A stretch of DNA of 64,000 bases from Deltaproteobacteria bacterium RIFCSPHIGHO2_02_FULL_40_28 (GTDB lineage: Bacteria; UBA10199; 2-12-FULL-40-28), in NCBI GenBank assembly GCA_001798135.1, contig MGRJ01000009.1, positions 10,042 to 74,041 on the forward strand, in the 5' to 3' direction. Numbering within the stretch: position 1 is the first letter of the stretch; every line of letters begins with the position of its first letter. Position numbers and translations under genes: made by a program. Below are positions 1-64,000 of the stretch, one piece after another. Under the pieces are notes generated by a model, which worked only from the letters and a program-made list of their open reading frames with translations, had not been told where the DNA came from and did not search any database.

Positions 1-1
1 C

Positions 2-2161
2 CCCCAAACTGAAGGTGCGGCTTTAGTTCAACAATCTACTGACATAACTACAGCAGTTTCCAATGTAGCTGAACCTCGTTTTATTAAACTTCCTCCTAAA
101 CCAGAGTCTAAGATACCTGGAATACCTGATCTGACTTCTCTGGTAACTTTAAGTGATGCAGAGAAGGAAGAAGAAGAGAAAAAAAATCGCCTTAAAAAGG
201 TTGTTAAAAAGAAGGATGATAAAATTGAAGTTGATGAAGAAGAATTTGGCAGAATCAGTGATATCTCACAAATTACACGTATAGCGCATACAGATACGAG
301 TAGGGTGGGAGTAGAGCGCGTTTTTAAACCTTCTCGTCTTTCCAAGAAAAAGAAAATTGTTTCAAGAAAAGGTCTTCAAAAAACTCTTATCACTGAAACC
401 AAAGCCAGTAAAAGAATTGTAGAAATGAAAGATACCATTTGGGTTGGTGATTTAGCCAAGGCCATGGGAATTAAATCTGGGGTGATTATCAAAAAACTCA
501 TGGATATGGGAACGATGGCAACGGTTAATCAACCCTTAGATTTTGATACGGCTTGTGTGATCGCACAAGAATATAAATATGAAGTGAAGAATGTAGCTTT
601 TAATGAACAAAAAGTTTTTAACGATGCACAAAAAAATATTCATGAAAAGTTAGAAGCTCGTCCTCCCATTGTAACCGTGATGGGACATGTGGATCATGGG
701 AAAACATCTCTCTTAGATGCTATTCGTAAAAGTAATGTGGTCGACTTCGAGGCTGGTGGTATTACCCAACATATTGGAGCCTATACGGTTAGCTTTCCTA
801 AGGGCAAAATTACTTTTTTAGATACTCCAGGCCACGAAGCGTTTACAGCAATGCGTGCTAGAGGGGCATCGGTTACAGATCTTGTGGTTTTAGTAGTTGC
901 AGCAGATGATGGAATGATGCCGCAAACTTTAGAATCCATCGATCATGCCAAGGCAGCAGAGGTGCCTCTTGTAGTGGCCGTAAATAAAATTGATAAGCCC
1001 GAGGCAGATTTAGATCGTGTAAAAAGACAATTATCTGAACGTGGATTATCACCTGAAGAATGGGGTGGGGATACCCTCTATTGTCCTGTTTCTGCTAAGA
1101 AGAAGCAAGGGATTAGCGAACTGCTAGAAGCTATTTTACTTCAATCTGAAGTTTTAGAATTAAAAGCTGATGTTAATGCCATGGCAGAAGGAACAGTGAT
1201 TGAATCAAGATTAGATCGTAATCGGGGACCTATTTGTACTATTTTGGTTCAAAAAGGAATTTTAAAAGTAGGAGATGCTGTAGTTGCTGGAACTACCTTT
1301 GGTCGAGTGCGTGCTATGATGGATGATAAGGGGGTGGCAGTAGACTCCGCCCATCCTTCCTATGCTGTTCAAGTGATGGGAATAACCGAAGTACCACATG
1401 CTTCAGATATTTTTAATGTGGTGGAAGATGAAAGAGTCGCCAAGGATATTGCAGAAAATAGAGCAGATCAAAAGCGAAAGTTAGCCCAGGCTCAAAATTC
1501 AAAAATTTCTTTGGAGGATTTTTTTGCAAAATCTCAAGGACAGGAAATTAAGGAACTTTCCATCGTGGTTAAAACCGATGTTCATGGTTCTCTTGAAGCT
1601 GTTACGGAATCCTTAAATAAAATTGTTTCAGAAAAGGTAAAGGTTAAAGTAGTTCATTCTGCTGTTGGTGGAATTAGTGAATCTGATGTTCTTTTAGCTT
1701 CTGCTTCACATGCCATTATTATTGGGTTTAATGTGCGTCCTGAAACGATGGCTTTAAATGTTGCTAAGTCAGAAGGGGTAGACATTAAGCTTTATAAAAT
1801 TATTTATGAGATGGTTAATGATGTAAAACTGGCTATGCAAGGGCTTTTAGCTCCTACCAAGAAAGAAAAATATTTGGGAAGAACCGAGGTTCGCCAAGTT
1901 TTTTCTATTTCCAAGGTGGGTTCGGTTGCGGGTTGCTATGTGGTTGATGGAAACATTGCTAGATCAGCCCACTTAAGGCTTTTAAGAGATAATGTGGTGA
2001 TTTATGAGGGAAAAGTTTCTTCCCTCAAACGTTTTAAGGATGATGTAAAAGAAGTGGCACAAGGCTTTGAGTGTGGAATGAATATCGAAGGATATAATGA
2101 TGTAAAAACAGGGGATGTCATTGAAGCCTTTGAGATCGAATTAATTCAAACTAGCCTCTAG
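2..2161 (+). CDS. infB: Translation initiation factor IF-2, 5' truncated by the window edge
   Basis: The frame is open from position 2 with no stop before the GTG at 305. G-domain motifs [13 protein letters not shown] and NKID are present, with an IF-2 C-terminus ([13 protein letters not shown]). Confidence 0.98.
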
Positions 2162-2163
2162 GA

Positions 2164-2514
2164 ATGGAACACTTAAGACTTAAAAAAATTGAGACCTCCT
2201 ACTATCAAGAATTATCTAATATTTTATTAACCCATGTGCGTGATCCGAGACTCAGTTTAGTGCGGGTAACCCGGGTTAAACTTTCTCCTGATCTTAGCCA
2301 AGCTAAAGTGTTTTTTGATTTAAACGATAAATCTAAGGCAAACGATGCTTTAAAAGGTTTTCGCAAGTGTAAGGGGTTTTTAAAAAAACACCTAGGCTCT
2401 TCTATCCCTCTTCGTTACACTCCAGATTTAGATTTTCGTTTAGATGATTTCATCGGAGATAAAAATAACTTGGATGAAATTTTTGAAAAGATTAAAAAAG
2501 AACACAATGAGTAA
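2164..2514 (+). CDS. rbfA: Ribosome-binding factor A
   Basis: RDPRL, VTRVKLSPDLSQAKVF and LRYTPDLDF motifs; directly after infB. Confidence 0.95.
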   Translation: MEHLRLKKIETSYYQELSNILLTHVRDPRLSLVRVTRVKLSPDLSQAKVFFDLNDKSKANDALKGFRKCKGFLKKHLGSSIPLRYTPDLDFRLDDFIGDKNNLDEIFEKIKKEHNE

Positions 2515-3481
2515 ACAATCTACATTAGATGAGATTGTTAAGCTTATTTATGATGCAAAAAATATTTTAATTGTAGGGCATCGTTTACCCGAAGGGGATG
2601 TGGTTGGTTCGGCTCTTTGTCTTTATTTTGCACTCCAAAAGATGAAGAAAAATCCCTACCTTTATAATCAAGATTCTATTCCTAAAAATCTTAAGTTTTT
2701 ACCAGGTGTAAAAAAGTTTTCTTGCCTGCTTCCATCTGCAAAAAAATTTGATCTTACCCTGATGGTAGATGTGGGAGAGAAAGGACGAGTAGGTGAGAGT
2801 TTTCTCAACCATCCCTTTCTCGGAAAGATTATATGTTTGGATCATCATGCTGTGAGTGTTCATGAGGGGAATTTAAATTTTGTTCTCCCCAATGCTTCTT
2901 CAACAGGTATTGTAGTTTACCATGTTTTAAAAGCTCTTGGAGTTAAAAAATTAAGTTATGAGATAGCCACCAACTTGTATTGCACATTAATTACAGATAC
3001 AGGTTCTTTTCGTTACTCCAATACCAATAGAGAAACTTTTGAATTAGCCAAACTTTGCCTTGATTCTGGAGTAGATCCTTGGCTTGTTGCCAGAAATTGT
3101 TTTGAAACCCAGCCGCTGTCTTGGTTTAAAATGCTTTGTGATGTGGTGACTCATATGGAAATAAAAATGGGAGGTAAAATTTTAATGGCGAGTGTGAGTT
3201 TGGCTCAGCTTAAAAAAACCAGGGCCAGTTTAGAACAAGCCGAAGCCCTTGCTTCTCATTTAAGAACTTTAGAAGGCGTTCAGGTGTGTGCCATGTTTAT
3301 TGAACAAAAGAGAGGATTTTTTAAAATAAGTTTTCGTTCTAATGGTTCTTATGATGTTGGCAAATTAGCTAAAAGGCTAGGGGGAGGGGGACATCGCAAG
3401 GCTTCGGGTTGTGAAATGCAAGGACCTCTTTCATCCATTAAAAAAATTATTCTTTCCGAGCTTCGTAAAAATCTTTCATGA
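2507..3481 (+). CDS. nrnA: DHH/DHHA1 phosphoesterase (NrnA-type oligoribonuclease/pAp phosphatase)
   Basis: LDHH, TDTGSF and GGGGH motifs. The ATG at 2507 overlapping the rbfA end is preferred over 2444. Confidence 0.9.
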   Translation: MSKQSTLDEIVKLIYDAKNILIVGHRLPEGDVVGSALCLYFALQKMKKNPYLYNQDSIPKNLKFLPGVKKFSCLLPSAKKFDLTLMVDVGEKGRVGESFLNHPFLGKIICLDHHAVSVHEGNLNFVLPNASSTGIVVYHVLKALGVKKLSYEIATNLYCTLITDTGSFRYSNTNRETFELAKLCLDSGVDPWLVARNCFETQPLSWFKMLCDVVTHMEIKMGGKILMASVSLAQLKKTRASLEQAEALASHLRTLEGVQVCAMFIEQKRGFFKISFRSNGSYDVGKLAKRLGGGGHRKASGCEMQGPLSSIKKIILSELRKNLS

Positions 3482-4332
3482 ATGGTTTTTTACTTATTAA
3501 TAAACCGTGTGGCCCAAGCTCTCATGATATTTTAGATTTACTTCGCAAATTTCCTTTTAAAAAAATTGGACATACAGGAACCCTCGATCCTTTTGCTTCT
3601 GGTCTTTTGGTGGTAGGAATTAACGAAAGTTTAAAATTTCTTTCCTATTTAAATGAGGAACCTAAAATTTATGAGGCCACTTTAACTCTTGGTTGCCAAA
3701 CAGACACCATGGATCATACAGGGAAAGTTATTTCAGAGGCCGCTATCCCTTCACTTACCCAAGAATTAGTACAAGATACTTGCAATGCATTTATTGGGAT
3801 TTATCATCAGTTGCCTCCCATGTTTTCTGCAAAGAAAAAGGATGGGAAAAAGCTTTATGAATTAGCACGCAAAGGAATTACTGTTGAACGAAAAGAAGTG
3901 CCGGTAACCATTCATTCACTTTTGGTTAAAAGTGTACATCTTCCAAAAATTCAGTTTGAAATTTCCTGCTCTAAGGGAACTTATGTGCGAGAAATTGGTT
4001 CTAGTCTTGCTCAAAAGTTGGGATGCGTAGGGCACTTAAGTGCTTTGTGCCGGTTTGCTTCTGGACCTTTTAATTTGGGAAAATCTATTCAATTAGAAAA
4101 TTTAAATTCAGCTCATTCTTTTGAGCTTATTTCTATTTCCGAAGCCTTAAATCATTGGCCAAAACTACAACTCACAGGAACCGAAGTAAAAGAACTAAGA
4201 CAGGGGAAAAAATTAAACCAAAAAAACCAGGAAGGTTTTTATCAATTATTTGGCGAAGAAGATTTTATAGGCATGGGTGAAATTAAAGAGGATGTACTTT
4301 CTGCAAAACGCCTGATGGAATATGTGTTGTAG
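3478..4332 (+). CDS. truB: tRNA pseudouridine(55) synthase
   Basis: KIGHTGTLDPFASG, PPMFSAKK and CSKGTYVR motifs. Confidence 0.97.
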   Translation: MNGFLLINKPCGPSSHDILDLLRKFPFKKIGHTGTLDPFASGLLVVGINESLKFLSYLNEEPKIYEATLTLGCQTDTMDHTGKVISEAAIPSLTQELVQDTCNAFIGIYHQLPPMFSAKKKDGKKLYELARKGITVERKEVPVTIHSLLVKSVHLPKIQFEISCSKGTYVREIGSSLAQKLGCVGHLSALCRFASGPFNLGKSIQLENLNSAHSFELISISEALNHWPKLQLTGTEVKELRQGKKLNQKNQEGFYQLFGEEDFIGMGEIKEDVLSAKRLMEYVL

Positions 4333-4382
4333 GGGCAAAAGCGATTGTAAGCAAATTATTATTAAAAAATAATAGTATTATG

Positions 4383-4410
4383 TTGACATTATATTTTTTT
4401 AAAGTAATAT
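4383..4410 (+). promoter_or_regulatory. Putative sigma70 promoter of the AbiE operon
   Basis: TTGACA (4383-4388), 16 nt spacer, TAATAT (4405-4410), followed by the AT palindrome TATTAA-TAT-TTAATA, a possible autoregulatory operator. Confidence 0.5.
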
Positions 4411-4437
4411 ATTATTAATATTTAATAGTAATTTGTT

Positions 4438-5049
4438 ATGAAGCCAGACCAAGAAACTAAACTCTATCAAATTGCAGAAACCCAGCTTGGGTATTTTACC
4501 AGTAAACAAGCCTCCCTTGCCGGTTACAGTGCTGTAAATCACCCGTACCACGTCAATAAGGGCCATTGGGTGCGTGAACATCGTGGTATTTATCGATTGG
4601 CCAATTTTCCACAATCTCCTGAAGGTGAGTTTGTTTTGTGGTCATTGTGGTCAAGAAATCAAAGTGATATTCCACAAGGGGTATACTCCCACGAAACGGC
4701 TTTGAGTCTTTATGAGGTCAGCGATGTTTTGCCTGCCAAGTTACACATGACTGTACCTAAGCAGTTCCGCAAAGCTGGCAATAGGCCTACTGTTTTAGTT
4801 TTGCATCGAGCTGATCTCACAATCGATGAAATTCAAAAAAAAACAGGATTTTCAGTCACAACACCGTTTAAAACCGTTACAGATCTTCTCGCAGAAGGCG
4901 TCCTCTCTGAGGACATCATCAAACAAGCCCTCAAAGAGTTTTTTCAACAAGGATTATTAACGGAAAAAGATACCATAAAACTTGTTGAAAAACACCCATC
5001 ACTTGCCAAGCACATTTTTCGACTGGCTCAAATTGAGAATAGATTATGA
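4438..5049 (+). CDS. Type IV toxin-antitoxin antitoxin, AbiEi family
   Basis: N-terminal wHTH (QLGYFTSKQA...RGIYRL) plus SHETAL and VTTPFKT motifs; ATGA overlap with the next gene. Confidence 0.85.
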   Translation: MKPDQETKLYQIAETQLGYFTSKQASLAGYSAVNHPYHVNKGHWVREHRGIYRLANFPQSPEGEFVLWSLWSRNQSDIPQGVYSHETALSLYEVSDVLPAKLHMTVPKQFRKAGNRPTVLVLHRADLTIDEIQKKTGFSVTTPFKTVTDLLAEGVLSEDIIKQALKEFFQQGLLTEKDTIKLVEKHPSLAKHIFRLAQIENRL

Positions 5050-5912
5050 CTAAAAAATATGCCACAGCAACGGCGTTTCGAATGGCTTTGGAAGAACGTT
5101 TAAAAACTCACTCACGCAACAGGGGCGTTGACCTGCAAAAACTGCGAACACAAGTTGCTTTTGATTGTTTGCTTTCTCGTTTTTTTGAACTCTTACCCAA
5201 TGATCTTCGACTAAAAGGGGGTTATGCCATGGAGCTTAGATTCAAAGGATCGCGTATAACAAAAGACATTGATTTGATTGTTAAAGAAAAATGGGTACGG
5301 TTTCATAACGACAGCAATCAAAATTTACGTCAAGTATTGCAAGACGCAGTTACATCAAAAATTTATCCTGATTTTTTTATTTTTTTGATTGGTACTCCCA
5401 AATTAAATTTAGAAGCCCCTCCGCATGGTGGATATCGTTATCCGGTAGTAGCCCAATTGGATGGGCGCTTGTTTGTTCAATTTCCCATCGATATTGTTAC
5501 GACCTCTCTCATTATTGATCCTGTTGAGCATCTTGAAAGCAAAAATTTTTTGAAATTTGCCGGCATTAAAAACAAACCGTTTCCTTGTATTTCCAAAGCA
5601 CAGCAATTTGCAGAGAAACTTCATGCTTATACTTTTCCAAGAGAAGAATCAGACAAATCCAGAGTCAAAGATTTGATTGATCTCATTTTATTGATTGGGC
5701 TTGAAAAGCTCGAAAAGAAACACTTAAAAATGGCAATCACAAAAGTTTTTGAATATCGTGACACACATCCCATTCCCCAAAAACTTGACCCACCACCAGC
5801 TAACTGGGAACCAAAATTCAACAAACTTGCCAAAGAATGTGGCATTCAAAAAAACACATCAGAAGCCTTTGAACTGCTTTCTGCATTTGTTCGTAAAATC
5901 TATCATCAGTAG
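5046..5912 (+). CDS. Type IV toxin-antitoxin toxin, AbiEii nucleotidyltransferase
   Basis: LKGG, TKDIDL, AEKLHA and SRVKDLIDL motifs. Confidence 0.9.
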   Translation: MTKKYATATAFRMALEERLKTHSRNRGVDLQKLRTQVAFDCLLSRFFELLPNDLRLKGGYAMELRFKGSRITKDIDLIVKEKWVRFHNDSNQNLRQVLQDAVTSKIYPDFFIFLIGTPKLNLEAPPHGGYRYPVVAQLDGRLFVQFPIDIVTTSLIIDPVEHLESKNFLKFAGIKNKPFPCISKAQQFAEKLHAYTFPREESDKSRVKDLIDLILLIGLEKLEKKHLKMAITKVFEYRDTHPIPQKLDPPPANWEPKFNKLAKECGIQKNTSEAFELLSAFVRKIYHQ

Positions 5913-7081
5913 AGTAGGTACTTCCGTCTTGTTTTTTTAAATTCTTCCTCTTCTTTTTTCCAAGAGGATGCTATTTTTGTTAGAGGAGTTTTTTCTTCCA
6001 GGTGTTTTCTTAATTCATTTGATCCATATAATAAATCAATTGCGGGAATTTTACTCACAAACTCGTAAGGAGTGTTTCGCCATTCAAAATGATTGGGATA
6101 GAGATCGAAAATAGTTTTTAAAATAGCAATACCTGTTAAAAATGGTTGGTATTGATTTCTATTTTTGACATGAATTTGAATTCCCCTACAATCAAGATCT
6201 GCCAGTTTTTGGAAAGTAGGACAAAAGTGGATGGGGCGAAAAAGTACTCCTGGTAGTTTTATTTTGTTGAGTGCATGGGTTAAATCGAAGGAATTAATAA
6301 AGGGCGCTCCAACAAATTCGAAAGGACGGGTGGTGCCTCTTCCCTCAGAAATTTGAGTTGCTTCAATGAGGCAGGCTCCTGGATAAACAAGGGTTGTAGC
6401 AAGGCTTGGCATATTGGGAGAGGGCAAAACCCAGGAGAGGCCTGTTTCATCAAAGTAAGAAGATCGGTTCCAGTTTTTAAGAGGAATAATTTCTAAATCA
6501 CAATCGCTTTGATCCAGATCTTTAAAATAAAGAGCTAATTCTCCTAAAGTCATGCCATGTCTTACGGGCAGTGGATAAAGCCCAACAAAGGATTCAAAGC
6601 CTTTTTTTAAAATGGGACCTTCAATGGTTTTTCCATTGAGAGGATTAGGTCTATCGAGCACAATGATTTTGGTTTTTGTTTTTGCTGCCGCACGCATACA
6701 AAGAGCCATAGAGTAGATAAAAGTGTAATAGCGTGCCCCTACATCTTGAAGATCACAAATTAAAATATCAACATCATGCAAATCACTTGTTTTGGGAGAG
6801 AGTGATGCAAAATCTCTTCCGTACAAACTGATGATGGGCTTTTGAGAAAGGGGATCGATAGAGTAAGACACATTTTCCATGTCTTGAGCATGGCCCCATA
6901 ACCCATGTTCAGGACTAAAAATTTTTGAAAAATGAATTTTTGAATTTTGAATGAGAAGAGACACCAAATGATGAAGCTTTGACGTAACGCTGGCTGCATG
7001 GGCTAGGATGGCTATTCTTTTTCCAGTGTAAGAGTTTAACCTTTGAGAAACAAGATCGAGGCCTGTTTTTACTTGTGCCAT
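5906..7081 (-). CDS. namZ: Exo-beta-N-acetylmuramidase NamZ (DUF1343)
   Basis: FSPEHG, DLQDVGARYYTF, LDRPNP, RHGMTLGE, SPNMP and SEGRGTTRPFE motifs. Confidence 0.9.
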   Translation of the reverse strand: MAQVKTGLDLVSQRLNSYTGKRIAILAHAASVTSKLHHLVSLLIQNSKIHFSKIFSPEHGLWGHAQDMENVSYSIDPLSQKPIISLYGRDFASLSPKTSDLHDVDILICDLQDVGARYYTFIYSMALCMRAAAKTKTKIIVLDRPNPLNGKTIEGPILKKGFESFVGLYPLPVRHGMTLGELALYFKDLDQSDCDLEIIPLKNWNRSSYFDETGLSWVLPSPNMPSLATTLVYPGACLIEATQISEGRGTTRPFEFVGAPFINSFDLTHALNKIKLPGVLFRPIHFCPTFQKLADLDCRGIQIHVKNRNQYQPFLTGIAILKTIFDLYPNHFEWRNTPYEFVSKIPAIDLLYGSNELRKHLEEKTPLTKIASSWKKEEEEFKKTRRKYLLY

Positions 7082-7214
7082 GGTTCTTTAACAATACCTG
7101 TGCGTAAATCAAACGCCAAGGGTTTTGTTTTAAAACTTTTTTTGGAGTATTTTTTCTTTCAAAAAAAATCACTCTATTTTTCAAAGAGATGACAAGAGCG
7201 TTTTATTTTTATAA

Positions 7215-7230
7215 TGGCACGATGTTTGAA
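7215..7230 (+). promoter_or_regulatory. Putative sigma54 (-24/-12) promoter of comM/yifB
   Basis: TGGCAC-GATGT-TTGAA; perfect -24 box, -12 box has GA instead of GC; 25 nt upstream of the ATG. Confidence 0.5.
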
Positions 7231-7255
7231 GAGATAAAGAGAGAGGGAGAAGGGT

Positions 7256-8779
7256 ATGTTGGCTAGTCTTCGTACGGCGGGTTTATTGGGGCTTAATGCT
7301 TATTTAGTTGATATCGAGGTTGATATTTGTCGCAAATCTCTTCCTCAGTGGCACATGGTGGGGCTTCCTGAGAGCGAAGTTAAAGAAAGCCGTGAGAGGG
7401 TGATTGCAGCTATCAAAAACAGCGGTTTCGATTTTTCTCAAAGGAAAATTACAATTAACCTGGCTCCTGCCAATATTCGCAAAGAAGGAACAGCCTTTGA
7501 TCTTCCCATTGCCTTGGGGCTTTTATCAGCAAGTGGATTTATTAGTGTTACTTCCATGCCGGGATATCTTTTTTTTGGAGAGTTATCCATGGATGGGCGC
7601 TTGCGTTCGATTCGTGGATTGCTTCCCCTTCTTTTACTAGCTAAAAAAAAGAAAATTTCGAAGGTGATTATTCCCAAGGAAAATGCAGGGGAGGCTTCGG
7701 TAGTTGAGGGCTTAACAATTTATGCTTTAGAAAATTTAAGTGAAGCTGTTGATTTGGTGGAGGGCAAACACGAATTTTTACCTTTGCAGGCACAAAAGTT
7801 TTTACCGAAGTTGGAGGAGATATCTCATGATTTTCAAGATGTGTGTGGTCAATTTCAAACCAAAAGAGCCTTAGAAATTGCAGCTTGTGGTGGTCACAAT
7901 GTACTTTTAATTGGATCTCCTGGTTCTGGGAAAACCATGTTGGCTTCGCGTTTACCAGGAATTTTGCCTCCTCTTAGCTTTGAAGAAAGTTTGGAGACCT
8001 CAGCCATTTATAGTGTGATGGGATTTATTAAAAACCAAAGTTCTCTTTTAAGTGAACGCCCTTTTCGTGCTCCTCATCATAGTATTTCAGATGCTGGTCT
8101 TATTGGAGGGGGTTCTATTCCAAAGCCTGGTGAGGTATCGATGGCACACCATGGGGTTCTTTTTTTAGATGAGCTTCCTGAATTTAAAAAGCATGTTATT
8201 GAACTTTTAAGACAACCACTCGAATCACGTGAAGTAACCATTTCTCGTTCGGGGTTATCGCTTACTTATCCGGCTCATTTTATTTTAATAGCAGCGATGA
8301 ATGGATGCCCCTGTGGATACTTAGGGCATCCGCGCATTGCTTGTATTTGTGGTCCGAATCAGGTTCAAAAATATAGGGCTAAAATTTCTGGTCCGCTATT
8401 GGATCGCATGGATCTTCAAATTTTTGTTCCTCCCATTACTTATGAAGATATTTCTTCTTCTCTTACAAATAGAGAAGCTTCTTTTGTCATTCGAAAAAGA
8501 GTAGATGAGGTGAGATGTTTGCAACAAAAAAGATTTAAAAATCATTCTTTAAATGCTCACATGGGGTCAAAAAATATTCGTAAATATTGTGAATTAAAAC
8601 CCGAATCAAAACAAATTATGAAAAATTTAATGGACAAATTTCATCTATCTGCCAGGGCCCACGATCGTATTTTAAAAGTATCTCGAACCATTGCAGACTT
8701 AGCAGGGGTAAGTGTGATTGAAACCTCCCATCTTTTAGAAGCCGTTCAGTATCGTTTTTTAGAAAGACCCTTAGTTTAA
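7256..8779 (+). CDS. comM: YifB/ComM Mg-chelatase-like AAA+ ATPase
   Basis: ITINLAPA, FDLPIA, GSPGSGKT, RAPHH, GVLFLDE, CPCG and SGPLLDR motifs. Confidence 0.92.
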   Translation: MLASLRTAGLLGLNAYLVDIEVDICRKSLPQWHMVGLPESEVKESRERVIAAIKNSGFDFSQRKITINLAPANIRKEGTAFDLPIALGLLSASGFISVTSMPGYLFFGELSMDGRLRSIRGLLPLLLLAKKKKISKVIIPKENAGEASVVEGLTIYALENLSEAVDLVEGKHEFLPLQAQKFLPKLEEISHDFQDVCGQFQTKRALEIAACGGHNVLLIGSPGSGKTMLASRLPGILPPLSFEESLETSAIYSVMGFIKNQSSLLSERPFRAPHHSISDAGLIGGGSIPKPGEVSMAHHGVLFLDELPEFKKHVIELLRQPLESREVTISRSGLSLTYPAHFILIAAMNGCPCGYLGHPRIACICGPNQVQKYRAKISGPLLDRMDLQIFVPPITYEDISSSLTNREASFVIRKRVDEVRCLQQKRFKNHSLNAHMGSKNIRKYCELKPESKQIMKNLMDKFHLSARAHDRILKVSRTIADLAGVSVIETSHLLEAVQYRFLERPLV

Positions 8780-8844
8780 GGGTAGACGATCTGGCAACTA
8801 AAAACTAGACATCATCTCTTTTATATGATCAATATCACCTCTTT

Positions 8845-10719
8845 ATGAAACTTTTACTTATCAATCCCAAATTTCCTGAGAGTTTTTGGAGTTTCTCTTG
8901 GGCCATGAATACAATTATCAAAGATAAAAAAGCTGTTAATTCTCCATTAGGCTTGGCAACCCTTGCAGCCCTTACACCACAAAATTGGGAAATTACAATT
9001 ATTGATGAAAATGTAGAACCAATCGATTGGTCTTTTAAGGCTGATATCGTAGGAGTTTGTGGTATGGGAGTGCAGGTATCACGACAAAAGGAAATTTTAG
9101 AACATTTTCGGAGGCGTGGAATTTATACAGTAGTTGGTGGCTCCTATGCTTCTCTTTGTCCTGAAGAATATGAAGGGTTAGCCGATACCATTGTTTCTGG
9201 TGAGGCGGAGAATATTTGGCCAAAGTTTTGTGTTGATTTTTTAGCTGGCAAACCAGAGAAGCTTTATCAAGAAACAGATGTTGTTGATGTTACCACATCG
9301 CCTGTGCCGCGTTATGATCTGATTAAACTTCAATCTTATCAAAAAGTATCCCTCCAATTTTCTCGTGGTTGTCCGTTTCAATGCGAATTTTGTGACATTA
9401 TTGTTATGTTTGGCCGTAAGCCGCGAACAAAAACAGTAGAACAAATTGGGCAAGAGCTTGATGTATTACGTGCCCAGGGAATAACTGGTGTTTTTTTTGT
9501 TGATGATAACTTGATAGGAAATCGGGCTTTGGCGAAAAAACTTTTACATTTTTTGGCTGAATATCAAGAAAAGCATCATTATCGTTTTAGCTTTGGTACT
9601 GAAGCTTCGATTAATATGGCTGAGGATAGCGAACTCATGGCTTTGTTTAAACAAGCCAATTTTGAATGGGTGTTTATTGGAATTGAAACGCCAAGTGCTG
9701 CAGGTCTTCAAGAGACCAAAAAAACTCAAAATTTGCGAGGGGATCTTTTAACTTCTCTCAGAACCATTTATTCCTATGGAATCGATATAACAGCCGGATT
9801 TATTGTTGGTTTTGATTCAGATGATAAAACTATTTTTGATCGACAGTATGAATTTATTGTTTCTTCGGGAATTGCAATGGCCATGGTGGGGCTTTTATAT
9901 GCTGCTCCCAAGACACCTCTCCATAAACGTCTTTATGAGGCAGGACGTTTGCGCAATATAAATACTCCTGATAATACAGCCCCCTTAACCAATATTATTC
10001 CCCTTCAGATGACTTATGATGAACTGGTCGAAGGTTATAAAAGTCTTTATGTACGGCTTTTAACTCATCATGTTACCTATCGTCGTTTAGCTCATAAACT
10101 GCCTCATATGAAGCAAACTCTTGTTTCTTCTCATTTAAGTTTGAAACAAAAAATGAATTATTTTTGGCAATTATTTTGGCATGGGATTGTTCCTGGTGGT
10201 TTTGGATGTTTTTATTATTTTTTAAAATCACTCAGTTTAACCATTCGTCGTCCTGATCTTTTAGCCACCGTGATTACTGATTGGATTGTAGTTTTATCAC
10301 TTAAAAATTTTTGGGAGAGGTCTTTAAACAGATCACTTGTAAAAACTGAAACTCTTTTAGAATTACTACAAAGAAGAGTGATAAAAAATGTACAAGAAGC
10401 CTGGCAAACTGGATTGGTTGCTTTGCGCCTGCAAATTTTTAAGGACAGACCCTCTGTTTGGATTGATTTAAAAAAGTCATTTGATGCAAAATTATCCAGT
10501 AGACTTGCTCGAGTGCTTTCTAAAACTCTCAAGAAAAACCATGAAGTGGTAGTGATTAATTGTCATGAACTTGAAGAATCAAGCTGGCCTTCTCTTGGAA
10601 TATTGCTTCAAAAACTTAAGCAATATCGAAACCAAATTCATATTCACCTCACCGAGTCTCTTTATCAACACCTGTATGCCGAACTTTCTTTATTTCAATA
10701 TTCACTTATTTTAGTTTAA
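8845..10719 (+). CDS. B12-binding radical SAM protein (DUF4070/HpnP-like) with a C-terminal extension
   Basis: N-terminal cobalamin-binding region (PLGLATLAA, VVGG), CPFQCEFC motif, VDDN, GIE and GFIVGFD. Confidence 0.88.
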   Translation: MKLLLINPKFPESFWSFSWAMNTIIKDKKAVNSPLGLATLAALTPQNWEITIIDENVEPIDWSFKADIVGVCGMGVQVSRQKEILEHFRRRGIYTVVGGSYASLCPEEYEGLADTIVSGEAENIWPKFCVDFLAGKPEKLYQETDVVDVTTSPVPRYDLIKLQSYQKVSLQFSRGCPFQCEFCDIIVMFGRKPRTKTVEQIGQELDVLRAQGITGVFFVDDNLIGNRALAKKLLHFLAEYQEKHHYRFSFGTEASINMAEDSELMALFKQANFEWVFIGIETPSAAGLQETKKTQNLRGDLLTSLRTIYSYGIDITAGFIVGFDSDDKTIFDRQYEFIVSSGIAMAMVGLLYAAPKTPLHKRLYEAGRLRNINTPDNTAPLTNIIPLQMTYDELVEGYKSLYVRLLTHHVTYRRLAHKLPHMKQTLVSSHLSLKQKMNYFWQLFWHGIVPGGFGCFYYFLKSLSLTIRRPDLLATVITDWIVVLSLKNFWERSLNRSLVKTETLLELLQRRVIKNVQEAWQTGLVALRLQIFKDRPSVWIDLKKSFDAKLSSRLARVLSKTLKKNHEVVVINCHELEESSWPSLGILLQKLKQYRNQIHIHLTESLYQHLYAELSLFQYSLILV

Positions 10720-10768
10720 TTTTCAAAATGAGTTTTTCAGACATTTTGAATTATGATAACATTAAACA

Positions 10769-11281
10769 ATGAATAAACAGGCTCGTGTTTTTTTAGTTTT
10801 ATTTTTTATCATTTTAGGTTTGTGGTTTTATGTTCAAAAAAATGCACAAACCACAGATGGGCAGGTGGGGCATGTTATTCCTACTCTTCATTTATTAGAC
10901 GAGGCAGGTGCAAAAATTACAGTAAGTCCTCAGTCAAATAAACTGAGGTTGATTCATTTTTGGGCTTCGTGGTGCTCTTCTTGTGTTCCAGAAATCCCTT
11001 TACTTAATTCTTTCATGAAAAAAATGGTTGGAACCCCTCTTGAACTGGTGGCTATCTCCATGGATAATAAATCTCAAGATGTGGTTTCTTTTCGAAAAAA
11101 AATTCCTTTTACTTTTCGTATTTTTTTTGATCCTCACATGGAAGCTGCAGATAATTTAGGAACCTACATGTTGCCCGAGACTTACCTTGTCAGTAAACAG
11201 GGAGTTATCTTGCACAAATTTGTTGGTCCCCAAGATTGGGATAATCCTCACATTGAAGCAGAAATAAGAAAAAATTTTTGA
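10769..11281 (+). CDS. TlpA/ResA-family thiol-disulfide oxidoreductase
   Basis: N-terminal TM anchor, FWASWCSSC and LPETYLV motifs. Confidence 0.9.
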   Translation: MNKQARVFLVLFFIILGLWFYVQKNAQTTDGQVGHVIPTLHLLDEAGAKITVSPQSNKLRLIHFWASWCSSCVPEIPLLNSFMKKMVGTPLELVAISMDNKSQDVVSFRKKIPFTFRIFFDPHMEAADNLGTYMLPETYLVSKQGVILHKFVGPQDWDNPHIEAEIRKNF

Positions 11282-11283
11282 AA

Positions 11284-11491
11284 TGTCATTCTCATATTTT
11301 TTGTCATCCCCACGCCTCTTTGTCATCCCTGCGAAGGCAGGGATCCATCTTTTGATTCCGTCATTGCAATAACCCAATTAATTGTAGGGGCAGGCCCCTG
11401 TGCCTGCCCGATTATGGGCAACCACAGGGGGTTGCCCCTACGGGATACCCGCGATGACAAAGATGGATCCCCATTTTCATGGGGATGACGG
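11284..11491. repeat. Composite, nested cluster of REP-like palindromes
   Basis: GTCATCCCTGCGAAGGCAGGGATCCA and its inverted partner TGGATCCCCATTTTCATGGGGATGAC flank a GTCATTGC...GCGATGAC pair and a GTAGGGGC...GCCCCTAC pair. Confidence 0.85.
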
Positions 11492-11495
11492 AACA

Positions 11496-11861
11496 TTATT
11501 CTTTTTTAATCGCTTGAATTTTATTTTGCTTATCAACAAGAACTTTGGTGGGTTTGTGTCTGTTTACTTCTTCTGGAGTTAAATTCACAAAACTAGTGAT
11601 AATGATGGTATGCCCTTTTTTAATGCGCAAGGCGGCAGAACCATTAATACATACGGTACCAGAGCCTCGTTCTGCAGGTGGCATTACATAGGTGTAGAGA
11701 CGATCTCCTGAGGTTACATCCCATATATGCACCATTTCGTTAGTAATAAAACCACCGGCTTCCATCAATTCGCCATCGAGAGTGATGGATCCTTCATAGT
11801 CAACATTGGCATCGGTAACAGTTGCTCGGTGAATTTTTGATTTTAAAATTTGGTAAAGCAT
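11496..11861 (-). CDS. panD: Aspartate 1-decarboxylase
   Basis: LKSKIHRATVT, the YEGSIT self-cleavage site and INGSAA. The likely start is the ATG at 11861, not 12086. Confidence 0.95.
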   Translation of the reverse strand: MLYQILKSKIHRATVTDANVDYEGSITLDGELMEAGGFITNEMVHIWDVTSGDRLYTYVMPPAERGSGTVCINGSAALRIKKGHTIIITSFVNLTPEEVNRHKPTKVLVDKQNKIQAIKKE

Positions 11862-11901
11862 TTTGTAATGCCTAGGATGAAAAGTGCGAGTTGTCAATTG
11901 T

Positions 11902-11947
11902 GTAGGGGCGAATCTTGCTTGCCCCCCGTATGGTGGGGTATTCGTCC
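11902..11947. repeat. GTAG-type REP-like element
   Basis: GTAGGGGCGAAT...ATTCGTCC with an internal CCCC/GGGG hairpin; same 5' end as the element at 11384. Confidence 0.6.
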
Positions 11948-12010
11948 ATTTCATTTTTAAGATTGATTGACGACTTGCCTTTTTTCTTGATAGGAAAGTG
12001 ACCTGTATTC

Positions 12011-12083
12011 GGGGACGTAGCTCAGTTGGGAGAGCGCCGCAATGGCATTGCGGAGGTCGACGGTTCGATCCCGTTCGTCTCCA
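12011..12083 (+). tRNA. tRNA-Ala(GGC), CCA not encoded
   Basis: Acceptor stem GGGGACG/CGTCTCC with G3:U70, anticodon arm CCGCA-ATGGCAT-TGCGG, T-loop GGTTCGATCC. Confidence 0.97.
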
Positions 12084-12115
12084 CATGGTATTACTTTTAA
12101 GGTGTAGGAGAGGAT

Positions 12116-12460
12116 ATGTTTCCTATGATTAAGATGGCAGTGTTAAAAAAAGGGCGGGGGCATCATCGAATTTGGGTGGCCTATATGAAATGCCCTGGCG
12201 TTGTTATTGCCCATCTTGGAGGCGGGGCTAATCATTTAGGGGCTATCACTCTCGGCCTTCAAAAATGGTCGCGGACCTTTTTACGCTCGGGTCATCGGGA
12301 TGATGTTCTCACAAAATTTTTCTCTCGATCCCTTTTAAAACATCATCGTGGTTTCTCCATGGTTTCAGCCGGAGTACATTATCCTCGCATTGGTAAAAAC
12401 AACATCCTCAAGATTGTCGAACAAGCCAAACTTATCGGATGTCAAATCGCCAAACAATAA
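12116..12460 (+). CDS. Small protein resembling the LpdD-like (prenylated-flavin chaperone / PAC-fold) family
   Basis: Motif order GGG-x-x-HLGA, GHRDD, SAGVH matches the recalled LpdD pattern GG..HIG / HKD / AGIH. AGGAG SD upstream. Confidence 0.6.
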   Translation: MFPMIKMAVLKKGRGHHRIWVAYMKCPGVVIAHLGGGANHLGAITLGLQKWSRTFLRSGHRDDVLTKFFSRSLLKHHRGFSMVSAGVHYPRIGKNNILKIVEQAKLIGCQIAKQ

Positions 12461-13638
12461 TTATGTGTGTCCAGACGTTTTCTGTTGTTTTTCGAGATGG
12501 CCAATGGGAGCTTGATGCCCCTTGCCTTATTTCTGAACATCAAGAATATTTAAAAAAATATCTGGGCAAGGTTACTTCTTATCGTGTTCTTGCCATGGTG
12601 GATGGCTCTCCTCTCTATTCCCTTTATCAACCTCCCTTAGCCCATCCCGCAGGAGTGCGTTCCTTAGACCACAGGCTTCAAAGACGTTTCAAAGAAAAGA
12701 GAATTCCGGCAACCGCTACGCTTTCGGTTATTAAAAATTGTCAATGTGAATGTGATCATTGTTCTGCTGTTTTTTATAATCATAGCCAACGACCAGGCTT
12801 AACCAAGGAAGAACTTCAAGAAGCAGTGAGACAAACAGTTGATCTAGGGGTTACCACCGTTATTTTTTTGGGAGGGGAGCCTTTGCTCAGAAAGGATTTG
12901 GAAGAAATTATTTGCTGTGTAGATCCTTTGAAGGCAGTTTCCATTTTGTTTACAAATGGTGAGCTTTTGGATGAAAAAAGATGCCGGAGTTTAAAACAAG
13001 CGGGACTCTTGGGAGCCTTTGTTTCCTTGGACAGCTCTGAAGCAAAAATACATGATGCATTTCGGCATCGCAAAGGACTTTTTGACAAGGCTATCTCAAG
13101 TATAAAAGAGATGCGAAAAGCAGGTTTAATTGCTGGTATTTCCAGTTATTTGAGCCCACAAGGAATGCAGATGGGGCACTTTGAAAAAATGATGGAATTG
13201 GGTAAAAGCATTGGGGCCCAAGAAATTACTTTTTTTGACGCGCTTCCAAGTGGAAGGTGGCTAAAACACGAAGACTTTTTTCTCACTCCAACTCATCGTC
13301 AACATATTGCTCAACTTGTGAAACATTATCGCAAACAAGGAGACTACCCAGGCTTATCTGTTCAATCCACAATGACCAGTGAAAAAGGATCGGCTTTTTG
13401 TTTTGCCGCGAACACCCAGTTTTATATGACGGCCTTGGGAGATATGTGCCCGTGTGATTTTACCCCTTTAACCATTGGTCGTTTTCCAGAAAAAAGCATC
13501 AAGGTTCTTTGGGAAAAAATGATTTCCTCAGAGCCTTATTGTACACGGGCCAAGGTTTGCCGAATGCAGGATCCTGTTTTTCGAAGGCAATATATCGATC
13601 CTATACCTGATCATGGGCCCTATCCCTATCCACTTTGA
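12439..13638 (+). CDS. Radical SAM protein with a SPASM/twitch-type C-terminus
   Basis: CQCECDHC (CxxxCxxC), GGEP, TNG and VSLDS motifs; C-terminal CFAA...GDMCPC...C...C. An alternative start is 12463. Confidence 0.88.
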   Translation: MSNRQTIIMCVQTFSVVFRDGQWELDAPCLISEHQEYLKKYLGKVTSYRVLAMVDGSPLYSLYQPPLAHPAGVRSLDHRLQRRFKEKRIPATATLSVIKNCQCECDHCSAVFYNHSQRPGLTKEELQEAVRQTVDLGVTTVIFLGGEPLLRKDLEEIICCVDPLKAVSILFTNGELLDEKRCRSLKQAGLLGAFVSLDSSEAKIHDAFRHRKGLFDKAISSIKEMRKAGLIAGISSYLSPQGMQMGHFEKMMELGKSIGAQEITFFDALPSGRWLKHEDFFLTPTHRQHIAQLVKHYRKQGDYPGLSVQSTMTSEKGSAFCFAANTQFYMTALGDMCPCDFTPLTIGRFPEKSIKVLWEKMISSEPYCTRAKVCRMQDPVFRRQYIDPIPDHGPYPYPL

Positions 13639-13645
13639 GAAAGGG

Positions 13646-14713
13646 TTATTTTCTTGTGATTGTTTTAAGGGTTTTTTGGATCTGTACAAGCATCTTTTCT
13701 GTTGTGTCCCAGCCCACGCAAGGGTCGGTAATGGAAACCCCGTATTTCAGTTGAGAAAGATCTTCAGGAATTTTTTGACTTCCTTCGTCCAAATTACTTT
13801 CAATCATAAAACCAACAATGGATTTATTGCCTTTTGAAATTTGTGTGAGGCAATCTTTTAACACCATCTCTTGTTTTTTATAATCCTTGTTAGAATTTGC
13901 ATGTGAACAATCGACGATAATTTGAGTGCGTAAACCATTGGTTACCAAAACTTCTTCACATTTTTTGATGTTAGCGGCATCATAGTTGGGGTTTCCCTCG
14001 CCGCCACGTAAAACAATGTGAGCATAAAGGTTACCTCGCGTGGAGAATTTTGAAATTTTACCATCTTGATTAATACCCAAGAAATGATGCGGAGTTTTTA
14101 CAGATTTTAAAGCATTAACAGCCACCTGAATACTTCCGTCGGTTCCATTTTTAATTCCCACTGGCATCGAAAGCCCACTGGCCATTTCACGATGAGTTTG
14201 AGATTCGGTTGTTCTGGCTCCTATGGCTGCCCAGCTAATAAATTCAGCCAAGTATTGGGGAGTAATAGGATCTAGGGCTTCGGTAGCACAAGGGAGCCCC
14301 ATTTCGTTAAGTTCAACTAAAAGTTTTCTGGCAATTTTGAGGCCTTCTTCAATATGGAATGAATCGTCCAAGTAAGGATCGTTAATGAGGCCTTTCCAGC
14401 CAGTGGTAGAACGGGGTTTTTCAAAGTACACGCGCATAACAATAAAAAGCTCATCAGCAAGTTTGTTTTTGAGTGTGTGTAGTTTTTCAGCATATTCCTT
14501 GGCGGCCTTGGTATCATGGATAGAGCAGGGACCAACTACAATGAGAAGTCTTTTATCTTTTCCATCCAAAATTTCACAAATAGTTTGTCTGCTTTTTAAA
14601 ACATGATGCAGAGCCTTCTCGCTTGCGGGAATAAGGCGACGCATTTCTTCTGGGGTAATAAGCTCTTCACTACCCCCAATGTTTGTATTAATGAGTTTGT
14701 TTAGCTTGTGCAT
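13646..14713 (-). CDS. 3-deoxy-7-phosphoheptulonate (DAHP) synthase, class I-alpha (AroF/G/H type)
   Basis: GPCSIHD, MRVYFEKPR, GWKGL, IGARTTESQ and DCSHANS motifs. Confidence 0.96.
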   Translation of the reverse strand: MHKLNKLINTNIGGSEELITPEEMRRLIPASEKALHHVLKSRQTICEILDGKDKRLLIVVGPCSIHDTKAAKEYAEKLHTLKNKLADELFIVMRVYFEKPRSTTGWKGLINDPYLDDSFHIEEGLKIARKLLVELNEMGLPCATEALDPITPQYLAEFISWAAIGARTTESQTHREMASGLSMPVGIKNGTDGSIQVAVNALKSVKTPHHFLGINQDGKISKFSTRGNLYAHIVLRGGEGNPNYDAANIKKCEEVLVTNGLRTQIIVDCSHANSNKDYKKQEMVLKDCLTQISKGNKSIVGFMIESNLDEGSQKIPEDLSQLKYGVSITDPCVGWDTTEKMLVQIQKTLKTITRK

Positions 14714-14716
14714 ATT

Positions 14717-16195
14717 TTAGGCCTTTTTAACCACACTGATCCATTTTTGAAGAAGTTTTTTTCGTTCTGTGGGTTTTAAGTTTGGAGTAAAAGTTTTATC
14801 TTCTTGCCAAGACTTGGTAATTTCAGCTTCATCCTTCCAAAACCCTACAGCCAAACCTGCAAGAAAGGCTGCTCCTAAGCCTGTTGTTTCAATTACACGA
14901 GGGCGTACAATCTTGGTGCCCAAGACATCAGCTTGAAATTGCATGAGTAGATTGTTAGCCGCAGCTCCTCCATCCACTTTGAGACTTTTTAATTTCTTTT
15001 GAGAGTCAGATTCCATGGCTAATAAAATTTCGGTTTGTTGGAAAGCAATACCTTCGAGAGTGGCTTTTGCAATATGGCCACGATGAGTTCCACGAGTTAA
15101 TCCATGGATTACACCCCTGGCTTCTGGATTCCAGTGGGGAGCACCAAGACCTGCTAGGGCGGGCACAAAATACACTCCCCCATTATCTGTAACACTTTGG
15201 GCTAGTGCTTCTATGTCTGAAGATTTTTCAATCATTTTAAGCCCGTCTCTTAGCCATTGCACAGCGGCTCCTGCAATGAAAGAAGAACCTTCCAAGGCAT
15301 AAGCAACTTGATGCCCAATTTTCCAGGCCACTGTTGTTAAAAGCCCTTTTTTAGACATCACAGGTTTTTTGCCAATATTCATAAGCAAGAATGATCCTGT
15401 TCCATAGGTACATTTGGCATCACCTGCTGTAAAGCAAGCCTGTCCAAATAACGCTGCTTGTTGATCTCCAGCGATGCCAGAAATAGGAATGCCATCTGGA
15501 AGATGGGGAACTCCTTTTGTTACTCCATAAACTTCCGAGCTTGAGCAAATTTGAGGAAGCAGGGCTTCTGGAATATTGAAGAGTTTTAAAAGCAGTGGAT
15601 CCCACTCGAGAGTTTTTAAATTCATGAGCAAGGTGCGTGAGGCATTTGAAACATCGGTGACATGATTTTTTCCACCCGAGAGCATCCATACCAAAAAAGT
15701 ATCAATGGTTCCAAAAGCAAGCTCTCCCAGTTTTGCTTGATTTCTAGCATTGGGAACATGCTCTAGAAGCCAGCGTATTTTAGTCCCAGAAAAATACGGA
15801 TCTAAAACTAAACCCGTGCGTGCCTTAACGAAGGCTTCTTTTTTAGCTTTCTTAAGCTTGGCACAAAAATCAGATGTGCGTCGATCTTGCCAAACAATGG
15901 CATGATGAATGGGGATCCCATTGCTTCGATTCCAGATCAAAGTTGTTTCTCGTTGATTTGTAATTCCAATACCTGCAATGCGGCCAGAAGCAATGCCCCC
16001 AAGGTTTAAGATTTCACCAATTGTTTTGGTGGTGGATTCCCAAATTTCTTTGGGATCATGCTCTACCCAGCCAGGTTTTGGAAAGTATTGGGGGAACTCA
16101 TTATTTTTTTTCGCTAAAATATTGGCATTTTTATCAACAATTAAAACTGTAGTTCCTGTTGTACCTTGGTCGATAGCAAGAATTAAATCTTTCAT
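14717..16195 (-). CDS. glpK: Glycerol kinase
   Basis: IDQGTT, ITNQRETT, YFSGTK, GDQQAALFG, KCTYGTG and VDGG motifs. Confidence 0.97.
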   Translation of the reverse strand: MKDLILAIDQGTTGTTVLIVDKNANILAKKNNEFPQYFPKPGWVEHDPKEIWESTTKTIGEILNLGGIASGRIAGIGITNQRETTLIWNRSNGIPIHHAIVWQDRRTSDFCAKLKKAKKEAFVKARTGLVLDPYFSGTKIRWLLEHVPNARNQAKLGELAFGTIDTFLVWMLSGGKNHVTDVSNASRTLLMNLKTLEWDPLLLKLFNIPEALLPQICSSSEVYGVTKGVPHLPDGIPISGIAGDQQAALFGQACFTAGDAKCTYGTGSFLLMNIGKKPVMSKKGLLTTVAWKIGHQVAYALEGSSFIAGAAVQWLRDGLKMIEKSSDIEALAQSVTDNGGVYFVPALAGLGAPHWNPEARGVIHGLTRGTHRGHIAKATLEGIAFQQTEILLAMESDSQKKLKSLKVDGGAAANNLLMQFQADVLGTKIVRPRVIETTGLGAAFLAGLAVGFWKDEAEITKSWQEDKTFTPNLKPTERKKLLQKWISVVKKA

Positions 16196-16204
16196 AAATC
16201 TCCC

Positions 16205-16981
16205 TTATAAAAATCTTTCAAAAAAGGATGTTACTTTTTCTGCTACTAGGTCTTTGTCATAATCCAAAGTGATGATGTGGTAAGAATTTTCTAAAGTAAT
16301 CGTTTCAGTGATGGCCGAAGACACACTGGAAGCAACTTTAGCCATGGAGCCATAGGTGGCTGTGTTATCATGCCGTGAATGAATAACCAGAAGTGGCATA
16401 TGGATAGAAGCAAGTTGAGGACGAATCACATTTTGTAAATCTGCAATACTCACAATGGAAGAAGTAGGCATGAGGTCGTAATTCCAGAAATTTTTTTTTG
16501 CTTGAGGATCTTTGATATCAACCTCATATTTTTTCTGAAAACGCCATAAATTTTTAAGAGGTGTGTGTTTTACCAACTGAATGGTGGCTTGAATCCAGGG
16601 TTTAAAATAAAGCGGAGTGGCCAGGCAGGCAATGCCTGAAATTGATTGGGGATATTCTTCTGCAAGTTTGAGGGTTAAAAGCGATCCTAATGAGAGCCCG
16701 CAAACAAAAATACGAGAACATTTTTGATGCAATTCCATGTAGGCTTTTTGCACTGAAGAAAACCAATCTTGCCAGTTGGTTTTAGCACATTGTTCAGGTG
16801 TTTGACCATGGCCCTCTAAAAGAGGAGCCGATACTGTAAAATTTTTTTGATTTAAGTAATTAATTAAGGGGCGCATCGAATCAGGTGTGCCTGTAAAACC
16901 ATGCAGAACTAAAACCCCAGCTCCATTATTCCCCTGTTTAAAGATGGGATCAATTTGAGGATGATGAAAAATTTGTGTCAT
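16205..16981 (-). CDS. Alpha/beta-hydrolase carboxylesterase / monoacylglycerol lipase family
   Basis: LHGFTG oxyanion motif, GLSLG nucleophile motif, D and H (SYH) catalytic positions. Confidence 0.85.
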   Translation of the reverse strand: MTQIFHHPQIDPIFKQGNNGAGVLVLHGFTGTPDSMRPLINYLNQKNFTVSAPLLEGHGQTPEQCAKTNWQDWFSSVQKAYMELHQKCSRIFVCGLSLGSLLTLKLAEEYPQSISGIACLATPLYFKPWIQATIQLVKHTPLKNLWRFQKKYEVDIKDPQAKKNFWNYDLMPTSSIVSIADLQNVIRPQLASIHMPLLVIHSRHDNTATYGSMAKVASSVSSAITETITLENSYHIITLDYDKDLVAEKVTSFFERFL

Positions 16982-17100
16982 TGAATGGGGGGTTATATCG
17001 AAAAAAAGGAGGATAAGTCCATGATTAAAAGGCCTGTCCGCGGAGGCCAGGGAAGGAAATCTTTTGACAGATGGGATCCAAGATGCTTTAGGTCCCCCTG

Positions 17101-18075
17101 ATGGATTTAAGAGATATTTGCCTTACCATGAGGCAGGAAATTGATGAACTAGAGAAGATAGTTCATGCCAACTTAAGTTCTACTGTCCCCTTTGTGGAAA
17201 ATGTAGTGGGGTATGTGATTCACAATGGGGGGAAGCGTTTGCGCCCTATTTTAACTCTCATTACTTCGAAACTGTCTGGTTACCAAGGAAGGGCTTCCTT
17301 AGAAATTGGGGCTGCTATCGAGTTTATGCATACGGCTTCACTGTTGCACGATGATGTTATCGATTCGGCTCCCATGCGGCGTGGCAGAGAAACCACCAAT
17401 CGTAAATGGGGAAACCAAGTGAGTGTTTTGGTGGGAGACTTTTTTTATTGTCGGGCCATGGATATTTTAGTGCGGCATGGAGATACCAAGGTTTTGCGTG
17501 TAGTTACAGATGCTGTTACCATTTTAACAGAGGGTGAAATTTTAGAAATCACCAAGAGCAATGATTTTCAAACAACTCAAGAAGATTATCTGCGCATCAT
17601 TACTGGAAAAACAGCGAGTTTGATTGGGGCTGCCTGTCAGTGTGGAGCTATTTTGGGTGGTGTGTCTGAGGAGTTTGAACATTCTCTTAAAAGATTTGGT
17701 CTTAATTTAGGTATTGCCTTTCAATTGGTGGATGATGTGCTTGATTATACAGCAGCTGTTGAAGAGTTTGGCAAGGTAAATGGTACTGATTTACGTGAAG
17801 GAAAATTAACCCTGCCACTTATTTTAGCTATTTCCAGAAGTACTGAAAAAGATCGAAGTATCATTCGTAAGGCTTTAATTACTGATAATACCTCGCCCAA
17901 AGAATTTGTCGAAGTTTTGCGTATTGTAGAAGAATGTGAGGGAATTAGAGATACCATCAAAATGGCAAGAGGGTATGTTGATCGTGCCACCCTTGGCCTT
18001 GCTTCTTTTAAACCCAGCCTAGAAAAAGAAACCCTTCAGCGTATTGCTGATTACGTGATTTCGAGGAAAATGTAG
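17101..18075 (+). CDS. ispB: Long-chain polyprenyl diphosphate synthase (IspB-like)
   Basis: GGKRLRP, LHDDVID, RRG, KTA and FQLVDDVLD motifs. Confidence 0.9.
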   Translation: MDLRDICLTMRQEIDELEKIVHANLSSTVPFVENVVGYVIHNGGKRLRPILTLITSKLSGYQGRASLEIGAAIEFMHTASLLHDDVIDSAPMRRGRETTNRKWGNQVSVLVGDFFYCRAMDILVRHGDTKVLRVVTDAVTILTEGEILEITKSNDFQTTQEDYLRIITGKTASLIGAACQCGAILGGVSEEFEHSLKRFGLNLGIAFQLVDDVLDYTAAVEEFGKVNGTDLREGKLTLPLILAISRSTEKDRSIIRKALITDNTSPKEFVEVLRIVEECEGIRDTIKMARGYVDRATLGLASFKPSLEKETLQRIADYVISRKM

Positions 18076-18117
18076 TCCGATTTATGGACGATAGAATTTG
18101 CGGGTGGCGCTGTCTTG

Positions 18118-18206
18118 TCCCCTCCCCCTTGAGGGGGGAGGGTTAGGGAGAGGGTGAAAATTTAGTCCACCCTCCCCCTGGCCCCCTCCCCTCAAGGGAG
18201 GGGGGA
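18118..18206. repeat. C/G-tract inverted repeat element (CCCTCCCCC...GGGGGAGGG family)
   Basis: Two inverted arms, CCCCTCCCCCTTGAGGGGGGAGGG-TTAGGGAGAGGGTG and CACCCTCCCCCTGGCCCCCTCCCCTCAAGGGAGGGGG, each self-complementary. Confidence 0.8.
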
Positions 18207-18241
18207 ATTTTTTTGGCGACCCGCATTTTATTTTTCATACA

Positions 18242-18257
18242 TGGAACGTATTTTGCA
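18242..18257 (+). promoter_or_regulatory. Putative sigma54 promoter of comEA
   Basis: TGGAAC-GTATT-TTGCA (GG-N10-GC) just upstream of an AGGAGG SD and the ATG at 18281. Confidence 0.7.
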
Positions 18258-18280
18258 TTTCTTTCGCGCAGGAGGAATTT

Positions 18281-18550
18281 ATGCGTAACTTTTTAATGAT
18301 GTTAGTTTTTGGAATTATTTTATCTGGGAACTTAAACCCCAATACAGCTACCAGCGAGCAACTCATGTTGCTGCCTGGTGTGGGTGTTGCTAAAGCCCAA
18401 AGCCTTATGGAAGCCAGACAAAAAAAGACCATTCAAAATGAGCAAGATCTTTTGTCTGTTAAAGGTATTGGACCTAAGCTCGTAGAAAAATGGAAACCTT
18501 ATTTAATTTATTCGGGAGCTACTACTTTAAAGCCAGGGCCAAATCCATAA
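18281..18550 (+). CDS. comEA: ComEA-family helix-hairpin-helix DNA-binding protein
   Basis: Hydrophobic N-terminus; NPNTATSEQLMLLPGVG and LLSVKGIGPK HhH repeats. Confidence 0.85.
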   Translation: MRNFLMMLVFGIILSGNLNPNTATSEQLMLLPGVGVAKAQSLMEARQKKTIQNEQDLLSVKGIGPKLVEKWKPYLIYSGATTLKPGPNP

Positions 18551-18560
18551 AGCCTTTTGA

Positions 18561-18589
18561 ATAGAAGCAACGGCGCGCCGTGCCCCTAT
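18561..18589. repeat. GTAG-type REP-like palindrome overlapping the patatin stop codon
   Basis: The minus strand reads ATAGGGGCACGGCGCGCCGTTGCTTCTAT. Confidence 0.6.
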
Positions 18590-19986
18590 TTATTTGCGGT
18601 AACAACTTTCAGATGGCGACGTGGGGGTGGATTTTCTAAAACATCCATCACCACATGGTCGTCGTAGCGTGAACGTTCCATTTTTTCTTGATCGCGTGTT
18701 ACAATATCTCGGGTGATTTGAAGACCATATTTTTTCAGCAAGAGACTTAAGCGATCAAAATTAGCATCGATAGATTGAGAAACCGAATGAAACCCTTGAG
18801 AGGCAGCTTTGGCTCGTGTCCAGAAAAAGAGGGGATTGAGTACAAAAAAGTCATTATCATCTTCTTTAGGCTCAATGAGGATTAAATCTTTTTTAAAGGA
18901 AGGATCTTCACGATACATTTGAATAGCATTCATAAGACGCGAATGAAAGAGGGTGCGAAACACTTGGTTAAACACCATGCCTAAACCCCAATCTGCAATG
19001 CGTTTAGATTTGGTGATATATTTATTTTCTTCTCTTAAATACTCAATGACAACTTCATTATGAAAGGGCCTAAAAGGATTGTAACAAATAGTAAGGTCAG
19101 CCCCTTTATCAAAGGCAATATCGATATTGGCGGTTTTTCTAACTCCCCCATCAATATAGTCAACACCCTTAATGCGTGCGGGTTTGTAAAAGCCAGGAAT
19201 AGCAGAAGAAGCTTGGATGGCTTGTGAGATGGTAACATCATTTTTTTCATCTGGTCCAAAGATCACACGTTCGGAGGTATCTAGATTCATGGCCGAGATA
19301 TACAAGGATTTTCCTGTCATCTTTTTTAAGACTTTAAAATTATTGGCCATGCGATTTCTTTTCATATTGCCGGCCAAGTATTTTTCCAGGGGTTCATTAT
19401 CAAAAAAACCAGAAGGGAGAATTTCCCCAATTTGCAGGACTGTTCTCGTGGAATACATTACTCTCAAAAGTGGGGTCATGAGTTGTTCATAAGTGGAATA
19501 ATCGGGATGTCGGAGAAGATCTTTGAGGTTGGACCAAAATTGTTTTTTCAAATTAGGATAGGCAGAAAAAAGATCATAGAGAATACCAGGTATATAGGTT
19601 AAATGGCCATACACATACTCCATGGGGCGTTTGATAAATTCTGAAAAATTAGGTTTATAGAGGCTAAAAGGTGAGAGTTGAGAAAATTGTTTTGATTTTC
19701 CGTCTAAGCTAGCAAGCATTTCTTCTGGAGAAATACCTCCCGCTAGAGGTGCCGATAAAAAAGCACCTGCAGAAAGCCCCACGTAAATGTCAAAATCAGT
19801 TACTTTTTTATTGATGAGATAATCGTTTAAAGCTTTTAAGCCGCCTACTTTAAAAGCTCCCCCGGAGATAGCTCCGCCCGCTAGTACTAAGGCTAGTTTG
19901 TGGTTTTCTTTGGGAGTAGCATCACTTTTTTCAATGATGGTTAAACCCTTATGAGAATGTGCCTTGCTATGACTATCCCAAGACAT
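18586..19986 (-). CDS. Patatin-like phospholipase
   Basis: GGAISG, GLSAG and DGG motifs. The ATG at 19986 is preceded by AAGGAG. Confidence 0.88.
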   Translation of the reverse strand: MSWDSHSKAHSHKGLTIIEKSDATPKENHKLALVLAGGAISGGAFKVGGLKALNDYLINKKVTDFDIYVGLSAGAFLSAPLAGGISPEEMLASLDGKSKQFSQLSPFSLYKPNFSEFIKRPMEYVYGHLTYIPGILYDLFSAYPNLKKQFWSNLKDLLRHPDYSTYEQLMTPLLRVMYSTRTVLQIGEILPSGFFDNEPLEKYLAGNMKRNRMANNFKVLKKMTGKSLYISAMNLDTSERVIFGPDEKNDVTISQAIQASSAIPGFYKPARIKGVDYIDGGVRKTANIDIAFDKGADLTICYNPFRPFHNEVVIEYLREENKYITKSKRIADWGLGMVFNQVFRTLFHSRLMNAIQMYREDPSFKKDLILIEPKEDDNDFFVLNPLFFWTRAKAASQGFHSVSQSIDANFDRLSLLLKKYGLQITRDIVTRDQEKMERSRYDDHVVMDVLENPPPRRHLKVVTANK

Positions 19987-20006
19987 GAACACTCCTTTGT
20001 TGTGCA

Positions 20007-20291
20007 TTATATAACAAAAATATCTCCTGTTTCTAGACGAATTCCAAAAATTTTGGTGAGAATGAAGTAGAGAACCAAAAGGCTGGCAAAAAGACTAAAA
20101 AAAGATCCCACGGCTATTCCTACTAAAACCACAACCATAATCAGAGCAACAACAGCAATTAAGGGAGAAAACCAATGATTATTTTTAGCAACATAGCTTG
20201 GGGTAAAATAAACAAGGGCCCCCTCCATTTTTTTAAACCATTGTTCCCACTGCCGGAGCATAAAACGGGGCAGAAAATCCTTAATTTTCAT
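20007..20291 (-). CDS. Hypothetical membrane protein
   Basis: Long hydrophobic hairpin (PLIAVVALIMVVVLVGIAVGSFFSLFASLLVLYFIL), co-oriented directly upstream of the patatin gene. Start uncertain. Confidence 0.65.
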   Translation of the reverse strand: MKIKDFLPRFMLRQWEQWFKKMEGALVYFTPSYVAKNNHWFSPLIAVVALIMVVVLVGIAVGSFFSLFASLLVLYFILTKIFGIRLETGDIFVI

Positions 20292-20376
20292 GACTAAATT
20301 CTTAATATTTTTATCCTTGCTTATCAAGCTCGTTATTTTTAATGGTTATAGAAAATTGTTATTACATCCTACTCAA

Positions 20377-22431
20377 ATGAATAAGCAATTGTCATCGCGA
20401 GCGACCCTGAGCGAGAGCGAAGGGGAGCGTGGCGATCCAGATTTAGTTAACCTGACGATTCAATTTTTTCAATTTCTGGTTTTTCTTTTGTTTTTTTCTA
20501 TCTCTCCTGCTTGGGCTGAGGAAGTGATGCTTCTTCCCGATGTGGTGGTAGAAGGGGGGGGGAGCAAGGAGGATGCTGCTACCAAAAGTCAAATTAAAGG
20601 AAGAGATTATCACGAGCGTTTTGTAACGGTTACCGAGGTTTTAAAACATGAACCCGGGATTCATTTAACCCGCTTTGGTGGCCTAGAAGAATCAAGCTCT
20701 CTATCGATTCGAGGTTCAAATGCCGATGAAGTGATGGTAACCTTAGATGGTATCCCCTTAAACTCAGCTGATGGATCTAGTGTGGCTTTGGCCCCTTTTT
20801 TAATGGATGGGATTGAAACAATAGAAATTTATCGGGGGAGTGCTCCCCTAGAAACTGGCGTGGCTCCTTCGGGTGGATTGGTTGCCTTAAAAACATCTGC
20901 CTTAGAGGAAGGCTTGAGTTTTTCTGGTGGGCTTGGGTATGGAAGTTTTAATACCGTTAATTTTTCTCAACATTTTAATCATAAAAAAGGAAATTGGGGC
21001 TTTTTAGCTGGGGTGGGATATCATCGAACCAGTGGAGATTTTGATTTTTTAGATGATAATGGTACTCCGCTTAATTTAGCTGATGATCAAAGGGTAGAAA
21101 GACAAAATAACCAGTCACAAACTCTTCATCCCTTTTTTAAAATAGCTCACACTCTTGATGCAAAAACACAACTCGAATTTTTGCATCATTTTCTTTTTCA
21201 AAACCGGGGTGTACCTGGGCTTTCAACTAATCAGGCAGTGGATACTTCTTTAACAAGTAAACAATGGCTTTCGGCATTAAAAGTGAAGAGGGATGATTTT
21301 TTAATTTCAAAACTTTCTTTTGAAAATCTTTTATATGGGCGTTTTTTTAAGGAACAGTTTGATGATCACAATGCAGAAATTGGATTAGGAGCTGGGCAGG
21401 ATACCAATAATGAAACCCTTCTTTTTGGAAACAAATTGGCTTTTTCTTATTCCCTTAATTCCGTGAATCGTCTCTCGGCTTTTATGAGTTATCAGGGAGA
21501 AAAATTTACTCCAACAGATTATCTTGCAACAACAGATGGAGGATCTAGCAGTTTTAGGCATCAGTGGAATATGGGGGTGGGAGATGAATGGGATGTGTGG
21601 AATCGTCGTCTTCGTTTTTCTCCTGCAGTATGGTTAGAAAATGTGTTCAATCATCTTTTTGATGATGATCCTGCTTTTTCTGTCGCCGTTCCTAGTGAAA
21701 ACAATGTGATTCATCACAATGTGTCTATGCGTTTAGGGATACAAGCAAAGCTGATGGAGCATTTGAATTTATTAGCTCATGCAAGTTCGACGCGGCGGTA
21801 TCCTAATTTTTATGAATTGTTTGGGGATAGGGGAAATGTAGTTGGAAATCCATACCTGGATCCACAAAAAACAATTCAATGGGATGTTGGTTTTTGTTTT
21901 CTTTTCCCAGAATGGTCTTGGTTAAATGAAGGTTATTTTGAGGCAACTTATTTTGATAAAAGACTTAACGATCTCATCCAATTTGAACAAAGTGGAGCTT
22001 TTGCTAGGGCCGAAAATGTAGGTAAAGCTAGCATTAATGGTTTTGAACTTTCTGGGAAATGGGATCTTTTAAAACGTATTTCCTTTAAGGCAGGGTATAC
22101 TTTTCAATGGGCAAAAGATCGGGGTGATAATTTAGGCTTATTTTTAGCTGGAAAACCAAAATCTGAATTTTCTGGTGAATTATCTTATTTGATTAAGCCC
22201 GTTAGAATATTTGTAGAAGGTAATTTTATGGATGAGAATTACTTGGACCCTTTAAACACACGTGTGGTACTAGCTCGTTTGGTTTTAAATTCAGGAGTGA
22301 TTTGGACTATAAGTTCTCATTGGGCTCTTTCAGTGGAGGGTAAGAACTTAACGAATGACCAAATTGTAGATGTGGTAGGATTTCCTTTGCCTGGACGGGA
22401 ATACTTTGGACGTCTTACGTGGCGGTATTAA
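20377..22431 (+). CDS. TonB-dependent outer-membrane receptor (BtuB-like)
   Basis: Signal peptide ending PAWA, TonB box DVVVEG, plug motifs (SIRGS, LDGIP, IETIEIYRG) and C-terminal PGREYFGRLTWRY. Start uncertain (20290 or 20377). Confidence 0.9.
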   Translation: MNKQLSSRATLSESEGERGDPDLVNLTIQFFQFLVFLLFFSISPAWAEEVMLLPDVVVEGGGSKEDAATKSQIKGRDYHERFVTVTEVLKHEPGIHLTRFGGLEESSSLSIRGSNADEVMVTLDGIPLNSADGSSVALAPFLMDGIETIEIYRGSAPLETGVAPSGGLVALKTSALEEGLSFSGGLGYGSFNTVNFSQHFNHKKGNWGFLAGVGYHRTSGDFDFLDDNGTPLNLADDQRVERQNNQSQTLHPFFKIAHTLDAKTQLEFLHHFLFQNRGVPGLSTNQAVDTSLTSKQWLSALKVKRDDFLISKLSFENLLYGRFFKEQFDDHNAEIGLGAGQDTNNETLLFGNKLAFSYSLNSVNRLSAFMSYQGEKFTPTDYLATTDGGSSSFRHQWNMGVGDEWDVWNRRLRFSPAVWLENVFNHLFDDDPAFSVAVPSENNVIHHNVSMRLGIQAKLMEHLNLLAHASSTRRYPNFYELFGDRGNVVGNPYLDPQKTIQWDVGFCFLFPEWSWLNEGYFEATYFDKRLNDLIQFEQSGAFARAENVGKASINGFELSGKWDLLKRISFKAGYTFQWAKDRGDNLGLFLAGKPKSEFSGELSYLIKPVRIFVEGNFMDENYLDPLNTRVVLARLVLNSGVIWTISSHWALSVEGKNLTNDQIVDVVGFPLPGREYFGRLTWRY
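20390..20440. repeat. GTCAT-type palindromic element inside the receptor's 5' coding region
   Basis: TGTCATCGCGAGCGACCCTGAGCGAGAGCGAAGGGGAGCGTGGCGATCCAG is a GC-rich island in AT-rich context with the same GTCAT start and GATCCA end as the intergenic REPs. Confidence 0.7.
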
Positions 22432-22512
22432 ACTTGTAATCCACCCTACGATAAAGGTGATTACAGTTAATCCTCCCAGAAAACCTAACCAGAATGTAAT
22501 GGCTATGTTCAT
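22348..22512 (-). CDS. Small 54-aa single-pass membrane protein, not in the ORF track
   Basis: MNIAITFWLGFLGGLTVITFIVGWITSLIPPRKTSKVFPSRQRKSYHIYNLVIR*, with a GAGGT SD 7 nt before the ATG and its own sigma70-type promoter. Confidence 0.6.
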   Translation of the reverse strand: MNIAITFWLGFLGGLTVITFIVGWITSLIPPRKTSKVFPSRQRKSYHIYNLVIR

Positions 22513-22530
22513 ATTTATTACCTCATTTGA

Positions 22531-22559
22531 ATGTTAACTATTATAACGCGCTGTGTCAA
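22531..22559 (-). promoter_or_regulatory. Putative sigma70 promoter for the small ORF
   Basis: Minus strand TTGACA (22559-22554), 17 nt spacer, TAACAT (22536-22531). Confidence 0.6.
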
Positions 22560-22599
22560 GATGGGGTCTAAAATAAATTATTAATAATTTCATATATTT

Positions 22600-23421
22600 A
22601 TGAAAATATTGAGACGTATAATTTTTTTATTTTTAGTTTTGATAGGGTTTGTGGTGTCCCTAGATGCCCAAGCTACTGATAGAGCCTTACGTATTGTTTC
22701 TTTAAAACCCAATATTACTGAAATTCTTTTTGCTTTGGGGCTTGGAAATGAAGTGGTTGGAGTTACTACCTATTGTGATTATCCTCCCCAAGCTAAAAAA
22801 TTACCCCCCGTTGCTGATTATATTCATGCTGATATTGAGGCTATTTTGGCCCAAAAACCAACTCTGGTTATGGCCTCCGAAGAAAATAGTGTGAAAAAGG
22901 AAATTGAGTTTCTTTTATCCCGCGGTATTCCAGTTAAAACCTATGGTTTTCAAGGTATCCAGGAAACCCTGGATTCCATCCAAAAAATAGCCGATATCTT
23001 GGGAGTGGGCCAAAAAGGAGCAATCCTGGTTGCCCAACTTAAAACAGATCTTTTGTTAACCAAGAATCGTTTGGCTTCTCATAAAATCCAGGTTTTAGCC
23101 TTGGTGGGTAAAAAACCCATTGTTGTTGTTGGTGAGAATAATTTTGTGGGAGATATGATTAAACATGTAGGTTTAGAAAATGGGGTTGTTTCTAACACAC
23201 GCTATCCCATTTTAAGTTTGGAGGAAGTTTTGAGAATTTCTTTTGATGTTATTTTGGATTTGTCCATGGGAAATGAAACTCTTGCTTTGGAAAAAATTTA
23301 TCCAGGCGTTCCTCATTGGAAGTCTAAAAAAAGAATCGTCTTGGATATGAATCTTTTTAGACCATCCCCCAGGTTGATGGATGGAGTAAACGCATTGATT
23401 AAAGTTTTTGAAACACCATGA
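22600..23421 (+). CDS. Cobalamin/iron-chelate ABC substrate-binding protein (BtuF-like)
   Basis: Signal peptide; RIVSL, TEILFALG, VVGVTTYCDYP and RPSPR motifs. Confidence 0.88.
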   Translation: MKILRRIIFLFLVLIGFVVSLDAQATDRALRIVSLKPNITEILFALGLGNEVVGVTTYCDYPPQAKKLPPVADYIHADIEAILAQKPTLVMASEENSVKKEIEFLLSRGIPVKTYGFQGIQETLDSIQKIADILGVGQKGAILVAQLKTDLLLTKNRLASHKIQVLALVGKKPIVVVGENNFVGDMIKHVGLENGVVSNTRYPILSLEEVLRISFDVILDLSMGNETLALEKIYPGVPHWKSKKRIVLDMNLFRPSPRLMDGVNALIKVFETP

Positions 23422-24431
23422 TGCGAAAAACAACCACACTCACAACAAAACGTTTTGGGTTTATCATGGGCATTCTGTTTGCAGCCTCTCTTGTCACCCT
23501 GGTCCTGGTTACTTTTTTTGGAAGGCCAGCACTTTCTATGAATGAAATTTTATTTTCAGAGAGTTCTTGGGCCAGAGAAATTTTTTACTATGTAAGGCTT
23601 CCCAGGGTTCTGTTGGGCTTTTTAGTAGGAGCTGCTCTTTCAGTTACAGGAGTTAACTTTCAATCTCTTCTCCGTAATCCCTTGGCTGATCCCTATATTT
23701 TGGGGGTTTCTGGGGGAGCTGCCCTAGGAGGAGTTGTAGGTCTTGCTCTTGGACTTTCTTTTCAATTGATGTTGGGAGTGAGTTTTATTTTTGCTCTTTT
23801 ATCACTTGTAGGAATTTATTGGATAGCTCAAGTTGGTGGCAGGCTTTCATCTTCTTCGCTTCTTCTAACGGGCCTGATGTTTAATGCTTTTGCCTTTGCT
23901 TTGGTTCTTCTCATTAATGCCTTGGTTGAAATAGGGCAGTCTCAACAAATTATTTATCTTTTAATGGGTTCATTAGAAGCTACCAGTTGGAATACTGTCT
24001 TATGGTTATTTGCCATTGTTTTTTTGGGAGTGATAGTAACCACTCTTCTTTCTAAAAATCTAAATGTGATGTCCTTGGGTGAAGAAGCAGCTTTAAGGCT
24101 TGGAGTTAATGATCAAAAACTTAGAAAAATTTTCTTTGTTGTTTCTTCGCTCATGGTGGGAGCCAGTGTTGCCGTGGCTGGTTTGATTGGTTTTGTGGGT
24201 CTTTTTGTGCCTCATGTTTTGCGTTTAATTTTTGGACCAGATCACAGACTTTTAATTCCTGCTTCAGCTTTGGGTGGTGGCATTTTTCTTGTGGTTTGTG
24301 ATTTTATTGCCAGATCAGTTGTTACCAGTGGCGAGGTTTATCTTCAGCTTCCTGTTGGAGTGATTACAGCCTTAACGGGCGGGCCTTTTTTTATTTTTCT
24401 TCTTCGAAAACAAAGGGCCTCGATTTTATGA
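23418..24431 (+). CDS. FecCD/BtuC-family ABC permease
   Basis: RLPR, QSLLRNPLADPYILGVSGGA, GEEAA, GLIGFVGL and PVG motifs. Confidence 0.93.
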   Translation: MMRKTTTLTTKRFGFIMGILFAASLVTLVLVTFFGRPALSMNEILFSESSWAREIFYYVRLPRVLLGFLVGAALSVTGVNFQSLLRNPLADPYILGVSGGAALGGVVGLALGLSFQLMLGVSFIFALLSLVGIYWIAQVGGRLSSSSLLLTGLMFNAFAFALVLLINALVEIGQSQQIIYLLMGSLEATSWNTVLWLFAIVFLGVIVTTLLSKNLNVMSLGEEAALRLGVNDQKLRKIFFVVSSLMVGASVAVAGLIGFVGLFVPHVLRLIFGPDHRLLIPASALGGGIFLVVCDFIARSVVTSGEVYLQLPVGVITALTGGPFFIFLLRKQRASIL

Positions 24432-25192
24432 TTGAAACAAAAAATTTATCACTCACTTTAGGAGATAAATTGATTTTGAAAGAGATGTGTTTTCATCTCA
24501 AAAGAGGAGAGTTTGTTGGGATTTTAGGGCCCAATGGTTCTGGAAAAACTAGCCTTCTTCGTGTTTTGAGTGGAATTTATCCCAATTATTCAGGATCGGC
24601 CACCCTTTATCTGATACCAACTAAAAATTTAAAACCAAAAGGATTAGCCCAAATGATTGCTGTTGTCCCTCAAGAAGAGCATTTTCCATTTTCTTATTCT
24701 GCTCTGGAAGTTGTATTGATGGGACGCACGCCCTATGTTGGTTTTGCAGGTTTTGATTCTGCCGAAGACTGTGAAATTGCAAGATTGGCCATGCAACAAA
24801 CTGATTGTTGGTCTTTTGCAACAAGGCCAGTTGATACTCTTTCAGGAGGAGAAAAACAAAGGCTTCTCATTGCCCGTGCCCTTGCCCAAAAAACCCCCTT
24901 TATTCTTTTAGACGAACCTTCCACCCACCTTGATTTAGCTCATCAACAATCTACTTTTACTTTGTTGAAACGCTTAGCCTACGAGCAAAATATGGGAGTG
25001 GCCTGTATTACTCACGAAATTAATTTAGCTCATCAATATTGTGATCGTATTTATTTAATTAAAGAAGGGCACCTTTTAGGAGGTGATACTCCCAAATCTG
25101 TTTTAACTGTTGAAAAAATTAAGTCTGTTTTTGGAATATCTTCCCAGATGGTTACAACCTGTGATGGCAAGGCCTACCATGTCTTTCTCTAA
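24428..25192 (+). CDS. ABC ATPase (BtuD/FecE-like)
   Basis: GPNGSGKT, LSGGE, LLDEP and THE motifs. Confidence 0.93.
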   Translation: MIETKNLSLTLGDKLILKEMCFHLKRGEFVGILGPNGSGKTSLLRVLSGIYPNYSGSATLYLIPTKNLKPKGLAQMIAVVPQEEHFPFSYSALEVVLMGRTPYVGFAGFDSAEDCEIARLAMQQTDCWSFATRPVDTLSGGEKQRLLIARALAQKTPFILLDEPSTHLDLAHQQSTFTLLKRLAYEQNMGVACITHEINLAHQYCDRIYLIKEGHLLGGDTPKSVLTVEKIKSVFGISSQMVTTCDGKAYHVFL

Positions 25193-25730
25193 ATCTTTTT
25201 TTTCGTCCCTTGTGCTCCATGTGATTCTCGTTATTTTTTTTATTTGGCTCTTTTCAGTACAACCTTTAAAAAATTGGGGTGGTGGGCAAAACGACCTTGT
25301 TCCTATGATTTTTTTAGAATCTGTGGGGGAATTAAATATAAAAAAACCAAAGCAAATAGAGACTCCTCCTATTCAGAATTTTTCAGTAACAAAAGGTAAT
25401 GGAGATTCGACAACTCCCGCGGGTGGAGAGGGAGCGGGCACCGATCAAAGCAGTGACAAAGGCAGGGAAGACATCCTACGTCAAATTCATCGCCAAATTT
25501 TATATCAAAGACGTTATCCCCAATTTGCTTTAGAAAATAAACTTAAAGGAGATGTGCTGTTATCGTTTTCTATCGACCCCACAGGCCTTCCCAGGCAAAT
25601 TCAAGTAGAGCGTTCCTCGGGTATTTCTGTTTTAGACCAAGAAGCCATTCGTACTGTAGAAAGAGCAGCCCCTTTTCCTTTGGTTACTGGATTAATTCGT
25701 TTTGTATTGAAGTTTGATCTTGAGGGATGA
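25179..25730 (+). CDS. tonB: Energy transducer TonB
   Basis: N-terminal TM with SLVLH; C-terminal YP...GDV...SSG..LDQEA domain. ATG at 25179 preferred. Confidence 0.85.
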   Translation: MSFSKSFFSSLVLHVILVIFFIWLFSVQPLKNWGGGQNDLVPMIFLESVGELNIKKPKQIETPPIQNFSVTKGNGDSTTPAGGEGAGTDQSSDKGREDILRQIHRQILYQRRYPQFALENKLKGDVLLSFSIDPTGLPRQIQVERSSGISVLDQEAIRTVERAAPFPLVTGLIRFVLKFDLEG

Positions 25731-25739
25731 TATGGGGGT

Positions 25740-26954
25740 TTGATGCTGTTGATGCCGGATGATCTTGAAAATTTAATCAAACACTATTTGAAAACTTCTT
25801 TTCTCAAAGGAGTAAACGTACACAAAACTTTTAATCAAAAAGATTGGGTTTATTTTTCTAAGGGCGCTAAAAGGCTTTCAGATTATTTTACCGAGGGAAG
25901 AGGAGCTCTGCCAAAGGATTACTTTAATGATCCTGTCTTAAGATCTGGTTATCTTTTTTATTTTTTACCTGTTAATTTGATGAAAATGATTGCTGTTTTA
26001 AGGCAATTTGAACCAAAAGAATTAGTTTCGGGGCAAGTGCGTATTCTTGATATGGGTTGCGGGCCAGCTACCATGTCTTTGGGTTTTATGACTCACTATG
26101 CAGAGCTTCTAAAAGCAAAAAAAATAAAAGATGCTTGGCTCGATTTTACTCTTCTCGATCATAATTTTCATATTTTAAAAGATGCTAAAGCCCTTCATGA
26201 TGCCTATGCCTTAAAGCTGGGAAATATTACAGGTTTTAAGTCGGCTTGTTCTGTAAAAAATTATGATATTAAAAGGGGAGGGTTACTTCGTTTTTTGCGT
26301 AAACATCGCTATCACTTCATTGTAGTTTCCAATGTGTTAAACGAAATTGGAGATAGAAACAAATGTGCAGATTTTATCAATCAATTGATGAGCGATCATT
26401 TGGAACCCAGGGGAAAACTTATTTTACTCGAACCCGCACTTAAAAAATCATCAAGAGACCTGCAGGCCATTAGAGATTATATTGTAGTTGATAAAAAATC
26501 TGGTTTTGTTCATGCACCCTGTCTTCATCAAGAAGTGTGCCCATTAAATGTGGCTAATAAAAAAGATTGGTGTCATTTTTATTTTTCATGGGAAAGACCA
26601 GAGATGATTGAAAAGGTAGATCGACTCATTGGGAATAAAAAAGATTTTTTAGCTACTTCTTATCTTGTTTTAGGAAAAACTCCTCGTGAAGTTACTTTTG
26701 ATGATTTTTTATTTCGATCTATCTCTAATCAAATGCCCAGTAATGGAAAGCGGGAGGTAGTTTTATGTGGTCCCAAAGGGCGATATCATTTAACTCGCTT
26801 GGATAAATTGGCTTCTAACACCAATCGTGATTTTGAAAAAATTCGTCGTGGAGATTTGGTGTGTTTTCCTGTTTCAAATACTGGTTATCTTCCCGATGCG
26901 TATCTTGATTTAAAATCGAATGATGCTATTTCTATTCTTAAACCTAATTCTTAA
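25740..26954 (+). CDS. Rsm22/METTL17-like SAM-dependent methyltransferase
   Basis: ILDMGCGPA, LLEPA, APCLH...CP...WCHF Cys cluster and a C-terminal CGPKG. Start may be 25743 or 25752. Confidence 0.75.
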   Translation: MMLLMPDDLENLIKHYLKTSFLKGVNVHKTFNQKDWVYFSKGAKRLSDYFTEGRGALPKDYFNDPVLRSGYLFYFLPVNLMKMIAVLRQFEPKELVSGQVRILDMGCGPATMSLGFMTHYAELLKAKKIKDAWLDFTLLDHNFHILKDAKALHDAYALKLGNITGFKSACSVKNYDIKRGGLLRFLRKHRYHFIVVSNVLNEIGDRNKCADFINQLMSDHLEPRGKLILLEPALKKSSRDLQAIRDYIVVDKKSGFVHAPCLHQEVCPLNVANKKDWCHFYFSWERPEMIEKVDRLIGNKKDFLATSYLVLGKTPREVTFDDFLFRSISNQMPSNGKREVVLCGPKGRYHLTRLDKLASNTNRDFEKIRRGDLVCFPVSNTGYLPDAYLDLKSNDAISILKPNS

Positions 26955-27950
26955 ATGAAAAAGAAAACCCCCTTATTTTTAACAATCGCCGACCCTGTGG
27001 AAAGTTTTAATCCCATTGCCGAGACTACTTTTTTCCTTTTACATGAAGTAAACCAAAGAGGTTTTGCAAATCTTATTGCAACCCCACAAGATCTTTTTTT
27101 TATGGAAGGGGAAGTTGCCCTCTATGCATCCTCCATTCATGTTGTCAGAAAACAAAAAAAGTTTAGTTACAAGCTGGGCCCCAAAAAGATTTTTTTTGTT
27201 CGGCTGGCTGATTGTGTTTTTCTAAGAAAAGATCCTCCTTGTGATCAAAACTATACCAATCACTTAAGTCTTTTGGGATTGGCTGAACAAAATGCCCTGG
27301 AATCAGGAAAGGGTGATTTACCCAAACCTCTTTTTGTTAATTCTCCCTCGGGCATTCATTTTGCTGGTGAGAAAATTTTGAATCTTTTTTTTCAAGATTT
27401 AGCTCCTCCTACTTTGATTGCTTCCCAAAAAGAAATTTTACTTAAAACGATAAATCGTTTTCGAAAAGCTGTTCTAAAACCACTTAATAGTTCTGGGGGC
27501 AGGGGAGTTTTGCTTGTTGATGCAAAAAATCCCAATGTAAACAGTTTGATTGAAATGACAACTGATGGATTTTCAACAAATGTGATTTGTCAAAAATTTC
27601 TTCCAGGATCTAAAAAAGGGGATAAAAGAATTTTATTATTGGATGGAAAACCTTTGGGTTGTTTTTTAAGAGTTGCCGCTCCTCATGATTTTCGAGGTAA
27701 TTTGCATAGTGGGGCCCACTTAAAGAAAGCCACTTTAAATTCAAGAGATGAAGAAATTATTGCGCGAGTTGGTCCTGTTATTAAAGAATTGGGTCTTTCC
27801 TTTGTAGGTCTTGATGTGATTGATGGTTTTTTAACTGAAATTAATACCACTTCTCCCATGGGAATTAATGAAATCAATCAAAATGAGAATTCTCAGGTTG
27901 AGAAAAAAGTAATCAATTGGATCTTGAACTGTCTTAATTTTGACGCTTAG
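26955..27950 (+). CDS. gshB: Glutathione synthetase (ATP-grasp)
   Basis: LRKDPP, EK, KPL..SGGRGV, GDKRI, FRGNLHSG, GLDVIDGFLTEINTTSP motifs. Confidence 0.88.
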   Translation: MKKKTPLFLTIADPVESFNPIAETTFFLLHEVNQRGFANLIATPQDLFFMEGEVALYASSIHVVRKQKKFSYKLGPKKIFFVRLADCVFLRKDPPCDQNYTNHLSLLGLAEQNALESGKGDLPKPLFVNSPSGIHFAGEKILNLFFQDLAPPTLIASQKEILLKTINRFRKAVLKPLNSSGGRGVLLVDAKNPNVNSLIEMTTDGFSTNVICQKFLPGSKKGDKRILLLDGKPLGCFLRVAAPHDFRGNLHSGAHLKKATLNSRDEEIIARVGPVIKELGLSFVGLDVIDGFLTEINTTSPMGINEINQNENSQVEKKVINWILNCLNFDA

Positions 27951-28108
27951 CTCATAAATTGGACATTCTTTTTCTTTTTTAAAGCCCTTATTTTTAAACT
28001 TTCCATCTTTTTATAATCACCATAAACCATTAAAATTATTGATAAATTTAACAATTTTCTTAAAACTTTATCTCCTATTTGAAAGATGAATTTTGAGTTC
28101 AATCTACC

Positions 28109-28124
28109 TGGCATTAGGATTGCA
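28109..28124 (+). promoter_or_regulatory. Putative sigma54 promoter of the large surface protein
   Basis: TGGCAT-TAGGA-TTGCA, preceded by a long AT-rich intergenic tract. Confidence 0.7.
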
Positions 28125-28162
28125 GTTTGTAAGGAAGGGATTGTTGAAAAATGCCTCCCCTC

Positions 28163-28251
28163 TGTCATCCCTGCGAAAGCAGGGATCCATCTTTGAATTT
28201 TAAGACTGGATCCCGGCCTCCGCCGGGATGACAAATGACGCGGGAATGACA
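28163..28251. repeat. GTCAT-type REP doublet
   Basis: TGTCATCCCTGCGAAAGCAGGGATCCATCT (one mismatch to 11321-11350), the inverted CTGGATCCCGGCCTCCGCCGGGATGACA and a further half GCGGGAATGACA. Confidence 0.85.
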
Positions 28252-28298
28252 GAATTGATGGAAAACTATATTTTTCAACAGACCCCAAAGGAGTGATT

Positions 28299-30518
28299 AT
28301 GAAAACAAACATTGGGAAAATAGTCATCATTTTTAGTTTTGTTGTTTTGGGTTTTGTCCCAGCAACCTGGTCTGCTACCAAGTTTGCATTGGATGGTGGT
28401 GCTACTACCATGGGTCCTCCCAGTGCTGATCATGCAACTCCTATTGGGATTTTTACGGAACCAGATGCATCTGGAGTTAACCAGGTTTTCATGAGCACAG
28501 ATAATGGCTCTGGTGATATTACTGTTAAACAAGTAACCACAGGTTCTGAAACTAAAAGCAGACCTCTCTTTGTACCAGAATCAGATGGAACAACGGTTGT
28601 TGTTTTGAATGCAGATGTTGCAGAAACAAAAACTTGTGATGGTCCTGTGATTGTTTACTTGGTTGATGTGTTGGGCACAGGACAACTGCGTGGTACTTGT
28701 ATCCCTAGCGATTGGGCCACTTTAAGTGATGTAGCCACTTCAGACAATTATCATGTTTTTAACATTACGGAAACTTTGCTTAAGGATAAGAATCTGAATT
28801 ATTATGATATTACATCTCCTGTTACTGTTACTGCTTCCCTGGACTATGCTTTTGCTGCTGCAAGTGGTACTTTAGAATTTAGTAGAGATTATCATCAAAT
28901 TGCCTATACCCAAACTGATGGATCTTTAAACTATCTCTTGGTTGATTTTAAAAATGTGCAAGTAGATTACACGCATATAGATGAGGTTGCTGATTATTTT
29001 TGGATGATTAATAATCCTCCATCAGGTTTAAGTATTGGTACTTATGGAGCCAGCGCGTGGGATGGTTTTTTAAAGTCAGGTTTTACAAGTTTATCCAAAC
29101 CCCGTTTTTCGGTGAAGGGTGATCGCATTTATTTCTTGCGGGATGTAAATGGGACAAATCAATTAGGAGTAGTACCTGTTCGTGGGATGTCACCTGCACA
29201 AATTACTGAAATCGAAGGAAGCATTGCTGATATTACTCCACTGCTTCCCAATGAGTATGTGGCCTTTACCCTGAATACAGGGGGCTTAAATGAACTGGGG
29301 GTTATTTATGTAAGCATTGAGCAGAGCACAGTAGTTACCTTTTGCTCTGCCATTACAGCTTTTTCTGATCCTGCTTTTGCGAGTCAACATCCTGCCCTTG
29401 TTTATGTACCTGCCTCTGATGATGATAAAAAGGATGTAAAGGATAGCAAGACATTGCCCAAGGCCATTAAATTACTTCAGAACTTAAATATTAATAATCA
29501 TCCCTATGATGCTTCTCGTATGTTAGTTCAAGCAGCATCTTTTAAAGACAAGGCTACTGCTGCAGGTGCTGCTACTGCTGTTACTCCTCCTAGTGCTGCT
29601 GGTGCTGGAGTAGTAATAGATCGCATTACTAAGGGTGGTAAGGGGGCTTTGAAGGATGCTCTTGCTGCTGCTGCTGATTCCTCTGAAGATGGCGTGGGCA
29701 TTATGTATGATAGGGTAGATACTGCAGGTACAAATCTCTACTATACATGGTTAACAGAAGATCAATTAGCATGTGCAAGCATGGCTGCACAAACAGTGGC
29801 TGGTACTTCTTCCCCTGTCACTACGGTTACCAATCTCACTCTAGATCATTATGTTCAAACTTGTGATCAGGTGAACGAACATCCTCATTCTTACTATCCT
29901 TCCAATAAGGATGCTTCTTTTGCAGATCGTACAGATAGTGTGACCACTCCTCCGGATGTTATTTATCGCCGTATAGAAGGCAGTACCTCTTATCCTACTC
30001 ATTTACATGATATTACAACGACAGCTCCAGATTGTTCAACTTCATCTGCATCCGATCCAGCAGCTCCATCTGCTGAAGAAGTTCCTGCTGAGGAAGCTCC
30101 TTCTGAAGAAGCTGCTGCTGCTGTGGCTGCTTCCTGTGCTGATGCAGGGTGGTCTAGTAAGCAAATTTCCTATGACACTTACCGTGGCTTAGTACAAACA
30201 GGGAGCACCCCTGTTGCTGTTACCTTTCTAGATGGAACCACAGCCTATGCCTCGTTAATTGATGGAGAGATTTATTATGATGCAACGCCTGATGCCTTAA
30301 CTAAAACCGCTGCAGCTGTTACTGCTGGTAATCTTGCTTCAACTGAGGGTGTTGCCTGTGCCTCCAATAAAGCAGATGACGGTGCTTATGGAAGCGGATG
30401 TGCTTCTCTCAATCCTGGCCAAAGATCACCTGATGGAAGCTTGGTATTAGCAGTTCTTCTGGTGCTTGGAAGCGTGCCACAAATAACCCGAAGATTAGTC
30501 AAACATCGTTCAAAATAA
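28299..30518 (+). CDS. Large secreted/surface protein with a C-terminal Gly-Cys, TM and basic-tail sorting signal
   Basis: Signal peptide, Thr/Ala/Asp-rich body, EEVPAEEAPSEEAAAA linker, C-terminus GSGCASL...LVLAVLLVLG...RRLVKHRSK. AAGGAG SD. Confidence 0.85.
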   Translation: MKTNIGKIVIIFSFVVLGFVPATWSATKFALDGGATTMGPPSADHATPIGIFTEPDASGVNQVFMSTDNGSGDITVKQVTTGSETKSRPLFVPESDGTTVVVLNADVAETKTCDGPVIVYLVDVLGTGQLRGTCIPSDWATLSDVATSDNYHVFNITETLLKDKNLNYYDITSPVTVTASLDYAFAAASGTLEFSRDYHQIAYTQTDGSLNYLLVDFKNVQVDYTHIDEVADYFWMINNPPSGLSIGTYGASAWDGFLKSGFTSLSKPRFSVKGDRIYFLRDVNGTNQLGVVPVRGMSPAQITEIEGSIADITPLLPNEYVAFTLNTGGLNELGVIYVSIEQSTVVTFCSAITAFSDPAFASQHPALVYVPASDDDKKDVKDSKTLPKAIKLLQNLNINNHPYDASRMLVQAASFKDKATAAGAATAVTPPSAAGAGVVIDRITKGGKGALKDALAAAADSSEDGVGIMYDRVDTAGTNLYYTWLTEDQLACASMAAQTVAGTSSPVTTVTNLTLDHYVQTCDQVNEHPHSYYPSNKDASFADRTDSVTTPPDVIYRRIEGSTSYPTHLHDITTTAPDCSTSSASDPAAPSAEEVPAEEAPSEEAAAAVAASCADAGWSSKQISYDTYRGLVQTGSTPVAVTFLDGTTAYASLIDGEIYYDATPDALTKTAAAVTAGNLASTEGVACASNKADDGAYGSGCASLNPGQRSPDGSLVLAVLLVLGSVPQITRRLVKHRSK

Positions 30519-30553
30519 CCCTGAGGCTTTTAATTCCTCGAACTTAGAAGTTA

Positions 30554-30580
30554 GCCCCCCACCTGGGGGGCTTTTTTTAT
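30554..30580 (+). terminator. Rho-independent terminator
   Basis: GCCCCCC-ACCT-GGGGGGC followed by a T run. Confidence 0.85.
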
Positions 30581-30619
30581 GCTTGCGAAGTAAACACTAA
30601 TCCTGTGAGAATCTTTCTC

Positions 30620-31834
30620 ATGGAGATTCTAAAAATTAAAAGCGTGGCGTCTATCCACGATGCCCGAAAAATTTATTCTGTTTCTGAAGTTACTTCGGAT
30701 CTTAAAACGCTTCTTGAAGATAATTTTCCATCACTGTGGGTTAAAGGTGAAATTTCCAATTTCAAAGAATCCCCCAATGGGCATTATTATTTTGTTTTAA
30801 AAGATGAATTTTCCCAAATGTCTCTGGTGATGTTTCGGGGACAAAATCGCCTTCTTAAATTCCAATTAGAAGATGGAATGGAAGTTTTAGTTCATGGTCA
30901 TCTTACTGTTTATCAGCCCAGAGGTCAGTGTCAGATGGCGTGCGATCATGTAGAGCCTTGTGGTGTTGGAGCTCTTCAATTAGCTTTCGAACAACTTAAA
31001 AAAAAATTAGAAGCCGAAGGCCTTTTTGATAGCAAGCGTAAGAGAGAACTTCCCTTACTTCCCAGAAAAGTAGGAATTATTACTTCTCCCAAGGGAGCTG
31101 TTTTTCATGACATGAAAAATGTAATTAAAAGGCGGTTTCCCAATATGGATCTTGTTTTTTTTCCAGTTCAGGTTCAAGGAGAAGGAGCTTCAGCTCAGAT
31201 TGCCCACGCCATTTTTCTTGCCAACCAAAGAGATGACATTGATGTTCTTATTGTAGGAAGAGGAGGGGGCTCTATCGAAGATCTTTGGGCTTTTAACGAA
31301 GAAATTGTTGTTCGTTCTATTGTCTCATCAAATATTCCTGTAGTTTCTGCTGTGGGGCATGAAACAGATTATACCCTCGCTGATTTTGCAGCTGATTTGC
31401 GTGCTCCCACTCCTTCAGCAGCAGCAGAATTAGTAGTTCCTGAAAAAGAACAGCTTCTTCTTGATTTGAAACGATTAGAGTTGGCCCTACCTCGTTTTTT
31501 AGAAGGCCCCACCTTACGATTGAGTTTGCTTTCCAAACAAATTATTTCACCGGGGCAAGTTCTTGATCGCTTGGATTTTAAAAGGCAAAGAGCCATGGAT
31601 TTTCTCATCAAAGTTTTTCCCAGATACTTGAAAGGGGTAGAACAAGACTTTCAAAAATTAGTTGCCCATTTAGAGCATCTTTCTCCCTTGGCTCCCTTGG
31701 CTCGTGGGTATTCCCTTGCTTTAAATGTTCTTACTGGTCAGCCCATTAAAAGTAGGAATGAAGCTACACAATTTCCTGTTTTTGATTTAAAGTTTTCAGA
31801 TGGTACATTAAAGGTGAAACAGGCCGCTGATTGA
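30620..31834 (+). CDS. xseA: Exodeoxyribonuclease VII large subunit
   Basis: WVKGEISN, GHYYFVLKD, GRGGGSIEDLW, AVGHETD and RAPTPSAAAE motifs. Confidence 0.96.
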   Translation: MEILKIKSVASIHDARKIYSVSEVTSDLKTLLEDNFPSLWVKGEISNFKESPNGHYYFVLKDEFSQMSLVMFRGQNRLLKFQLEDGMEVLVHGHLTVYQPRGQCQMACDHVEPCGVGALQLAFEQLKKKLEAEGLFDSKRKRELPLLPRKVGIITSPKGAVFHDMKNVIKRRFPNMDLVFFPVQVQGEGASAQIAHAIFLANQRDDIDVLIVGRGGGSIEDLWAFNEEIVVRSIVSSNIPVVSAVGHETDYTLADFAADLRAPTPSAAAELVVPEKEQLLLDLKRLELALPRFLEGPTLRLSLLSKQIISPGQVLDRLDFKRQRAMDFLIKVFPRYLKGVEQDFQKLVAHLEHLSPLAPLARGYSLALNVLTGQPIKSRNEATQFPVFDLKFSDGTLKVKQAAD

Positions 31835-31865
31835 CACCTGTGTTTATTCATATTAACCAAGGCTT

Positions 31866-32117
31866 ATGGCAAAAAAAAATAAGGAATCCCAAGAGATCAG
31901 GTTTGAGGATGCCATTCTTCGTTTGGAAAACATTGTCCAAAAATTAGAAGATGGTAAATTAAATCTGGATGATTCACTCAAATATTTTGAGGAAGGGGTT
32001 AAACTTTCCAGAACTTGTGAAGCCAAACTTTCTGAAGCCAAAGGACGTGTAGAAATTTTGATGAAGGGCATAGCAAAAGCCAGTAAAGAATCCCCCGAGG
32101 AAGAAAATGTCTCTTGA
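31866..32117 (+). CDS. xseB: Exodeoxyribonuclease VII small subunit
   Basis: FEDAILRLENIVQKLE...LDDSLKYFEEGVKL. Confidence 0.95.
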   Translation: MAKKNKESQEIRFEDAILRLENIVQKLEDGKLNLDDSLKYFEEGVKLSRTCEAKLSEAKGRVEILMKGIAKASKESPEEENVS

Positions 32118-32988
32118 GACTTATTTCAAAGAAAAAGGCCCTGTTATTGAGGCTGCCTTAAAAAATACTCTCGAATCTAACAGTTACATCCCTGACAATT
32201 TGCGTTCCTCTATGCTTTATAGCTTAATGGCTGGAGGTAAAAGATTGAGACCCCTTCTTTGTTTGGCTGCTTGTGAAGCTTGTGGGGGAGATCATCAATT
32301 AGCCATGGCTCCTGCTGTTGCCTTGGAAATGATCCATACATTTTCACTGATCCATGATGATTTGCCGGCCATGGATAACGATGATTTGAGAAGAGGAAAA
32401 CCCACCAACCACAAAGTTTACGGTGAGGCCATGGCTATTTTAGCTGGTGATGGGATGTCTCTTTTTGCTTTTGAAGTTTTAATTCAACTTGGAGCAAAAA
32501 TTCCTGCTCCTCGTCTTGTGGCTCTTGTTGCAGAAATTGCAAAAGCCTCTGGTCCTACCGGAATGGTTGGAGGCCAGGTTTTAGATATGGAAGCCGAGGG
32601 TAAAAAAATTAATTTGGATCACTTAAGGCAATTACACCATAAAAAAACAGCCTGTCTTATCATGGCTTCTGTGGTTTGCGGGGCACTCACTGTAACAGAT
32701 GATAAAAAGAGTATTGAAAATTTACGTTCTTTTGGAAATCAAATTGGGCTCGCCTTTCAGATTGCTGATGATATTTTAGACATTGAAGGTGGCGAAGAAA
32801 TTGGTAAGGACTTAAAAAGTGATCTCAAAAAAGGGAAAATGACTTATCCAGCCCTGATGGGTTTAACAGAGGCTAAAAAAGAAGGTCGGCTTGTCCTTGA
32901 TTCTGCGCTTAAATCTTTGGATAGCTTTGGAAGCAAAGCTCATCTCTTGCGTGAGATGGCTTATTTTGTCATTGAAAGAAAAAAATAA
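32107..32988 (+). CDS. ispA: Farnesyl/geranylgeranyl diphosphate synthase
   Basis: GGKRLRP, IHDDLPAMDNDDLRRG, GQ..D, KT and FQIADDILD motifs. Confidence 0.95.
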   Translation: MSLETYFKEKGPVIEAALKNTLESNSYIPDNLRSSMLYSLMAGGKRLRPLLCLAACEACGGDHQLAMAPAVALEMIHTFSLIHDDLPAMDNDDLRRGKPTNHKVYGEAMAILAGDGMSLFAFEVLIQLGAKIPAPRLVALVAEIAKASGPTGMVGGQVLDMEAEGKKINLDHLRQLHHKKTACLIMASVVCGALTVTDDKKSIENLRSFGNQIGLAFQIADDILDIEGGEEIGKDLKSDLKKGKMTYPALMGLTEAKKEGRLVLDSALKSLDSFGSKAHLLREMAYFVIERKK

Positions 32989-33413
32989 TGCGTCATTCTG
33001 TTTTTACATTTGAAGTTGCAACTCAAAATCATTTTGATTTAATCGATGTGACTGATGAAGTTTTGAAGTGGTGTGAGAAGGAAAAATTTTTGGATGGGCA
33101 TATGTTGATTCAATCAGCGCATACCACAACTGCTATTCGTATTAATGAAAGTTGTGACGAACTCAAAAAAGATCTCACCCTGTTATTAGAAAAGTTGGTG
33201 CCTCAAAAAGGAAACTATTTTCATAATCATTCTGCAGTTGATGGAAGAAATAACGCTCATAGTCACTTGGTTAGTTATCTGATGGGAGCAAGCGAAGGTG
33301 TTGTTGTACAAAAGGGCAAACCTCTTTTAGGCAGTTGGCAGAGAATTTTTTTTGTTGAATTAGATGGCCCTCGTAAAAGAAGGCAAATTATTTTTAGTTT
33401 CATTGGTTCATGA
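32988..33413 (+). CDS. yjbQ: YjbQ (UPF0047) family protein
   Basis: HTT...INE, NAHSHL and LGSWQRIFFVELDGPR motifs. Confidence 0.9.
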   Translation: MRHSVFTFEVATQNHFDLIDVTDEVLKWCEKEKFLDGHMLIQSAHTTTAIRINESCDELKKDLTLLLEKLVPQKGNYFHNHSAVDGRNNAHSHLVSYLMGASEGVVVQKGKPLLGSWQRIFFVELDGPRKRRQIIFSFIGS

Positions 33414-34726
33414 TTTATCTTTCTGACATACCAGGTTTTGAAACCCAATTAGAAAAACTTTCTAAAGATAATTATATTTTTTGCGATTATTTTTTTGAAA
33501 CTTCGGAAGATCCAAAATGGGCTTGTGCCTCTCTTTGCAGCGAAGCAACAACTGCTCAATGGGTAAGTTCTAAAAGTACCGAAGATTTGAGAAATATTTA
33601 TGGAGCAAAATTTTTTAATTTAAAAATTGAAGGAGAATTTTCCACACCCCTTTATCCTCAACCTTGGATTCAAGGTTCTCGTTTTTTCAGATGTCACATG
33701 ACCATGGCTCTTCCACTTATTAATCTTAATGGAAGTTTGGCCGTTCTTTTATCTACCTTGGCAGGAGAGGGGGCTTTTTATTGTCCGGGACTCACAACAG
33801 TAAAACTTTTGGATCTCCATTTTCCTTCTTCCTATCTCAAACTTTTTAAAGGACCACCATTTGGCATTAAAGGATTAAGAGATTATCTCAAAATTTATGA
33901 TCGTCCTTTTTTTATTGGTGTTGTTAAACCTAACTTAGGGTTAAAGCCTGCAGATTTTTCTACTTTGGCTTTTGAAAGTTGGTTAGGCGGTTTAGATATT
34001 GCCAAGGATGATGAAATGTTTACTGATGTACAATACAATCCATTAATCGAGCGTTTAACTCTTTGTGCTCAAAAAATGAAAGAAGCTATAGATTTTACAG
34101 GGCAAAAGAAAATGATGATAGCAAATTTTTCGGCTAGTTATTTTTCTCTTCTTTCTGATTATCATTCTTTAACTAAGCTGGGTGTAAATGGGTTTATGAT
34201 CAATACTTTTTTTTCTGGGTTTTCTGCTCTCCAGCATTTATGCCATATTTCAACACATCCTGTGATGGGGCACTTTACAGGAATGGCCCTTTGGGATCGT
34301 ATGCCCCATTTTGGTATTGAAGGTTCTGTTTTAATTAAGCTTCAAAGATTGGCAGGAGCTGATATGATCGTTTTTCCTGGTTTTGGAGATCGAATGCAAA
34401 CAACGCCTGAAATTGTTTTAAAAAACATTCAAGCTTGTTTAGCCCCCATGGGTTCTATTTCCCCTTCACTTCCTGTGCCTGGAGGCAGTGATTGGGCGGG
34501 TAGTCTTCCCTTCATTTTTAATAAACTGAAAAATGTTGATTTTGGTTTTATTGCCGGTCGTGGAATTTATGATCATCCCATGGGGCCACAAGGTGGTGCC
34601 CAAAGCCTACACCAAGCTTGGGAAGCTATTTCAAAGGAAGAAAAACTTTCTGATTATGTGCAAAATAATTCTGGTTGTCTCGCTTTGAAGTCAGCCCTGG
34701 ATTATTTTGGAAAGAAAAAAACATGA
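33410..34726 (+). CDS. RuBisCO-like protein (form IV)
   Basis: GPPFG, VKPNLG, GGLDIAKDDE, RLAGAD, PGFGDR, PVPGGS and GRG..HPMGP..GA motifs. The K177 and K334 equivalents are substituted (N, R). Confidence 0.92.
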   Translation: MIYLSDIPGFETQLEKLSKDNYIFCDYFFETSEDPKWACASLCSEATTAQWVSSKSTEDLRNIYGAKFFNLKIEGEFSTPLYPQPWIQGSRFFRCHMTMALPLINLNGSLAVLLSTLAGEGAFYCPGLTTVKLLDLHFPSSYLKLFKGPPFGIKGLRDYLKIYDRPFFIGVVKPNLGLKPADFSTLAFESWLGGLDIAKDDEMFTDVQYNPLIERLTLCAQKMKEAIDFTGQKKMMIANFSASYFSLLSDYHSLTKLGVNGFMINTFFSGFSALQHLCHISTHPVMGHFTGMALWDRMPHFGIEGSVLIKLQRLAGADMIVFPGFGDRMQTTPEIVLKNIQACLAPMGSISPSLPVPGGSDWAGSLPFIFNKLKNVDFGFIAGRGIYDHPMGPQGGAQSLHQAWEAISKEEKLSDYVQNNSGCLALKSALDYFGKKKT

Positions 34727-35835
34727 TTCCACCTAAAGGAGCCACAACCGAAGCAACGATGGATTGGGTGTCTTCTCAGAAAAAAAATATTCATTCTGAG
34801 AAAAAAAGATCCCTGGCAGATTTTTATGTGTCAGTTTTGGGGGTGGGAACTTACTTGGGTTCTTATGATGAAGTCACAGATAAACTTTATGAGGACACCA
34901 TTGAGTTAGCACTTTTAAGTGGAGTTAATTTGATTGACTCCGCCATTAATTATCGTTGTCAGCGCAGCGAGAAACTTATAGGGCGAGTTTTAAAGAAACT
35001 GCAGGATCAAAAAAAGATTTCTCGTGATGAAATTGTTGTTTGTACCAAAGGTGGATTTATTCCCTTTGATTTGGTACCTCCCGAAAGTCTTCCTGGGCAT
35101 ATTAAAAAAAATTGGCTGAATACGGGCATTGTAAGTGAAGAAGATATTGTTTCGTCTTGTCATTGTCTGCATCCTCGTTTTCTTCAGGGGATGATTGATC
35201 AAAGTCTTGCTAATTTGGGACTAGATACCATTGATATTTATTATTTGCATAATCCAGAAACTCAATTGTCAGGGGCCCAGCCTGATGTTTTTTATTCCAG
35301 ACTTTATGAAGCCTTTTGCCTTCTTGAGGAAAATGTTTCCAAAGGCAAGATTCAGTTTTATGGTTTGGCAACATGGACTGCTTTTCGAACTGAAGGAAAT
35401 GAATCAATTTCACTTAAAACTATTCTCGATTTAGCTCTCAAAGCAGGTGGGGAATCTCATCATTTAAAAGTGATTCAACTTCCCTATAATTTGGCAATGC
35501 TTGAGGCTGTGGGGATTCATAACCAAGAATACAAAGGGGAACTCTATCCTATTCTGTCAGCGGCTTCTTTTTATGGAATTGATGTTGTGATTTCTGCACC
35601 TCTTTTACAAGGGCAACTAGGGCATCTTCCCCAACCCCTCATGCACAAACTACCAGGGTCACTCATGGCGCCTGGGAGGGCTCTTCAATTTGTTACTTCT
35701 ACACCAGGAGTTGCAGCTGCTCTTGTAGGGATGAAAACCAAAGCCCATTGGGAACAAAACAAGATAGTTCTTACCGAAGCTAACTGGGACTTGAAAGTGT
35801 TAGAAGAAGTGTGTCGTTATTTAATCAAGGGCTAG
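34723..35835 (+). CDS. Aldo/keto reductase
   Basis: LGVGTY, IDSAINY, CTKGG, SLANLGLDTIDIYYLHNPE, IQLPYN and LVGM motifs. Confidence 0.9.
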   Translation: MIPPKGATTEATMDWVSSQKKNIHSEKKRSLADFYVSVLGVGTYLGSYDEVTDKLYEDTIELALLSGVNLIDSAINYRCQRSEKLIGRVLKKLQDQKKISRDEIVVCTKGGFIPFDLVPPESLPGHIKKNWLNTGIVSEEDIVSSCHCLHPRFLQGMIDQSLANLGLDTIDIYYLHNPETQLSGAQPDVFYSRLYEAFCLLEENVSKGKIQFYGLATWTAFRTEGNESISLKTILDLALKAGGESHHLKVIQLPYNLAMLEAVGIHNQEYKGELYPILSAASFYGIDVVISAPLLQGQLGHLPQPLMHKLPGSLMAPGRALQFVTSTPGVAAALVGMKTKAHWEQNKIVLTEANWDLKVLEEVCRYLIKG

Positions 35836-36531
35836 CTCTAAATACAAAATACGTCTACAACGGGGGCAACTAATCAAGCTATTTAAACGGTGAAGATCGT
35901 TAAAAATCTGAGGTGGAATTTTGGTATTGCATTCGCAACAAAAACCATTTTTTGCAAGAGCTAAAGCTGGATTAATCTTTTGACGAATAAGATTATAATG
36001 GTGTATCATTGTAACTTCTACTCCCTCTAAGAACTGCTCTCTTTCAAGGGATTTGGCTTGTCTTTTTTCTTCAATACTTTTTAATTGTTCCTTCATTTTT
36101 TCTACTTCAGTACTTGTTGTATTTTTTTCACCCTCTACCTTATTTTCGGATTCGCTTATACGATTTTGTTCGTTTTGAATGGCATCAGTCAACTTTGTAA
36201 TTTGTTCTTCCAAAAGGTTGATTGTTTTTTTTGCAAGTGAGATTTCTTTTAAGAGGGCATGGTATTCTTTGTTGGTTTTAATGGCTTTAAGTTTTTCTTC
36301 ACCTTTAACAATCCAATCTTTTTTTTCTGTAAGATCAGATTCTTTTGATCTTTTTTCAGATTCTAAATTAGCCAGGATGGTTTTATAATTTTCGAATTCA
36401 TGAACTCTATTTTTTTGTTCTGCTTCGAAGGTAAGTATTGCTTGAGGGAGGCTTAAAAGAAGCTCTTCTAATTCGAGAAGCTCTGCATCAATTTGAGAGA
36501 GCCCAACCAGTTTTTTAAGTTTATCTTTCAA
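35821..36531 (-). CDS. Coiled-coil plus C4 zinc-ribbon protein (DUF164, CT398/HP0958-like)
   Basis: Long coiled coil with KTNKEY; C-terminal CCEC...CPRCRRIL; GGAGG SD before the TTG. Confidence 0.85.
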   Translation of the reverse strand: MKDKLKKLVGLSQIDAELLELEELLLSLPQAILTFEAEQKNRVHEFENYKTILANLESEKRSKESDLTEKKDWIVKGEEKLKAIKTNKEYHALLKEISLAKKTINLLEEQITKLTDAIQNEQNRISESENKVEGEKNTTSTEVEKMKEQLKSIEEKRQAKSLEREQFLEGVEVTMIHHYNLIRQKINPALALAKNGFCCECNTKIPPQIFNDLHRLNSLISCPRCRRILYLELALD

Positions 36532-36596
36532 AGTAGCCTCCGGTCACCTACTTACAAGAGGGATCTCCAATTGTAAATCATCTTTTTTAACATGGG

Positions 36597-36639
36597 TTGA
36601 CAAGATACTCTCTTAATGGATTGACAAGATACTCTCTTA
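36597..36639 (+). repeat. 19-bp direct repeat upstream of ileS
   Basis: TTGACAAGATACTCTCTTA at 36597-36615 and 36621-36639 (24-bp period). Confidence 0.9.
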
Positions 36640-36655
36640 TGGTTTTTAAGTAAAA

Positions 36656-39511
36656 ATGATGGATTACAAAGATACACTTAACCTTCCTAAAACTGATTTT
36701 CCCATGAAGGCCAACCTGCCAAATCGTGAACCCCAGTTTTTACAATTGTGGAAAGAAAAGGATGTTTATCAAAAAAGAACAAACCAAAATACAAACCGTC
36801 CTTCTTTTATTTTGCATGATGGGCCTCCCTACGCCAATGGGCATATTCATTTTGGCCATATTTTAAACAAGGTTTTAAAAGACATCATTGTGAAATATAA
36901 AAACATGGCAGGATTTAAAAGTATTTATATTCCAGGCTGGGATTGCCATGGGCTTCCTATAGAGCAGGGGGCTATTAAGGCACTGTATGGGGAAAAAGCG
37001 TTTCGTTTTGGTGAGGAAAACTCTGTTGCTAAAAGAGAAGCTTGCAGAAATTATGCCGTTGGTTTTATTAAGGCTCAAAAGCAAGAATTCCAACGCTTAG
37101 GTATTTTTGCTGATTGGGATCAATCCTATCTCACTTTAAGTAAAGATTATGAAGCCCAAATTGCTCGTGAGTTTTTAAAGCTCTATCTGAAGGGCTATAT
37201 TTACAGGGGTTTAAAACCAGTTTATTGGAGTTGTGCTTATCAAACGGCTTTGGCTGAAGCCGAAGTAGAATATGAAGATCACCAGTCCCCCTCTATTTAT
37301 GTTAAATTTTCCTTAGCACCCTCTAGTATTGAAAAGTTAAGTCAAAAAAACTTGGGCAAAAAAATTTCTTTTGTTATTTGGACAACTACTCCCTGGACCT
37401 TACCTGCCAATATGGCTTTAGCTCTTGGGGAACATTTTATCTACGATGCTCTCAAAATAGGTGATGAAGTTTTCATTGTAGCCAGAGAAAGGGTATCAGA
37501 ACTTCTTTCTGTGATGAAAAAAGCCGCACCTGCCGGGCAGGATGACAGGGAGGTTTTAGCCTCTTGGAATGGTGCTGAACTGGCCAAATTAAATTTAGAA
37601 TGTGACCATCCCTTCATTAAGAGATTATCCAAAATTGTCCTGAGTGCACATGTTACCTTGGAATCTGGAACAGGAGTGGTTCATATTGCTCCAGGACATG
37701 GTTTAGAAGATTATCAAGTGGGGCTTGCCTATGGCCTTGCCATTTTGAGCCCTGTTGATGCATCAGGATGTTTTGAGAAGGGAAGTTTTGATGAAGCCAG
37801 AGATGAAAATCTTAAAAAATGGGAGGGGCTTTTTGTTCGCAAAGTAAATCCTTTGATCATCGAACACTTGCTTAAAACAGGATATCTTTTAAGTGATCCC
37901 GCGCTTACCTTAAAACATAGTTATCCTTTTTGTTGGAGAAGCAAACAGCCCGTTATTTTTAGGGCTACACAGCAATGGTTTCTTTCTTTAGAACATGATG
38001 ACTTAAGGAAAAAAGCCCTGCGAACCATCACTGGGCAAGTGCGTTGGGTTCCTACATGGGGGCAAGATCGCATTTATGGAATGATAGAACAAAGACCCGA
38101 TTGGTGTTTATCGAGACAAAGAATTTGGGGTGTTCCCATTATTATTCATTATTGTAGCCAATGTGCCAAGCCTTTTCTCAATGAAAAAGCAGGTGAGATG
38201 ATTTGCCAAGCATTTGAAAAGGAAGGGGCTGATGCTTGGTGGAAAGACGACAAACCACTTCTTCCGCCTTACACAGAGTGCTCTTGTGGTTCAAAAAATT
38301 TTACCAAGGAAAAAAGTATTTTAGATGTTTGGTTTGATTCGGGTGTGTCTTATGCTCAGGTGCTCGAAAAAAATCCTGATCTTAGTTTTCCGGCAGATCT
38401 TTACTTAGAGGGATCAGATCAATATCGTGGTTGGTTTCATTCTTCTCTTCTCACTTCTCTTGCAACAAGAAATACAGCTCCGTATCGTGAAGTTCTAACC
38501 CATGGTTTTGTGGTAGATGGACAGGGGAAAAAATATTCTAAATCAGCTAAAAATTATGTTCCCCCAGATCAAATCATTGATCAATTAGGTGCAGAATTGT
38601 TGCGGCTTTGGGTTGCAGCTGAAGATTACCGAAATGACATTCGTGTTTCCCAAGAGATTATGAAAGTTTTGTCTGAGGTTTATCGTAAGATCAGAAACAC
38701 TTGCCGATTTATGTTAGGCAATCTTTCTGATTTTGATCCAGCCAAAGATTTTGTGCCTTTAAAATCAAGAACAGAAATCGATTGCTATGCCCTTGATCGC
38801 ACGGCCCGGTTGGTACAAAAAATAGTTAAGGCTTATGAAGCTTACGAGTTTCATGCTGTATTTCATGGGCTTAATCGTTTTTTTACCGTTGATATGTCTG
38901 CCTTTTATTTGGATATTCTAAAAGATCGTCTCTATTGTGGAGCTAAAAAAGGGGATTTACGGAGGTCGGCACAATCAAGCATCTACGATATTTTAATTAC
39001 TCTTATTCCTTTCATGAGCCCCATTCTTTCGTTTACTGCTGAGGAAGTTTGGCAGATGATTCCCAATAAAGTGCGGGAGCCCGATTCAGTTTTCTTGGTT
39101 GATTTAAAGACAGAACATCCTACTTGGATGGATGATGAGTTAAGCCATCGCTGGGAACGTATTGCACATATTCGTGATGAGATTTTAAAAGTTTTAGAAC
39201 AAGCGAGACAAAAAAAAGAAATAGGTCATTCGCTTGATGCTCGTGTGCTTATTACGGCTAGTGGTGAAACCTTAGCTTTTCTCAAAAAATATGAGAAAGA
39301 TTGGTCTCAAATTTTAATTACATCACAAGTGGAGCTTGTTTCTGAAATTCAAAATCCACATTATGTCAGTAAAGAAATTCCTGCTCTTTCTATTGCAGTA
39401 GAAAAAGCTCTTGGAATAAAATGTGAACGATGTTGGAATTATTCTTTGGAAGTTGGAAGTATTGAAACTCATCCCACTATTTGTGGACGTTGCCATGAGG
39501 CTGTTTTATGA
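36656..39511 (+). CDS. ileS: Isoleucine--tRNA ligase (type 1)
   Basis: DGPPYANGHIHFGH (HIGH), GWDCHGLPIE, WTTTPWT, KYSKS (KMSKS variant) and the C-terminal Zn finger CERC...CGRC. Confidence 0.98.
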   Translation: MMDYKDTLNLPKTDFPMKANLPNREPQFLQLWKEKDVYQKRTNQNTNRPSFILHDGPPYANGHIHFGHILNKVLKDIIVKYKNMAGFKSIYIPGWDCHGLPIEQGAIKALYGEKAFRFGEENSVAKREACRNYAVGFIKAQKQEFQRLGIFADWDQSYLTLSKDYEAQIAREFLKLYLKGYIYRGLKPVYWSCAYQTALAEAEVEYEDHQSPSIYVKFSLAPSSIEKLSQKNLGKKISFVIWTTTPWTLPANMALALGEHFIYDALKIGDEVFIVARERVSELLSVMKKAAPAGQDDREVLASWNGAELAKLNLECDHPFIKRLSKIVLSAHVTLESGTGVVHIAPGHGLEDYQVGLAYGLAILSPVDASGCFEKGSFDEARDENLKKWEGLFVRKVNPLIIEHLLKTGYLLSDPALTLKHSYPFCWRSKQPVIFRATQQWFLSLEHDDLRKKALRTITGQVRWVPTWGQDRIYGMIEQRPDWCLSRQRIWGVPIIIHYCSQCAKPFLNEKAGEMICQAFEKEGADAWWKDDKPLLPPYTECSCGSKNFTKEKSILDVWFDSGVSYAQVLEKNPDLSFPADLYLEGSDQYRGWFHSSLLTSLATRNTAPYREVLTHGFVVDGQGKKYSKSAKNYVPPDQIIDQLGAELLRLWVAAEDYRNDIRVSQEIMKVLSEVYRKIRNTCRFMLGNLSDFDPAKDFVPLKSRTEIDCYALDRTARLVQKIVKAYEAYEFHAVFHGLNRFFTVDMSAFYLDILKDRLYCGAKKGDLRRSAQSSIYDILITLIPFMSPILSFTAEEVWQMIPNKVREPDSVFLVDLKTEHPTWMDDELSHRWERIAHIRDEILKVLEQARQKKEIGHSLDARVLITASGETLAFLKKYEKDWSQILITSQVELVSEIQNPHYVSKEIPALSIAVEKALGIKCERCWNYSLEVGSIETHPTICGRCHEAVL

Positions 39512-39999
39512 CACGGTTTAAATATATGGTTTTATGTTTGGTTACTCCTTTTATTTTGATTTTGGATCAAATATCCAAAGCCTTTATTGTGAAATATCTT
39601 CCTCTTGGTGGAAAATTTACCATTTGGCCTTTTTTTGATATAGTGCATGTTCGAAACCGCGGAGCTGCTTTTGGAATTCTTTCTGGGTGGAATTCTCATT
39701 ATCGTGATATATTATTTTATATTTTTGCTCTTTTAGCTTTTATTTTCTTAGTGCATTACCTGATCAGTATTAAAGAAAAACATCGTTGGCAGATGTTTCC
39801 TGTTGCCATGATTTTAGGTGGTGCCTTAGGAAATGTAAGTGATCGTGTTTTTAGAGGATCGGTCGTTGATTTTCTTTCTTTCCATTGGTATGATTTGGCT
39901 TGGCCTTCTTTTAACGTGGCAGATAGCGCTATTTCTGTAGGAGTAGTGGGGCTTATGATTGCCATGATGCGCGAATCCAAAACACAAAAAGGGGTTTAA
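39508..39999 (+). CDS. lspA: Lipoprotein signal peptidase II
   Basis: DQISK, NRGAAFG, GALGNVSDR, VVDF and FNVAD motifs. Confidence 0.96.
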   Translation: MTRFKYMVLCLVTPFILILDQISKAFIVKYLPLGGKFTIWPFFDIVHVRNRGAAFGILSGWNSHYRDILFYIFALLAFIFLVHYLISIKEKHRWQMFPVAMILGGALGNVSDRVFRGSVVDFLSFHWYDLAWPSFNVADSAISVGVVGLMIAMMRESKTQKGV

Positions 40000-40787
40000 T
40001 GTTTCCTTTTATTATCCATTATAAAAATATCTACATCCCTACATTTTTTTTCATGATTATGGTCGCATCTCTTGCGACTACTTTTTATTGCTATTGGCAA
40101 GCAGGCAGAAAACACATGTCTCAAATCGCCATTCTTGATATTTCTCTTTTTGGAACCATGGTGGGTATTGTAGGAGCCAGGCTTTTTCATGTTTTTGTAG
40201 AGGCGCCCCAATATTATTGGGAAGATCCAATTCGTGTTTTTTATTTCTGGCAAGGTGGTTTTGTAGGATATGGGGCTTTTATTGGTGTTGCCCTGTCTGC
40301 CATTATTTATCTTAAAATGAAAAAATTATCCGTTTTAGAGTATGGTGATTTAGTTGCCCTGGGGTGTCCCCTGATTATCTTTTTTGTTCGTGTAGGTTGT
40401 GTGGGGGCAGGGTGTTGCTATGGAAAACCAACAGATTTTCCCATCCATTTTGTTTTTCATAATCCAGCATCTGATGGTGGGCACGATTTTCCTGGTCAAA
40501 AATTACATGCCACCCAAATTTATGACATGATGAATGCCATTTTTACTTTTATTGTTCTTCATATCGTTGATAAACGTAAAAAATTTAGTGGGCAATTAAT
40601 TCTCATTTTTTTCTCCATGTATGCCTTTTTTAGATTTTTTATTGAATTTTTAAGAGGGGATGAAGATCGGGGGGTTTATTTTAATAAAGCCATTTCCACA
40701 TCACAGATTACCGGACTTGTTATTCTTGCTATTTGTACCATTCTTTATTTTTTCTTAAGAAAAAATGGGCGACAAAAAACTTTATAA
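39999..40787 (+). CDS. lgt: Prolipoprotein diacylglyceryl transferase
   Basis: GARL, WQGG...YG, RVGC...GCCYG, HATQIY and RFFIEFLR motifs. Confidence 0.9.
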   Translation: MFPFIIHYKNIYIPTFFFMIMVASLATTFYCYWQAGRKHMSQIAILDISLFGTMVGIVGARLFHVFVEAPQYYWEDPIRVFYFWQGGFVGYGAFIGVALSAIIYLKMKKLSVLEYGDLVALGCPLIIFFVRVGCVGAGCCYGKPTDFPIHFVFHNPASDGGHDFPGQKLHATQIYDMMNAIFTFIVLHIVDKRKKFSGQLILIFFSMYAFFRFFIEFLRGDEDRGVYFNKAISTSQITGLVILAICTILYFFLRKNGRQKTL

Positions 40788-41424
40788 AGAACTCGTTTTC
40801 TTTTGGTTTATCGTGGTTTTGGCTACCCACTTGATGGTTCGTTTTTCATCATGGCCTTTTTTAAGAGATTATTCTGGTATTTTTTCAGCTTTACTCATGA
40901 TTTATCTCCCTCATTTTTCAAGGAGGTCAAAGGAAGCCCTTCTTTCCCTGGATTTAAATTGGAATAAATTTTATCTTTCTTTCAAAGACGTTTTGCTTGT
41001 TTCTTTCATTATTTTTCCGCTTTCATTTATTGTTAACCATTTCTATCAAACCTTTTTGGGCCGATATTATGTGTCAGGACTTTTTTTACATTCTTTTCTT
41101 AATCATGGGCTTTATCAAATTTTAGTTGTGGCACTTCCGGAAGAATATTTTTTTCGTTCTTATCTGCAAGAAAACCTTAATTCTTGTTGGACAAAAAAGT
41201 GGATGATAAAAGGAATCAGCTTTGGCCCGGCTCTTTTTATTACTTCTCTCGTTTTTGCCCTTTCTCATAGTTTGATTTATTTTCAATGGTGGCATGGATT
41301 TATTTTTTTCCCATCTCTTGTATTTGGACTTTTGTATGAAAAAAGGAAAACCATTACCGCTTCGGTTATTTTTCATGCTTTGTGTAATCTTTTTTCTGCT
41401 TGGGTGTTTCAGCATTACAGATAA
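40765..41424 (+). CDS. CPBP/Rce1 (CAAX-protease-like) intramembrane glutamic endopeptidase
   Basis: Polytopic protein with PEEYFFR, FALSH and HALCN motifs. Confidence 0.9.
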   Translation: MGDKKLYKELVFFWFIVVLATHLMVRFSSWPFLRDYSGIFSALLMIYLPHFSRRSKEALLSLDLNWNKFYLSFKDVLLVSFIIFPLSFIVNHFYQTFLGRYYVSGLFLHSFLNHGLYQILVVALPEEYFFRSYLQENLNSCWTKKWMIKGISFGPALFITSLVFALSHSLIYFQWWHGFIFFPSLVFGLLYEKRKTITASVIFHALCNLFSAWVFQHYR

Positions 41425-41431
41425 AGACTCC

Positions 41432-42457
41432 TCACCTGTCTGGTTGCTGCTGGGTTAGGCAGTGGCATGCCCCCAATCCAAAAACTAAATCTCTGGCAGG
41501 AATTTCAATAATTTTACGGGTAGAAAAACAAGATGCAATGATTTCTAGGGCATGCTCATCATTTTTATCTTGGAAGGTAGGCACTAAAACAACCTTGTTA
41601 CCGATGTAAAAATTAGCATAAGAGGCTGGAAGTCTTACTCCTTGATTGATTACAGGTTTGGGCATGGGAAGAAGGATAATTTCTAAAGAACGATTTTCGG
41701 CATCTTTCATTTTTTCTAAGAGTTTAATATTTGTACGAAGAGGAATATAGTTTGCATCTGAAGTATGATCTTCAATAATGCTGATCACTTTTCCTGGAGC
41801 TACAAAGCGGGTTAAATCATCGATGTGGCCATCGGTATCATCCCCTACAATTCCATCTTTAAGCCATAAGATTTTTTTAACACCTAAATTGTCATAAAGA
41901 ATTTTTTCAATTTGATTTTTTTTGAGATGAGGATTTCGATTGGGATTTAAAAGACAGGATTCTGTTGTAAGGAGGGTTCCGCAGCCGTCTGCCTCTATGG
42001 ATCCTCCCTCTAAAATCATTCCAGGTGAAAATTTTTTAAATTCAAGAAATTGAGCAATCCGGGATGGAATTTTTTCATCTAAATCCCATGGAGGGTACTT
42101 TCCTCCCCACATATTAAAGCCCCAATGAATGAGAGCTAGCTCGGATGCATTTTTAACAAAAGTGGGGCCGTAATCCCTGATCCAACTGTCATTGGTTGGA
42201 AAAGAATGAATGGTAAAATTTTGAACACCTTCATCTGTTAAAAGTTTTTGGATCTTTTGAGGATTAAGATTGTGGTTGATGTTGATATGAACATGCTCTC
42301 CTAGAGACAAGGCTTTAACCATTTCTACATAAACTTTTTCTATCTGGGGAAGTTTGCCAGGCCAGGTTTCTGGATTATGTGGCCAGGTAAGCCATGTAGC
42401 CTGATGAGTTTCCCATTCTGCAGGCATGGTAAATCCAAGCTCGGTGGGGGTATTCAT
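41432..42457 (-). CDS. aguA: Agmatine deiminase family protein
   Basis: MPAEWE, WIRDYGP, LEGGSI, DTDGHID, ASYANF and GACHCLTQQ motifs. Confidence 0.93.
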   Translation of the reverse strand: MNTPTELGFTMPAEWETHQATWLTWPHNPETWPGKLPQIEKVYVEMVKALSLGEHVHININHNLNPQKIQKLLTDEGVQNFTIHSFPTNDSWIRDYGPTFVKNASELALIHWGFNMWGGKYPPWDLDEKIPSRIAQFLEFKKFSPGMILEGGSIEADGCGTLLTTESCLLNPNRNPHLKKNQIEKILYDNLGVKKILWLKDGIVGDDTDGHIDDLTRFVAPGKVISIIEDHTSDANYIPLRTNIKLLEKMKDAENRSLEIILLPMPKPVINQGVRLPASYANFYIGNKVVLVPTFQDKNDEHALEIIASCFSTRKIIEIPARDLVFGLGACHCLTQQQPDR

Positions 42458-43329
42458 GTTTTTGTTTGAGTTAAAGGTTTGAAAGAATCAGAACGGCGGC
42501 AATCAAGAAAGGGCCAATCATTTTGCACTTCTTGGATGAGGTCTAGATCGCAATTGACTATAAGAGTTTCTTCCTTATCGTGCGAAGCTTGGGTTAAAAT
42601 TTTTCCAAAAGGGCCACAGAAAAAAGAGCCTCCCCAAAAATCAATTTGATTTTCTTTTCCACATCGGTTGGTAACACCAACAAATACTGTATTGGCAATG
42701 GCATGAGATCTTTGAATGGTAACCCAAGCCTCAAATTCAATTTTTCCCTGGGATGTTTTACTTTCCTCCCCAGGCCATCCAATGGAAGTGGGATAAAAAA
42801 TAATTTGAGCTCCCTTTACCGCTAACATTCTTGCGGCTTCAGGATACCATTGGTCCCAACATACTAAAACTCCAATTTTCCCATAAATGGTTTCAAACAC
42901 AGGATAGCCCAGATCTCCTGGTGTAAAGTAATACATCTCAGAATAATGATTTTTTAAATCATCGGGGATGTGCATTTTTCGATATTTGCCTAAAAGTTTC
43001 CCTTCCTGATCTATCACAATGGCTGTGTTGTAATAATGGGTTTCCTCTTTTTCAAAAAGAGAAGCAATAAGTACCACCTTATTTTGCTTGGCACATTGGG
43101 CTAATTTTTCAGTTGTAGGTCCTGGAATATTTTCTGCCAGTGAAAAATATTTTTGATTATTGGTTTGGCAAAAATAAAGGGATGAAAAAAGTTCTTGAAG
43201 ACAAACAATATGAGCACCTTTTGAAGCTGCTTCTTGAATGCGAGAGATGGCTTTGTTTAAATTGGCATCCACATTCTCCTCACCTGTCATTTGAACAAGG
43301 CCAACAGAAATTTTATTTTGTTTCAGCAT
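42454..43329 (-). CDS. aguB: N-carbamoylputrescine amidase (carbon-nitrogen hydrolase)
   Basis: LQELF, YRKMHIP, VCWDQWYPE and QRSHAIAN motifs; overlaps aguA. Confidence 0.9.
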   Translation of the reverse strand: MLKQNKISVGLVQMTGEENVDANLNKAISRIQEAASKGAHIVCLQELFSSLYFCQTNNQKYFSLAENIPGPTTEKLAQCAKQNKVVLIASLFEKEETHYYNTAIVIDQEGKLLGKYRKMHIPDDLKNHYSEMYYFTPGDLGYPVFETIYGKIGVLVCWDQWYPEAARMLAVKGAQIIFYPTSIGWPGEESKTSQGKIEFEAWVTIQRSHAIANTVFVGVTNRCGKENQIDFWGGSFFCGPFGKILTQASHDKEETLIVNCDLDLIQEVQNDWPFLDCRRSDSFKPLTQTKT

Positions 43330-43484
43330 ACACTTGTATTATTTTTACAATGTTATTTTTGTACGCGCCATCATTTTTTTATAAAAGGAATTTCTTTTGA
43401 GATTGTACACTTGCGGAATTTTCGCTACCATTGTAATAAATTATAATAAATGAGTGTCTTGATAGCCATCCTGCTCATAAAATT

Positions 43485-44315
43485 ATGTTGAACACTATAA
43501 CTGCAGAAGATACAAAAGAAAAAATTGTTCATTCTCCATACTTTGAGGCAGACAATCTTTTGATATACAAAGACGATATTTTAAAAATTACCTCAATCCC
43601 AAACAGCTCAGTTGATTTGATTGTTACTTCGCCTCCCTATAATGTAGATATTCACTATAATTCTCACGCTGACAATTTAACTTATGAGAATTATTTAGAA
43701 TTTACCCAAAAATGGATCAAAAAATGTTTTGATTTAGCAAAAAATGAGGGGCGATTTTTGCTGAATATCCCTCTGGATAAAAATAAAGGTGGCCAAAAGT
43801 CTGTTGGAGCAGATTTTACACAAATCGCAAAAGATATTGGTTGGAAATATCACTCAACGATTATTTGGAATGAAGGAAATATATCTCGCCGTACCGCGTG
43901 GGGTTCCTTTATGTCCGCTTCTGCCCCTTATGTTATTGCTCCAGTAGAATTGATATTAGTTTTGTATAAAGATAGTTGGAAAAAAACGGGTGGTAGTAGG
44001 AAGAATGATATTACCAAACAAGAGTTTATGGATTGGACAAACGGTATTTGGACATTTAACGGCCAAAGTAAAAAAGGAGCTGGTGGACACCCGGCGCCGT
44101 TTCCAATTGAATTGCCTAGGCGATGTATAAAATTATTTAGCTTTATAGGTGATACTATTTTAGATCCATTTTTAGGTAGTGGTTCAACATTGATTGCTTC
44201 TTACATGCATGGAAGAAAGGGAATTGGTGTTGAAATTGATGAAAAATATTGCAATATCGCCATGGATCGATTGCAATGGGAAACAAAATTAAACGAATTA
44301 CCTTTATTGGAATAA
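43485..44315 (+). CDS. Beta-class N4/N6 DNA methyltransferase
   Basis: TSPPY precedes HPAPFP and LDPFLGSGST. Confidence 0.93.
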   Translation: MLNTITAEDTKEKIVHSPYFEADNLLIYKDDILKITSIPNSSVDLIVTSPPYNVDIHYNSHADNLTYENYLEFTQKWIKKCFDLAKNEGRFLLNIPLDKNKGGQKSVGADFTQIAKDIGWKYHSTIIWNEGNISRRTAWGSFMSASAPYVIAPVELILVLYKDSWKKTGGSRKNDITKQEFMDWTNGIWTFNGQSKKGAGGHPAPFPIELPRRCIKLFSFIGDTILDPFLGSGSTLIASYMHGRKGIGVEIDEKYCNIAMDRLQWETKLNELPLLE

Positions 44316-44316
44316 T

Positions 44317-44916
44317 GTGTCACAGGACAATAAAAAATCTAATCATCTCCAAAAAGATCTAGTCGTTGAGTTTTTTAGAAAAAATCAAAAACGAGATATT
44401 AAACACCCTGAAGTTGTTGATTGGGTGGTGGCAACCTACAGGAAGAGAACGGGAAATGTTTTTCGTGATCCTGATAGAGCTATCCGTCATTTAGCCCAAA
44501 GTGGGTTTTTAATCAAAATAGCGAAAGGAATTTATAGATACGATCCTGAAAAAGTGAATCAGCGAGAGCTTTATGATTTTACTTCCGCACAAAAAAAGGA
44601 AATTCTTGAACGAGATGGGTTCAAATGTGTTGTTTGTGGAAAAGGATTAAAGGATGGTATTGATTTACATGTTGATCATATCAAGCCAAAGGATTTCGGA
44701 GGCGAAGCAACGATAGTAAATGGCCAAGTACTTTGTTCACAGCATAACTTCATCAAGAAAAATTTTAAGCAAACTGAAACTGGCAAGAAAATGTTCATTC
44801 GCCTTTATGAATTAGCCAAAAGTGAGAAGAACGAAGAATTGATGAGATTTTGTGCAGATCTTTTGGGAACTTACCAAAAATACAACATAAATGGACATAT
44901 TGTTTGGAAAAAATAA
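44317..44916 (+). CDS. HNH endonuclease, probable restriction partner of the MTase
   Basis: RDGFKCVVCG...HVDHIKP...GG...NGQVLC..HN; begins 1 nt after the MTase stop. Confidence 0.85.
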   Translation: MSQDNKKSNHLQKDLVVEFFRKNQKRDIKHPEVVDWVVATYRKRTGNVFRDPDRAIRHLAQSGFLIKIAKGIYRYDPEKVNQRELYDFTSAQKKEILERDGFKCVVCGKGLKDGIDLHVDHIKPKDFGGEATIVNGQVLCSQHNFIKKNFKQTETGKKMFIRLYELAKSEKNEELMRFCADLLGTYQKYNINGHIVWKK

Positions 44917-44976
44917 TGGGAGGGAATATAAATCTTTTATGGACAATACTCCAAATTTAGTATTAAAATATGGAGT

Positions 44977-46146
44977 ATGTTTCATAGAATCATAACCCCA
45001 TTGAAATCATCCAGTTTTTTTCTGTTTGGTGCCAGAGGAACCGGTAAAACAAGCTTTTTAAAGCAGTTTTTTCATACTGACGCCACTTATTGGGTGGATT
45101 TGTTGGAACCGGAAATAGAGACGCTTTTCAGTAAAAATCCCTCGCAACTCAAGCAGGGAATTCTTGCCAAACCCAAAACAAAATGGGTGATACTGGATGA
45201 AATACAAAAAGTCCCCAAACTTTTGGATGTGGTGCATCAACTCATTGAATCCACCAAAATCAAATTTGCCCTCACGGGTTCGAGTGCGCGCAAACTCAAG
45301 AGAGGTGGGGCCAATCTTTTGGCCGGAAGGGCTTTTTTAAACACGCTTTATCCGCTAACTTTTTTGGAGTTGGGTACCACTTTTGATTTGGTCCAGTCCT
45401 TGAAATGGGGTGGATTGCCAAAAATATATTCACTGACAACAGACGACGAAAAAAAAAGTTATCTTAAAACTTATGCTCATACTTACCTCAAAGAAGAAAT
45501 CATGACTGAGCAAATTATTCGTAGGCTTGATCCTTTTCGTTGTTTTTTGGAAACAGCTTCCCAGGGAAACGGTGAAATCATCAACTACAGCAACATTGCC
45601 AAAGATGTTGGAGCAGATACCAAAACGGTACAATCGTATTACCAGATTTTAGAAGATACACTGATTGGGTTCCATCTGCCGGCTTATCATAAATCAATTC
45701 GCAAACAGCAGCGGCACAACCCCAAATTTTATTTTTTTGACACCGGTGTTAAAAGAGCTTTGGACAACACATTAACCATGGAATTACTCCCAAACACCTA
45801 TGCTTTTGGCAAAGCGTTTGAGCATTTTCTGATAATTGAATTGATTCGTCTGAATGATTACTACCACAAAGATTTTCGTTTTTTTTATTTGAGAACCCAA
45901 AACCAGCTTGAAATTGATTTGATTGTGGAACGGCCAGGTTTGCCCACGGCACTCATTGAAATAAAATCTGCCTCACAAGTTGATGAGCGCGATACAAAAA
46001 CAGTACAACTTTTTCTCAATGATTTTAAAAAGGCAGAAGGATTTTGCATGTCCAACGATCCTAAACCAAAATTGATCGATGGTATTCATTGCTTACCCTG
46101 GCAAGAAGGCTTGCAAAAAATATTTTCTGCACCACGAAAAAAGTGA
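44977..46146 (+). CDS. AAA+ ATPase with DUF4143 and a C-terminal PD-(D/E)xK-like domain
   Basis: [27 protein letters not shown] and EIDLIV...IEIK motifs. Confidence 0.9.
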
Positions 46147-46155
46147 ATAAAATAA

Positions 46156-46240
46156 TGGTGCCCAGGGCGGGAATCGAACCCGCACGGGTTTCCCCATACG
46201 CCCCTTAAGCGTACGTGTCTGCCAGTTCCACCACCTGGGC
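46156..46240 (-). tRNA. tRNA-Leu with anticodon AAG, CCA encoded
   Basis: Minus strand GCCCAGG...CCTGGGC-A-CCA; anticodon arm TACGC-TTAAGGG-GCGTA; long variable arm GGGGAAACCC; T-loop GGTTCGATTCC. Confidence 0.93.
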
Positions 46241-46254
46241 TTTCGGATTTTGTA

Positions 46255-46380
46255 TGCAGGGCATCTATCCCAAAGGGACCCCTTCGGGGCTGCGTTGCCT
46301 TTCTCTCGGCGCTCCTTGCGGCGTACCTTTAAGTACGCCTCAGTCGGCCTCGTTCAGGCGCCTTGTATCTGCCCCACCTC
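46255..46380. repeat. GC-rich MITE-like palindromic element between secG and tRNA-Leu
   Basis: Central hairpin GGCGTAC-CTTTAA-GTACGCC and hairpin CCCC-TTC-GGGG, much more GC-rich than the flanks. Confidence 0.55.
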
Positions 46381-46407
46381 CAAAATCCTTCCTAAAAAAG
46401 TTTTTAA

Positions 46408-46728
46408 TCATTTTGTTTCAGTAGGAGCGGAGGTGCTTTCTACTTGTTTAGGTACCACTGATTTATCAAAACCATCCACGCGGGATTTATGAATGCCTGC
46501 TAAAGAAAGTGAGGTGATTAAAAAAATCATAGCAGCTAAAGTTGTTGTTTTTGCTAACAGGGTTGTGGCCCCTCTGGCTCCAAAAAGAGATTGAGATCCT
46601 CCAGCCCCAAAAGCAGCTCCCATGTCGGCGCCTTTTCCTGCCTGCAACAAGATGACTGAGATTAGAAAAAAACACACCACTAAATGGACAACTAAAATTA
46701 AATTATAAAAGGGGGCAATATAGCTCAT
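46408..46728 (-). CDS. secG: Preprotein translocase subunit SecG
   Basis: ILLQAGKGADMGAAFG...LFGARG...LAKTT. Confidence 0.95.
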   Translation of the reverse strand: MSYIAPFYNLILVVHLVVCFFLISVILLQAGKGADMGAAFGAGGSQSLFGARGATTLLAKTTTLAAMIFLITSLSLAGIHKSRVDGFDKSVVPKQVESTSAPTETK

Positions 46729-46735
46729 AAATTCC

Positions 46736-47500
46736 TCATTTTATTTCATGATAATTAATCATTTGCAAAAAAGAGTCAACCTCTAGAGAAGCGCCACCAA
46801 TTAAAGCTCCATCAATGTCTTTTTCGCGCATTAATTCGTTGATGTTTGTAGGCTGAACAGAACCTCCATAAATAATTCTTATTTCATGAGCCAGATTTTG
46901 GTTTGCAATTTTAACTAGAAGCCCTCTGATATGTTGATGTGCTTCGCAAGCCTGTCCTGGAGTTGCATTTTGTTTTGTGCCTATAGCCCATATGGGTTCA
47001 TAGGCAATAACAATTTTTCCTAAATCTTTTTTATCTACCAGACTTATGGCTTGTTTCAGTTGGTTTTCGATGACACCAAGTGTTTTGCCATCATTTCTTT
47101 CGTTAATTGTTTCTCCAATGCAAATAATGGGTTTCATATTACAGGCCAGAACAGATTGAACTTTTTGGCTGATTAATTCATCAGTTTCTCCAAAGAGATT
47201 TCGTCTTTCAGAATGCCCCACAATCACGTAACTAACGCCTAATTCTGCAAGAAAAACAGGGCTGATTTCTCCAGTAAACGCACCCGATTCACCATAGTAG
47301 CAATTTTGTGCTCCTAAAATGAGGCCTTCTTTTTCTTGTATGAGAACCGAGAGGGAATAAAGAGCTGTATACGGCGGACAAATAACAACTTCTGCATGGG
47401 ATTTAAAGGTCAGCTTATTTTGGAGAACGGTAATAAATTTTAATGAATCCTCTATGGAGTGATTCATTTTCCAATTTGCTATAATTAATGGTTTTCTCAT
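46736..47500 (-). CDS. tpiA: Triosephosphate isomerase
   Basis: ANWKMN, GHSERR, AYEPIWAIGT, YGGSV and GGASL motifs. Confidence 0.98.
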   Translation of the reverse strand: MRKPLIIANWKMNHSIEDSLKFITVLQNKLTFKSHAEVVICPPYTALYSLSVLIQEKEGLILGAQNCYYGESGAFTGEISPVFLAELGVSYVIVGHSERRNLFGETDELISQKVQSVLACNMKPIICIGETINERNDGKTLGVIENQLKQAISLVDKKDLGKIVIAYEPIWAIGTKQNATPGQACEAHQHIRGLLVKIANQNLAHEIRIIYGGSVQPTNINELMREKDIDGALIGGASLEVDSFLQMINYHEIK

Positions 47501-47501
47501 T

Positions 47502-48680
47502 TTAATTCTCTAACACTTTGAGTCCTGGTAGTTCGGTACCTTCTAAAAATCTCATGGAAGCTCCTCCGCCAGTTGAGAGATGGGAGAAGTTTTTTTCTAA
47601 ACCCGAAGCTTTAATGGCAGCCAGCGAATCTCCGCCGCCTACAACGCTTACACTTTTACCTTCTGCAATAGCATGGGCAACTCCCAGGGTGCCTTTTTGA
47701 AAAGCAGACATTTCATAAACACCCATGGGGCCATTCCAAAAAATAGCCCCGGCTTTTTGAATATATTCTTTAAATAACCCGAGAGTTTTTGGTCCAATAT
47801 CTAAGGCCATTCCATTATGCCAATTTACTCCAACGGGCAAGCATTCGTACAAGGAGTGAGCTTCAAAATTTTGAGCTATCAGGGAATCTACAGGAAGTAC
47901 AATTTTAATTCCCTTTGTTTCAGCTCGAGATAAAATTCTTTTAGCCTGTGCTACTTTGGTTTCTTCAACAAGTGATTTCCCAATAGAATGCCCCATGGCT
48001 TTTAAGAAAGTGTAGGCCATGCCGCCCCCAATTAAAAAAGTGGGAGCATGATTCATCATTTTTTCAATCATGCTAATTTTATCAGAAACTTTTGAACCCC
48101 CTAAAATCACCAAAAATGGTTTGGGTGCCGTGGTTGTTAACATGGATAAAAATTTGATTTCTTCTTGCACTAAAAAACCAACTCCTTTTTCTTTAAAAAA
48201 GGGAACCATGCCATGGGTTGAAGCATGAGCTCTATGCAAAGTGCCAAAGGCATCGTTGATGTACACATCGGCAAAGCTGGCTAGTTTTTCAGCAAAGTGG
48301 GATTGATTAGCTTCTTCCTCAGGATGAAAGCGGAGATTTTCTAAAAGCATAATCCCGCCTTCAGGCAAATCTTGAATCAATTTTTTTACAGAATCTCCAA
48401 TGCAATCTTCAGGGAAAACAACTTCTTCATCTAATAATTCAGAAAGACGCTCTGCCACAGGAAGAAGACTACAGGCTGCAACCACCTGTCCTTTTGGTCT
48501 TCCCAAATGAGAAGCTAGAATGATCTTTGCTTTTTGAGTGAGGGCATAGCGAATGGTAGACAGTGAAGACACAATGCGTCTGTCATCAACAATAACGTCT
48601 TCCTTTAAAGGCACGTTAAAATCAACACGGATGAAAACCCTTTTTTCTTGAAGTGGAATCTGATCAATGGCTCGAAACAT
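47502..48680 (-). CDS. pgk: Phosphoglycerate kinase
   Basis: RVDFNVP, SHLGRP, LENLRF, WNGPMG, GGGDS and STGGGA motifs. Confidence 0.98.
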   Translation of the reverse strand: MFRAIDQIPLQEKRVFIRVDFNVPLKEDVIVDDRRIVSSLSTIRYALTQKAKIILASHLGRPKGQVVAACSLLPVAERLSELLDEEVVFPEDCIGDSVKKLIQDLPEGGIMLLENLRFHPEEEANQSHFAEKLASFADVYINDAFGTLHRAHASTHGMVPFFKEKGVGFLVQEEIKFLSMLTTTAPKPFLVILGGSKVSDKISMIEKMMNHAPTFLIGGGMAYTFLKAMGHSIGKSLVEETKVAQAKRILSRAETKGIKIVLPVDSLIAQNFEAHSLYECLPVGVNWHNGMALDIGPKTLGLFKEYIQKAGAIFWNGPMGVYEMSAFQKGTLGVAHAIAEGKSVSVVGGGDSLAAIKASGLEKNFSHLSTGGGASMRFLEGTELPGLKVLEN

Positions 48681-48687
48681 TTAGGAA

Positions 48688-49698
48688 TTACGAAAGTTTT
48701 TCTCCAATATACTTGGTGACATCAATCATGCGATTTGAAAATCCTGATTCGTTATCGTACCAGGCTAGAATTTTTACCAGTGTGCCATCAATGACTTTGG
48801 TAGAAAGAGCATCAACAATGGCAGAGCGGGGGTCTCCATTGTAATCGCATGAAACTAAGGGCTCTTCGCTGTAACCCAAAATGCCTTTTAAGGTAGTTTC
48901 TGAGGCATCTTTTAAAGCTTTGTTTACTTCGTCTCCTGTTGTTTGTTTTTTTACTGTGCATACAAAATCAACACAGGAAACATTGGGAGTAGGAACGCGA
49001 ATAGCCATGCCATCAATTTTTCCTTTTAATTCTGGAAGCACCAAACCCACAGCCTTGGCTGCTCCTGTCTGGGTTGGAATTTGTGAGATGGCTCCGGCTC
49101 GGGCTCTTCTTAAATCTTTATGGGCAATATCTAAAATAACTTGGTCATTGGTGTAAGAATGAATGGTGGTCATGAGGCCATGTTCGATGCCAAAAGTTTC
49201 ATGTATTACTTTGGCTACAGGGGCCAAACAATTGGTGGTACAAGAAGCATTGGAAATAATGTGATGATTTGTTGGGTTGTATTGTGAAAGGTTGATACCA
49301 TAGGCCACAGTTAAATCGGGATCCTCTGCAGGAGCTGAGATAATTACTTTTTTAGCTCCACCCTGAAGATGGAGAGCTGCTTTTTCTTTTTTGGTAAAGC
49401 GTCCCGTACATTCAAGGACAATATCTACCTTGGCTTGCCTCCATGGAATTTGCGCTGGATTTGATTCGGCTGTCATTTGAATAGAACGATCAGCAACGAT
49501 GAGTGTTTTTTCTTTTGTGGAAACAAGTTGAGGAAAGCGTCCATGAACAGAATCGTAACGAAGCAAATGGGCATTAGTTGCCAAATCGCCTAGTTCATTG
49601 ATCATGACAATATCGAAGGGAAAATTTTGTTTAGCCCAAAAACGCAGGATGGTTCGTCCAATTCGACCAAAACCGTTAATTCCAACCCTAATTCCCAT
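48688..49698 (-). CDS. gap: Type I glyceraldehyde-3-phosphate dehydrogenase
   Basis: GINGFGRIGR, SNASCTTNCLAP and WYDNE motifs. Confidence 0.98.
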   Translation of the reverse strand: MGIRVGINGFGRIGRTILRFWAKQNFPFDIVMINELGDLATNAHLLRYDSVHGRFPQLVSTKEKTLIVADRSIQMTAESNPAQIPWRQAKVDIVLECTGRFTKKEKAALHLQGGAKKVIISAPAEDPDLTVAYGINLSQYNPTNHHIISNASCTTNCLAPVAKVIHETFGIEHGLMTTIHSYTNDQVILDIAHKDLRRARAGAISQIPTQTGAAKAVGLVLPELKGKIDGMAIRVPTPNVSCVDFVCTVKKQTTGDEVNKALKDASETTLKGILGYSEEPLVSCDYNGDPRSAIVDALSTKVIDGTLVKILAWYDNESGFSNRMIDVTKYIGEKLS

Positions 49699-49855
49699 GG
49701 AAACTCCTTAGTAATTTTGCAAGGATCAAGATAAAATTATTAAAGCGTGGTATCAAAATGGTTTAGGAGTGTCAATGAATTTGGTCACCTCATTATTCTT
49801 GACAAGTAAGCATTCTTTTTCATATGGTCGCAAGCCTTGAATTTTAGGGGATTTT

Positions 49856-50269
49856 ATGACGAAAACACAGACAAAAAGCAAATGGTATGTGGTTGATTTA
49901 ACTGATCGCGTTCTTGGACGCGCTGCAAGTCAAATTGCTCTTATTTTGAGGGGAAAAAACAAGGCTTCTTTTGTACCTTACAAGGGTGGAGATGATTTTG
50001 TTGTTGTTTTGAATGCAGCCAAGGTTAAACTTACTGGAAACAAAAAGGAAGATAAGATTTATTTTCGTCACACAGGTTATCCTGGAGGGATTAAAGAAAC
50101 TAATGCTGCTTTGTTACTTCGCACTAAACCCGAAGAGGTGATCAAGCTTGCTATTCAAGGGATGCTTCCTAAAACTGCTCTTGGCAAGAGGTTGATCAAG
50201 AAGGTAAAAATTTATAAGGATGCCAATCATCCTCACGCGGCACAAATGCCTTGCGAACTTAAAGTTTAA
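49856..50269 (+). CDS. rplM: 50S ribosomal protein L13
   Basis: WYVVD...LGR, HTGYPGG, GMLPK and HPHAAQ motifs. Confidence 0.97.
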   Translation: MTKTQTKSKWYVVDLTDRVLGRAASQIALILRGKNKASFVPYKGGDDFVVVLNAAKVKLTGNKKEDKIYFRHTGYPGGIKETNAALLLRTKPEEVIKLAIQGMLPKTALGKRLIKKVKIYKDANHPHAAQMPCELKV

Positions 50270-50290
50270 TTTTTTTAAAAAAAGGATACT

Positions 50291-50686
50291 ATGTCTGCTG
50301 CTAAAAAATTTTTTGGAGTTGGAAAAAGAAAAACTTCTGTTGCCCGTCTTCACCTTACACCTGGGGATGGAAAAATTGTTGTTAATGGTCGGGATTTCGA
50401 AGCTTATTTTCCGCGTGAAACTTATCGATTGTCTGTGGTTCAGCCCATGGATGTTACTGGCAATCTAGGTAAGTTTGATATGAGTGTCACTGTGTTTGGC
50501 GGGGGTTTAACAGGACAGGCGATGGCCATTAGACATGGTTTGGCGAGGGCTCTTTTAACTCTCAACCCCGATTATCGAAAACCACTTCATCGCAACGGGT
50601 TTTTAACCCGCGATGCCCGCCGTGTGGAACGTAAGAAGTATGGTCATCGGAAGGCTCGCCGGAGTACCCAATACAGCAAGCGATAA
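50291..50686 (+). CDS. rpsI: 30S ribosomal protein S9
   Basis: [17 protein letters not shown] and [12 protein letters not shown]...QYSKR motifs. Confidence 0.97.
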
Positions 50687-50749
50687 AACGCTTCATGTTT
50701 TTGTTATTATCTTCTTTTCTCAATCTACAACTTAGTTTATTCTTACAGG

Positions 50750-51784
50750 ATGGCTAAAAAGCAAGTAAGTGTTGGTGTTATTGGTTCAACTGGGTATACC
50801 GGTTTTGAATTAGTGCGTTTGTTAGTGGGCCATCCCAAAGTAACGATAGCAAGCCTGGTTTCAAGAAGCAGTGCAGGAGAAAAATTTTCATCTCTTTTTC
50901 CCTCCTTGTTAGGAAAGATTGATCTTGTTTGTGAGAGTTTGAATGTAAAAAAAATTTCCTCCAGGGTTGATGTCATTTTTTCTTGTCTTCCTCATCACGA
51001 ATCAATGACGGTGGTAAAGGCTTTTCGCAGCAGGGGGGTTCCGGTGCTCGATTTGTCTGCCGATTTTCGATTAAAAAAGGCAGCTACTTATGAAGAGTGG
51101 TATGGCAAGCATACTCAAAAAAATTTGTTAGATGAAGCCGTGTATGGTTTGCCTGAAATTCATCGAAAAGAAATTAAATCAGCCAAGCTTGTTGCAGTTC
51201 CGGGTTGTTATCCAACGAGTATTATTTTAGGGCTAGCTCCTCTTTTAGCCAAAGACATGATCGATAAAAATGATATCATTTGTGATGCAAAATCAGGAGT
51301 GTCAGGGGCAGGGCGAAAGGCTTCGGTTGAAACTCTTTTTGCTGAAGTGAACGAATCGTTTAAGGCTTATAATATTGGGGCTCATAGGCACACCCCTGAG
51401 ATTGAACAAGAATTATCTTATGTAGCCAAAGCGCCTGTTAAGGTTCTTTTTTCTCCTCACTTGGTTCCCATGGATCGGGGGATGCATTCTACTCTTTACG
51501 TAAAGCCAGTAAGAAGGTGGTCTACGGAATGGCTTCATTCTTTTTACAAAGATTTTTATAAAAAAGAAATTTTTGTGAAGGTTTTGGATGTGGGGAAATT
51601 TCCCAGTACCAAGGATGTAAAAGAAACAAATCAATGTCACTTGAGTATTCAATTTATTGAGAAAACAGAACGCATTGTCATTTGTTCGGTTATCGATAAT
51701 CTCACCAAGGGTGCTTCGGGTCAGGCTGTTCAATGCCTTAATATCATGCAGGGATGGCCAGAACAATTAGGTTTAGTACGTTGA
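50750..51784 (+). CDS. argC: N-acetyl-gamma-glutamyl-phosphate reductase
   Basis: GYTG, DLSADFR, PGCYPT, SGVSGAG, HRH and DNLTKGASGQA motifs. Confidence 0.97.
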   Translation: MAKKQVSVGVIGSTGYTGFELVRLLVGHPKVTIASLVSRSSAGEKFSSLFPSLLGKIDLVCESLNVKKISSRVDVIFSCLPHHESMTVVKAFRSRGVPVLDLSADFRLKKAATYEEWYGKHTQKNLLDEAVYGLPEIHRKEIKSAKLVAVPGCYPTSIILGLAPLLAKDMIDKNDIICDAKSGVSGAGRKASVETLFAEVNESFKAYNIGAHRHTPEIEQELSYVAKAPVKVLFSPHLVPMDRGMHSTLYVKPVRRWSTEWLHSFYKDFYKKEIFVKVLDVGKFPSTKDVKETNQCHLSIQFIEKTERIVICSVIDNLTKGASGQAVQCLNIMQGWPEQLGLVR

Positions 51785-51809
51785 CTTTTTTTTTACTCTC
51801 CGTTAATGT
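51781..51809 (+). promoter_or_regulatory. Putative sigma70 promoter of pyrG
   Basis: TTGACT (51781-51786), 17 nt spacer, TAATGT (51804-51809). Confidence 0.6.
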
Positions 51810-51836
51810 TTTAAGAAGAATTTCTGGGAGGAAGTT

Positions 51837-53540
51837 ACGGTATCAACGGCTAAGACCACCAAGTTTATTTTTGTTACAGGTGGTGTTGTCTCCTCACTTG
51901 GAAAGGGATTGGCTTCAGCCTCTATTGGGGCTCTTCTCGAAAACCGCGGTCTTAAAGTTTCCATTCAAAAACTTGATCCCTACATTAACGTTGATCCTGG
52001 AACCATGAGTCCTTTTCAGCATGGTGAGGTGTATGTTACTGATGATGGAACCGAAACCGATTTGGATTTGGGGCATTACGAAAGATTTATATCGGCTCGC
52101 ATGACCAAGCTTAACAATGTAACCACGGGTAAAATTTATCATTCCGTGATTCAAAAAGAGAGGGAAGGAAAATATCTTGGGCGCACAGTTCAAGTGATTC
52201 CACATATTACAGACGAAATTAAAGGCTGTATTATCCGTGCTGCCAATAAAGAAGATGTTTTGATTGTAGAAATTGGTGGAACGGTTGGGGATATTGAAAG
52301 TCTTCCTTTTTTAGAGGCCATTCGTCAGTTCAAAGCAGATATCGGGAAGCAACATGTACTTTATATTCATTTAACTTTGATTCCCTTTATTTCTGCTGCC
52401 GACGAATTAAAAACCAAACCCACTCAGCATAGTGTACAAAAATTGCGAGAAATTGGTATTCAGCCTGATATTCTTTTGTGCCGTACCGATCGTGATTTAA
52501 GTAAGGAAATTAAGGCTAAGATCGCTTTGTTTTGTAACATGGATCACGACTGTGTGATGACGGCTAAAGATGTTAAATCTATCTATGAGGTTCCGCTTTG
52601 TCTTCATGAAGAAGGGCTCGATGATAAAATAATTGAGCTTCTTAATATTTGGACCAGAGAACCTGAATTGGCTGAGTGGAAAAGATTGGTAGATCGTATT
52701 CAGCATTTAAAGAAAAAAGTAACAATTGGTATTGTTGGAAAGTATGTCGATTTAACCGATGCCTATAAAAGTTTAAACGAATCTTTGTATCATGCAGGCT
52801 TTGCCTTGGATGCCCAGGTTCATCTTTCGTTTGTCGATTCTGAATCTTTACAGGGAGATGAGGTCGATTTATCCAAAATTTTTTCAGAGTGTGATGGAAT
52901 TTTAGTACCCGGTGGTTTTGGAGATCGGGGAATTGAGGGTAAAATTAAGGCCATTCGTTATGCGCGTGAAAATAAAATTCCTTTTTTTGGTATTTGTCTT
53001 GGGATGCAGCTTGCTGTGATTGAATTTGCTCGTCATGTGGTAGGGCTTACCAAGGCTAATAGCCGCGAATTTGACGCAAAAACACCTTATCCTGTGATTG
53101 ATTTGATGGAAGAACAAAAAGCAGTGATGAACAAGGGGGCTACCATGAGATTAGGTGCCTATCCTTGCGTTTTAGAGAAGGGAAGTAAGGCTTTTGAACA
53201 TTATGGCGAGAAAGAGATTTCAGAGCGTCATAGGCACCGTTACGAGTTTAATAATGCCTATCGTGAGAAGCTAACTCAAAAGGGGCTCCTTATTTCAGGT
53301 ATTTCTCCAGATGGGAAGTTAGTTGAGATTATCGAGCTTAAAAAACACCCCTGGTTTGTGGCTTGTCAGTTTCATCCTGAGTTCAGATCTAGGCCTATGC
53401 ATCCACACCCTTTGTTCTTACATTTCATCGAAGCTGCCCTCAATGCCGGTCTTCAAAAACAATGGCTGCATCTTAAAACCGGAGGGGAAAGTGAGATAAC
53501 AAGCCTAGCAGTACAAGAAAAAACAAAGAAAATCATCTAG
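51837..53540 (+). CDS. pyrG: CTP synthase, probably with a non-canonical ACG start
   Basis: The conserved [16 protein letters not shown] is encoded in frame upstream of the TTG at 51909. GGGAGG SD at 51826-51831, then ACG at 51837. [21 protein letters not shown] and FHPE motifs. Confidence 0.95.
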
Positions 53541-53559
53541 TTAATTTATTTTGTAAAAT

Positions 53560-53640
53560 ATGTCAAAAAAATGACATTAATATTTTATTGACATAAAATT
53601 GCCTACTAGTTAATATATCAAAAGTGGTATTATTCTTGCA
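53560..53640 (+). promoter_or_regulatory. rpoN regulatory region: palindrome, sigma70 promoter and sigma54 site
   Basis: ATGTCA-N6-TGACAT (53560-53577); TTGACA-17-TAATAT (53588-53616); TGGTAT-TATTC-TTGCA (53625-53640). Confidence 0.65.
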
Positions 53641-53680
53641 TGGTAGCTCTTTTTCGTGTCATTAAAACTACGTAAAACCT

Positions 53681-55150
53681 ATGGCCATCGAACTTAAACA
53701 AAGCCTTAGACTCAGCCAACAGTTAGTTATTACTCCTCAATTGCAACAAGCCATTAAGCTTTTGCAACTTTCTCGTTTAGAGCTTGTTGATCTCATTCAA
53801 ACAGAGCTGACTGAAAACCCTATTTTAGAAGAAGCTGCCCAGATTGAAGATGAAGAAGTTCCCAAGGAAATGGCAGCTGAAATCGAAGCGGAGGCTGCCC
53901 CCGATAAATCACACGAAGCTCAACCCGAAGTTGGAAATGCTGATGGAGAACTTAAAGAGCCTAAGGATTTTGATTGGGAAAATTATATTGGTACCTACAA
54001 TGCTCCGGGTGCTGAAGGAAGATCTTTTGTGTCTGCTGATGAAATGCCTACCTATGAAAATGTTGTAACCAAATCCCAAACCTTGCAAGATCATTTAGAA
54101 TGGCAATTAAGGCTTTCTGCCATGTCTCAGGAAGAAGAAGAACTAGGACGTCTTATTATTGGCGAGATTGACGACAATGGGTATTTAACTCTTGCCCCAG
54201 AAGACATCGCACAAAAATATGAAAAAACTGTGGATGAAATAAGCGATGTAATCGAGCTTATCCAAAGCTTTGATCCCCTAGGCGTTTGCGCAAGAGATTT
54301 AACCGAATGCCTTTTGATTCAAAATAAACATTTTGGCGGCGAACATAAGGATCTCATCAAACAAATTATCCTCGAACACTTATCACTGCTTGAACGCAGA
54401 GATTATTTAACCCTTTCCAAAAAATTAAAAGTTCCAGTCAAACGTATTATGACAGTAGCAAGAATTATTTCAGAGATGGAACCCAAGCCAGGTCGTCCCT
54501 TTGGAGGTGAACAAACTCAATATGTAACTCCCGATGTCTATGTTTATAAAATGGGTGATGACTATGCCATTGTTTTAAACGAAGAAGGTTTACCCAGGCT
54601 TCAAGTCAGTAATTTTTATCGCAACATGTTAGCCAAAGCCAATGGTCATGATGATAAAGCCAAGGGCTATGTGCAGGATAAACTCAAAAGTGCCCTGTGG
54701 CTTATTAAAAGTATTCATCAAAGGCAAAGAACACTCTATCGTGTGGCCAAGTGTATCGTGGCCTTTCAAAAAGATTTTCTTGAAAAAGGAATTAGCGTTT
54801 TAAAACCCATGATTTTAAGGGATGTGGCTGAAGAAATTGGTGTTCACGAATCTACAGTAAGCCGGGCTACTACCAGTAAATATATCCATACCCCACAGGG
54901 AATTTTTGAACTCAAATTTTTCTTTAATAGTGGCGTGTCTGGATCTACAGGCAATGATGTAGCTTCGGAGTCTGTAAAAGAAAAAATTCGTAATCTTATT
55001 TCTTCTGAAAATGCCAAAAAACCTTATTCTGATAAAGAAATTGTAGATCTCCTCAAAGAATCTCATATTGACATTGCCCGTAGAACAGTAGCAAAATATC
55101 GCGAAATGATGGGTGTGCTTCCTTCATCCAAAAGAAAAAGATTCTACTAA
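53681..55150 (+). CDS. rpoN: RNA polymerase sigma-54 factor
   Basis: TPQLQQAIKLLQL, HESTVSR and the RpoN box ARRTVAKYR. Confidence 0.98.
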   Translation: MAIELKQSLRLSQQLVITPQLQQAIKLLQLSRLELVDLIQTELTENPILEEAAQIEDEEVPKEMAAEIEAEAAPDKSHEAQPEVGNADGELKEPKDFDWENYIGTYNAPGAEGRSFVSADEMPTYENVVTKSQTLQDHLEWQLRLSAMSQEEEELGRLIIGEIDDNGYLTLAPEDIAQKYEKTVDEISDVIELIQSFDPLGVCARDLTECLLIQNKHFGGEHKDLIKQIILEHLSLLERRDYLTLSKKLKVPVKRIMTVARIISEMEPKPGRPFGGEQTQYVTPDVYVYKMGDDYAIVLNEEGLPRLQVSNFYRNMLAKANGHDDKAKGYVQDKLKSALWLIKSIHQRQRTLYRVAKCIVAFQKDFLEKGISVLKPMILRDVAEEIGVHESTVSRATTSKYIHTPQGIFELKFFFNSGVSGSTGNDVASESVKEKIRNLISSENAKKPYSDKEIVDLLKESHIDIARRTVAKYREMMGVLPSSKRKRFY

Positions 55151-55166
55151 AAAATGGGGGGTTGTA

Positions 55167-55523
55167 ATGAATGTAACACTTACCTTTCGGCATTTTGAAT
55201 CCACAGAAACTATCAAAGAACATGTTACAGTTAAACTCGAAAAATTTAAAAAATATCTCATCAGACCTATTGAGGTTCATGTTATTCTTTCAGTAGAAAA
55301 GTTTCGTCAGCAGTGTGAAATTACCATGCATACTAAAGATTTGAAGGCACAAGCTCTTGAGAGTAGTGAAAATATGTATACTTCCATTGATATGGCCATT
55401 CATAAAATCGAAAGACAAATTCGTAAACATAAGGAAATTATTCGTAACCATAAAGATCAGTTACCCCTCCATCAAACTTCTGCCATGGCAGAGGAACTCT
55501 ACGAAGAAAAACTTAAAGAGTAG
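55167..55523 (+). CDS. hpf: Ribosome hibernation promoting factor (HPF/RaiA, short form)
   Basis: MNVTLTFRH...MYTSIDMA..KIERQIRKHK; directly after rpoN. Confidence 0.9.
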   Translation: MNVTLTFRHFESTETIKEHVTVKLEKFKKYLIRPIEVHVILSVEKFRQQCEITMHTKDLKAQALESSENMYTSIDMAIHKIERQIRKHKEIIRNHKDQLPLHQTSAMAEELYEEKLKE

Positions 55524-55590
55524 GTGCGTCAATAATTTGTTGATTTTTGATTTGATCTGGCTTATAGCGACATCCACTGGATGTAGGTAT

Positions 55591-56049
55591 ATGAAATTAA
55601 AAGATATTCTTTCTCAACAAGGCGTTTGTGGAAATCTTAAAGCTTCAGATAAAAAGGGTGTGCTTGAAGAACTAGCCCAAGTTGCTGCCAAGGTAGTCCC
55701 ATCACTTACAGTTGCAGAAATCATGAGGATTTTAACTGAACGTGAGAAACTAGGATCAACTGGTGTTGGTAATGGGGTTGCCATTCCTCATGGAAAGGTG
55801 GCTGGTCTTAAGTCTATGGTGGTTATTTTTGGAAGATCGAAAAAGGGCATTGAGTTTAGCTCGCATGACCATAAACCCGCCAATCTTTTCTTTGTTCTGT
55901 TAGCTCCTGAAGATGTGGTGGGTAATCATTTGCAAGCCTTGGCTCGTCTTTCTAGGCTTTTAAAAGGGGATGTTATTCGTTCTCGTCTCATGGAAGAACC
56001 AGACGATCAACTCTACGATTTACTCATCAAAGAAGACGATCAAATCTAG
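55591..56049 (+). CDS. ptsN: PTS EIIA(Ntr)
   Basis: REKLGSTGVGNGVAIPH and HLQALARLS. ATG at 55591 preferred. Confidence 0.92.
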   Translation: MKLKDILSQQGVCGNLKASDKKGVLEELAQVAAKVVPSLTVAEIMRILTEREKLGSTGVGNGVAIPHGKVAGLKSMVVIFGRSKKGIEFSSHDHKPANLFFVLLAPEDVVGNHLQALARLSRLLKGDVIRSRLMEEPDDQLYDLLIKEDDQI

Positions 56050-56091
56050 CTCGTATTTGACTTGATTGCTAGAGGGAGTTATATCTTCTCA

Positions 56092-57048
56092 ATGTTAAGC
56101 ATTGAAGTATCTGCACTTCTACAAGATTCAAGACTCGATTTAGAATTATCCCTGGTAGCAGGAAAAACAGGGCTTGATCGCCGTATTAATATTCCCCGAA
56201 TTCAAAAACCAGGTTTGGCTTTAATTGGTGATACTTCTAAGCTTCATTCTGGTCGTGTTCAGGTTTTGGGCAAATCTGAAATAACCTACCTTAATTCGTT
56301 AGATGCAAAAAAACAAAACGAGGTGATTGTAAAGATGTGTAAGGAACACATCACTTGTTTTGTGGTGACCAGAAATATTACAGCTCCGCAAATTTTAGTA
56401 AAAATGGCTAATCATTATAAAATTCCTCTTTTATCCAGTAAATTGGTTACCTCCACTTTTATTAATCGGGTTACCCGTTTTTTAGAGGAGCAGTTAACGG
56501 CTACAACTACTGTTCATGGGGTTTTAATGGATATTTTTGGAATTGGAATTTTAATCACAGGGCGAAGTGGTATTGGTAAAAGTGAATGTGCGCTCGATCT
56601 CATTTTAAAAGGACATCGTTTAGTAGCAGATGATGCTGTGATTGTGAGCAAAATCCCGCCTGCAACTCTCTATGGACAGCCCTCTGATATCTTGAAATAT
56701 CATCTCGAGATTCGAGGTTTGGGTATTTTGAATGTAAAAGATCTTTTTGGCGTAGCTTCTACTTTAAATCGCAAACAAATCAATGTGGTCGTTGAATTAG
56801 TGGAATGGAATCCTGATTATGAATATGATCGCCTTGGTTTGGATGATTTAAAAGAACTTATTTTGGAGGTTCCTGTTCCGTATTTAAAATTACCCGTTTC
56901 TCCAGGAAGAAATGTGAGCACCATTATTGAAGTGGCTGCACGCAATGAGCTTTTAAAGCTGCAGGGTTATCATGCATCACGCATGTTTCAGGATAAATTA
57001 AACCTTGAACTCTTGACCAATGAAGCCAATGACAAGGACAAAAAGTAA
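56092..57048 (+). CDS. hprK: HPr kinase/phosphorylase
   Basis: VHG, GRSGIGKSE, LVADD, LEIRGLGI and PGRN motifs. Confidence 0.95.
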   Translation: MLSIEVSALLQDSRLDLELSLVAGKTGLDRRINIPRIQKPGLALIGDTSKLHSGRVQVLGKSEITYLNSLDAKKQNEVIVKMCKEHITCFVVTRNITAPQILVKMANHYKIPLLSSKLVTSTFINRVTRFLEEQLTATTTVHGVLMDIFGIGILITGRSGIGKSECALDLILKGHRLVADDAVIVSKIPPATLYGQPSDILKYHLEIRGLGILNVKDLFGVASTLNRKQINVVVELVEWNPDYEYDRLGLDDLKELILEVPVPYLKLPVSPGRNVSTIIEVAARNELLKLQGYHASRMFQDKLNLELLTNEANDKDKK

Positions 57049-57937
57049 ACCGAAAGTTTTGCAAGATACTTTTATCCAGTTGGTTATTATGACTGGTTAT
57101 TCTGGATCTGGCAAAACTACAGCTATTCAAGCTTTGGAAGATCTTGGTTTTTTTTGTACTGATAATCTGCCGGTTAAACTGCTTCCTGTCTACTTGAATG
57201 AGTTTCACGCTCAAAAAAGATTTAATGTGCAGGCTGTTGATAAGTTGGCCGTAGTCTTAGATGCAAGAGATCGTTTTTTTTATCGTGACTTTGGTCCCAT
57301 TGTTCGCGAGCTTTCTCGCAAGTTTCCTTTAAAGGTGCTTTTTTTGAAATCAAGACAAAATGTTTTGGTGGGTCGTTACAAGGCCTCTAGGCGTCGTCAC
57401 CCGCTTTCTCCACAAGGATCTGTTATTGAGGGCATTACGCTTGAACAAAAAATTCTGGCCCCTGTTTTAAAAACAGCTGATAAAATCATTGATACCAGTG
57501 ATCTTAATGTCCATGAGCTTAAACAGCTCCTGAAAGTTTATTTTCAGTATTTAATTCCCGATCAATCATTACAGATTACATTAGTGAGTTTTGGATACAA
57601 GCGGGGGCTGCCTATTCAGGCTGATCTTGTGTTGGATGTTCGTTTTTTGCCCAATCCTTATTTTGTGCGTGAATTGGGACCTAAAACTGGGCTTCATGCA
57701 AGCGTGGCCCAGTATGTTTTTAAATATAAAACAACTTCCCTTTTTCTTAAAAAAGCAACTTCTCTCCTTTTGTTTTTAATTGATGAATATCGAAAAGAGG
57801 GAAAGGCCTATCTGACCATTGCCGTTGGATGTACAGGAGGCAAGCATCGATCGGTTGCTATGGTTGAAAAATTCAAACAAATTCTACAGAAAGAAAAAAT
57901 TTCTGTAACTGTTTTTCATAGGGATTTAAAGGAGTAA
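57020..57937 (+). CDS. rapZ: RNase adapter RapZ/YvcJ
   Basis: GYSGSGKT, DNLP, RRRHPL, SFGYK, DVRFLPNP and GCTGGKHRSV motifs. Confidence 0.95.
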   Translation: MKPMTRTKSKPKVLQDTFIQLVIMTGYSGSGKTTAIQALEDLGFFCTDNLPVKLLPVYLNEFHAQKRFNVQAVDKLAVVLDARDRFFYRDFGPIVRELSRKFPLKVLFLKSRQNVLVGRYKASRRRHPLSPQGSVIEGITLEQKILAPVLKTADKIIDTSDLNVHELKQLLKVYFQYLIPDQSLQITLVSFGYKRGLPIQADLVLDVRFLPNPYFVRELGPKTGLHASVAQYVFKYKTTSLFLKKATSLLLFLIDEYRKEGKAYLTIAVGCTGGKHRSVAMVEKFKQILQKEKISVTVFHRDLKE

Positions 57938-57938
57938 T

Positions 57939-58328
57939 ATGGTTGGTATTGTTGTTGTATCGGAAAATAAAGAAGCATCCGAAATGCTTCGGTCCTTAAA
58001 AAGACTGTTTGGTCATACAAGTGGCATTATTGCTGTTGCCCTGGGTTCTGCTCAAAATATTCGTGACATGAGAGTAAAAGTCGAGAAAGCTATTGCTAAA
58101 GTAAATAAGGGCAAAGGTGTGGTTGTGCTTACCAATTTGTTTGGCTCTACCCAATGTAATGTGTGCAATTGTTTTTTAAATAAGGGAAGGGTGGAAATGA
58201 TTGTAGGGTTTAATTTCCCCCTTCTCATTAAACTCATGTTAGTGAGAGGGGAGATGCCTTTTCATAAACTACTACCCTTTTTAGAACGTTATGGCAAAAA
58301 ACAAATTAGATATATTAAGGCACAGTGA
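57939..58328 (+). CDS. PTS EIIA mannose-type domain protein lacking the phospho-His
   Basis: MVGIVVVSE, GVVVLTNLFGST..N and GFNFPLL align with EIIA(Man); lies between rapZ and HPr. Confidence 0.8.
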   Translation: MVGIVVVSENKEASEMLRSLKRLFGHTSGIIAVALGSAQNIRDMRVKVEKAIAKVNKGKGVVVLTNLFGSTQCNVCNCFLNKGRVEMIVGFNFPLLIKLMLVRGEMPFHKLLPFLERYGKKQIRYIKAQ

Positions 58329-58611
58329 AGAAAAAACAGTTCATTTTTTTTCTTCTCAAGTGAAAATTGTGAATGAATTGGGTTTGCACGCCCGAGCTGC
58401 AGCCACCTTTGTTAAACTCGCTTCACGCTTTAAGTCTGAAATTCTGGTTTCCAAGGGCAACACTGAGGTAAATGGTAAAAGTATCATGGGACTTTTAATG
58501 TTGGCTGCTCCCAAGGGCTCTAAAATTAAAATTAAGATCATTGGTGTAGACGCCGCCCTAGCCTTGGAAAAATTAGAGCAGTTGGTAGCCAAGGGTTTTA
58601 ATGAGCAATAA
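58291..58611 (+). CDS. ptsH: Phosphocarrier protein HPr/NPr
   Basis: GLHARAAA (His15) and NGKSIMGLLML (Ser46). Start uncertain. Confidence 0.93.
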   Translation: MAKNKLDILRHSEEKTVHFFSSQVKIVNELGLHARAAATFVKLASRFKSEILVSKGNTEVNGKSIMGLLMLAAPKGSKIKIKIIGVDAALALEKLEQLVAKGFNEQ

Positions 58612-60376
58612 AAAAACAAAACAGAAAATGACCAAGTTAAAAGGCATTCCCCTTGTGTCTGGGATTGCCATGGGATCTGTTTATGCTTTTGGTTGGGCTA
58701 AAATTGATTTTCCTAAATACTGGGTTCATGAGGGAGAAATTCAAGACGAAGTTTATCGTTTTATGAAAGCCTTGGGTGCGGCTAAGAGGTTTTATTCAAA
58801 TATCATTTCGAAAATAGGTCGTATACAGGGGCGGGAGCAAATCAATATTCTTGATTCTCATCTTTTGCTTTTACAAGATGAACTTTTGGTGCGGAGTATT
58901 ACAGATACAATTCGGCAAAATCATGTAAATGCCGAATGGGCAGTACATAAAACTATTTCTGAATTAAAAGATGCTTTTCTTAAAATTCATCAAGGCTACA
59001 TGGCTGAAAGACAATACGATATCGATGATATCGAAAAGGCTTTGCTGGCTCAACTGATGAAAATTACTTTTAAAGATCTAAACAAAGTTCCTTCTGATTC
59101 TATTGTTGTAGCTTATAATCTCTCCCCTGCAGAGTTAGTTACCCTCTCACGTATTCGTATTGCAGGTTTTGTTACTGAGATTGCTTCTAGTAATTCGCAC
59201 ATGGTGATTATTGCAAAATCATTGGGTATTCCTTCTGTGATGGGGGTGCCGGATGCTTTAAGAAAACTTTCTACTCATGATAAAATTCTTTTGAATGGGG
59301 ATCAGGGTTATGTGATTTGTAACCCCACTGATCAAGTTAAAAAAGTTCATGAGCAATTAAGAAAAGACCGGAAAAAAGAAGAAGATCGTGTGATGGCCAA
59401 GGCTAGAAAAAAGGCTATCACCATAGATGGAAAAATTGTGCATATTTTTGCTAATGTAGAATTGTTGGAAGAACTTTCCCAAGTAACCAGGTATGGAGGA
59501 GAAGGAATTGGTTTATATCGAACTGAATTTATTTTTTTAGATAGAACTTCCCCCCCTTCTTTTGAAGAACAAAAAGAATTTTATGAAAAAGTGTTAGAGA
59601 GAATGCATAACCATGAGGTTATTTTTAGAACCTTGGATTTAGGTGGAGATAAAATTGATCCCAATGGTGTTGTGGCTGATGAAGAAAATCCAGCTTTGGG
59701 CCTTCGTGCCATTCGTTATTGTCTTCGAGAAAAACATGTTTTTTCTGATCAATTAAAAGCTTTGTTAGCCGCATCTCCTAAGGGTAATCTGAAAATATGT
59801 ATTCCCATGGTTACTTCGGTTTCTGAAATGCTGGAAGTTAAATCCATGTTAGCTGACATTAAAAAAGAATTGATCTCCAAAAAAATTCCTTTTCGAGATG
59901 ATATTCCAGTAGGTGTTATGATTGAAACTCCGGCAGCTGCTATGGAAGTAGATCTTTTGGCTCAGCATGCTGACTTTTTTTCAGTTGGTACCAACGATCT
60001 CATTCAATATCTCTTAGCTGTAGATCGTGGCAATCAGGCCGTGCAGGAACTTTATTCACCTTATCATCCTTGTATTTTCCGAGTTTTAAAAAATGTGTTG
60101 GAGGCAGCCAAGAAATGGAAAAAGGAAATTACCTTGTGTGGTGAAATTGCAGCCGATCCTTCTTGTCTTTTCTTGATGCTGGCTTTAGGTTTTGAAAGAT
60201 TGAGTATGACCCCATGGTCTATCCCCCGTGTGAAAGATATGATTCGAAGCCAATCCTTAGAAGAAATGAAGGAATGTTTAAATGAAGTTTTATTGAAAGA
60301 TACAGAGCGCGAGATCCAAAAAGTGGTTTCTCGGTATCTTCAAACAATTGGCGAATCATTTCAAGGGCTTAGATAG
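58601..60376 (+). CDS. ptsI: PEP-protein phosphotransferase (enzyme I)
   Basis: NSHMVI phospho-His region, GIGLYRTE, RTLDLGGDK, NPALGLR, GTNDL and CGE motifs. Confidence 0.95.
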   Translation: MSNKKTKQKMTKLKGIPLVSGIAMGSVYAFGWAKIDFPKYWVHEGEIQDEVYRFMKALGAAKRFYSNIISKIGRIQGREQINILDSHLLLLQDELLVRSITDTIRQNHVNAEWAVHKTISELKDAFLKIHQGYMAERQYDIDDIEKALLAQLMKITFKDLNKVPSDSIVVAYNLSPAELVTLSRIRIAGFVTEIASSNSHMVIIAKSLGIPSVMGVPDALRKLSTHDKILLNGDQGYVICNPTDQVKKVHEQLRKDRKKEEDRVMAKARKKAITIDGKIVHIFANVELLEELSQVTRYGGEGIGLYRTEFIFLDRTSPPSFEEQKEFYEKVLERMHNHEVIFRTLDLGGDKIDPNGVVADEENPALGLRAIRYCLREKHVFSDQLKALLAASPKGNLKICIPMVTSVSEMLEVKSMLADIKKELISKKIPFRDDIPVGVMIETPAAAMEVDLLAQHADFFSVGTNDLIQYLLAVDRGNQAVQELYSPYHPCIFRVLKNVLEAAKKWKKEITLCGEIAADPSCLFLMLALGFERLSMTPWSIPRVKDMIRSQSLEEMKECLNEVLLKDTEREIQKVVSRYLQTIGESFQGLR

Positions 60377-60478
60377 GGTATTTTCGAGAGGGGATTTATT
60401 TTGACAAAACGCCATAAAGTCCATTATAAGGCCAAAGCCCCGCGGGTAAATCACCCTAAGGGAAAAAAAAGGAGTCTT

Positions 60479-61654
60479 ATGAAGCCACCCTATCTTTTTA
60501 CTTCTGAATCAGTCACCGAAGGTCATCCAGACAAAGTAGCTGATCAAATCTCAGATGCAGTTCTTGATGCTTGTTTGAAGCAGGATGAATTATCCCGGGT
60601 TGCCTGTGAAACCCTAGTAACAACAGGCCTGACTGTCATTGCAGGTGAAATTACAACCAAGGCAGTTTTAGATATACAAAACATTGCCAGATCTGTGATT
60701 CGCGAAATTGGTTATACTGATTCATCGATGGGTTTTGATGCACAGAGTTCTGCTGTGGTTGTTGCCCTAGATCGCCAGTCTCCTGATATTTCTCAAGGTG
60801 TTACTGAAGGGGAGGGGCTTTATAAAGAAATGGGTGCGGGAGATCAAGGTCTCATGTTTGGTTATGCCTGTGATGACACTCCTGAATTAATGCCCATGCC
60901 CATTGCTTTTGCTCATCGTTTAACACGGGAGTTAGCTCATGCTAGAAAAAGTGGCGAGCTTTCTTGGCTAAGGCCTGATGGGAAATCCCAAGTAACCATT
61001 GAGTATAAAAATAATGAACCTGTGCGTGTAGATACTATTGTTATTTCTACCCAACATGACTCTCAAGTAGAACATGCTCAAATTACCGAAGCTGTAACCA
61101 ACCAGATCATCAAAAAAGTGATTCCTGCCGAGCTTTTAAAGGGCACACGTTTTTTAATTAATCCTACAGGTCGCTTTGTTATTGGTGGCCCACATGGTGA
61201 TTGTGGACTTACTGGAAGAAAAATTATTGTGGATACCTATGGTGGAATGGGTCGTCATGGAGGCGGAGCTTTTTCAGGCAAAGATCCCAGTAAGGTTGAT
61301 CGTTCTGCCTGTTACATGGCCCGCTATGTAGCTAAAAACATTGTGGCAGCAGGGCTGGCTAGAAAATGTGAAATCCAAGTAGCCTATGCCATTGGTTTTC
61401 CTGAGCCGGTTTCTTTGGCGGTAAATACTTTTGATACTGGTAAGGTAGCTGAAGAAAAAATTGAAGCTGCTGTTCGTGAAATTTTTAGCTTTAAGCCTGC
61501 TCATATCATCAAGTACTTAAACTTAAGAAAACCTATTTACTTTCAAACGGCCAGTTATGGACATTTTGGAAGATCCGATAAGGAATTTTCTTGGGAAAAA
61601 ACAGACAAGGTTGATGAACTCAAACAAGTGATCAAAGTAAGACAAGTTGGATAA
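60479..61654 (+). CDS. metK: S-adenosylmethionine synthase
   Basis: [19 protein letters not shown] and GGGAFSGKD motifs; AGGAG SD before the ATG at 60479. Confidence 0.98.
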
Positions 61655-61683
61655 GGAACACCCCTTCGTGTTTTTTAAGTTTA

Positions 61684-62454
61684 TTAACTTTTCGTACTTC
61701 TCAGAGCTTTTTTCATCAGCTTTGCTTTTTCAACTAAGTCTTTAAATTCTGGTTCTGCCTCCATTTTTTGTTTTTCGAGTACCCGCAAGGCAGAGTCGGG
61801 ATTTTTTGAACGTAGGTAGAGAATCATTAAATCTTTAATAATGGCTTTATTATCTGGTTTGTGAGGCAGAATCAGTTCGTAGGTACGCATGAGGTCATCA
61901 TATTCTTTGGCTTGTTTGAAATTATTTGCTAAAATTTCATACTGTTCAATAGCTTCATTGGTCATGCCATTAGCCTGATAAATTTCACCTAATTTTTTTC
62001 GATTGAGATTAGAGGGATCTAAATCCACAAGTTTTTTACAAATTTCAACAATTTTATCTCTTTGTCCTTTTGTACCATAAAGCTGTATGGCAATACGATA
62101 TTGATTTGCAGCATCAGAAATCATTTCTAATTTTTGATAAAGTTCAGCTAGCTTCAGGTTAATTTCTACTCGGGATGGATCTAGTTTTAAAATATTTTTA
62201 TAAATGGCCACGGCTTTTAAAATGAAGTTTTCTTGGATAAATTGAGAAGCCACAGCATGGTAAATTTCGATAGCACGATCTAATTGTTTGGTTTTAAAAA
62301 AAAGTTCGGCTACTCGAAGTCTGGCTCTCATATCATTGGGACGCGAGGCCGAAACAGCAATGGCTTCTTTTAATGCTTTCTCATACTTATCTTGAAAAAA
62401 ACGACTTGAGATTTCTTTGAGTTTTTTTTGTAGAGAGTTTTGAAAAAAAACCAT
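61684..62454 (-). CDS. Tetratricopeptide-repeat protein
   Basis: Repeated A..Y...L..DP and LAELY/LGEIY TPR patterns. Confidence 0.8.
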   Translation of the reverse strand: MVFFQNSLQKKLKEISSRFFQDKYEKALKEAIAVSASRPNDMRARLRVAELFFKTKQLDRAIEIYHAVASQFIQENFILKAVAIYKNILKLDPSRVEINLKLAELYQKLEMISDAANQYRIAIQLYGTKGQRDKIVEICKKLVDLDPSNLNRKKLGEIYQANGMTNEAIEQYEILANNFKQAKEYDDLMRTYELILPHKPDNKAIIKDLMILYLRSKNPDSALRVLEKQKMEAEPEFKDLVEKAKLMKKALRSTKS

Positions 62455-62458
62455 TTAG

Positions 62459-62914
62459 TTATCCTGCCAGGTTAAGATAATCCACGAGGGCTTTTAAACC
62501 AAGGGTATAACTGTTGGGCCCGAAGCCAGCAATTTGTCCAAGAGCAACACCTGAAACAAAAGAATGATGCCTAAATTCTTCTCTTTGATAGATATTTGAG
62601 AGATGCACTTCTACTACAGGTAAATTAATGGCAGAGACGGCATCTCTAATGGCTACACTCGTATGGGTGTAGGCTGCTGGATTAATCAAGATACCATCAC
62701 ATGGCCCCATGCTTTCCTGGATTTTTTTTACCAGATCTCCTTCTGAATTAGATTGATAGATTTCTAATGTTACCTCAAGTTGTTTTGCTGTTTTTTTCAG
62801 GTTTTTATTAATTTCATCCAGGGTGGTTTTTCCGTAAACAGAGGTTTCACGTACTCCTAAAAGATTTAAGTTAGGACCATGGATAACAAGTATTTTTTTC
62901 TTCTTTTTTGCCAT
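62459..62914 (-). CDS. aroQ: Type II 3-dehydroquinate dehydratase
   Basis: [22 protein letters not shown] and EVHLSN motifs. Confidence 0.97.
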
Positions 62915-62924
62915 GAGGTGTATC

Positions 62925-63983
62925 TTATATGAATTTTGTAATCTCTTCCACTGTTAATGGAATCAAAAAAGCTTTTCCAATTTTTTTGAGAGCCACGTAA
63001 TTAATTTTTTTACCCACGGCCTTTTTATCCAAGCTTAAAACATGCTGATATTTTTTTCGGTTAAGCTTTGGCCATTGAGTGGGCAGGTTCAATTTTTTAA
63101 GAAGTCCCAAAATTCTTTTATGTTCTTCTTTTGTTAACCATCCTTTTTTCAAGGAAAAAAGGGCTGAATAGCCCAAGCCCATAGCTACTGCTTCCCCATG
63201 GTGAATACGAGAATAGTTTGTTAAAGTTTCAATGCTATGGGCTAGGGTATGGCCTAAGTTTAAGAGGGAGCGGAGTCCCGATTCTTTTTCATCATGGCCT
63301 ACAATATGGGCCTTCATGGCACAGGAGGTGGCAATCAATTTTTTGAGAACTTGGGAATTTTTTTTCAAAATAAGGGAATGGTTTTTTTCGATGTATCTGA
63401 AAAAAAGGGCATTACCCAAAAGGCCATACTTTATCACTTCAGCCAAACCACATAAATATTCTCTACGTGGAAGAGTTTTTAAAAATTTTGTATCGATTAT
63501 CACAGCTTGTGGTTGATAAAAAGCACCTACTAGATTTTTCCCGTAAGGTAGATCGATGCCCGTTTTACCTCCAACGCTGCTGTCTACTTGTGCTAGGAGA
63601 GTTGTAGGAATTTGAATATAGGGGATGCCTCTGAGATAAGTAGCAGCAATAAAGCCCCCAATATCACCGACAACACCGCCTCCAAAGGTGATGAGAATGG
63701 TTTTTCTGTCTATTTTTTTTTGGGCTAGCTGTTTATATATTTTTTCGAGAGTAGCACTGTTTTTATATTTTTCTCCATCAGGAATAGTGATCCAACACAC
63801 TTCATATTTTGAAACTTGTTTTTTGAGTAAATGCCCATAAAGTTTGTTTAAAGTAGAATTAGTAAGTATAACAATTTTTTGAGCTTGTTTTTTTTTGAGG
63901 AGAGGGCGCAATTGTCCCAAGGCTCCATTGTCAATGAAAATAGGGTACGAGCGATTTTTTAAAGGGACAATTATTTTTTTCAT
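62925..63983 (-). CDS. aroB: 3-dehydroquinate synthase
   Basis: [36 protein letters not shown] and HGEAVA motifs. Confidence 0.97.
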
Positions 63984-64000
63984 TCTAACCTTTCAAAAGT

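Follow-up and report, generated by a model that had tools for sequence, protein, structure and literature searches.

The gene pair yjbQ-RLP, which encodes a UPF0047 protein and a RuBisCO-like protein (RLP), is the strongest candidate for a new way into the MEP pathway in Deltaproteobacteria bacterium RIFCSPHIGHO2_02_FULL_40_28. The pair lies in the window, i.e. the whole stretch of 64,000 nt analysed here (GCA_001798135.1, contig MGRJ01000009.1, 10,042-74,041, forward strand). In the reading that we prefer, with a probability of roughly 45%, MtnP and MtnA make 5-deoxy- or 5-methylthio-ribulose-1-phosphate, which the RLP would convert to DXP together with YjbQ. We infer every chemical step of this route from gene content, synteny and phyletic patterns. 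The genes concerned are:

30605..31834, + strand: xseA, exodeoxyribonuclease VII large subunit, which opens the conserved block (TIGR00237 435.6 bits, cut-off 180)
31866..32117, + strand: xseB, exodeoxyribonuclease VII small subunit (PF02609, Exonuc_VII_S, 73.7 bits; NF002140 79.7 bits)
32107..32988, + strand: ispA, farnesyl diphosphate synthase (NF045485 363.8 bits, cut-off 275)
32988..33413, + strand: yjbQ (UPF0047), the conserved partner of RLP (TIGR00149 118.3 bits, cut-off 67.75; PF01894 114.2 bits, cut-off 27)
33410..34726, + strand: RLP, assigned to Form IV-Photo (RuBisCO_large PF00016 140.2 bits, residues 152-431)
34723..35835, + strand: aldo-keto reductase (AKR), a lineage-specific accessory gene (Aldo_ket_red PF00248 84.6 bits)

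The open reading frames place xseA-xseB-ispA-yjbQ-RLP-AKR in one tightly coupled operon. Their coordinates agree with an earlier note on this DNA, which had described a single coupled operon with overlaps of 11 nt (xseB/ispA), 1 nt (ispA/yjbQ), 4 nt (yjbQ/RLP) and 4 nt (RLP/AKR). For AKR the ORF list gives a TTG start at 34675; the 4-nt overlap results from the ATGA junction at 34723-34726. The canonical order with dxs after xseB-ispA, to which the note had also referred, is seen in the annotated E. coli K-12 record (xseB-ispA-dxs-yajO). Both arrangements display the same gene order with an AKR in last position, and their IspA proteins are 45% identical; in the window, however, yjbQ-RLP stands in place of dxs, and an alignment of the AKR with E. 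coli YajO showed 25% identity over 240 aa (27% gaps, E 6e-9).

A search of the whole host genome (31 contigs, 100% complete, 0.03% contamination) revealed dxr (504 bits), ispD, ispE, ispF, ispG and ispH, but neither HMG-CoA reductase nor a dxs over the TIGR00204 cut-off of 465.95 bits. The absence of dxs, claimed earlier for the window, thus holds genome-wide, and an intact copy elsewhere, named at that time as evidence against a new route, was not detected over this cut-off. The host therefore needs a dxs-independent source of DXP. The nearest dxs-like match was a split transketolase (NF004559 307 and 292 bits, 599 summed), which scored about 55 and 192-193.7 bits as dxs; a second split transketolase-like pair sits in a polysaccharide cluster. 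The number of contigs and these two pairs could speak for a dxs that was missed because of an assembly gap, strong divergence or splitting. We consider this hardly credible in view of the completeness of the genome, the transketolase scores of the first pair and the location of the second. Furthermore, 50 of the 63 high-quality phylum genomes have no dxs, and a single-contig genome (G136, estimated 97% complete) has dxr and no dxs. In a 2023 survey, 181 of about 4,400 MEP-pathway species are reported to lack only Dxs, with 172 of the 181 unexplained (PMC10663253).

Among 93 genomes of the phylum, dxr was found in 90 (all 63 high-quality ones included), dxs in 17, HMG-CoA reductase in two and RLP in 58. 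RLP was present in 48 of 76 dxs-less vs 10 of 17 dxs-bearing genomes; its presence in the phylum is independent of dxs, with no anticorrelation. Of 26 genomes from other phyla in which yjbQ-RLP is not linked to ispA, 23 also possess dxs. For these two reasons yjbQ-RLP is not simply a Dxs replacement. Another route to DXP must exist as well, since 28 phylum genomes contain dxr but neither dxs nor a PF00016 gene. In the dxs-bearing phylum genomes examined, dxs was located away from ispA (8/8).

Synteny was compared in the best 80 related loci from GTDB species genomes. Eighteen of these contain ispA, yjbQ and RLP, and three more have RLP directly after ispA, so that the neighbourhood of yjbQ-RLP and ispA is conserved, which supports the earlier note. 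The recurrence of ispA-(yjbQ)-RLP in 21 loci argues against a chance arrangement. dxs is absent in 18 of the 21 genomes concerned, and tlyA follows RLP in five of the 21 loci (L012, L013, L017, L022, L030). The yjbQ-RLP pair occupies this slot between ispA and tlyA, the place held by dxs in the E. coli record. yjbQ adjoins RLP in 44 of the best 80 loci; besides the 18 with ispA, 12 have idi, three are DPANN archaeal loci with MEP genes and two carry mtnA (414 bits). The idi-linked loci all belong to Chromatiales (purple sulfur bacteria), and idi was confirmed in two of them (170 and 174 bits, cut-off 127). In the DPANN loci yjbQ-RLP lies inside a cluster of ispD, ispF, dxs and/or ispG, not all four in each. 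Overall, an isoprenoid gene was found near RLP in 33 of 44 yjbQ-linked loci vs 3 of 36 loci without adjacent yjbQ (ispA only). The counts given here are not independent, because the relatives share ancestry and a good part of them are MAGs.

In phylum genomes without RLP, the slot between ispA and tlyA holds two Tdh-like Zn-dehydrogenase genes. Of the 35 RLP-less genomes, 29 gave matches of at least 290 bits, a threshold picked after the scores were seen, and one more had fragments; of the 58 RLP-bearing genomes, one gave such matches. This exchange bears on the possibility that yjbQ-RLP is unrelated to DXP, acting in sulfur or oxidative stress as proposed for Chlorobaculum tepidum or in sugar-phosphate catabolism, with the ispA neighbourhood a historical accident. 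Operon neighbours need not share a function, and xseB shows that this operon mixes functions, which counts against our preferred reading. Sister clades of the RLP occupy catabolic clusters with aldolases, RpiB, MFS transporters and lactonase-like genes, and a C. tepidum RLP mutant is reported to have a phenotype related to sulfur and stress (cited in PMC5893883 and in PMC6389311). We nevertheless regard an unrelated function as unlikely: it would leave unexplained the three isoprenoid contexts in three lineages, confined to the yjbQ-linked form, as well as the swap of the module for another enzyme pair within one slot, and 76 of the 93 genomes require DXP for which they otherwise have no source.

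Among solved structures, the RLP is closest to C. tepidum RLP (1TEL/1YKW) at 392 bits and to Rhodopseudomonas palustris RLP2 (2QYG) at 362 bits; 3NWR (163 bits) comes next, and MtnW enolases score about 129 bits. These two closest relatives group in one clade with the sequences of Chlorobi and Chromatiaceae, and in the same tree the window RLP has a long branch (1.36). Judged by these scores the RLP belongs to the Form IV-Photo clade and not to the DeepYkr clade of R. rubrum, in line with the clade difference suspected in the earlier note. No NCBIfam model scored over its cut-off for the RLP, and the host genome revealed no second RuBisCO-family gene, so the Photo-clade RLP is the sole member. 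All 25 sequences compared keep the motifs K173-P-N175, K199-D-D-E202 and H288-F289, and the active-site motifs are identical in 1TEL and in the other structures of the clade (1YKW, 2QYG). Residues of the carboxylase (K177, R295 and others, in approximate spinach RuBisCO numbering) appear to be substituted, whereas the carbamyl-Lys/metal motif is retained. R295 is probably replaced by F and H327 by V; the second phosphate site would then be hydrophobic, which fits a one-phosphate substrate with a methyl or methylthio tail. The RLP is proposed to be a pentulose-phosphate isomerase yielding DXP.

IV-Photo RLPs were stated to be without assigned function in 2018 (PMC5893883) and in 2024 (PMC10892978). 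The former paper reports that deletion of the R. palustris Photo RLP2 left MTA metabolism unaffected and that the purified protein barely turns over MTRu-1P, with a trace of the DeepYkr reaction in vitro (PMC5893883); the deletion result and the poor turnover speak against our preferred reading. The Chlorobi Photo RLPs differ from the window RLP in having no yjbQ partner; their neighbours are an aldolase/SDR fusion, an LsrF-type thiolase (516 bits, cut-off 297) and an SDR.

The AKR displays the catalytic tetrad D-Y-K-H and the motifs IDSAINY, CTKGG and YYLHNP (translation read by eye). It was rejected as a YajO orthologue because of its low identity, the gaps in the alignment and the lack of any NCBIfam AKR model over cut-off; earlier caution on this point was justified. 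AKR orthologues were found in 8 of 93 phylum genomes vs 58 of 93 for RLP, and AKR lies beside RLP in only one of the best 80 loci elsewhere. The co-occurrence of an RLP-YjbQ-AKR trio did not hold up, and the conserved core consists of yjbQ and the Form IV-Photo RLP without AKR. As a lineage-specific add-on, AKR argues against a YajO-like conversion of Ru5P to DXP as the conserved mechanism. Such chemistry, along the lines of the earlier note, would have the RLP enolise and dehydrate a pentulose 5-phosphate (e.g. Ru5P) to a 1-deoxy-2,3-diketone, which AKR would reduce to DXP as in the YajO/RibB bypass of Dxs in E. coli. AKR is translationally coupled to RLP and, in related genomes of this order, linked to RLP or ispA; E. 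coli has the AKR gene yajO after dxs, and the substrate of the LsrF-type thiolase beside Chlorobi RLP is an isomer of this diketone. Apart from the rarity of AKR and its distance from YajO, however, RLPs fused or linked to RpiB form a separate clade whose genomes have neither dxs nor dxr, and the second phosphate site appears hydrophobic, which makes this mechanism very unlikely.

A search for MTA salvage genes revealed both mtnP (TIGR01694 322.3 bits, cut-off 274.85) and mtnA (TIGR00512 446.1 bits, cut-off 279) in the host genome, and MtnA was found in 85 of 93 phylum genomes. No class II aldolase (PF00596) was detected in the host, which therefore has neither MtnB nor Ald2; ARD and PRK were not found in the genome either. 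The DHAP shunt for 5'-deoxyadenosine and MTA (MtnP, MtnA and the class II aldolase Ald2) shares its first two enzymes with this gene set, but here the ketose phosphate would go to the RLP and not to an aldolase. The host genome contains no PF01564 match for spermidine/spermine synthase, so that MTA should be scarce, which points to 5'-deoxyadenosine rather than MTA as the source.

The MTA-isoprenoid shunt of R. rubrum and R. palustris is described as an MTA-salvage route to DXP, on which the DeepYkr RLP makes MTXu-5P (PMC5893883). Like the shunt (MtnP, MtnA, DeepYkr RLP and a cupin methylsulfurylase), the host combines MtnP and MtnA with an RLP, a link to DXP/MEP and a SAM by-product as presumed carbon source. 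In contrast to the shunt, its RLP falls in the Photo clade, the partner is YjbQ and not a cupin, a polyamine source of MTA is lacking, and the module occupies the dxs slot in genomes that have no dxs.

In the preferred reading, MtnP would phosphorolyse 5'-deoxyadenosine (and any MTA), and MtnA would convert the product to 5-deoxy- (or 5-methylthio-) ribulose-1-phosphate. Like the R. rubrum enzyme acting on MTRu-1P, the RLP may then shift the carbonyl, which would turn the 5-deoxy substrate directly into DXP or its 3-epimer. YjbQ would finish the conversion by epimerisation, a second proton shift or removal of the methylthio group, which in R. rubrum is the job of the cupin. Dxr would take DXP onward, and AKR may be an accessory in this order only. 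This reading is backed by the need for DXP, the gene position, the isoprenoid links, the substrate genes, the DeepYkr precedent, the active site and the displacement within the slot. Thus, from the RLP/YjbQ/AKR route to DXP proposed earlier, the dxs-less genome, the conserved yjbQ-RLP beside ispA and the presence of mtnP and mtnA survive, whereas the AKR part falls and RLP and dxs are not anticorrelated in the phylum.

The output of 5'-deoxyadenosine is, by a rough estimate, several-fold below isoprenoid demand, which makes a role of yjbQ-RLP as sole source of DXP doubtful. YjbQ-RLP might only dispose of SAM by-products (5'-deoxyadenosine or MTA), perhaps leaking a little DXP-like product, with bulk DXP in dxs-less genomes coming from elsewhere. 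In addition to the flux estimate, this fits the presence of MtnP and MtnA with no known downstream enzyme, the coexistence of yjbQ-RLP with dxs in the 23 genomes outside the phylum and in ten within it, and the 28 genomes that do without dxs and RLP. Disposal leaves the dxs slot, the idi neighbour and the MEP cluster in three unrelated lineages unexplained, no other DXP source was found, and an R. rubrum-type shift on 5-deoxyribulose-1-phosphate would give DXP or its epimer anyway; we hold disposal alone to be unlikely.

A bolder form of the preferred reading, tentative and rather doubtful, is that yjbQ-RLP is a dedicated Dxs-independent module turning 5-deoxyribulose-1-phosphate, the MtnA product derived from radical-SAM waste, into DXP. 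Roughly half of the phylum would depend on it alone for DXP, and it would be interchangeable in the ispA-tlyA slot with the Tdh-like Zn-dehydrogenase pair, a second and equally undescribed solution.

Three questions meet here: MEP-pathway species without Dxs, the function of IV-Photo RLPs and the physiological role of YjbQ/UPF0047. Synteny and phyletic data merge them into a single hypothesis that can be tested with defined substrates and a simple read-out coupled to Dxr. If the bolder form is true, IV-Photo RLP and UPF0047, both long-standing orphan families, would gain a function and the MEP pathway two new entries; a route to DXP that needs neither Dxs nor thiamin would be of interest to terpenoid engineers too.

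The window YjbQ is a clear member of the family of E. coli YjbQ (UPF0047). UPF0047 genes were also found in 5/5 RLP-less genomes tested, so YjbQ does not co-vary with RLP. The thiamine-phosphate synthase side activity mentioned earlier is on record: the activities described in PMC3010111, thiamin-phosphate synthase and multicopy suppression of pdxB, are weak side activities only. A literature search revealed no published link between YjbQ and RLP. The residues H45, H79, D85, H93, E124 and D126 are invariant across 27 RLP-linked YjbQ copies. Structures of the E. coli YjbQ family (UPF0047) have been solved (PDB 1XBF, 1VMH and 1VE0).

An ORF check reproduced the six genes of the cluster exactly, with overlaps of 11, 1, 4 and 4 nt from xseB onwards, and the Pfam and NCBIfam searches bore out their families:

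30605-31834, xseA
31866-32117, xseB
32107-32988, ispA (farnesyl-PP synthase model of NCBIfam, over cut-off)
32988-33413, yjbQ (UPF0047; TIGR00149, over cut-off)
33410-34726, RLP, a Form IV-Photo RuBisCO-like protein (PF00016; none of the functional NCBIfam models)
34723 (ATG) to 35835, AKR, an aldo-keto reductase (PF00248 only)

The ATG of the AKR gene at 34723 shares the motif ATGA with the RLP stop codon. The best NCBIfam score of the RLP was obtained with OiaX (174 bits; cut-off 700). In the annotated E. coli K-12 record, the reference order on one strand is xseB-ispA-dxs-yajO. Directly 5' of xseA (28293-30518, + strand) lies a gene for a 741-aa Ala/Thr/Ser-rich protein with an N-terminal signal-like segment, which matched no Pfam or NCBIfam family. 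Convergent with the AKR gene is a gene (35821-36531, - strand) for a coiled-coil protein that resembles CT398/CdsZ and has a C4 zinc ribbon; the two genes share 15 nt at their ends.

A search of the whole genome (GCA_001798135.1; 2.16 Mb in 31 contigs, with completeness rated at 100% and contamination at 0.03%) revealed no sequence over the cut-off of the dxs model. The top matches were two split transketolase pairs (C24:82900-84632 and C24:166253-168009) and a 2-oxoacid dehydrogenase E1. A split transketolase acting as a hidden Dxs was rejected on scores, the housekeeping pair reaching 307 and 292 bits with the transketolase model versus 55 and 192 bits with the dxs model. One of the pairs sits within a polysaccharide-biosynthesis cluster beside rfbA- and rfbC-like genes. 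Dxr (504 bits), IspH (228 bits) and IspE (212 bits) were over their cut-offs, ispD, ispF and ispG were located by tblastn, and no HMG-CoA reductase was found in this genome. The MEP pathway is thus whole but for its first enzyme. The earlier note had proposed looking for dxs, dxr and ispD-H versus mevalonate genes. Its observation of an ispA operon and of no dxs in the window is confirmed, and its interpretation, a route to DXP formed by YjbQ, RLP and AKR, is partly supported.

The same pattern was found across the phylum UBA10199. Among 93 species genomes, all of one class and 63 of high quality, dxr was present in 90 (63/63 high-quality), dxs in 17 (13/63 high-quality) and HMG-CoA reductase in two, as counted in related genomes and unweighted for kinship. 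One genome assembled as a single contig, with an estimated completeness of 97%, is also without dxs. The Dxs-less MEP pathway is a lineage-level trait.

Relatives of the RLP number more than 1,100. From GTDB species genomes, the 80 top-ranking loci were compared by phmmer with the window's proteins; neighbours were annotated with Pfam and NCBIfam and all 80 loci were then scanned. The order xseB-ispA-yjbQ-RLP was detected in 18 loci, ispA-RLP without yjbQ in three, yjbQ-RLP without ispA in 26 and neither neighbour in 33. In five ispA-linked loci, tlyA and a TPR protein come next, so that yjbQ-RLP occupies the ispA-tlyA interval. The AKR gene adjoins RLP in only 1/80 loci, and its orthologues occur in 8/93 genomes of the phylum, nearly all from the window's own order; its product shares 25% identity with E. 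coli YajO. Owing to this rarity, the trio of the earlier note becomes a pair with a local accessory: the yjbQ-RLP part of the interpretation holds, the trio as a conserved unit does not. A signal-peptide protein of about 200 aa without Pfam family, encoded right after RLP in eight loci (L034:9259-9867, L053:9304-9879, L041:5642-6394 and five more), was rejected as a core member since it is missing from the window's genome.

An isoprenoid gene lies alongside in 33 of the 44 yjbQ-linked loci versus 3 of the 36 loci without adjacent yjbQ, and the latter look catabolic. In the Chromatiales, idi adjoins yjbQ-RLP in 12 loci (two confirmed at 170 and 174 bits; cut-off 127), and in two Micrarchaeota loci the neighbour is mtnA, in one of them just upstream with 414 bits (L061; cut-off 279). 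Three DPANN archaeal loci have the pair embedded among MEP genes, with the order ispD-Nudix-yjbQ-RLP-ispF-dxs-ispG in one (L058:6255-13095) and part of the set in each of the two others (L060, L068). These archaea are of the Iainarchaeum type, and the contig of L058 also carries dxr; such a bacterial-style MEP gene cluster is unusual for archaea.

Comparison of gene content showed that dxs is absent from 18/21 genomes with an ispA-linked RLP, that dxr is present in 17 of the first 18 of these genomes, and that dxs is present in 23/26 genomes with yjbQ-RLP but without ispA linkage. Within the phylum, as tabulated by hand, 48 genomes have RLP only, 10 have RLP and dxs, seven have dxs only and 28 have neither. 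A simple complementarity of RLP and dxs was not found here, as RLP occurs in 48/76 dxs-less and 10/17 dxs-bearing genomes. The RLP can coexist with Dxs, like the R. rubrum shunt. PF00016 matched in 0/28 of the genomes with neither gene, which revealed no divergent RLP in them.

The ispA regions of 13 genomes with neither gene revealed a second occupant of the slot. Zn-dependent medium-chain dehydrogenases adjoin ispA in nine of them (e.g. L114:8152-9273(-), L112:6059-7081(-)), directly 3' of ispA in one family and between ispA and tlyA in others. They were observed as a pair of Tdh-like proteins; the model that fitted them best, threonine dehydrogenase, gave scores of about 165-179 bits, well short of its cut-off. 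A profile was built from the nine sequences, and a line of 290 bits was chosen post hoc with the scores already known. Matches of at least 290 bits were present in 24/28 genomes with neither gene, plus one with fragments, and the three remaining genomes are 67-87% complete; they were also present in 5/7 genomes with dxs but without RLP. Among the 58 RLP-bearing genomes there was one such match, in a genome with a divergent RLP (36% identity), and the best score in the others was 223 bits; the window's genome has no homologue. The dehydrogenase pair and RLP are thus almost mutually exclusive in the phylum (1/58 vs 29-30/35). Five families (f4, f16, f19, f21, f24) contain both states, which implies several switches, as judged from related genomes, and dxs lies away from ispA in 8/8 dxs-bearing genomes examined. 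Our reading of the slot is that two enzyme sets with the same job have displaced one another in place. In a relative from the window's own taxonomic order, one region (L119, G169:C69, 4530-7415) has xseA-xseB-ispA, followed by an 825-bp gap without a long ORF and the AKR orthologue; it holds neither yjbQ nor RLP, the dehydrogenase pair is located elsewhere in that genome, and it looks like a recent swap.

In a quick maximum-likelihood tree, the catabolic RLP forms grouped in one derived clade (support 94) and the Chromatiaceae and Chlorobi RLPs in another (support 99). The ispA-linked and archaeal yjbQ-linked RLPs were basal and paraphyletic, with the window's RLP on a long branch (1.36) that leaves its exact placement unsure. 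Its closest solved relatives are the C. tepidum RLP (1TEL, 1YKW; 392 bits) and R. palustris RLP2 (2QYG; 362 bits), and the active-site motifs are identical between these proteins. The K-P-N, KDDE and H-F motifs are invariant across 25 family members. By RuBisCO numbering, the second phosphate site presumably has hydrophobic residues, which would fit a one-phosphate substrate with a methyl tail. In YjbQ, His, Asp and Glu residues are invariant in 27 RLP-linked copies, and longer proteins revealed no YjbQ fusions, which is weak evidence. UPF0047 paralogues, present in 5/5 RLP-less genomes tested, would mask any co-inheritance of YjbQ with RLP.

MTA salvage genes, which the earlier note had also suggested looking for, are present in the window's genome as mtnP and mtnA (322 and 446 bits), and MtnA was found in 85/93 genomes of the phylum. 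A class II aldolase, and with it MtnB and the Ald2 of the DHAP shunt, is missing from the genome, as are acireductone dioxygenase, phosphoribulokinase and spermidine synthase. Other genes in the window itself encode:

17092-18072, long-chain polyprenyl-PP synthase
26955-27947, glutathione synthase
41435-43338, agmatine deiminase and N-carbamoylputrescine amidase (putrescine synthesis without spermidine synthase)
60377-61651, metK

With MtnB, Ald2 and acireductone dioxygenase missing, the RLP is the sole known candidate here for consuming the MtnA product. Since spermidine synthase is also missing, the main substrate of MtnP should be 5'-deoxyadenosine from radical-SAM enzymes. On chemical reasoning, if the carbonyl of 5-deoxyribulose-1-P were shifted in the manner of the R. 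rubrum enzyme, DXP or its 3-epimer would result and no desulfurisation would be needed. The reading we favour, at a probability of about 0.45, is that MtnP and MtnA supply 5-deoxy- (or 5-methylthio-) ribulose-1-P, which RLP and YjbQ may convert to DXP for Dxr; the part given to YjbQ is a guess. Operon membership by itself is weak evidence, as xseB illustrates. Cellular 5'-deoxyadenosine output is, by a rough estimate, several-fold under isoprenoid demand, so a role as sole source would need extra SAM-cleaving flux or another substrate. Against this reading, the accessible text of a study on R. palustris RLP2, also a Photo RLP, reports no role in MTA metabolism and only trace activity on MTRu-1P, and 5-deoxyribulose-1-P is not mentioned there (PMC5893883).

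A reaction of RuBP in which the C1 phosphate would leave by beta-elimination was rejected, as the genome has no phosphoribulokinase and its only IF-2B protein is of the MtnA type and not a ribose-1,5-bisphosphate isomerase. Ru5P as the substrate was suggested by RpiB::RLP fusions of about 630 aa in Chloroflexi (L020:7383-9281 and nine similar loci), which have xylose-isomerase-like TIM barrels and a gene of the metallo-beta-lactamase fold as neighbours. These fusions form a separate clade without yjbQ and have little bearing on the window's enzyme, and the clue was rejected. In the Chloroflexi, dxs is absent from 16/16 genomes checked and dxr from 14/14 of those also checked.

Conversion of the MtnA product to DXP by RLP and YjbQ would be closest to the MTA-isoprenoid shunt; however, yjbQ-RLP differs from it in RLP clade, partner protein, genomic position and occurrence in Dxs-less genomes. 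A 2023 survey leaves 172 Dxs-less species unexplained (PMC10663253), and Photo RLP function is still called unknown in papers from 2018 and 2024 (PMC5893883, PMC10892978). Literature searches retrieved no paper that ties RLPs to YjbQ or to the dxs slot, and no proposal combining a RuBisCO-like protein, deoxyadenosine and DXP, as judged from text passages for some papers (including PMC5893883 and PMC6079011) and from titles and abstracts for the rest. One set of assays would bear on the Dxs-less species, the Photo RLP function and the role of YjbQ/UPF0047 alike, which makes the pair of high interest.

The RLPs without adjacent yjbQ have other, catabolic-looking neighbours. Desulfobacterota RLP genes are accompanied by a class II aldolase, RpiB, an MFS transporter and a lactonase-like gene. 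In Chlorobi (L063:4773-10132, L088, L089), the genes flanking the classical RLP encode a bifunctional class II aldolase/SDR, an SDR and, with 516 bits, an LsrF-type 3-hydroxy-5-phosphonooxypentane-2,4-dione thiolase, which hints at 1-deoxy-pentulose-phosphate chemistry.

Follow-up and report, generated by a model that had tools for sequence, protein, structure and literature searches.

A tRNA-Leu gene with the anticodon AAG stands in place of tRNA-Leu(GAG) behind secG in Deltaproteobacteria bacterium RIFCSPHIGHO2_02_FULL_40_28, and it is the sole dedicated reader of CUU and CUC codons in that genome. We suggest that a TadA with loosened specificity probably deaminates its A34 to inosine, the tRNA thereby reading CUU as well as CUC, a reading made from the gene sequences of the host and of its relatives. 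The tRNA-Leu(AAG) itself is of a known kind; what appears to be new is the route by which it would be accepted as a substrate, namely from the side of the enzyme. The genome is labelled G000 below, other G numbers standing for relatives and compared genomes, and the window is the whole stretch of 64,000 nucleotides of this genome that was analysed.

The gene (Table 1) is one of two tRNA genes found in the window by ARAGORN, which reports a tRNA-Leu with anticodon aag, and it aligns end-to-end to the Rfam tRNA model RF00005 with 48.7 bits in Infernal, against a gathering score of 29. The two programs thus agree with the sequence-only reading of this DNA, which had placed a tRNA-Leu with an AAG anticodon here. 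An Rfam run over 45000-47500 with fast filters and gathering thresholds returned zero matches, the tRNA included, which we read as a filter miss; a more permissive run returned the tRNA and no other family. By both ARAGORN and Infernal the gene is a type II tRNA-Leu with a cloverleaf, a long variable arm, and intact stems and T-loop. Its anticodon arm consists of the stem TACGC, the loop UUAAGGG, and the stem GCGTA, giving the loop residues U32 U33 A34 A35 G36 G37 G38 and a closing pair C31-G39. A73, which is a LeuRS identity element, and the 3' CCA are both encoded (the gene ends in ...CTGGGC-A-CCA).

Table 1. Positions of the features discussed. Plain numbers are window positions; numbers with a C prefix refer to the G000 genome.
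Feature	Position	Strand	Basis or remark
tRNA-Leu(AAG), type II, long variable arm	46156..46240	-	ARAGORN, Infernal RF00005, sequence, identical contigs
Anticodon AAG	46206-46204		A34 = 46206
secG-tRNA spacer, 167 nt	46241..46407	-	one copy of structured repeat
Structured repeat in spacer	46261-46381	-	core about 46289-46371
secG	46408..46728	-	ORF; Pfam PF03840 SecG, 70.3 bits
tpiA	46736-47500	-	ORF
pgk	47502-48680	-	ORF
gap	48688-49698	-	ORF
Gene group converging on the tRNA 3' end	43485-46146	+	N6/N4 DNA methylase (PF01555), HNH endonuclease (PF01844), AAA_14/DUF4143 ATPase
TadA	C2:38486-38971		162 aa
Seven further repeat copies	C9:88686-88766, C3:34751-34860, C25:17492-17575, C31:125454-125538, C31:126532-126616, C30:78621-78682, C15:180298-180381
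tRNA-Arg genes	C25:11670-11744, C25:14457-14531, C26:1587-1661

The genome of G000 amounts to 2.16 Mb with a completeness of 100 and contains 45 tRNA genes, whose Leu anticodons are UAG, UAA, AAG, CAG, and CAA (whole genome). A tRNA-Leu(GAG), for which the sequence-only reading had proposed to look, was absent among these 45 genes. The decisive base at 46206 was followed in public data. The stretch is present in 17 public runs, all of them DNA, which 10 studies obtained from groundwater and soil metagenomes; four of the runs were examined at the tRNA. Contigs with zero differences show a plus-strand T at 46206, that is A34, and none of them carries the C of a GAG gene (X7 record 25; X6 records 17, 18, and 23); X7 record 25 covers all 601 bases without mismatch. 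X7 may be the source sample of the G000 DNA, and the agreement between contigs is to be read as reproducibility and not as full independence. T>C at 46206 was seen only on short contigs that are 90-95% alike, with 2-7 other differences per 40-80 bases, and by this divergence they are GAG genes of other organisms.

The tRNA lies directly downstream of secG and on the same strand, at the end of a gene order gap-pgk-tpiA-secG-tRNA that is all on one strand. With SecG identified by PF03840, the secG-leuU position given in the sequence-only reading is borne out; E. coli leuU presumably follows secG as well. Of 30 tRNA loci (the window and 29 relatives), 27 have secG upstream in the same orientation, and three have it on the opposite strand. 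No secG match was present at 3 of the 18 AAG loci of the phylum, and some others are differently arranged. A scan of the spacer found neither a promoter-like nor a terminator-like site between secG and the tRNA, and from this we infer co-transcription: the tRNA is most likely transcribed with secG and would then be processed out.

The repeat in the spacer has a unit of roughly 85-120 nt. The window copy folds at -65.8 kcal/mol (z = -5.3 versus shuffles), and the repeat matches no Rfam family at E<=1. Seven more copies are found in G000, with 76-85% identity between copies, and the RNAalifold consensus shows a conserved central hairpin and nested outer helices. Half of the eight copies lie no more than about 30 nt upstream of a same-strand tRNA gene (Leu-AAG, Met, Val, and Arg-TCT), and another is placed in antisense between rpsC and rplP of the ribosomal-protein operon. 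Repeat-like sequence also occurs in the secG-tRNA spacers of relatives from other families (L007, L016, L017, L026, and L022). The spacers between secG and tRNA-Leu(GAG) in three relatives of family f4 (L006, L008, and L013; 108-367 nt) are composed of a partial copy of the tRNA 5' part and then unrelated sequence, which looks like the scar of an element once integrated in the tRNA gene. The gene group that converges on the 3' end of the tRNA in the window may represent a small restriction-modification or defence islet beside it.

The host phylum was sampled with 93 species genomes of one class, G000 being the sole member of its own family. A search pattern spanning the D-arm and the anticodon gave AAG matches in 17 of the 93, and G013 was added to these (D-loop mismatch, AAG by ARAGORN). 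AAG was thus present in 18 genomes, GAG in 63, neither pattern in 12, and both in none. Two of the genomes with neither pattern, G039 (completeness 99) and G030 (96), also gave no DNA match to the tRNA at E<=0.001; a CUY-specific tRNA-Leu may be absent from them altogether, or unassembled. Within the phylum, GAG and AAG genes share 80-91% identity, position 34 being their chief difference. A search with pgk kept 80 loci, a few of them from the host phylum, and the tRNA-Leu found in the flank of 22 of these was GAG in every case. In our reading the AAG gene is a direct descendant of the secG-linked tRNA-Leu(GAG), produced by a G34-to-A transition.

Homologues of pgk were found in 92 of the 93 genomes, and a marker tree was built from Gap, Pgk, and TpiA (87 ingroup rows and three outgroups, 973 columns) using the IQ-TREE quick search with LG+G4 and SH-aLRT support. 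G008 and a Caldithrix outgroup were dropped as having too little sequence, and G052, G062, G067, G068, and G084 are not in the tree. The taxonomic families were recovered, and the distribution of AAG and GAG needs 10 changes, three of which fall within the seven-genome clade that holds G000 and G004. An independent switch from G34 to A34 in the secG-linked tRNA, with replacement of GAG, had been proposed from the sequence, and the tree agrees with it. The orthologous tRNA is AAG in 17 other genomes of the phylum, among them G004, which belongs to another family, carries the same loop, and is sister to G000 with a support of 97. Since the end branches of this pair are long (0.34-0.35 changes per site) and both members are AAG, we conclude that the AAG state is old.

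Two forms of anticodon loop divide the 18 AAG genes of the phylum cleanly. Seven genes, which we call G38-type (G000, G002, G004, G005, G026, G043, and G072), have a Y31-G39 pair, the loop UUAAGGG, and an arm as in their GAG kin. The remaining 11 are A38-type, with an A31-U39 pair and the loop YUAAGGA (three genomes in family f6, six in f7, and G038 and G041), and the A38 form takes four changes on the phylum tree. A38 was seen in none of the GAG tRNAs, be it the 48 distinct sequences in the phylum or the 11 outside it. Among 120 AAG genes listed from outside the phylum the loops are CUAAGGA (92), UUAAGGA (12), UUAAGGG (15), and UUAAGGU (1), which gives A38 in 104 of the 120. As A38 is found in most AAG genes and never in GAG, it would seem that most lineages also acquire A38 after the G34-to-A change. 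We read this pattern as selection on the loop. The consensus for the S. pyogenes TadA, YUAMGRA, includes A38 (accessible text of PMC11472039); the G000 loop UUAAGGG, with G at 38, does not conform to this known substrate consensus. By its sequence, the G000 gene belongs to a minority without A38, in which the ancestral U32/G38 loop has been kept.

One A38-type gene stands apart in its composition. The tRNA of G038 (L232, family f11) is f11-like in its acceptor stem, D-arm, and variable arm, and its 17-nt anticodon arm is identical to that of f7. Horizontal transfer of the tRNA from f7 was considered but is disfavoured by a body resembling f11, f7 being matched in the anticodon arm alone. A C13-G22 pair is common to f6, f7, and G041, as in tRNA-Leu(UAG). 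The arm of G038 and the shared pair suggest convergence, or short gene conversion between Leu isoacceptors, either being likelier than a transfer.

Surveys in print, in the parts available of bioRxiv 10.64898/2026.05.15.725136 and PMC13249217, list Leu(AAG) for Lactobacillus, Lactococcus, Streptococcus, Leuconostoc, and Oenococcus, and the sequence-only reading had likewise limited it to a few groups. This was overstated, though printed surveys do confine it to a few Firmicutes. An exact-pattern scan of public genomes outside the phylum, one per species, gave at least 120 loci, and all 120 of the matches listed were tRNA-Leu(AAG) by ARAGORN. By record title, the matches listed span at least 17 NCBI phyla, including Verrucomicrobiota, Cyanobacteriota, Cloacimonadota, Planctomycetota, Myxococcota, and Actinomycetota. 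The bare presence of a tRNA-Leu(AAG) is ordinary; it is far more widespread than surveys of cultured genomes report, and models of codon usage or tRNA adaptation in uncultured bacteria should not assume G34 for CUY codons.

G000 has a single TadA. Its best NCBIfam model is TadA NF008113 (119.8 bits, short of the 150 set as equivalog cut-off), and in the PDB it matches S. aureus TadA 2B3J best (E 1e-32). The protein keeps the catalytic HAE and PCPMC motifs, and the positions equivalent to S. aureus Gly22, Asp104, Phe144, and Arg149 are taken by Gly, Asp, Phe-Phe, and Arg. According to the accessible text of PMC10586758, these residues read C35, U33, and G36 in the S. aureus enzyme, C35 without a base-specific contact. 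A tRNA-Arg(ACG) with the loop CUACGAA is present in G000, so the cell should require TadA. Besides tRNA-Arg(ACG) and tRNA-Arg(CCG), two genes for tRNA-Arg(UCG) are present, and tRNA-Arg(UCG) is also found in G026 and G072; with a U34 tRNA to read the CGN box, dependence on TadA could be lower and the enzyme freer to change.

In the 2B3J structure as described by Yokobori and co-workers (PMC3711424, in the part accessible), only the C32-A38 pair at the end of the stem touches TadA, via Lys106 and Asn123, and the 31-39 pair touches no residue. On our alignment of solved TadAs, numbered by Asp103/Asp104 as in PMC10586758, Lys106 corresponds to the Lys of an Asp-Pro-Lys and Asn123 to the Asn of an Asn-His motif, both sitting in the beta4-beta5 loop. 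When aligned with five solved TadAs, the G000 protein shows an 11-residue insert right after Asp-Pro-Lys. Both Lys106 and Asn123 are kept, and only the spacing between them differs.

TadA was taken from 88 phylum genomes; four paralogue-like deaminases and one protein without the motif were set aside, and 84 TadAs, that of G000 included, were measured. Of the 84, 69 have a segment of exactly 59 residues when counted from PCxMC to the last helix's Phe-Phe. In G000's order, all 11 TadAs measured have a segment of 62-93 residues: 70, 75, 93, and 63 in the AAG members and 62, 62, 64, 64, 64, 66, and 64 in the seven GAG members, whose inserts are similar and mostly shorter, so that having an insert does not set the AAG genomes apart. 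The three G38-type genomes outside this order have changed the loop in other ways, with a 12-residue deletion and Lys replaced by Asn in G026, an 11-residue deletion and loss of the Lys in G072, and a standard length with Lys replaced by Val and Asn-His by Ile-Ile in G043. These changes are private, the GAG family kin being without them. A dead TadA was considered for these genomes and found no support, as Arg(ACG) with the loop CUACGAA is retained in all three (the strict Arg(ACG) pattern matched 35 of 93 genomes and is uninformative for families f18, f19, and f21). All 11 A38-type AAG genomes of the phylum have the 59-residue segment and the Lys; G035 has His for Asn. Three GAG genomes, G081, G082, and G083, are also loop-changed, each with the Lys kept, and a basic residue occupies the Lys106 position in 58 of 58 GAG genomes of the phylum as well as in 8 of 8 genomes of unknown state.

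Taken together, every one of the seven G38-type phylum genomes has a segment of non-standard length, or has lost Lys106, or has lost the Asn-His motif. Outside G000's order, Lys106 is lost in 3 of 3 G38-type AAG genomes of the phylum versus 0 of 77 other TadAs with the position read. A paired test within the phylum comprised five independent pairs, too small a number for significance, of which three to four point in the same direction and none in the opposite one (sign test p 0.125-0.5). The link between the G38-type and a non-canonical loop was stated in writing before the outside genomes were compared. The outside set consisted of all 15 G38-type genomes among the matches listed, 15 A38-type genomes chosen by title for spread, and 30 further A38-type genomes in list order; a usable TadA was absent in 8 of the 45 A38-type and 1 of the 15 G38-type genomes. 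The Lys106 position was read in 37 A38-type genomes, where it is basic in 36 (the exception being G136, a 0.9-Mb genome), and in 14 G38-type genomes, where it is basic in 4. This amounts to loss of Lys106 in 10 of 14 versus 1 of 37 (Fisher's exact p 8e-7, with the rows taken as independent despite kinship).

The outside rows include several streptococci, four or five of the G38-type genomes are small Clostridia related to one another, and three have a TadA type in common. From record titles and TadA types, we estimate about eight independent outside G38-type lineages, roughly six or seven of them without the Lys. The association has exceptions on both sides, with a canonical TadA in four outside G38-type genomes and a non-canonical one in the A38-type G136. 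Small size (0.7-1.2 Mb) is common among the outside G38-type genomes, which may just be evolving quickly, and A38 could serve ribosomal decoding instead of TadA recognition. Among the literature matches listed, we found no printed account of a co-variation between tRNA nucleotide 38 and the TadA loop, and the pairing of a G38 loop that has not adapted with a TadA loop that has been remodelled, as suggested by this correlation and one structural contact, appears to be new.

Codon usage was examined for its bearing on the switch. The rplM count of the sequence-only reading was exact (14 Leu codons, with CTT 8, TTG 4, TTA 2, and CTC, CTA, and CTG 0), but its claim that the switch matches a CUU bias was not supported. 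In the CUN box, U/(U+C) is 0.76 genome-wide and 0.83 in the ribosomal-protein operon, in line with the G34-read boxes of G000 (Phe 0.89, Asp 0.86, Ile 0.79), so that the CUU preference reflects a general AT bias. CUC makes up 6,285 of 67,063 Leu codons, about 9%, in ORFs of at least 120 aa, and 16 of 318 (0.05) in 27 ORFs of the ribosomal-protein operon. Across the AAG genomes of the phylum, CTT/(CTT+CTC) runs from 0.33 to 0.89 (5-23 kb samples per genome, hence rough), and CUC-rich members exist, CTC accounting for 0.35 of Leu codons in G026 (23-kb sample), 0.42 in G041, and 0.31 in G027 (samples of 5-23 kb). CUU bias was therefore rejected as a specific driver. A need of I34 for CUA was rejected as well, since tRNA-Leu(UAG) is kept in G000 and in all five AAG genomes checked (G026, G038, G021, G012, and G013). 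Codon usage does not separate a reading by I34 from one by unmodified A34.

The two mechanisms put forward in the sequence-only reading, a TadA of expanded specificity and an unmodified A34, are the two that remain. It is very improbable that A34 arose through faulty assembly or sequencing or stems from a minority strain, or that the gene is an unused decaying copy. G000 is indeed a metagenome-assembled draft in 31 contigs, and T>C at 46206 occurs on contigs from all four runs examined; the C-bearing contigs, however, come from other organisms, and the zero-difference contigs carry A34, with the above reservation about X7. The same AAG anticodon is present in 17 other phylum genomes, and a decaying copy is hard to reconcile with a gene that has all stems intact at 48.7 bits and is the only CUY-specific tRNA in G000.

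An A34 that stays unmodified has more to be said for it, although we consider it rather unlikely. CUU would then be read well and CUC poorly via an A:C pair, with tRNA-Leu(UAG) helping by four-way wobble; the switch would have been tolerated because the genome is AT-rich and CUU-rich, and the TadA loops would reflect fast or relaxed evolution and not a new specificity. This would agree with a G38 loop that falls outside both known TadA consensus motifs, YUACGAA and YUAMGRA, each with A at 38 (PMC11472039, accessible text), with the rarity of CUC (0.09 genome-wide and 0.05 in the ribosomal-protein operon) and the presence of tRNA-Leu(UAG) in G000, with the CUU bias of six of the seven G38-type AAG phylum genomes (0.66-0.89), and with the reduced size, 0.7-1.2 Mb, of many outside G38-type genomes. 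In E. coli, tRNAs of four-fold boxes are reported to function with an unmodified A34 (bioRxiv 10.64898/2026.05.15.725136), and unmodified A is said to pair strongly with U and modestly with C (PMC11066159), as far as the accessible text of both sources goes. Left unexplained, however, is why Lys106 loss is concentrated in the G38-type AAG genomes, both within the phylum and outside it (3/3 vs 0/77 and 10/14 vs 1/37), and AAG has been kept since before the split of G000 and G004. G026 in particular, being G38-type with a CTC share of 0.35 in its 23-kb sample and with Arg(ACG) kept, fits an unmodified A34 poorly. Furthermore, in the accessible texts every bacterial Leu(AAG) tested carries I34 made by TadA, namely those of S. 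pyogenes (PMC11472039) and of S. mutans and S. pneumoniae (PMC13249217). The case for inosine carries caveats of its own: E. coli TadA rejects the S. pyogenes tRNA-Leu(AAG) in vitro (PMC11472039), and CUC, which makes up no more than 9% of the Leu codons, might be read by tRNA-Leu(UAG).

Under the favoured reading, deamination to inosine, the single TadA would convert A34 to give tRNA-Leu(IAG), which would read CUU, CUC, and weakly CUA, with tRNA-Leu(UAG) and tRNA-Leu(CAG) covering CUA and CUG. As the U32/G38 loop has been kept and A38 has not been gained, we propose that acceptance by TadA came from the enzyme side. The order-wide remodelling of the beta4-beta5 loop, together with the G000 insert, would relax the readout at the stretch that reads the 32-38 pair. 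To such a permissive enzyme G34 and A34 would be nearly equivalent, which would account for the recurrent switching between them in closely related genomes. The enzyme-side evidence is weaker for G000 than for G026, G043, and G072, because Lys and Asn are kept, spacing alone differs, and the GAG relatives share the remodelled loop.

More tentatively, it may be that bacteria extend wobble inosine to tRNA-Leu by two routes. On the tRNA side, A38 would be gained, usually with C32 and A31-U39, to fit a canonical TadA; on the enzyme side, Lys106 and Asn123 would be lost or re-spaced, and an unaltered U32/G38 tRNA-Leu would be accepted. G000 and its order would then have taken the enzyme route. If this is true, G34 and A34 should be interchangeable, and more mRNA sites (UAAG in hairpins) should be edited.

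The S. pyogenes study (PMC11472039, accessible text) leaves it as a question how the bacterial TadA, with its strict specificity, gained a second tRNA as substrate, and this also bears on the origin of the many-substrate eukaryotic ADAT. The co-variation directs attention to a single nucleotide pair, 32-38, and to the one enzyme loop that runs from Lys106 to Asn123, and it yields natural enzyme/tRNA pairs that can be tested. TadA being the parent of adenine base editors, natural loop variants with a relaxed readout may interest that field too.

The closest known counterpart is the Leu(IAG) of Lactobacillales (S. pyogenes, S. mutans, S. pneumoniae, and Oenococcus oeni). [quoted passage not shown] The streptococcal tRNA-Leu(AAG) among the matches listed has the loop CUAAGGA with A38, whereas that of G000 has U32 and G38; the streptococcal TadA has a beta4-beta5 loop of standard length with Lys at the Lys106 position (2NX8; G113 and others), whereas the G000 protein bears its 11-residue insert. 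Editing has been demonstrated in Lactobacillales, while in G000 it is predicted from the genes. The E. coli leuU-type tRNA-Leu(GAG) shares locus and body with the G000 tRNA, but its G34 needs no editing. [quoted passage not shown] Eukaryotic ADAT2/ADAT3, as presented in the accessible part of PMC8216470, is likewise derived from TadA, acts on several A34 tRNAs including Leu(AAG), and has lost the base-specific readout of the anticodon loop. It is, however, a heterodimer with an extra tRNA-binding domain that needs the whole tRNA, in contrast to the single TadA of 162 residues by which G000 would achieve a similar end.
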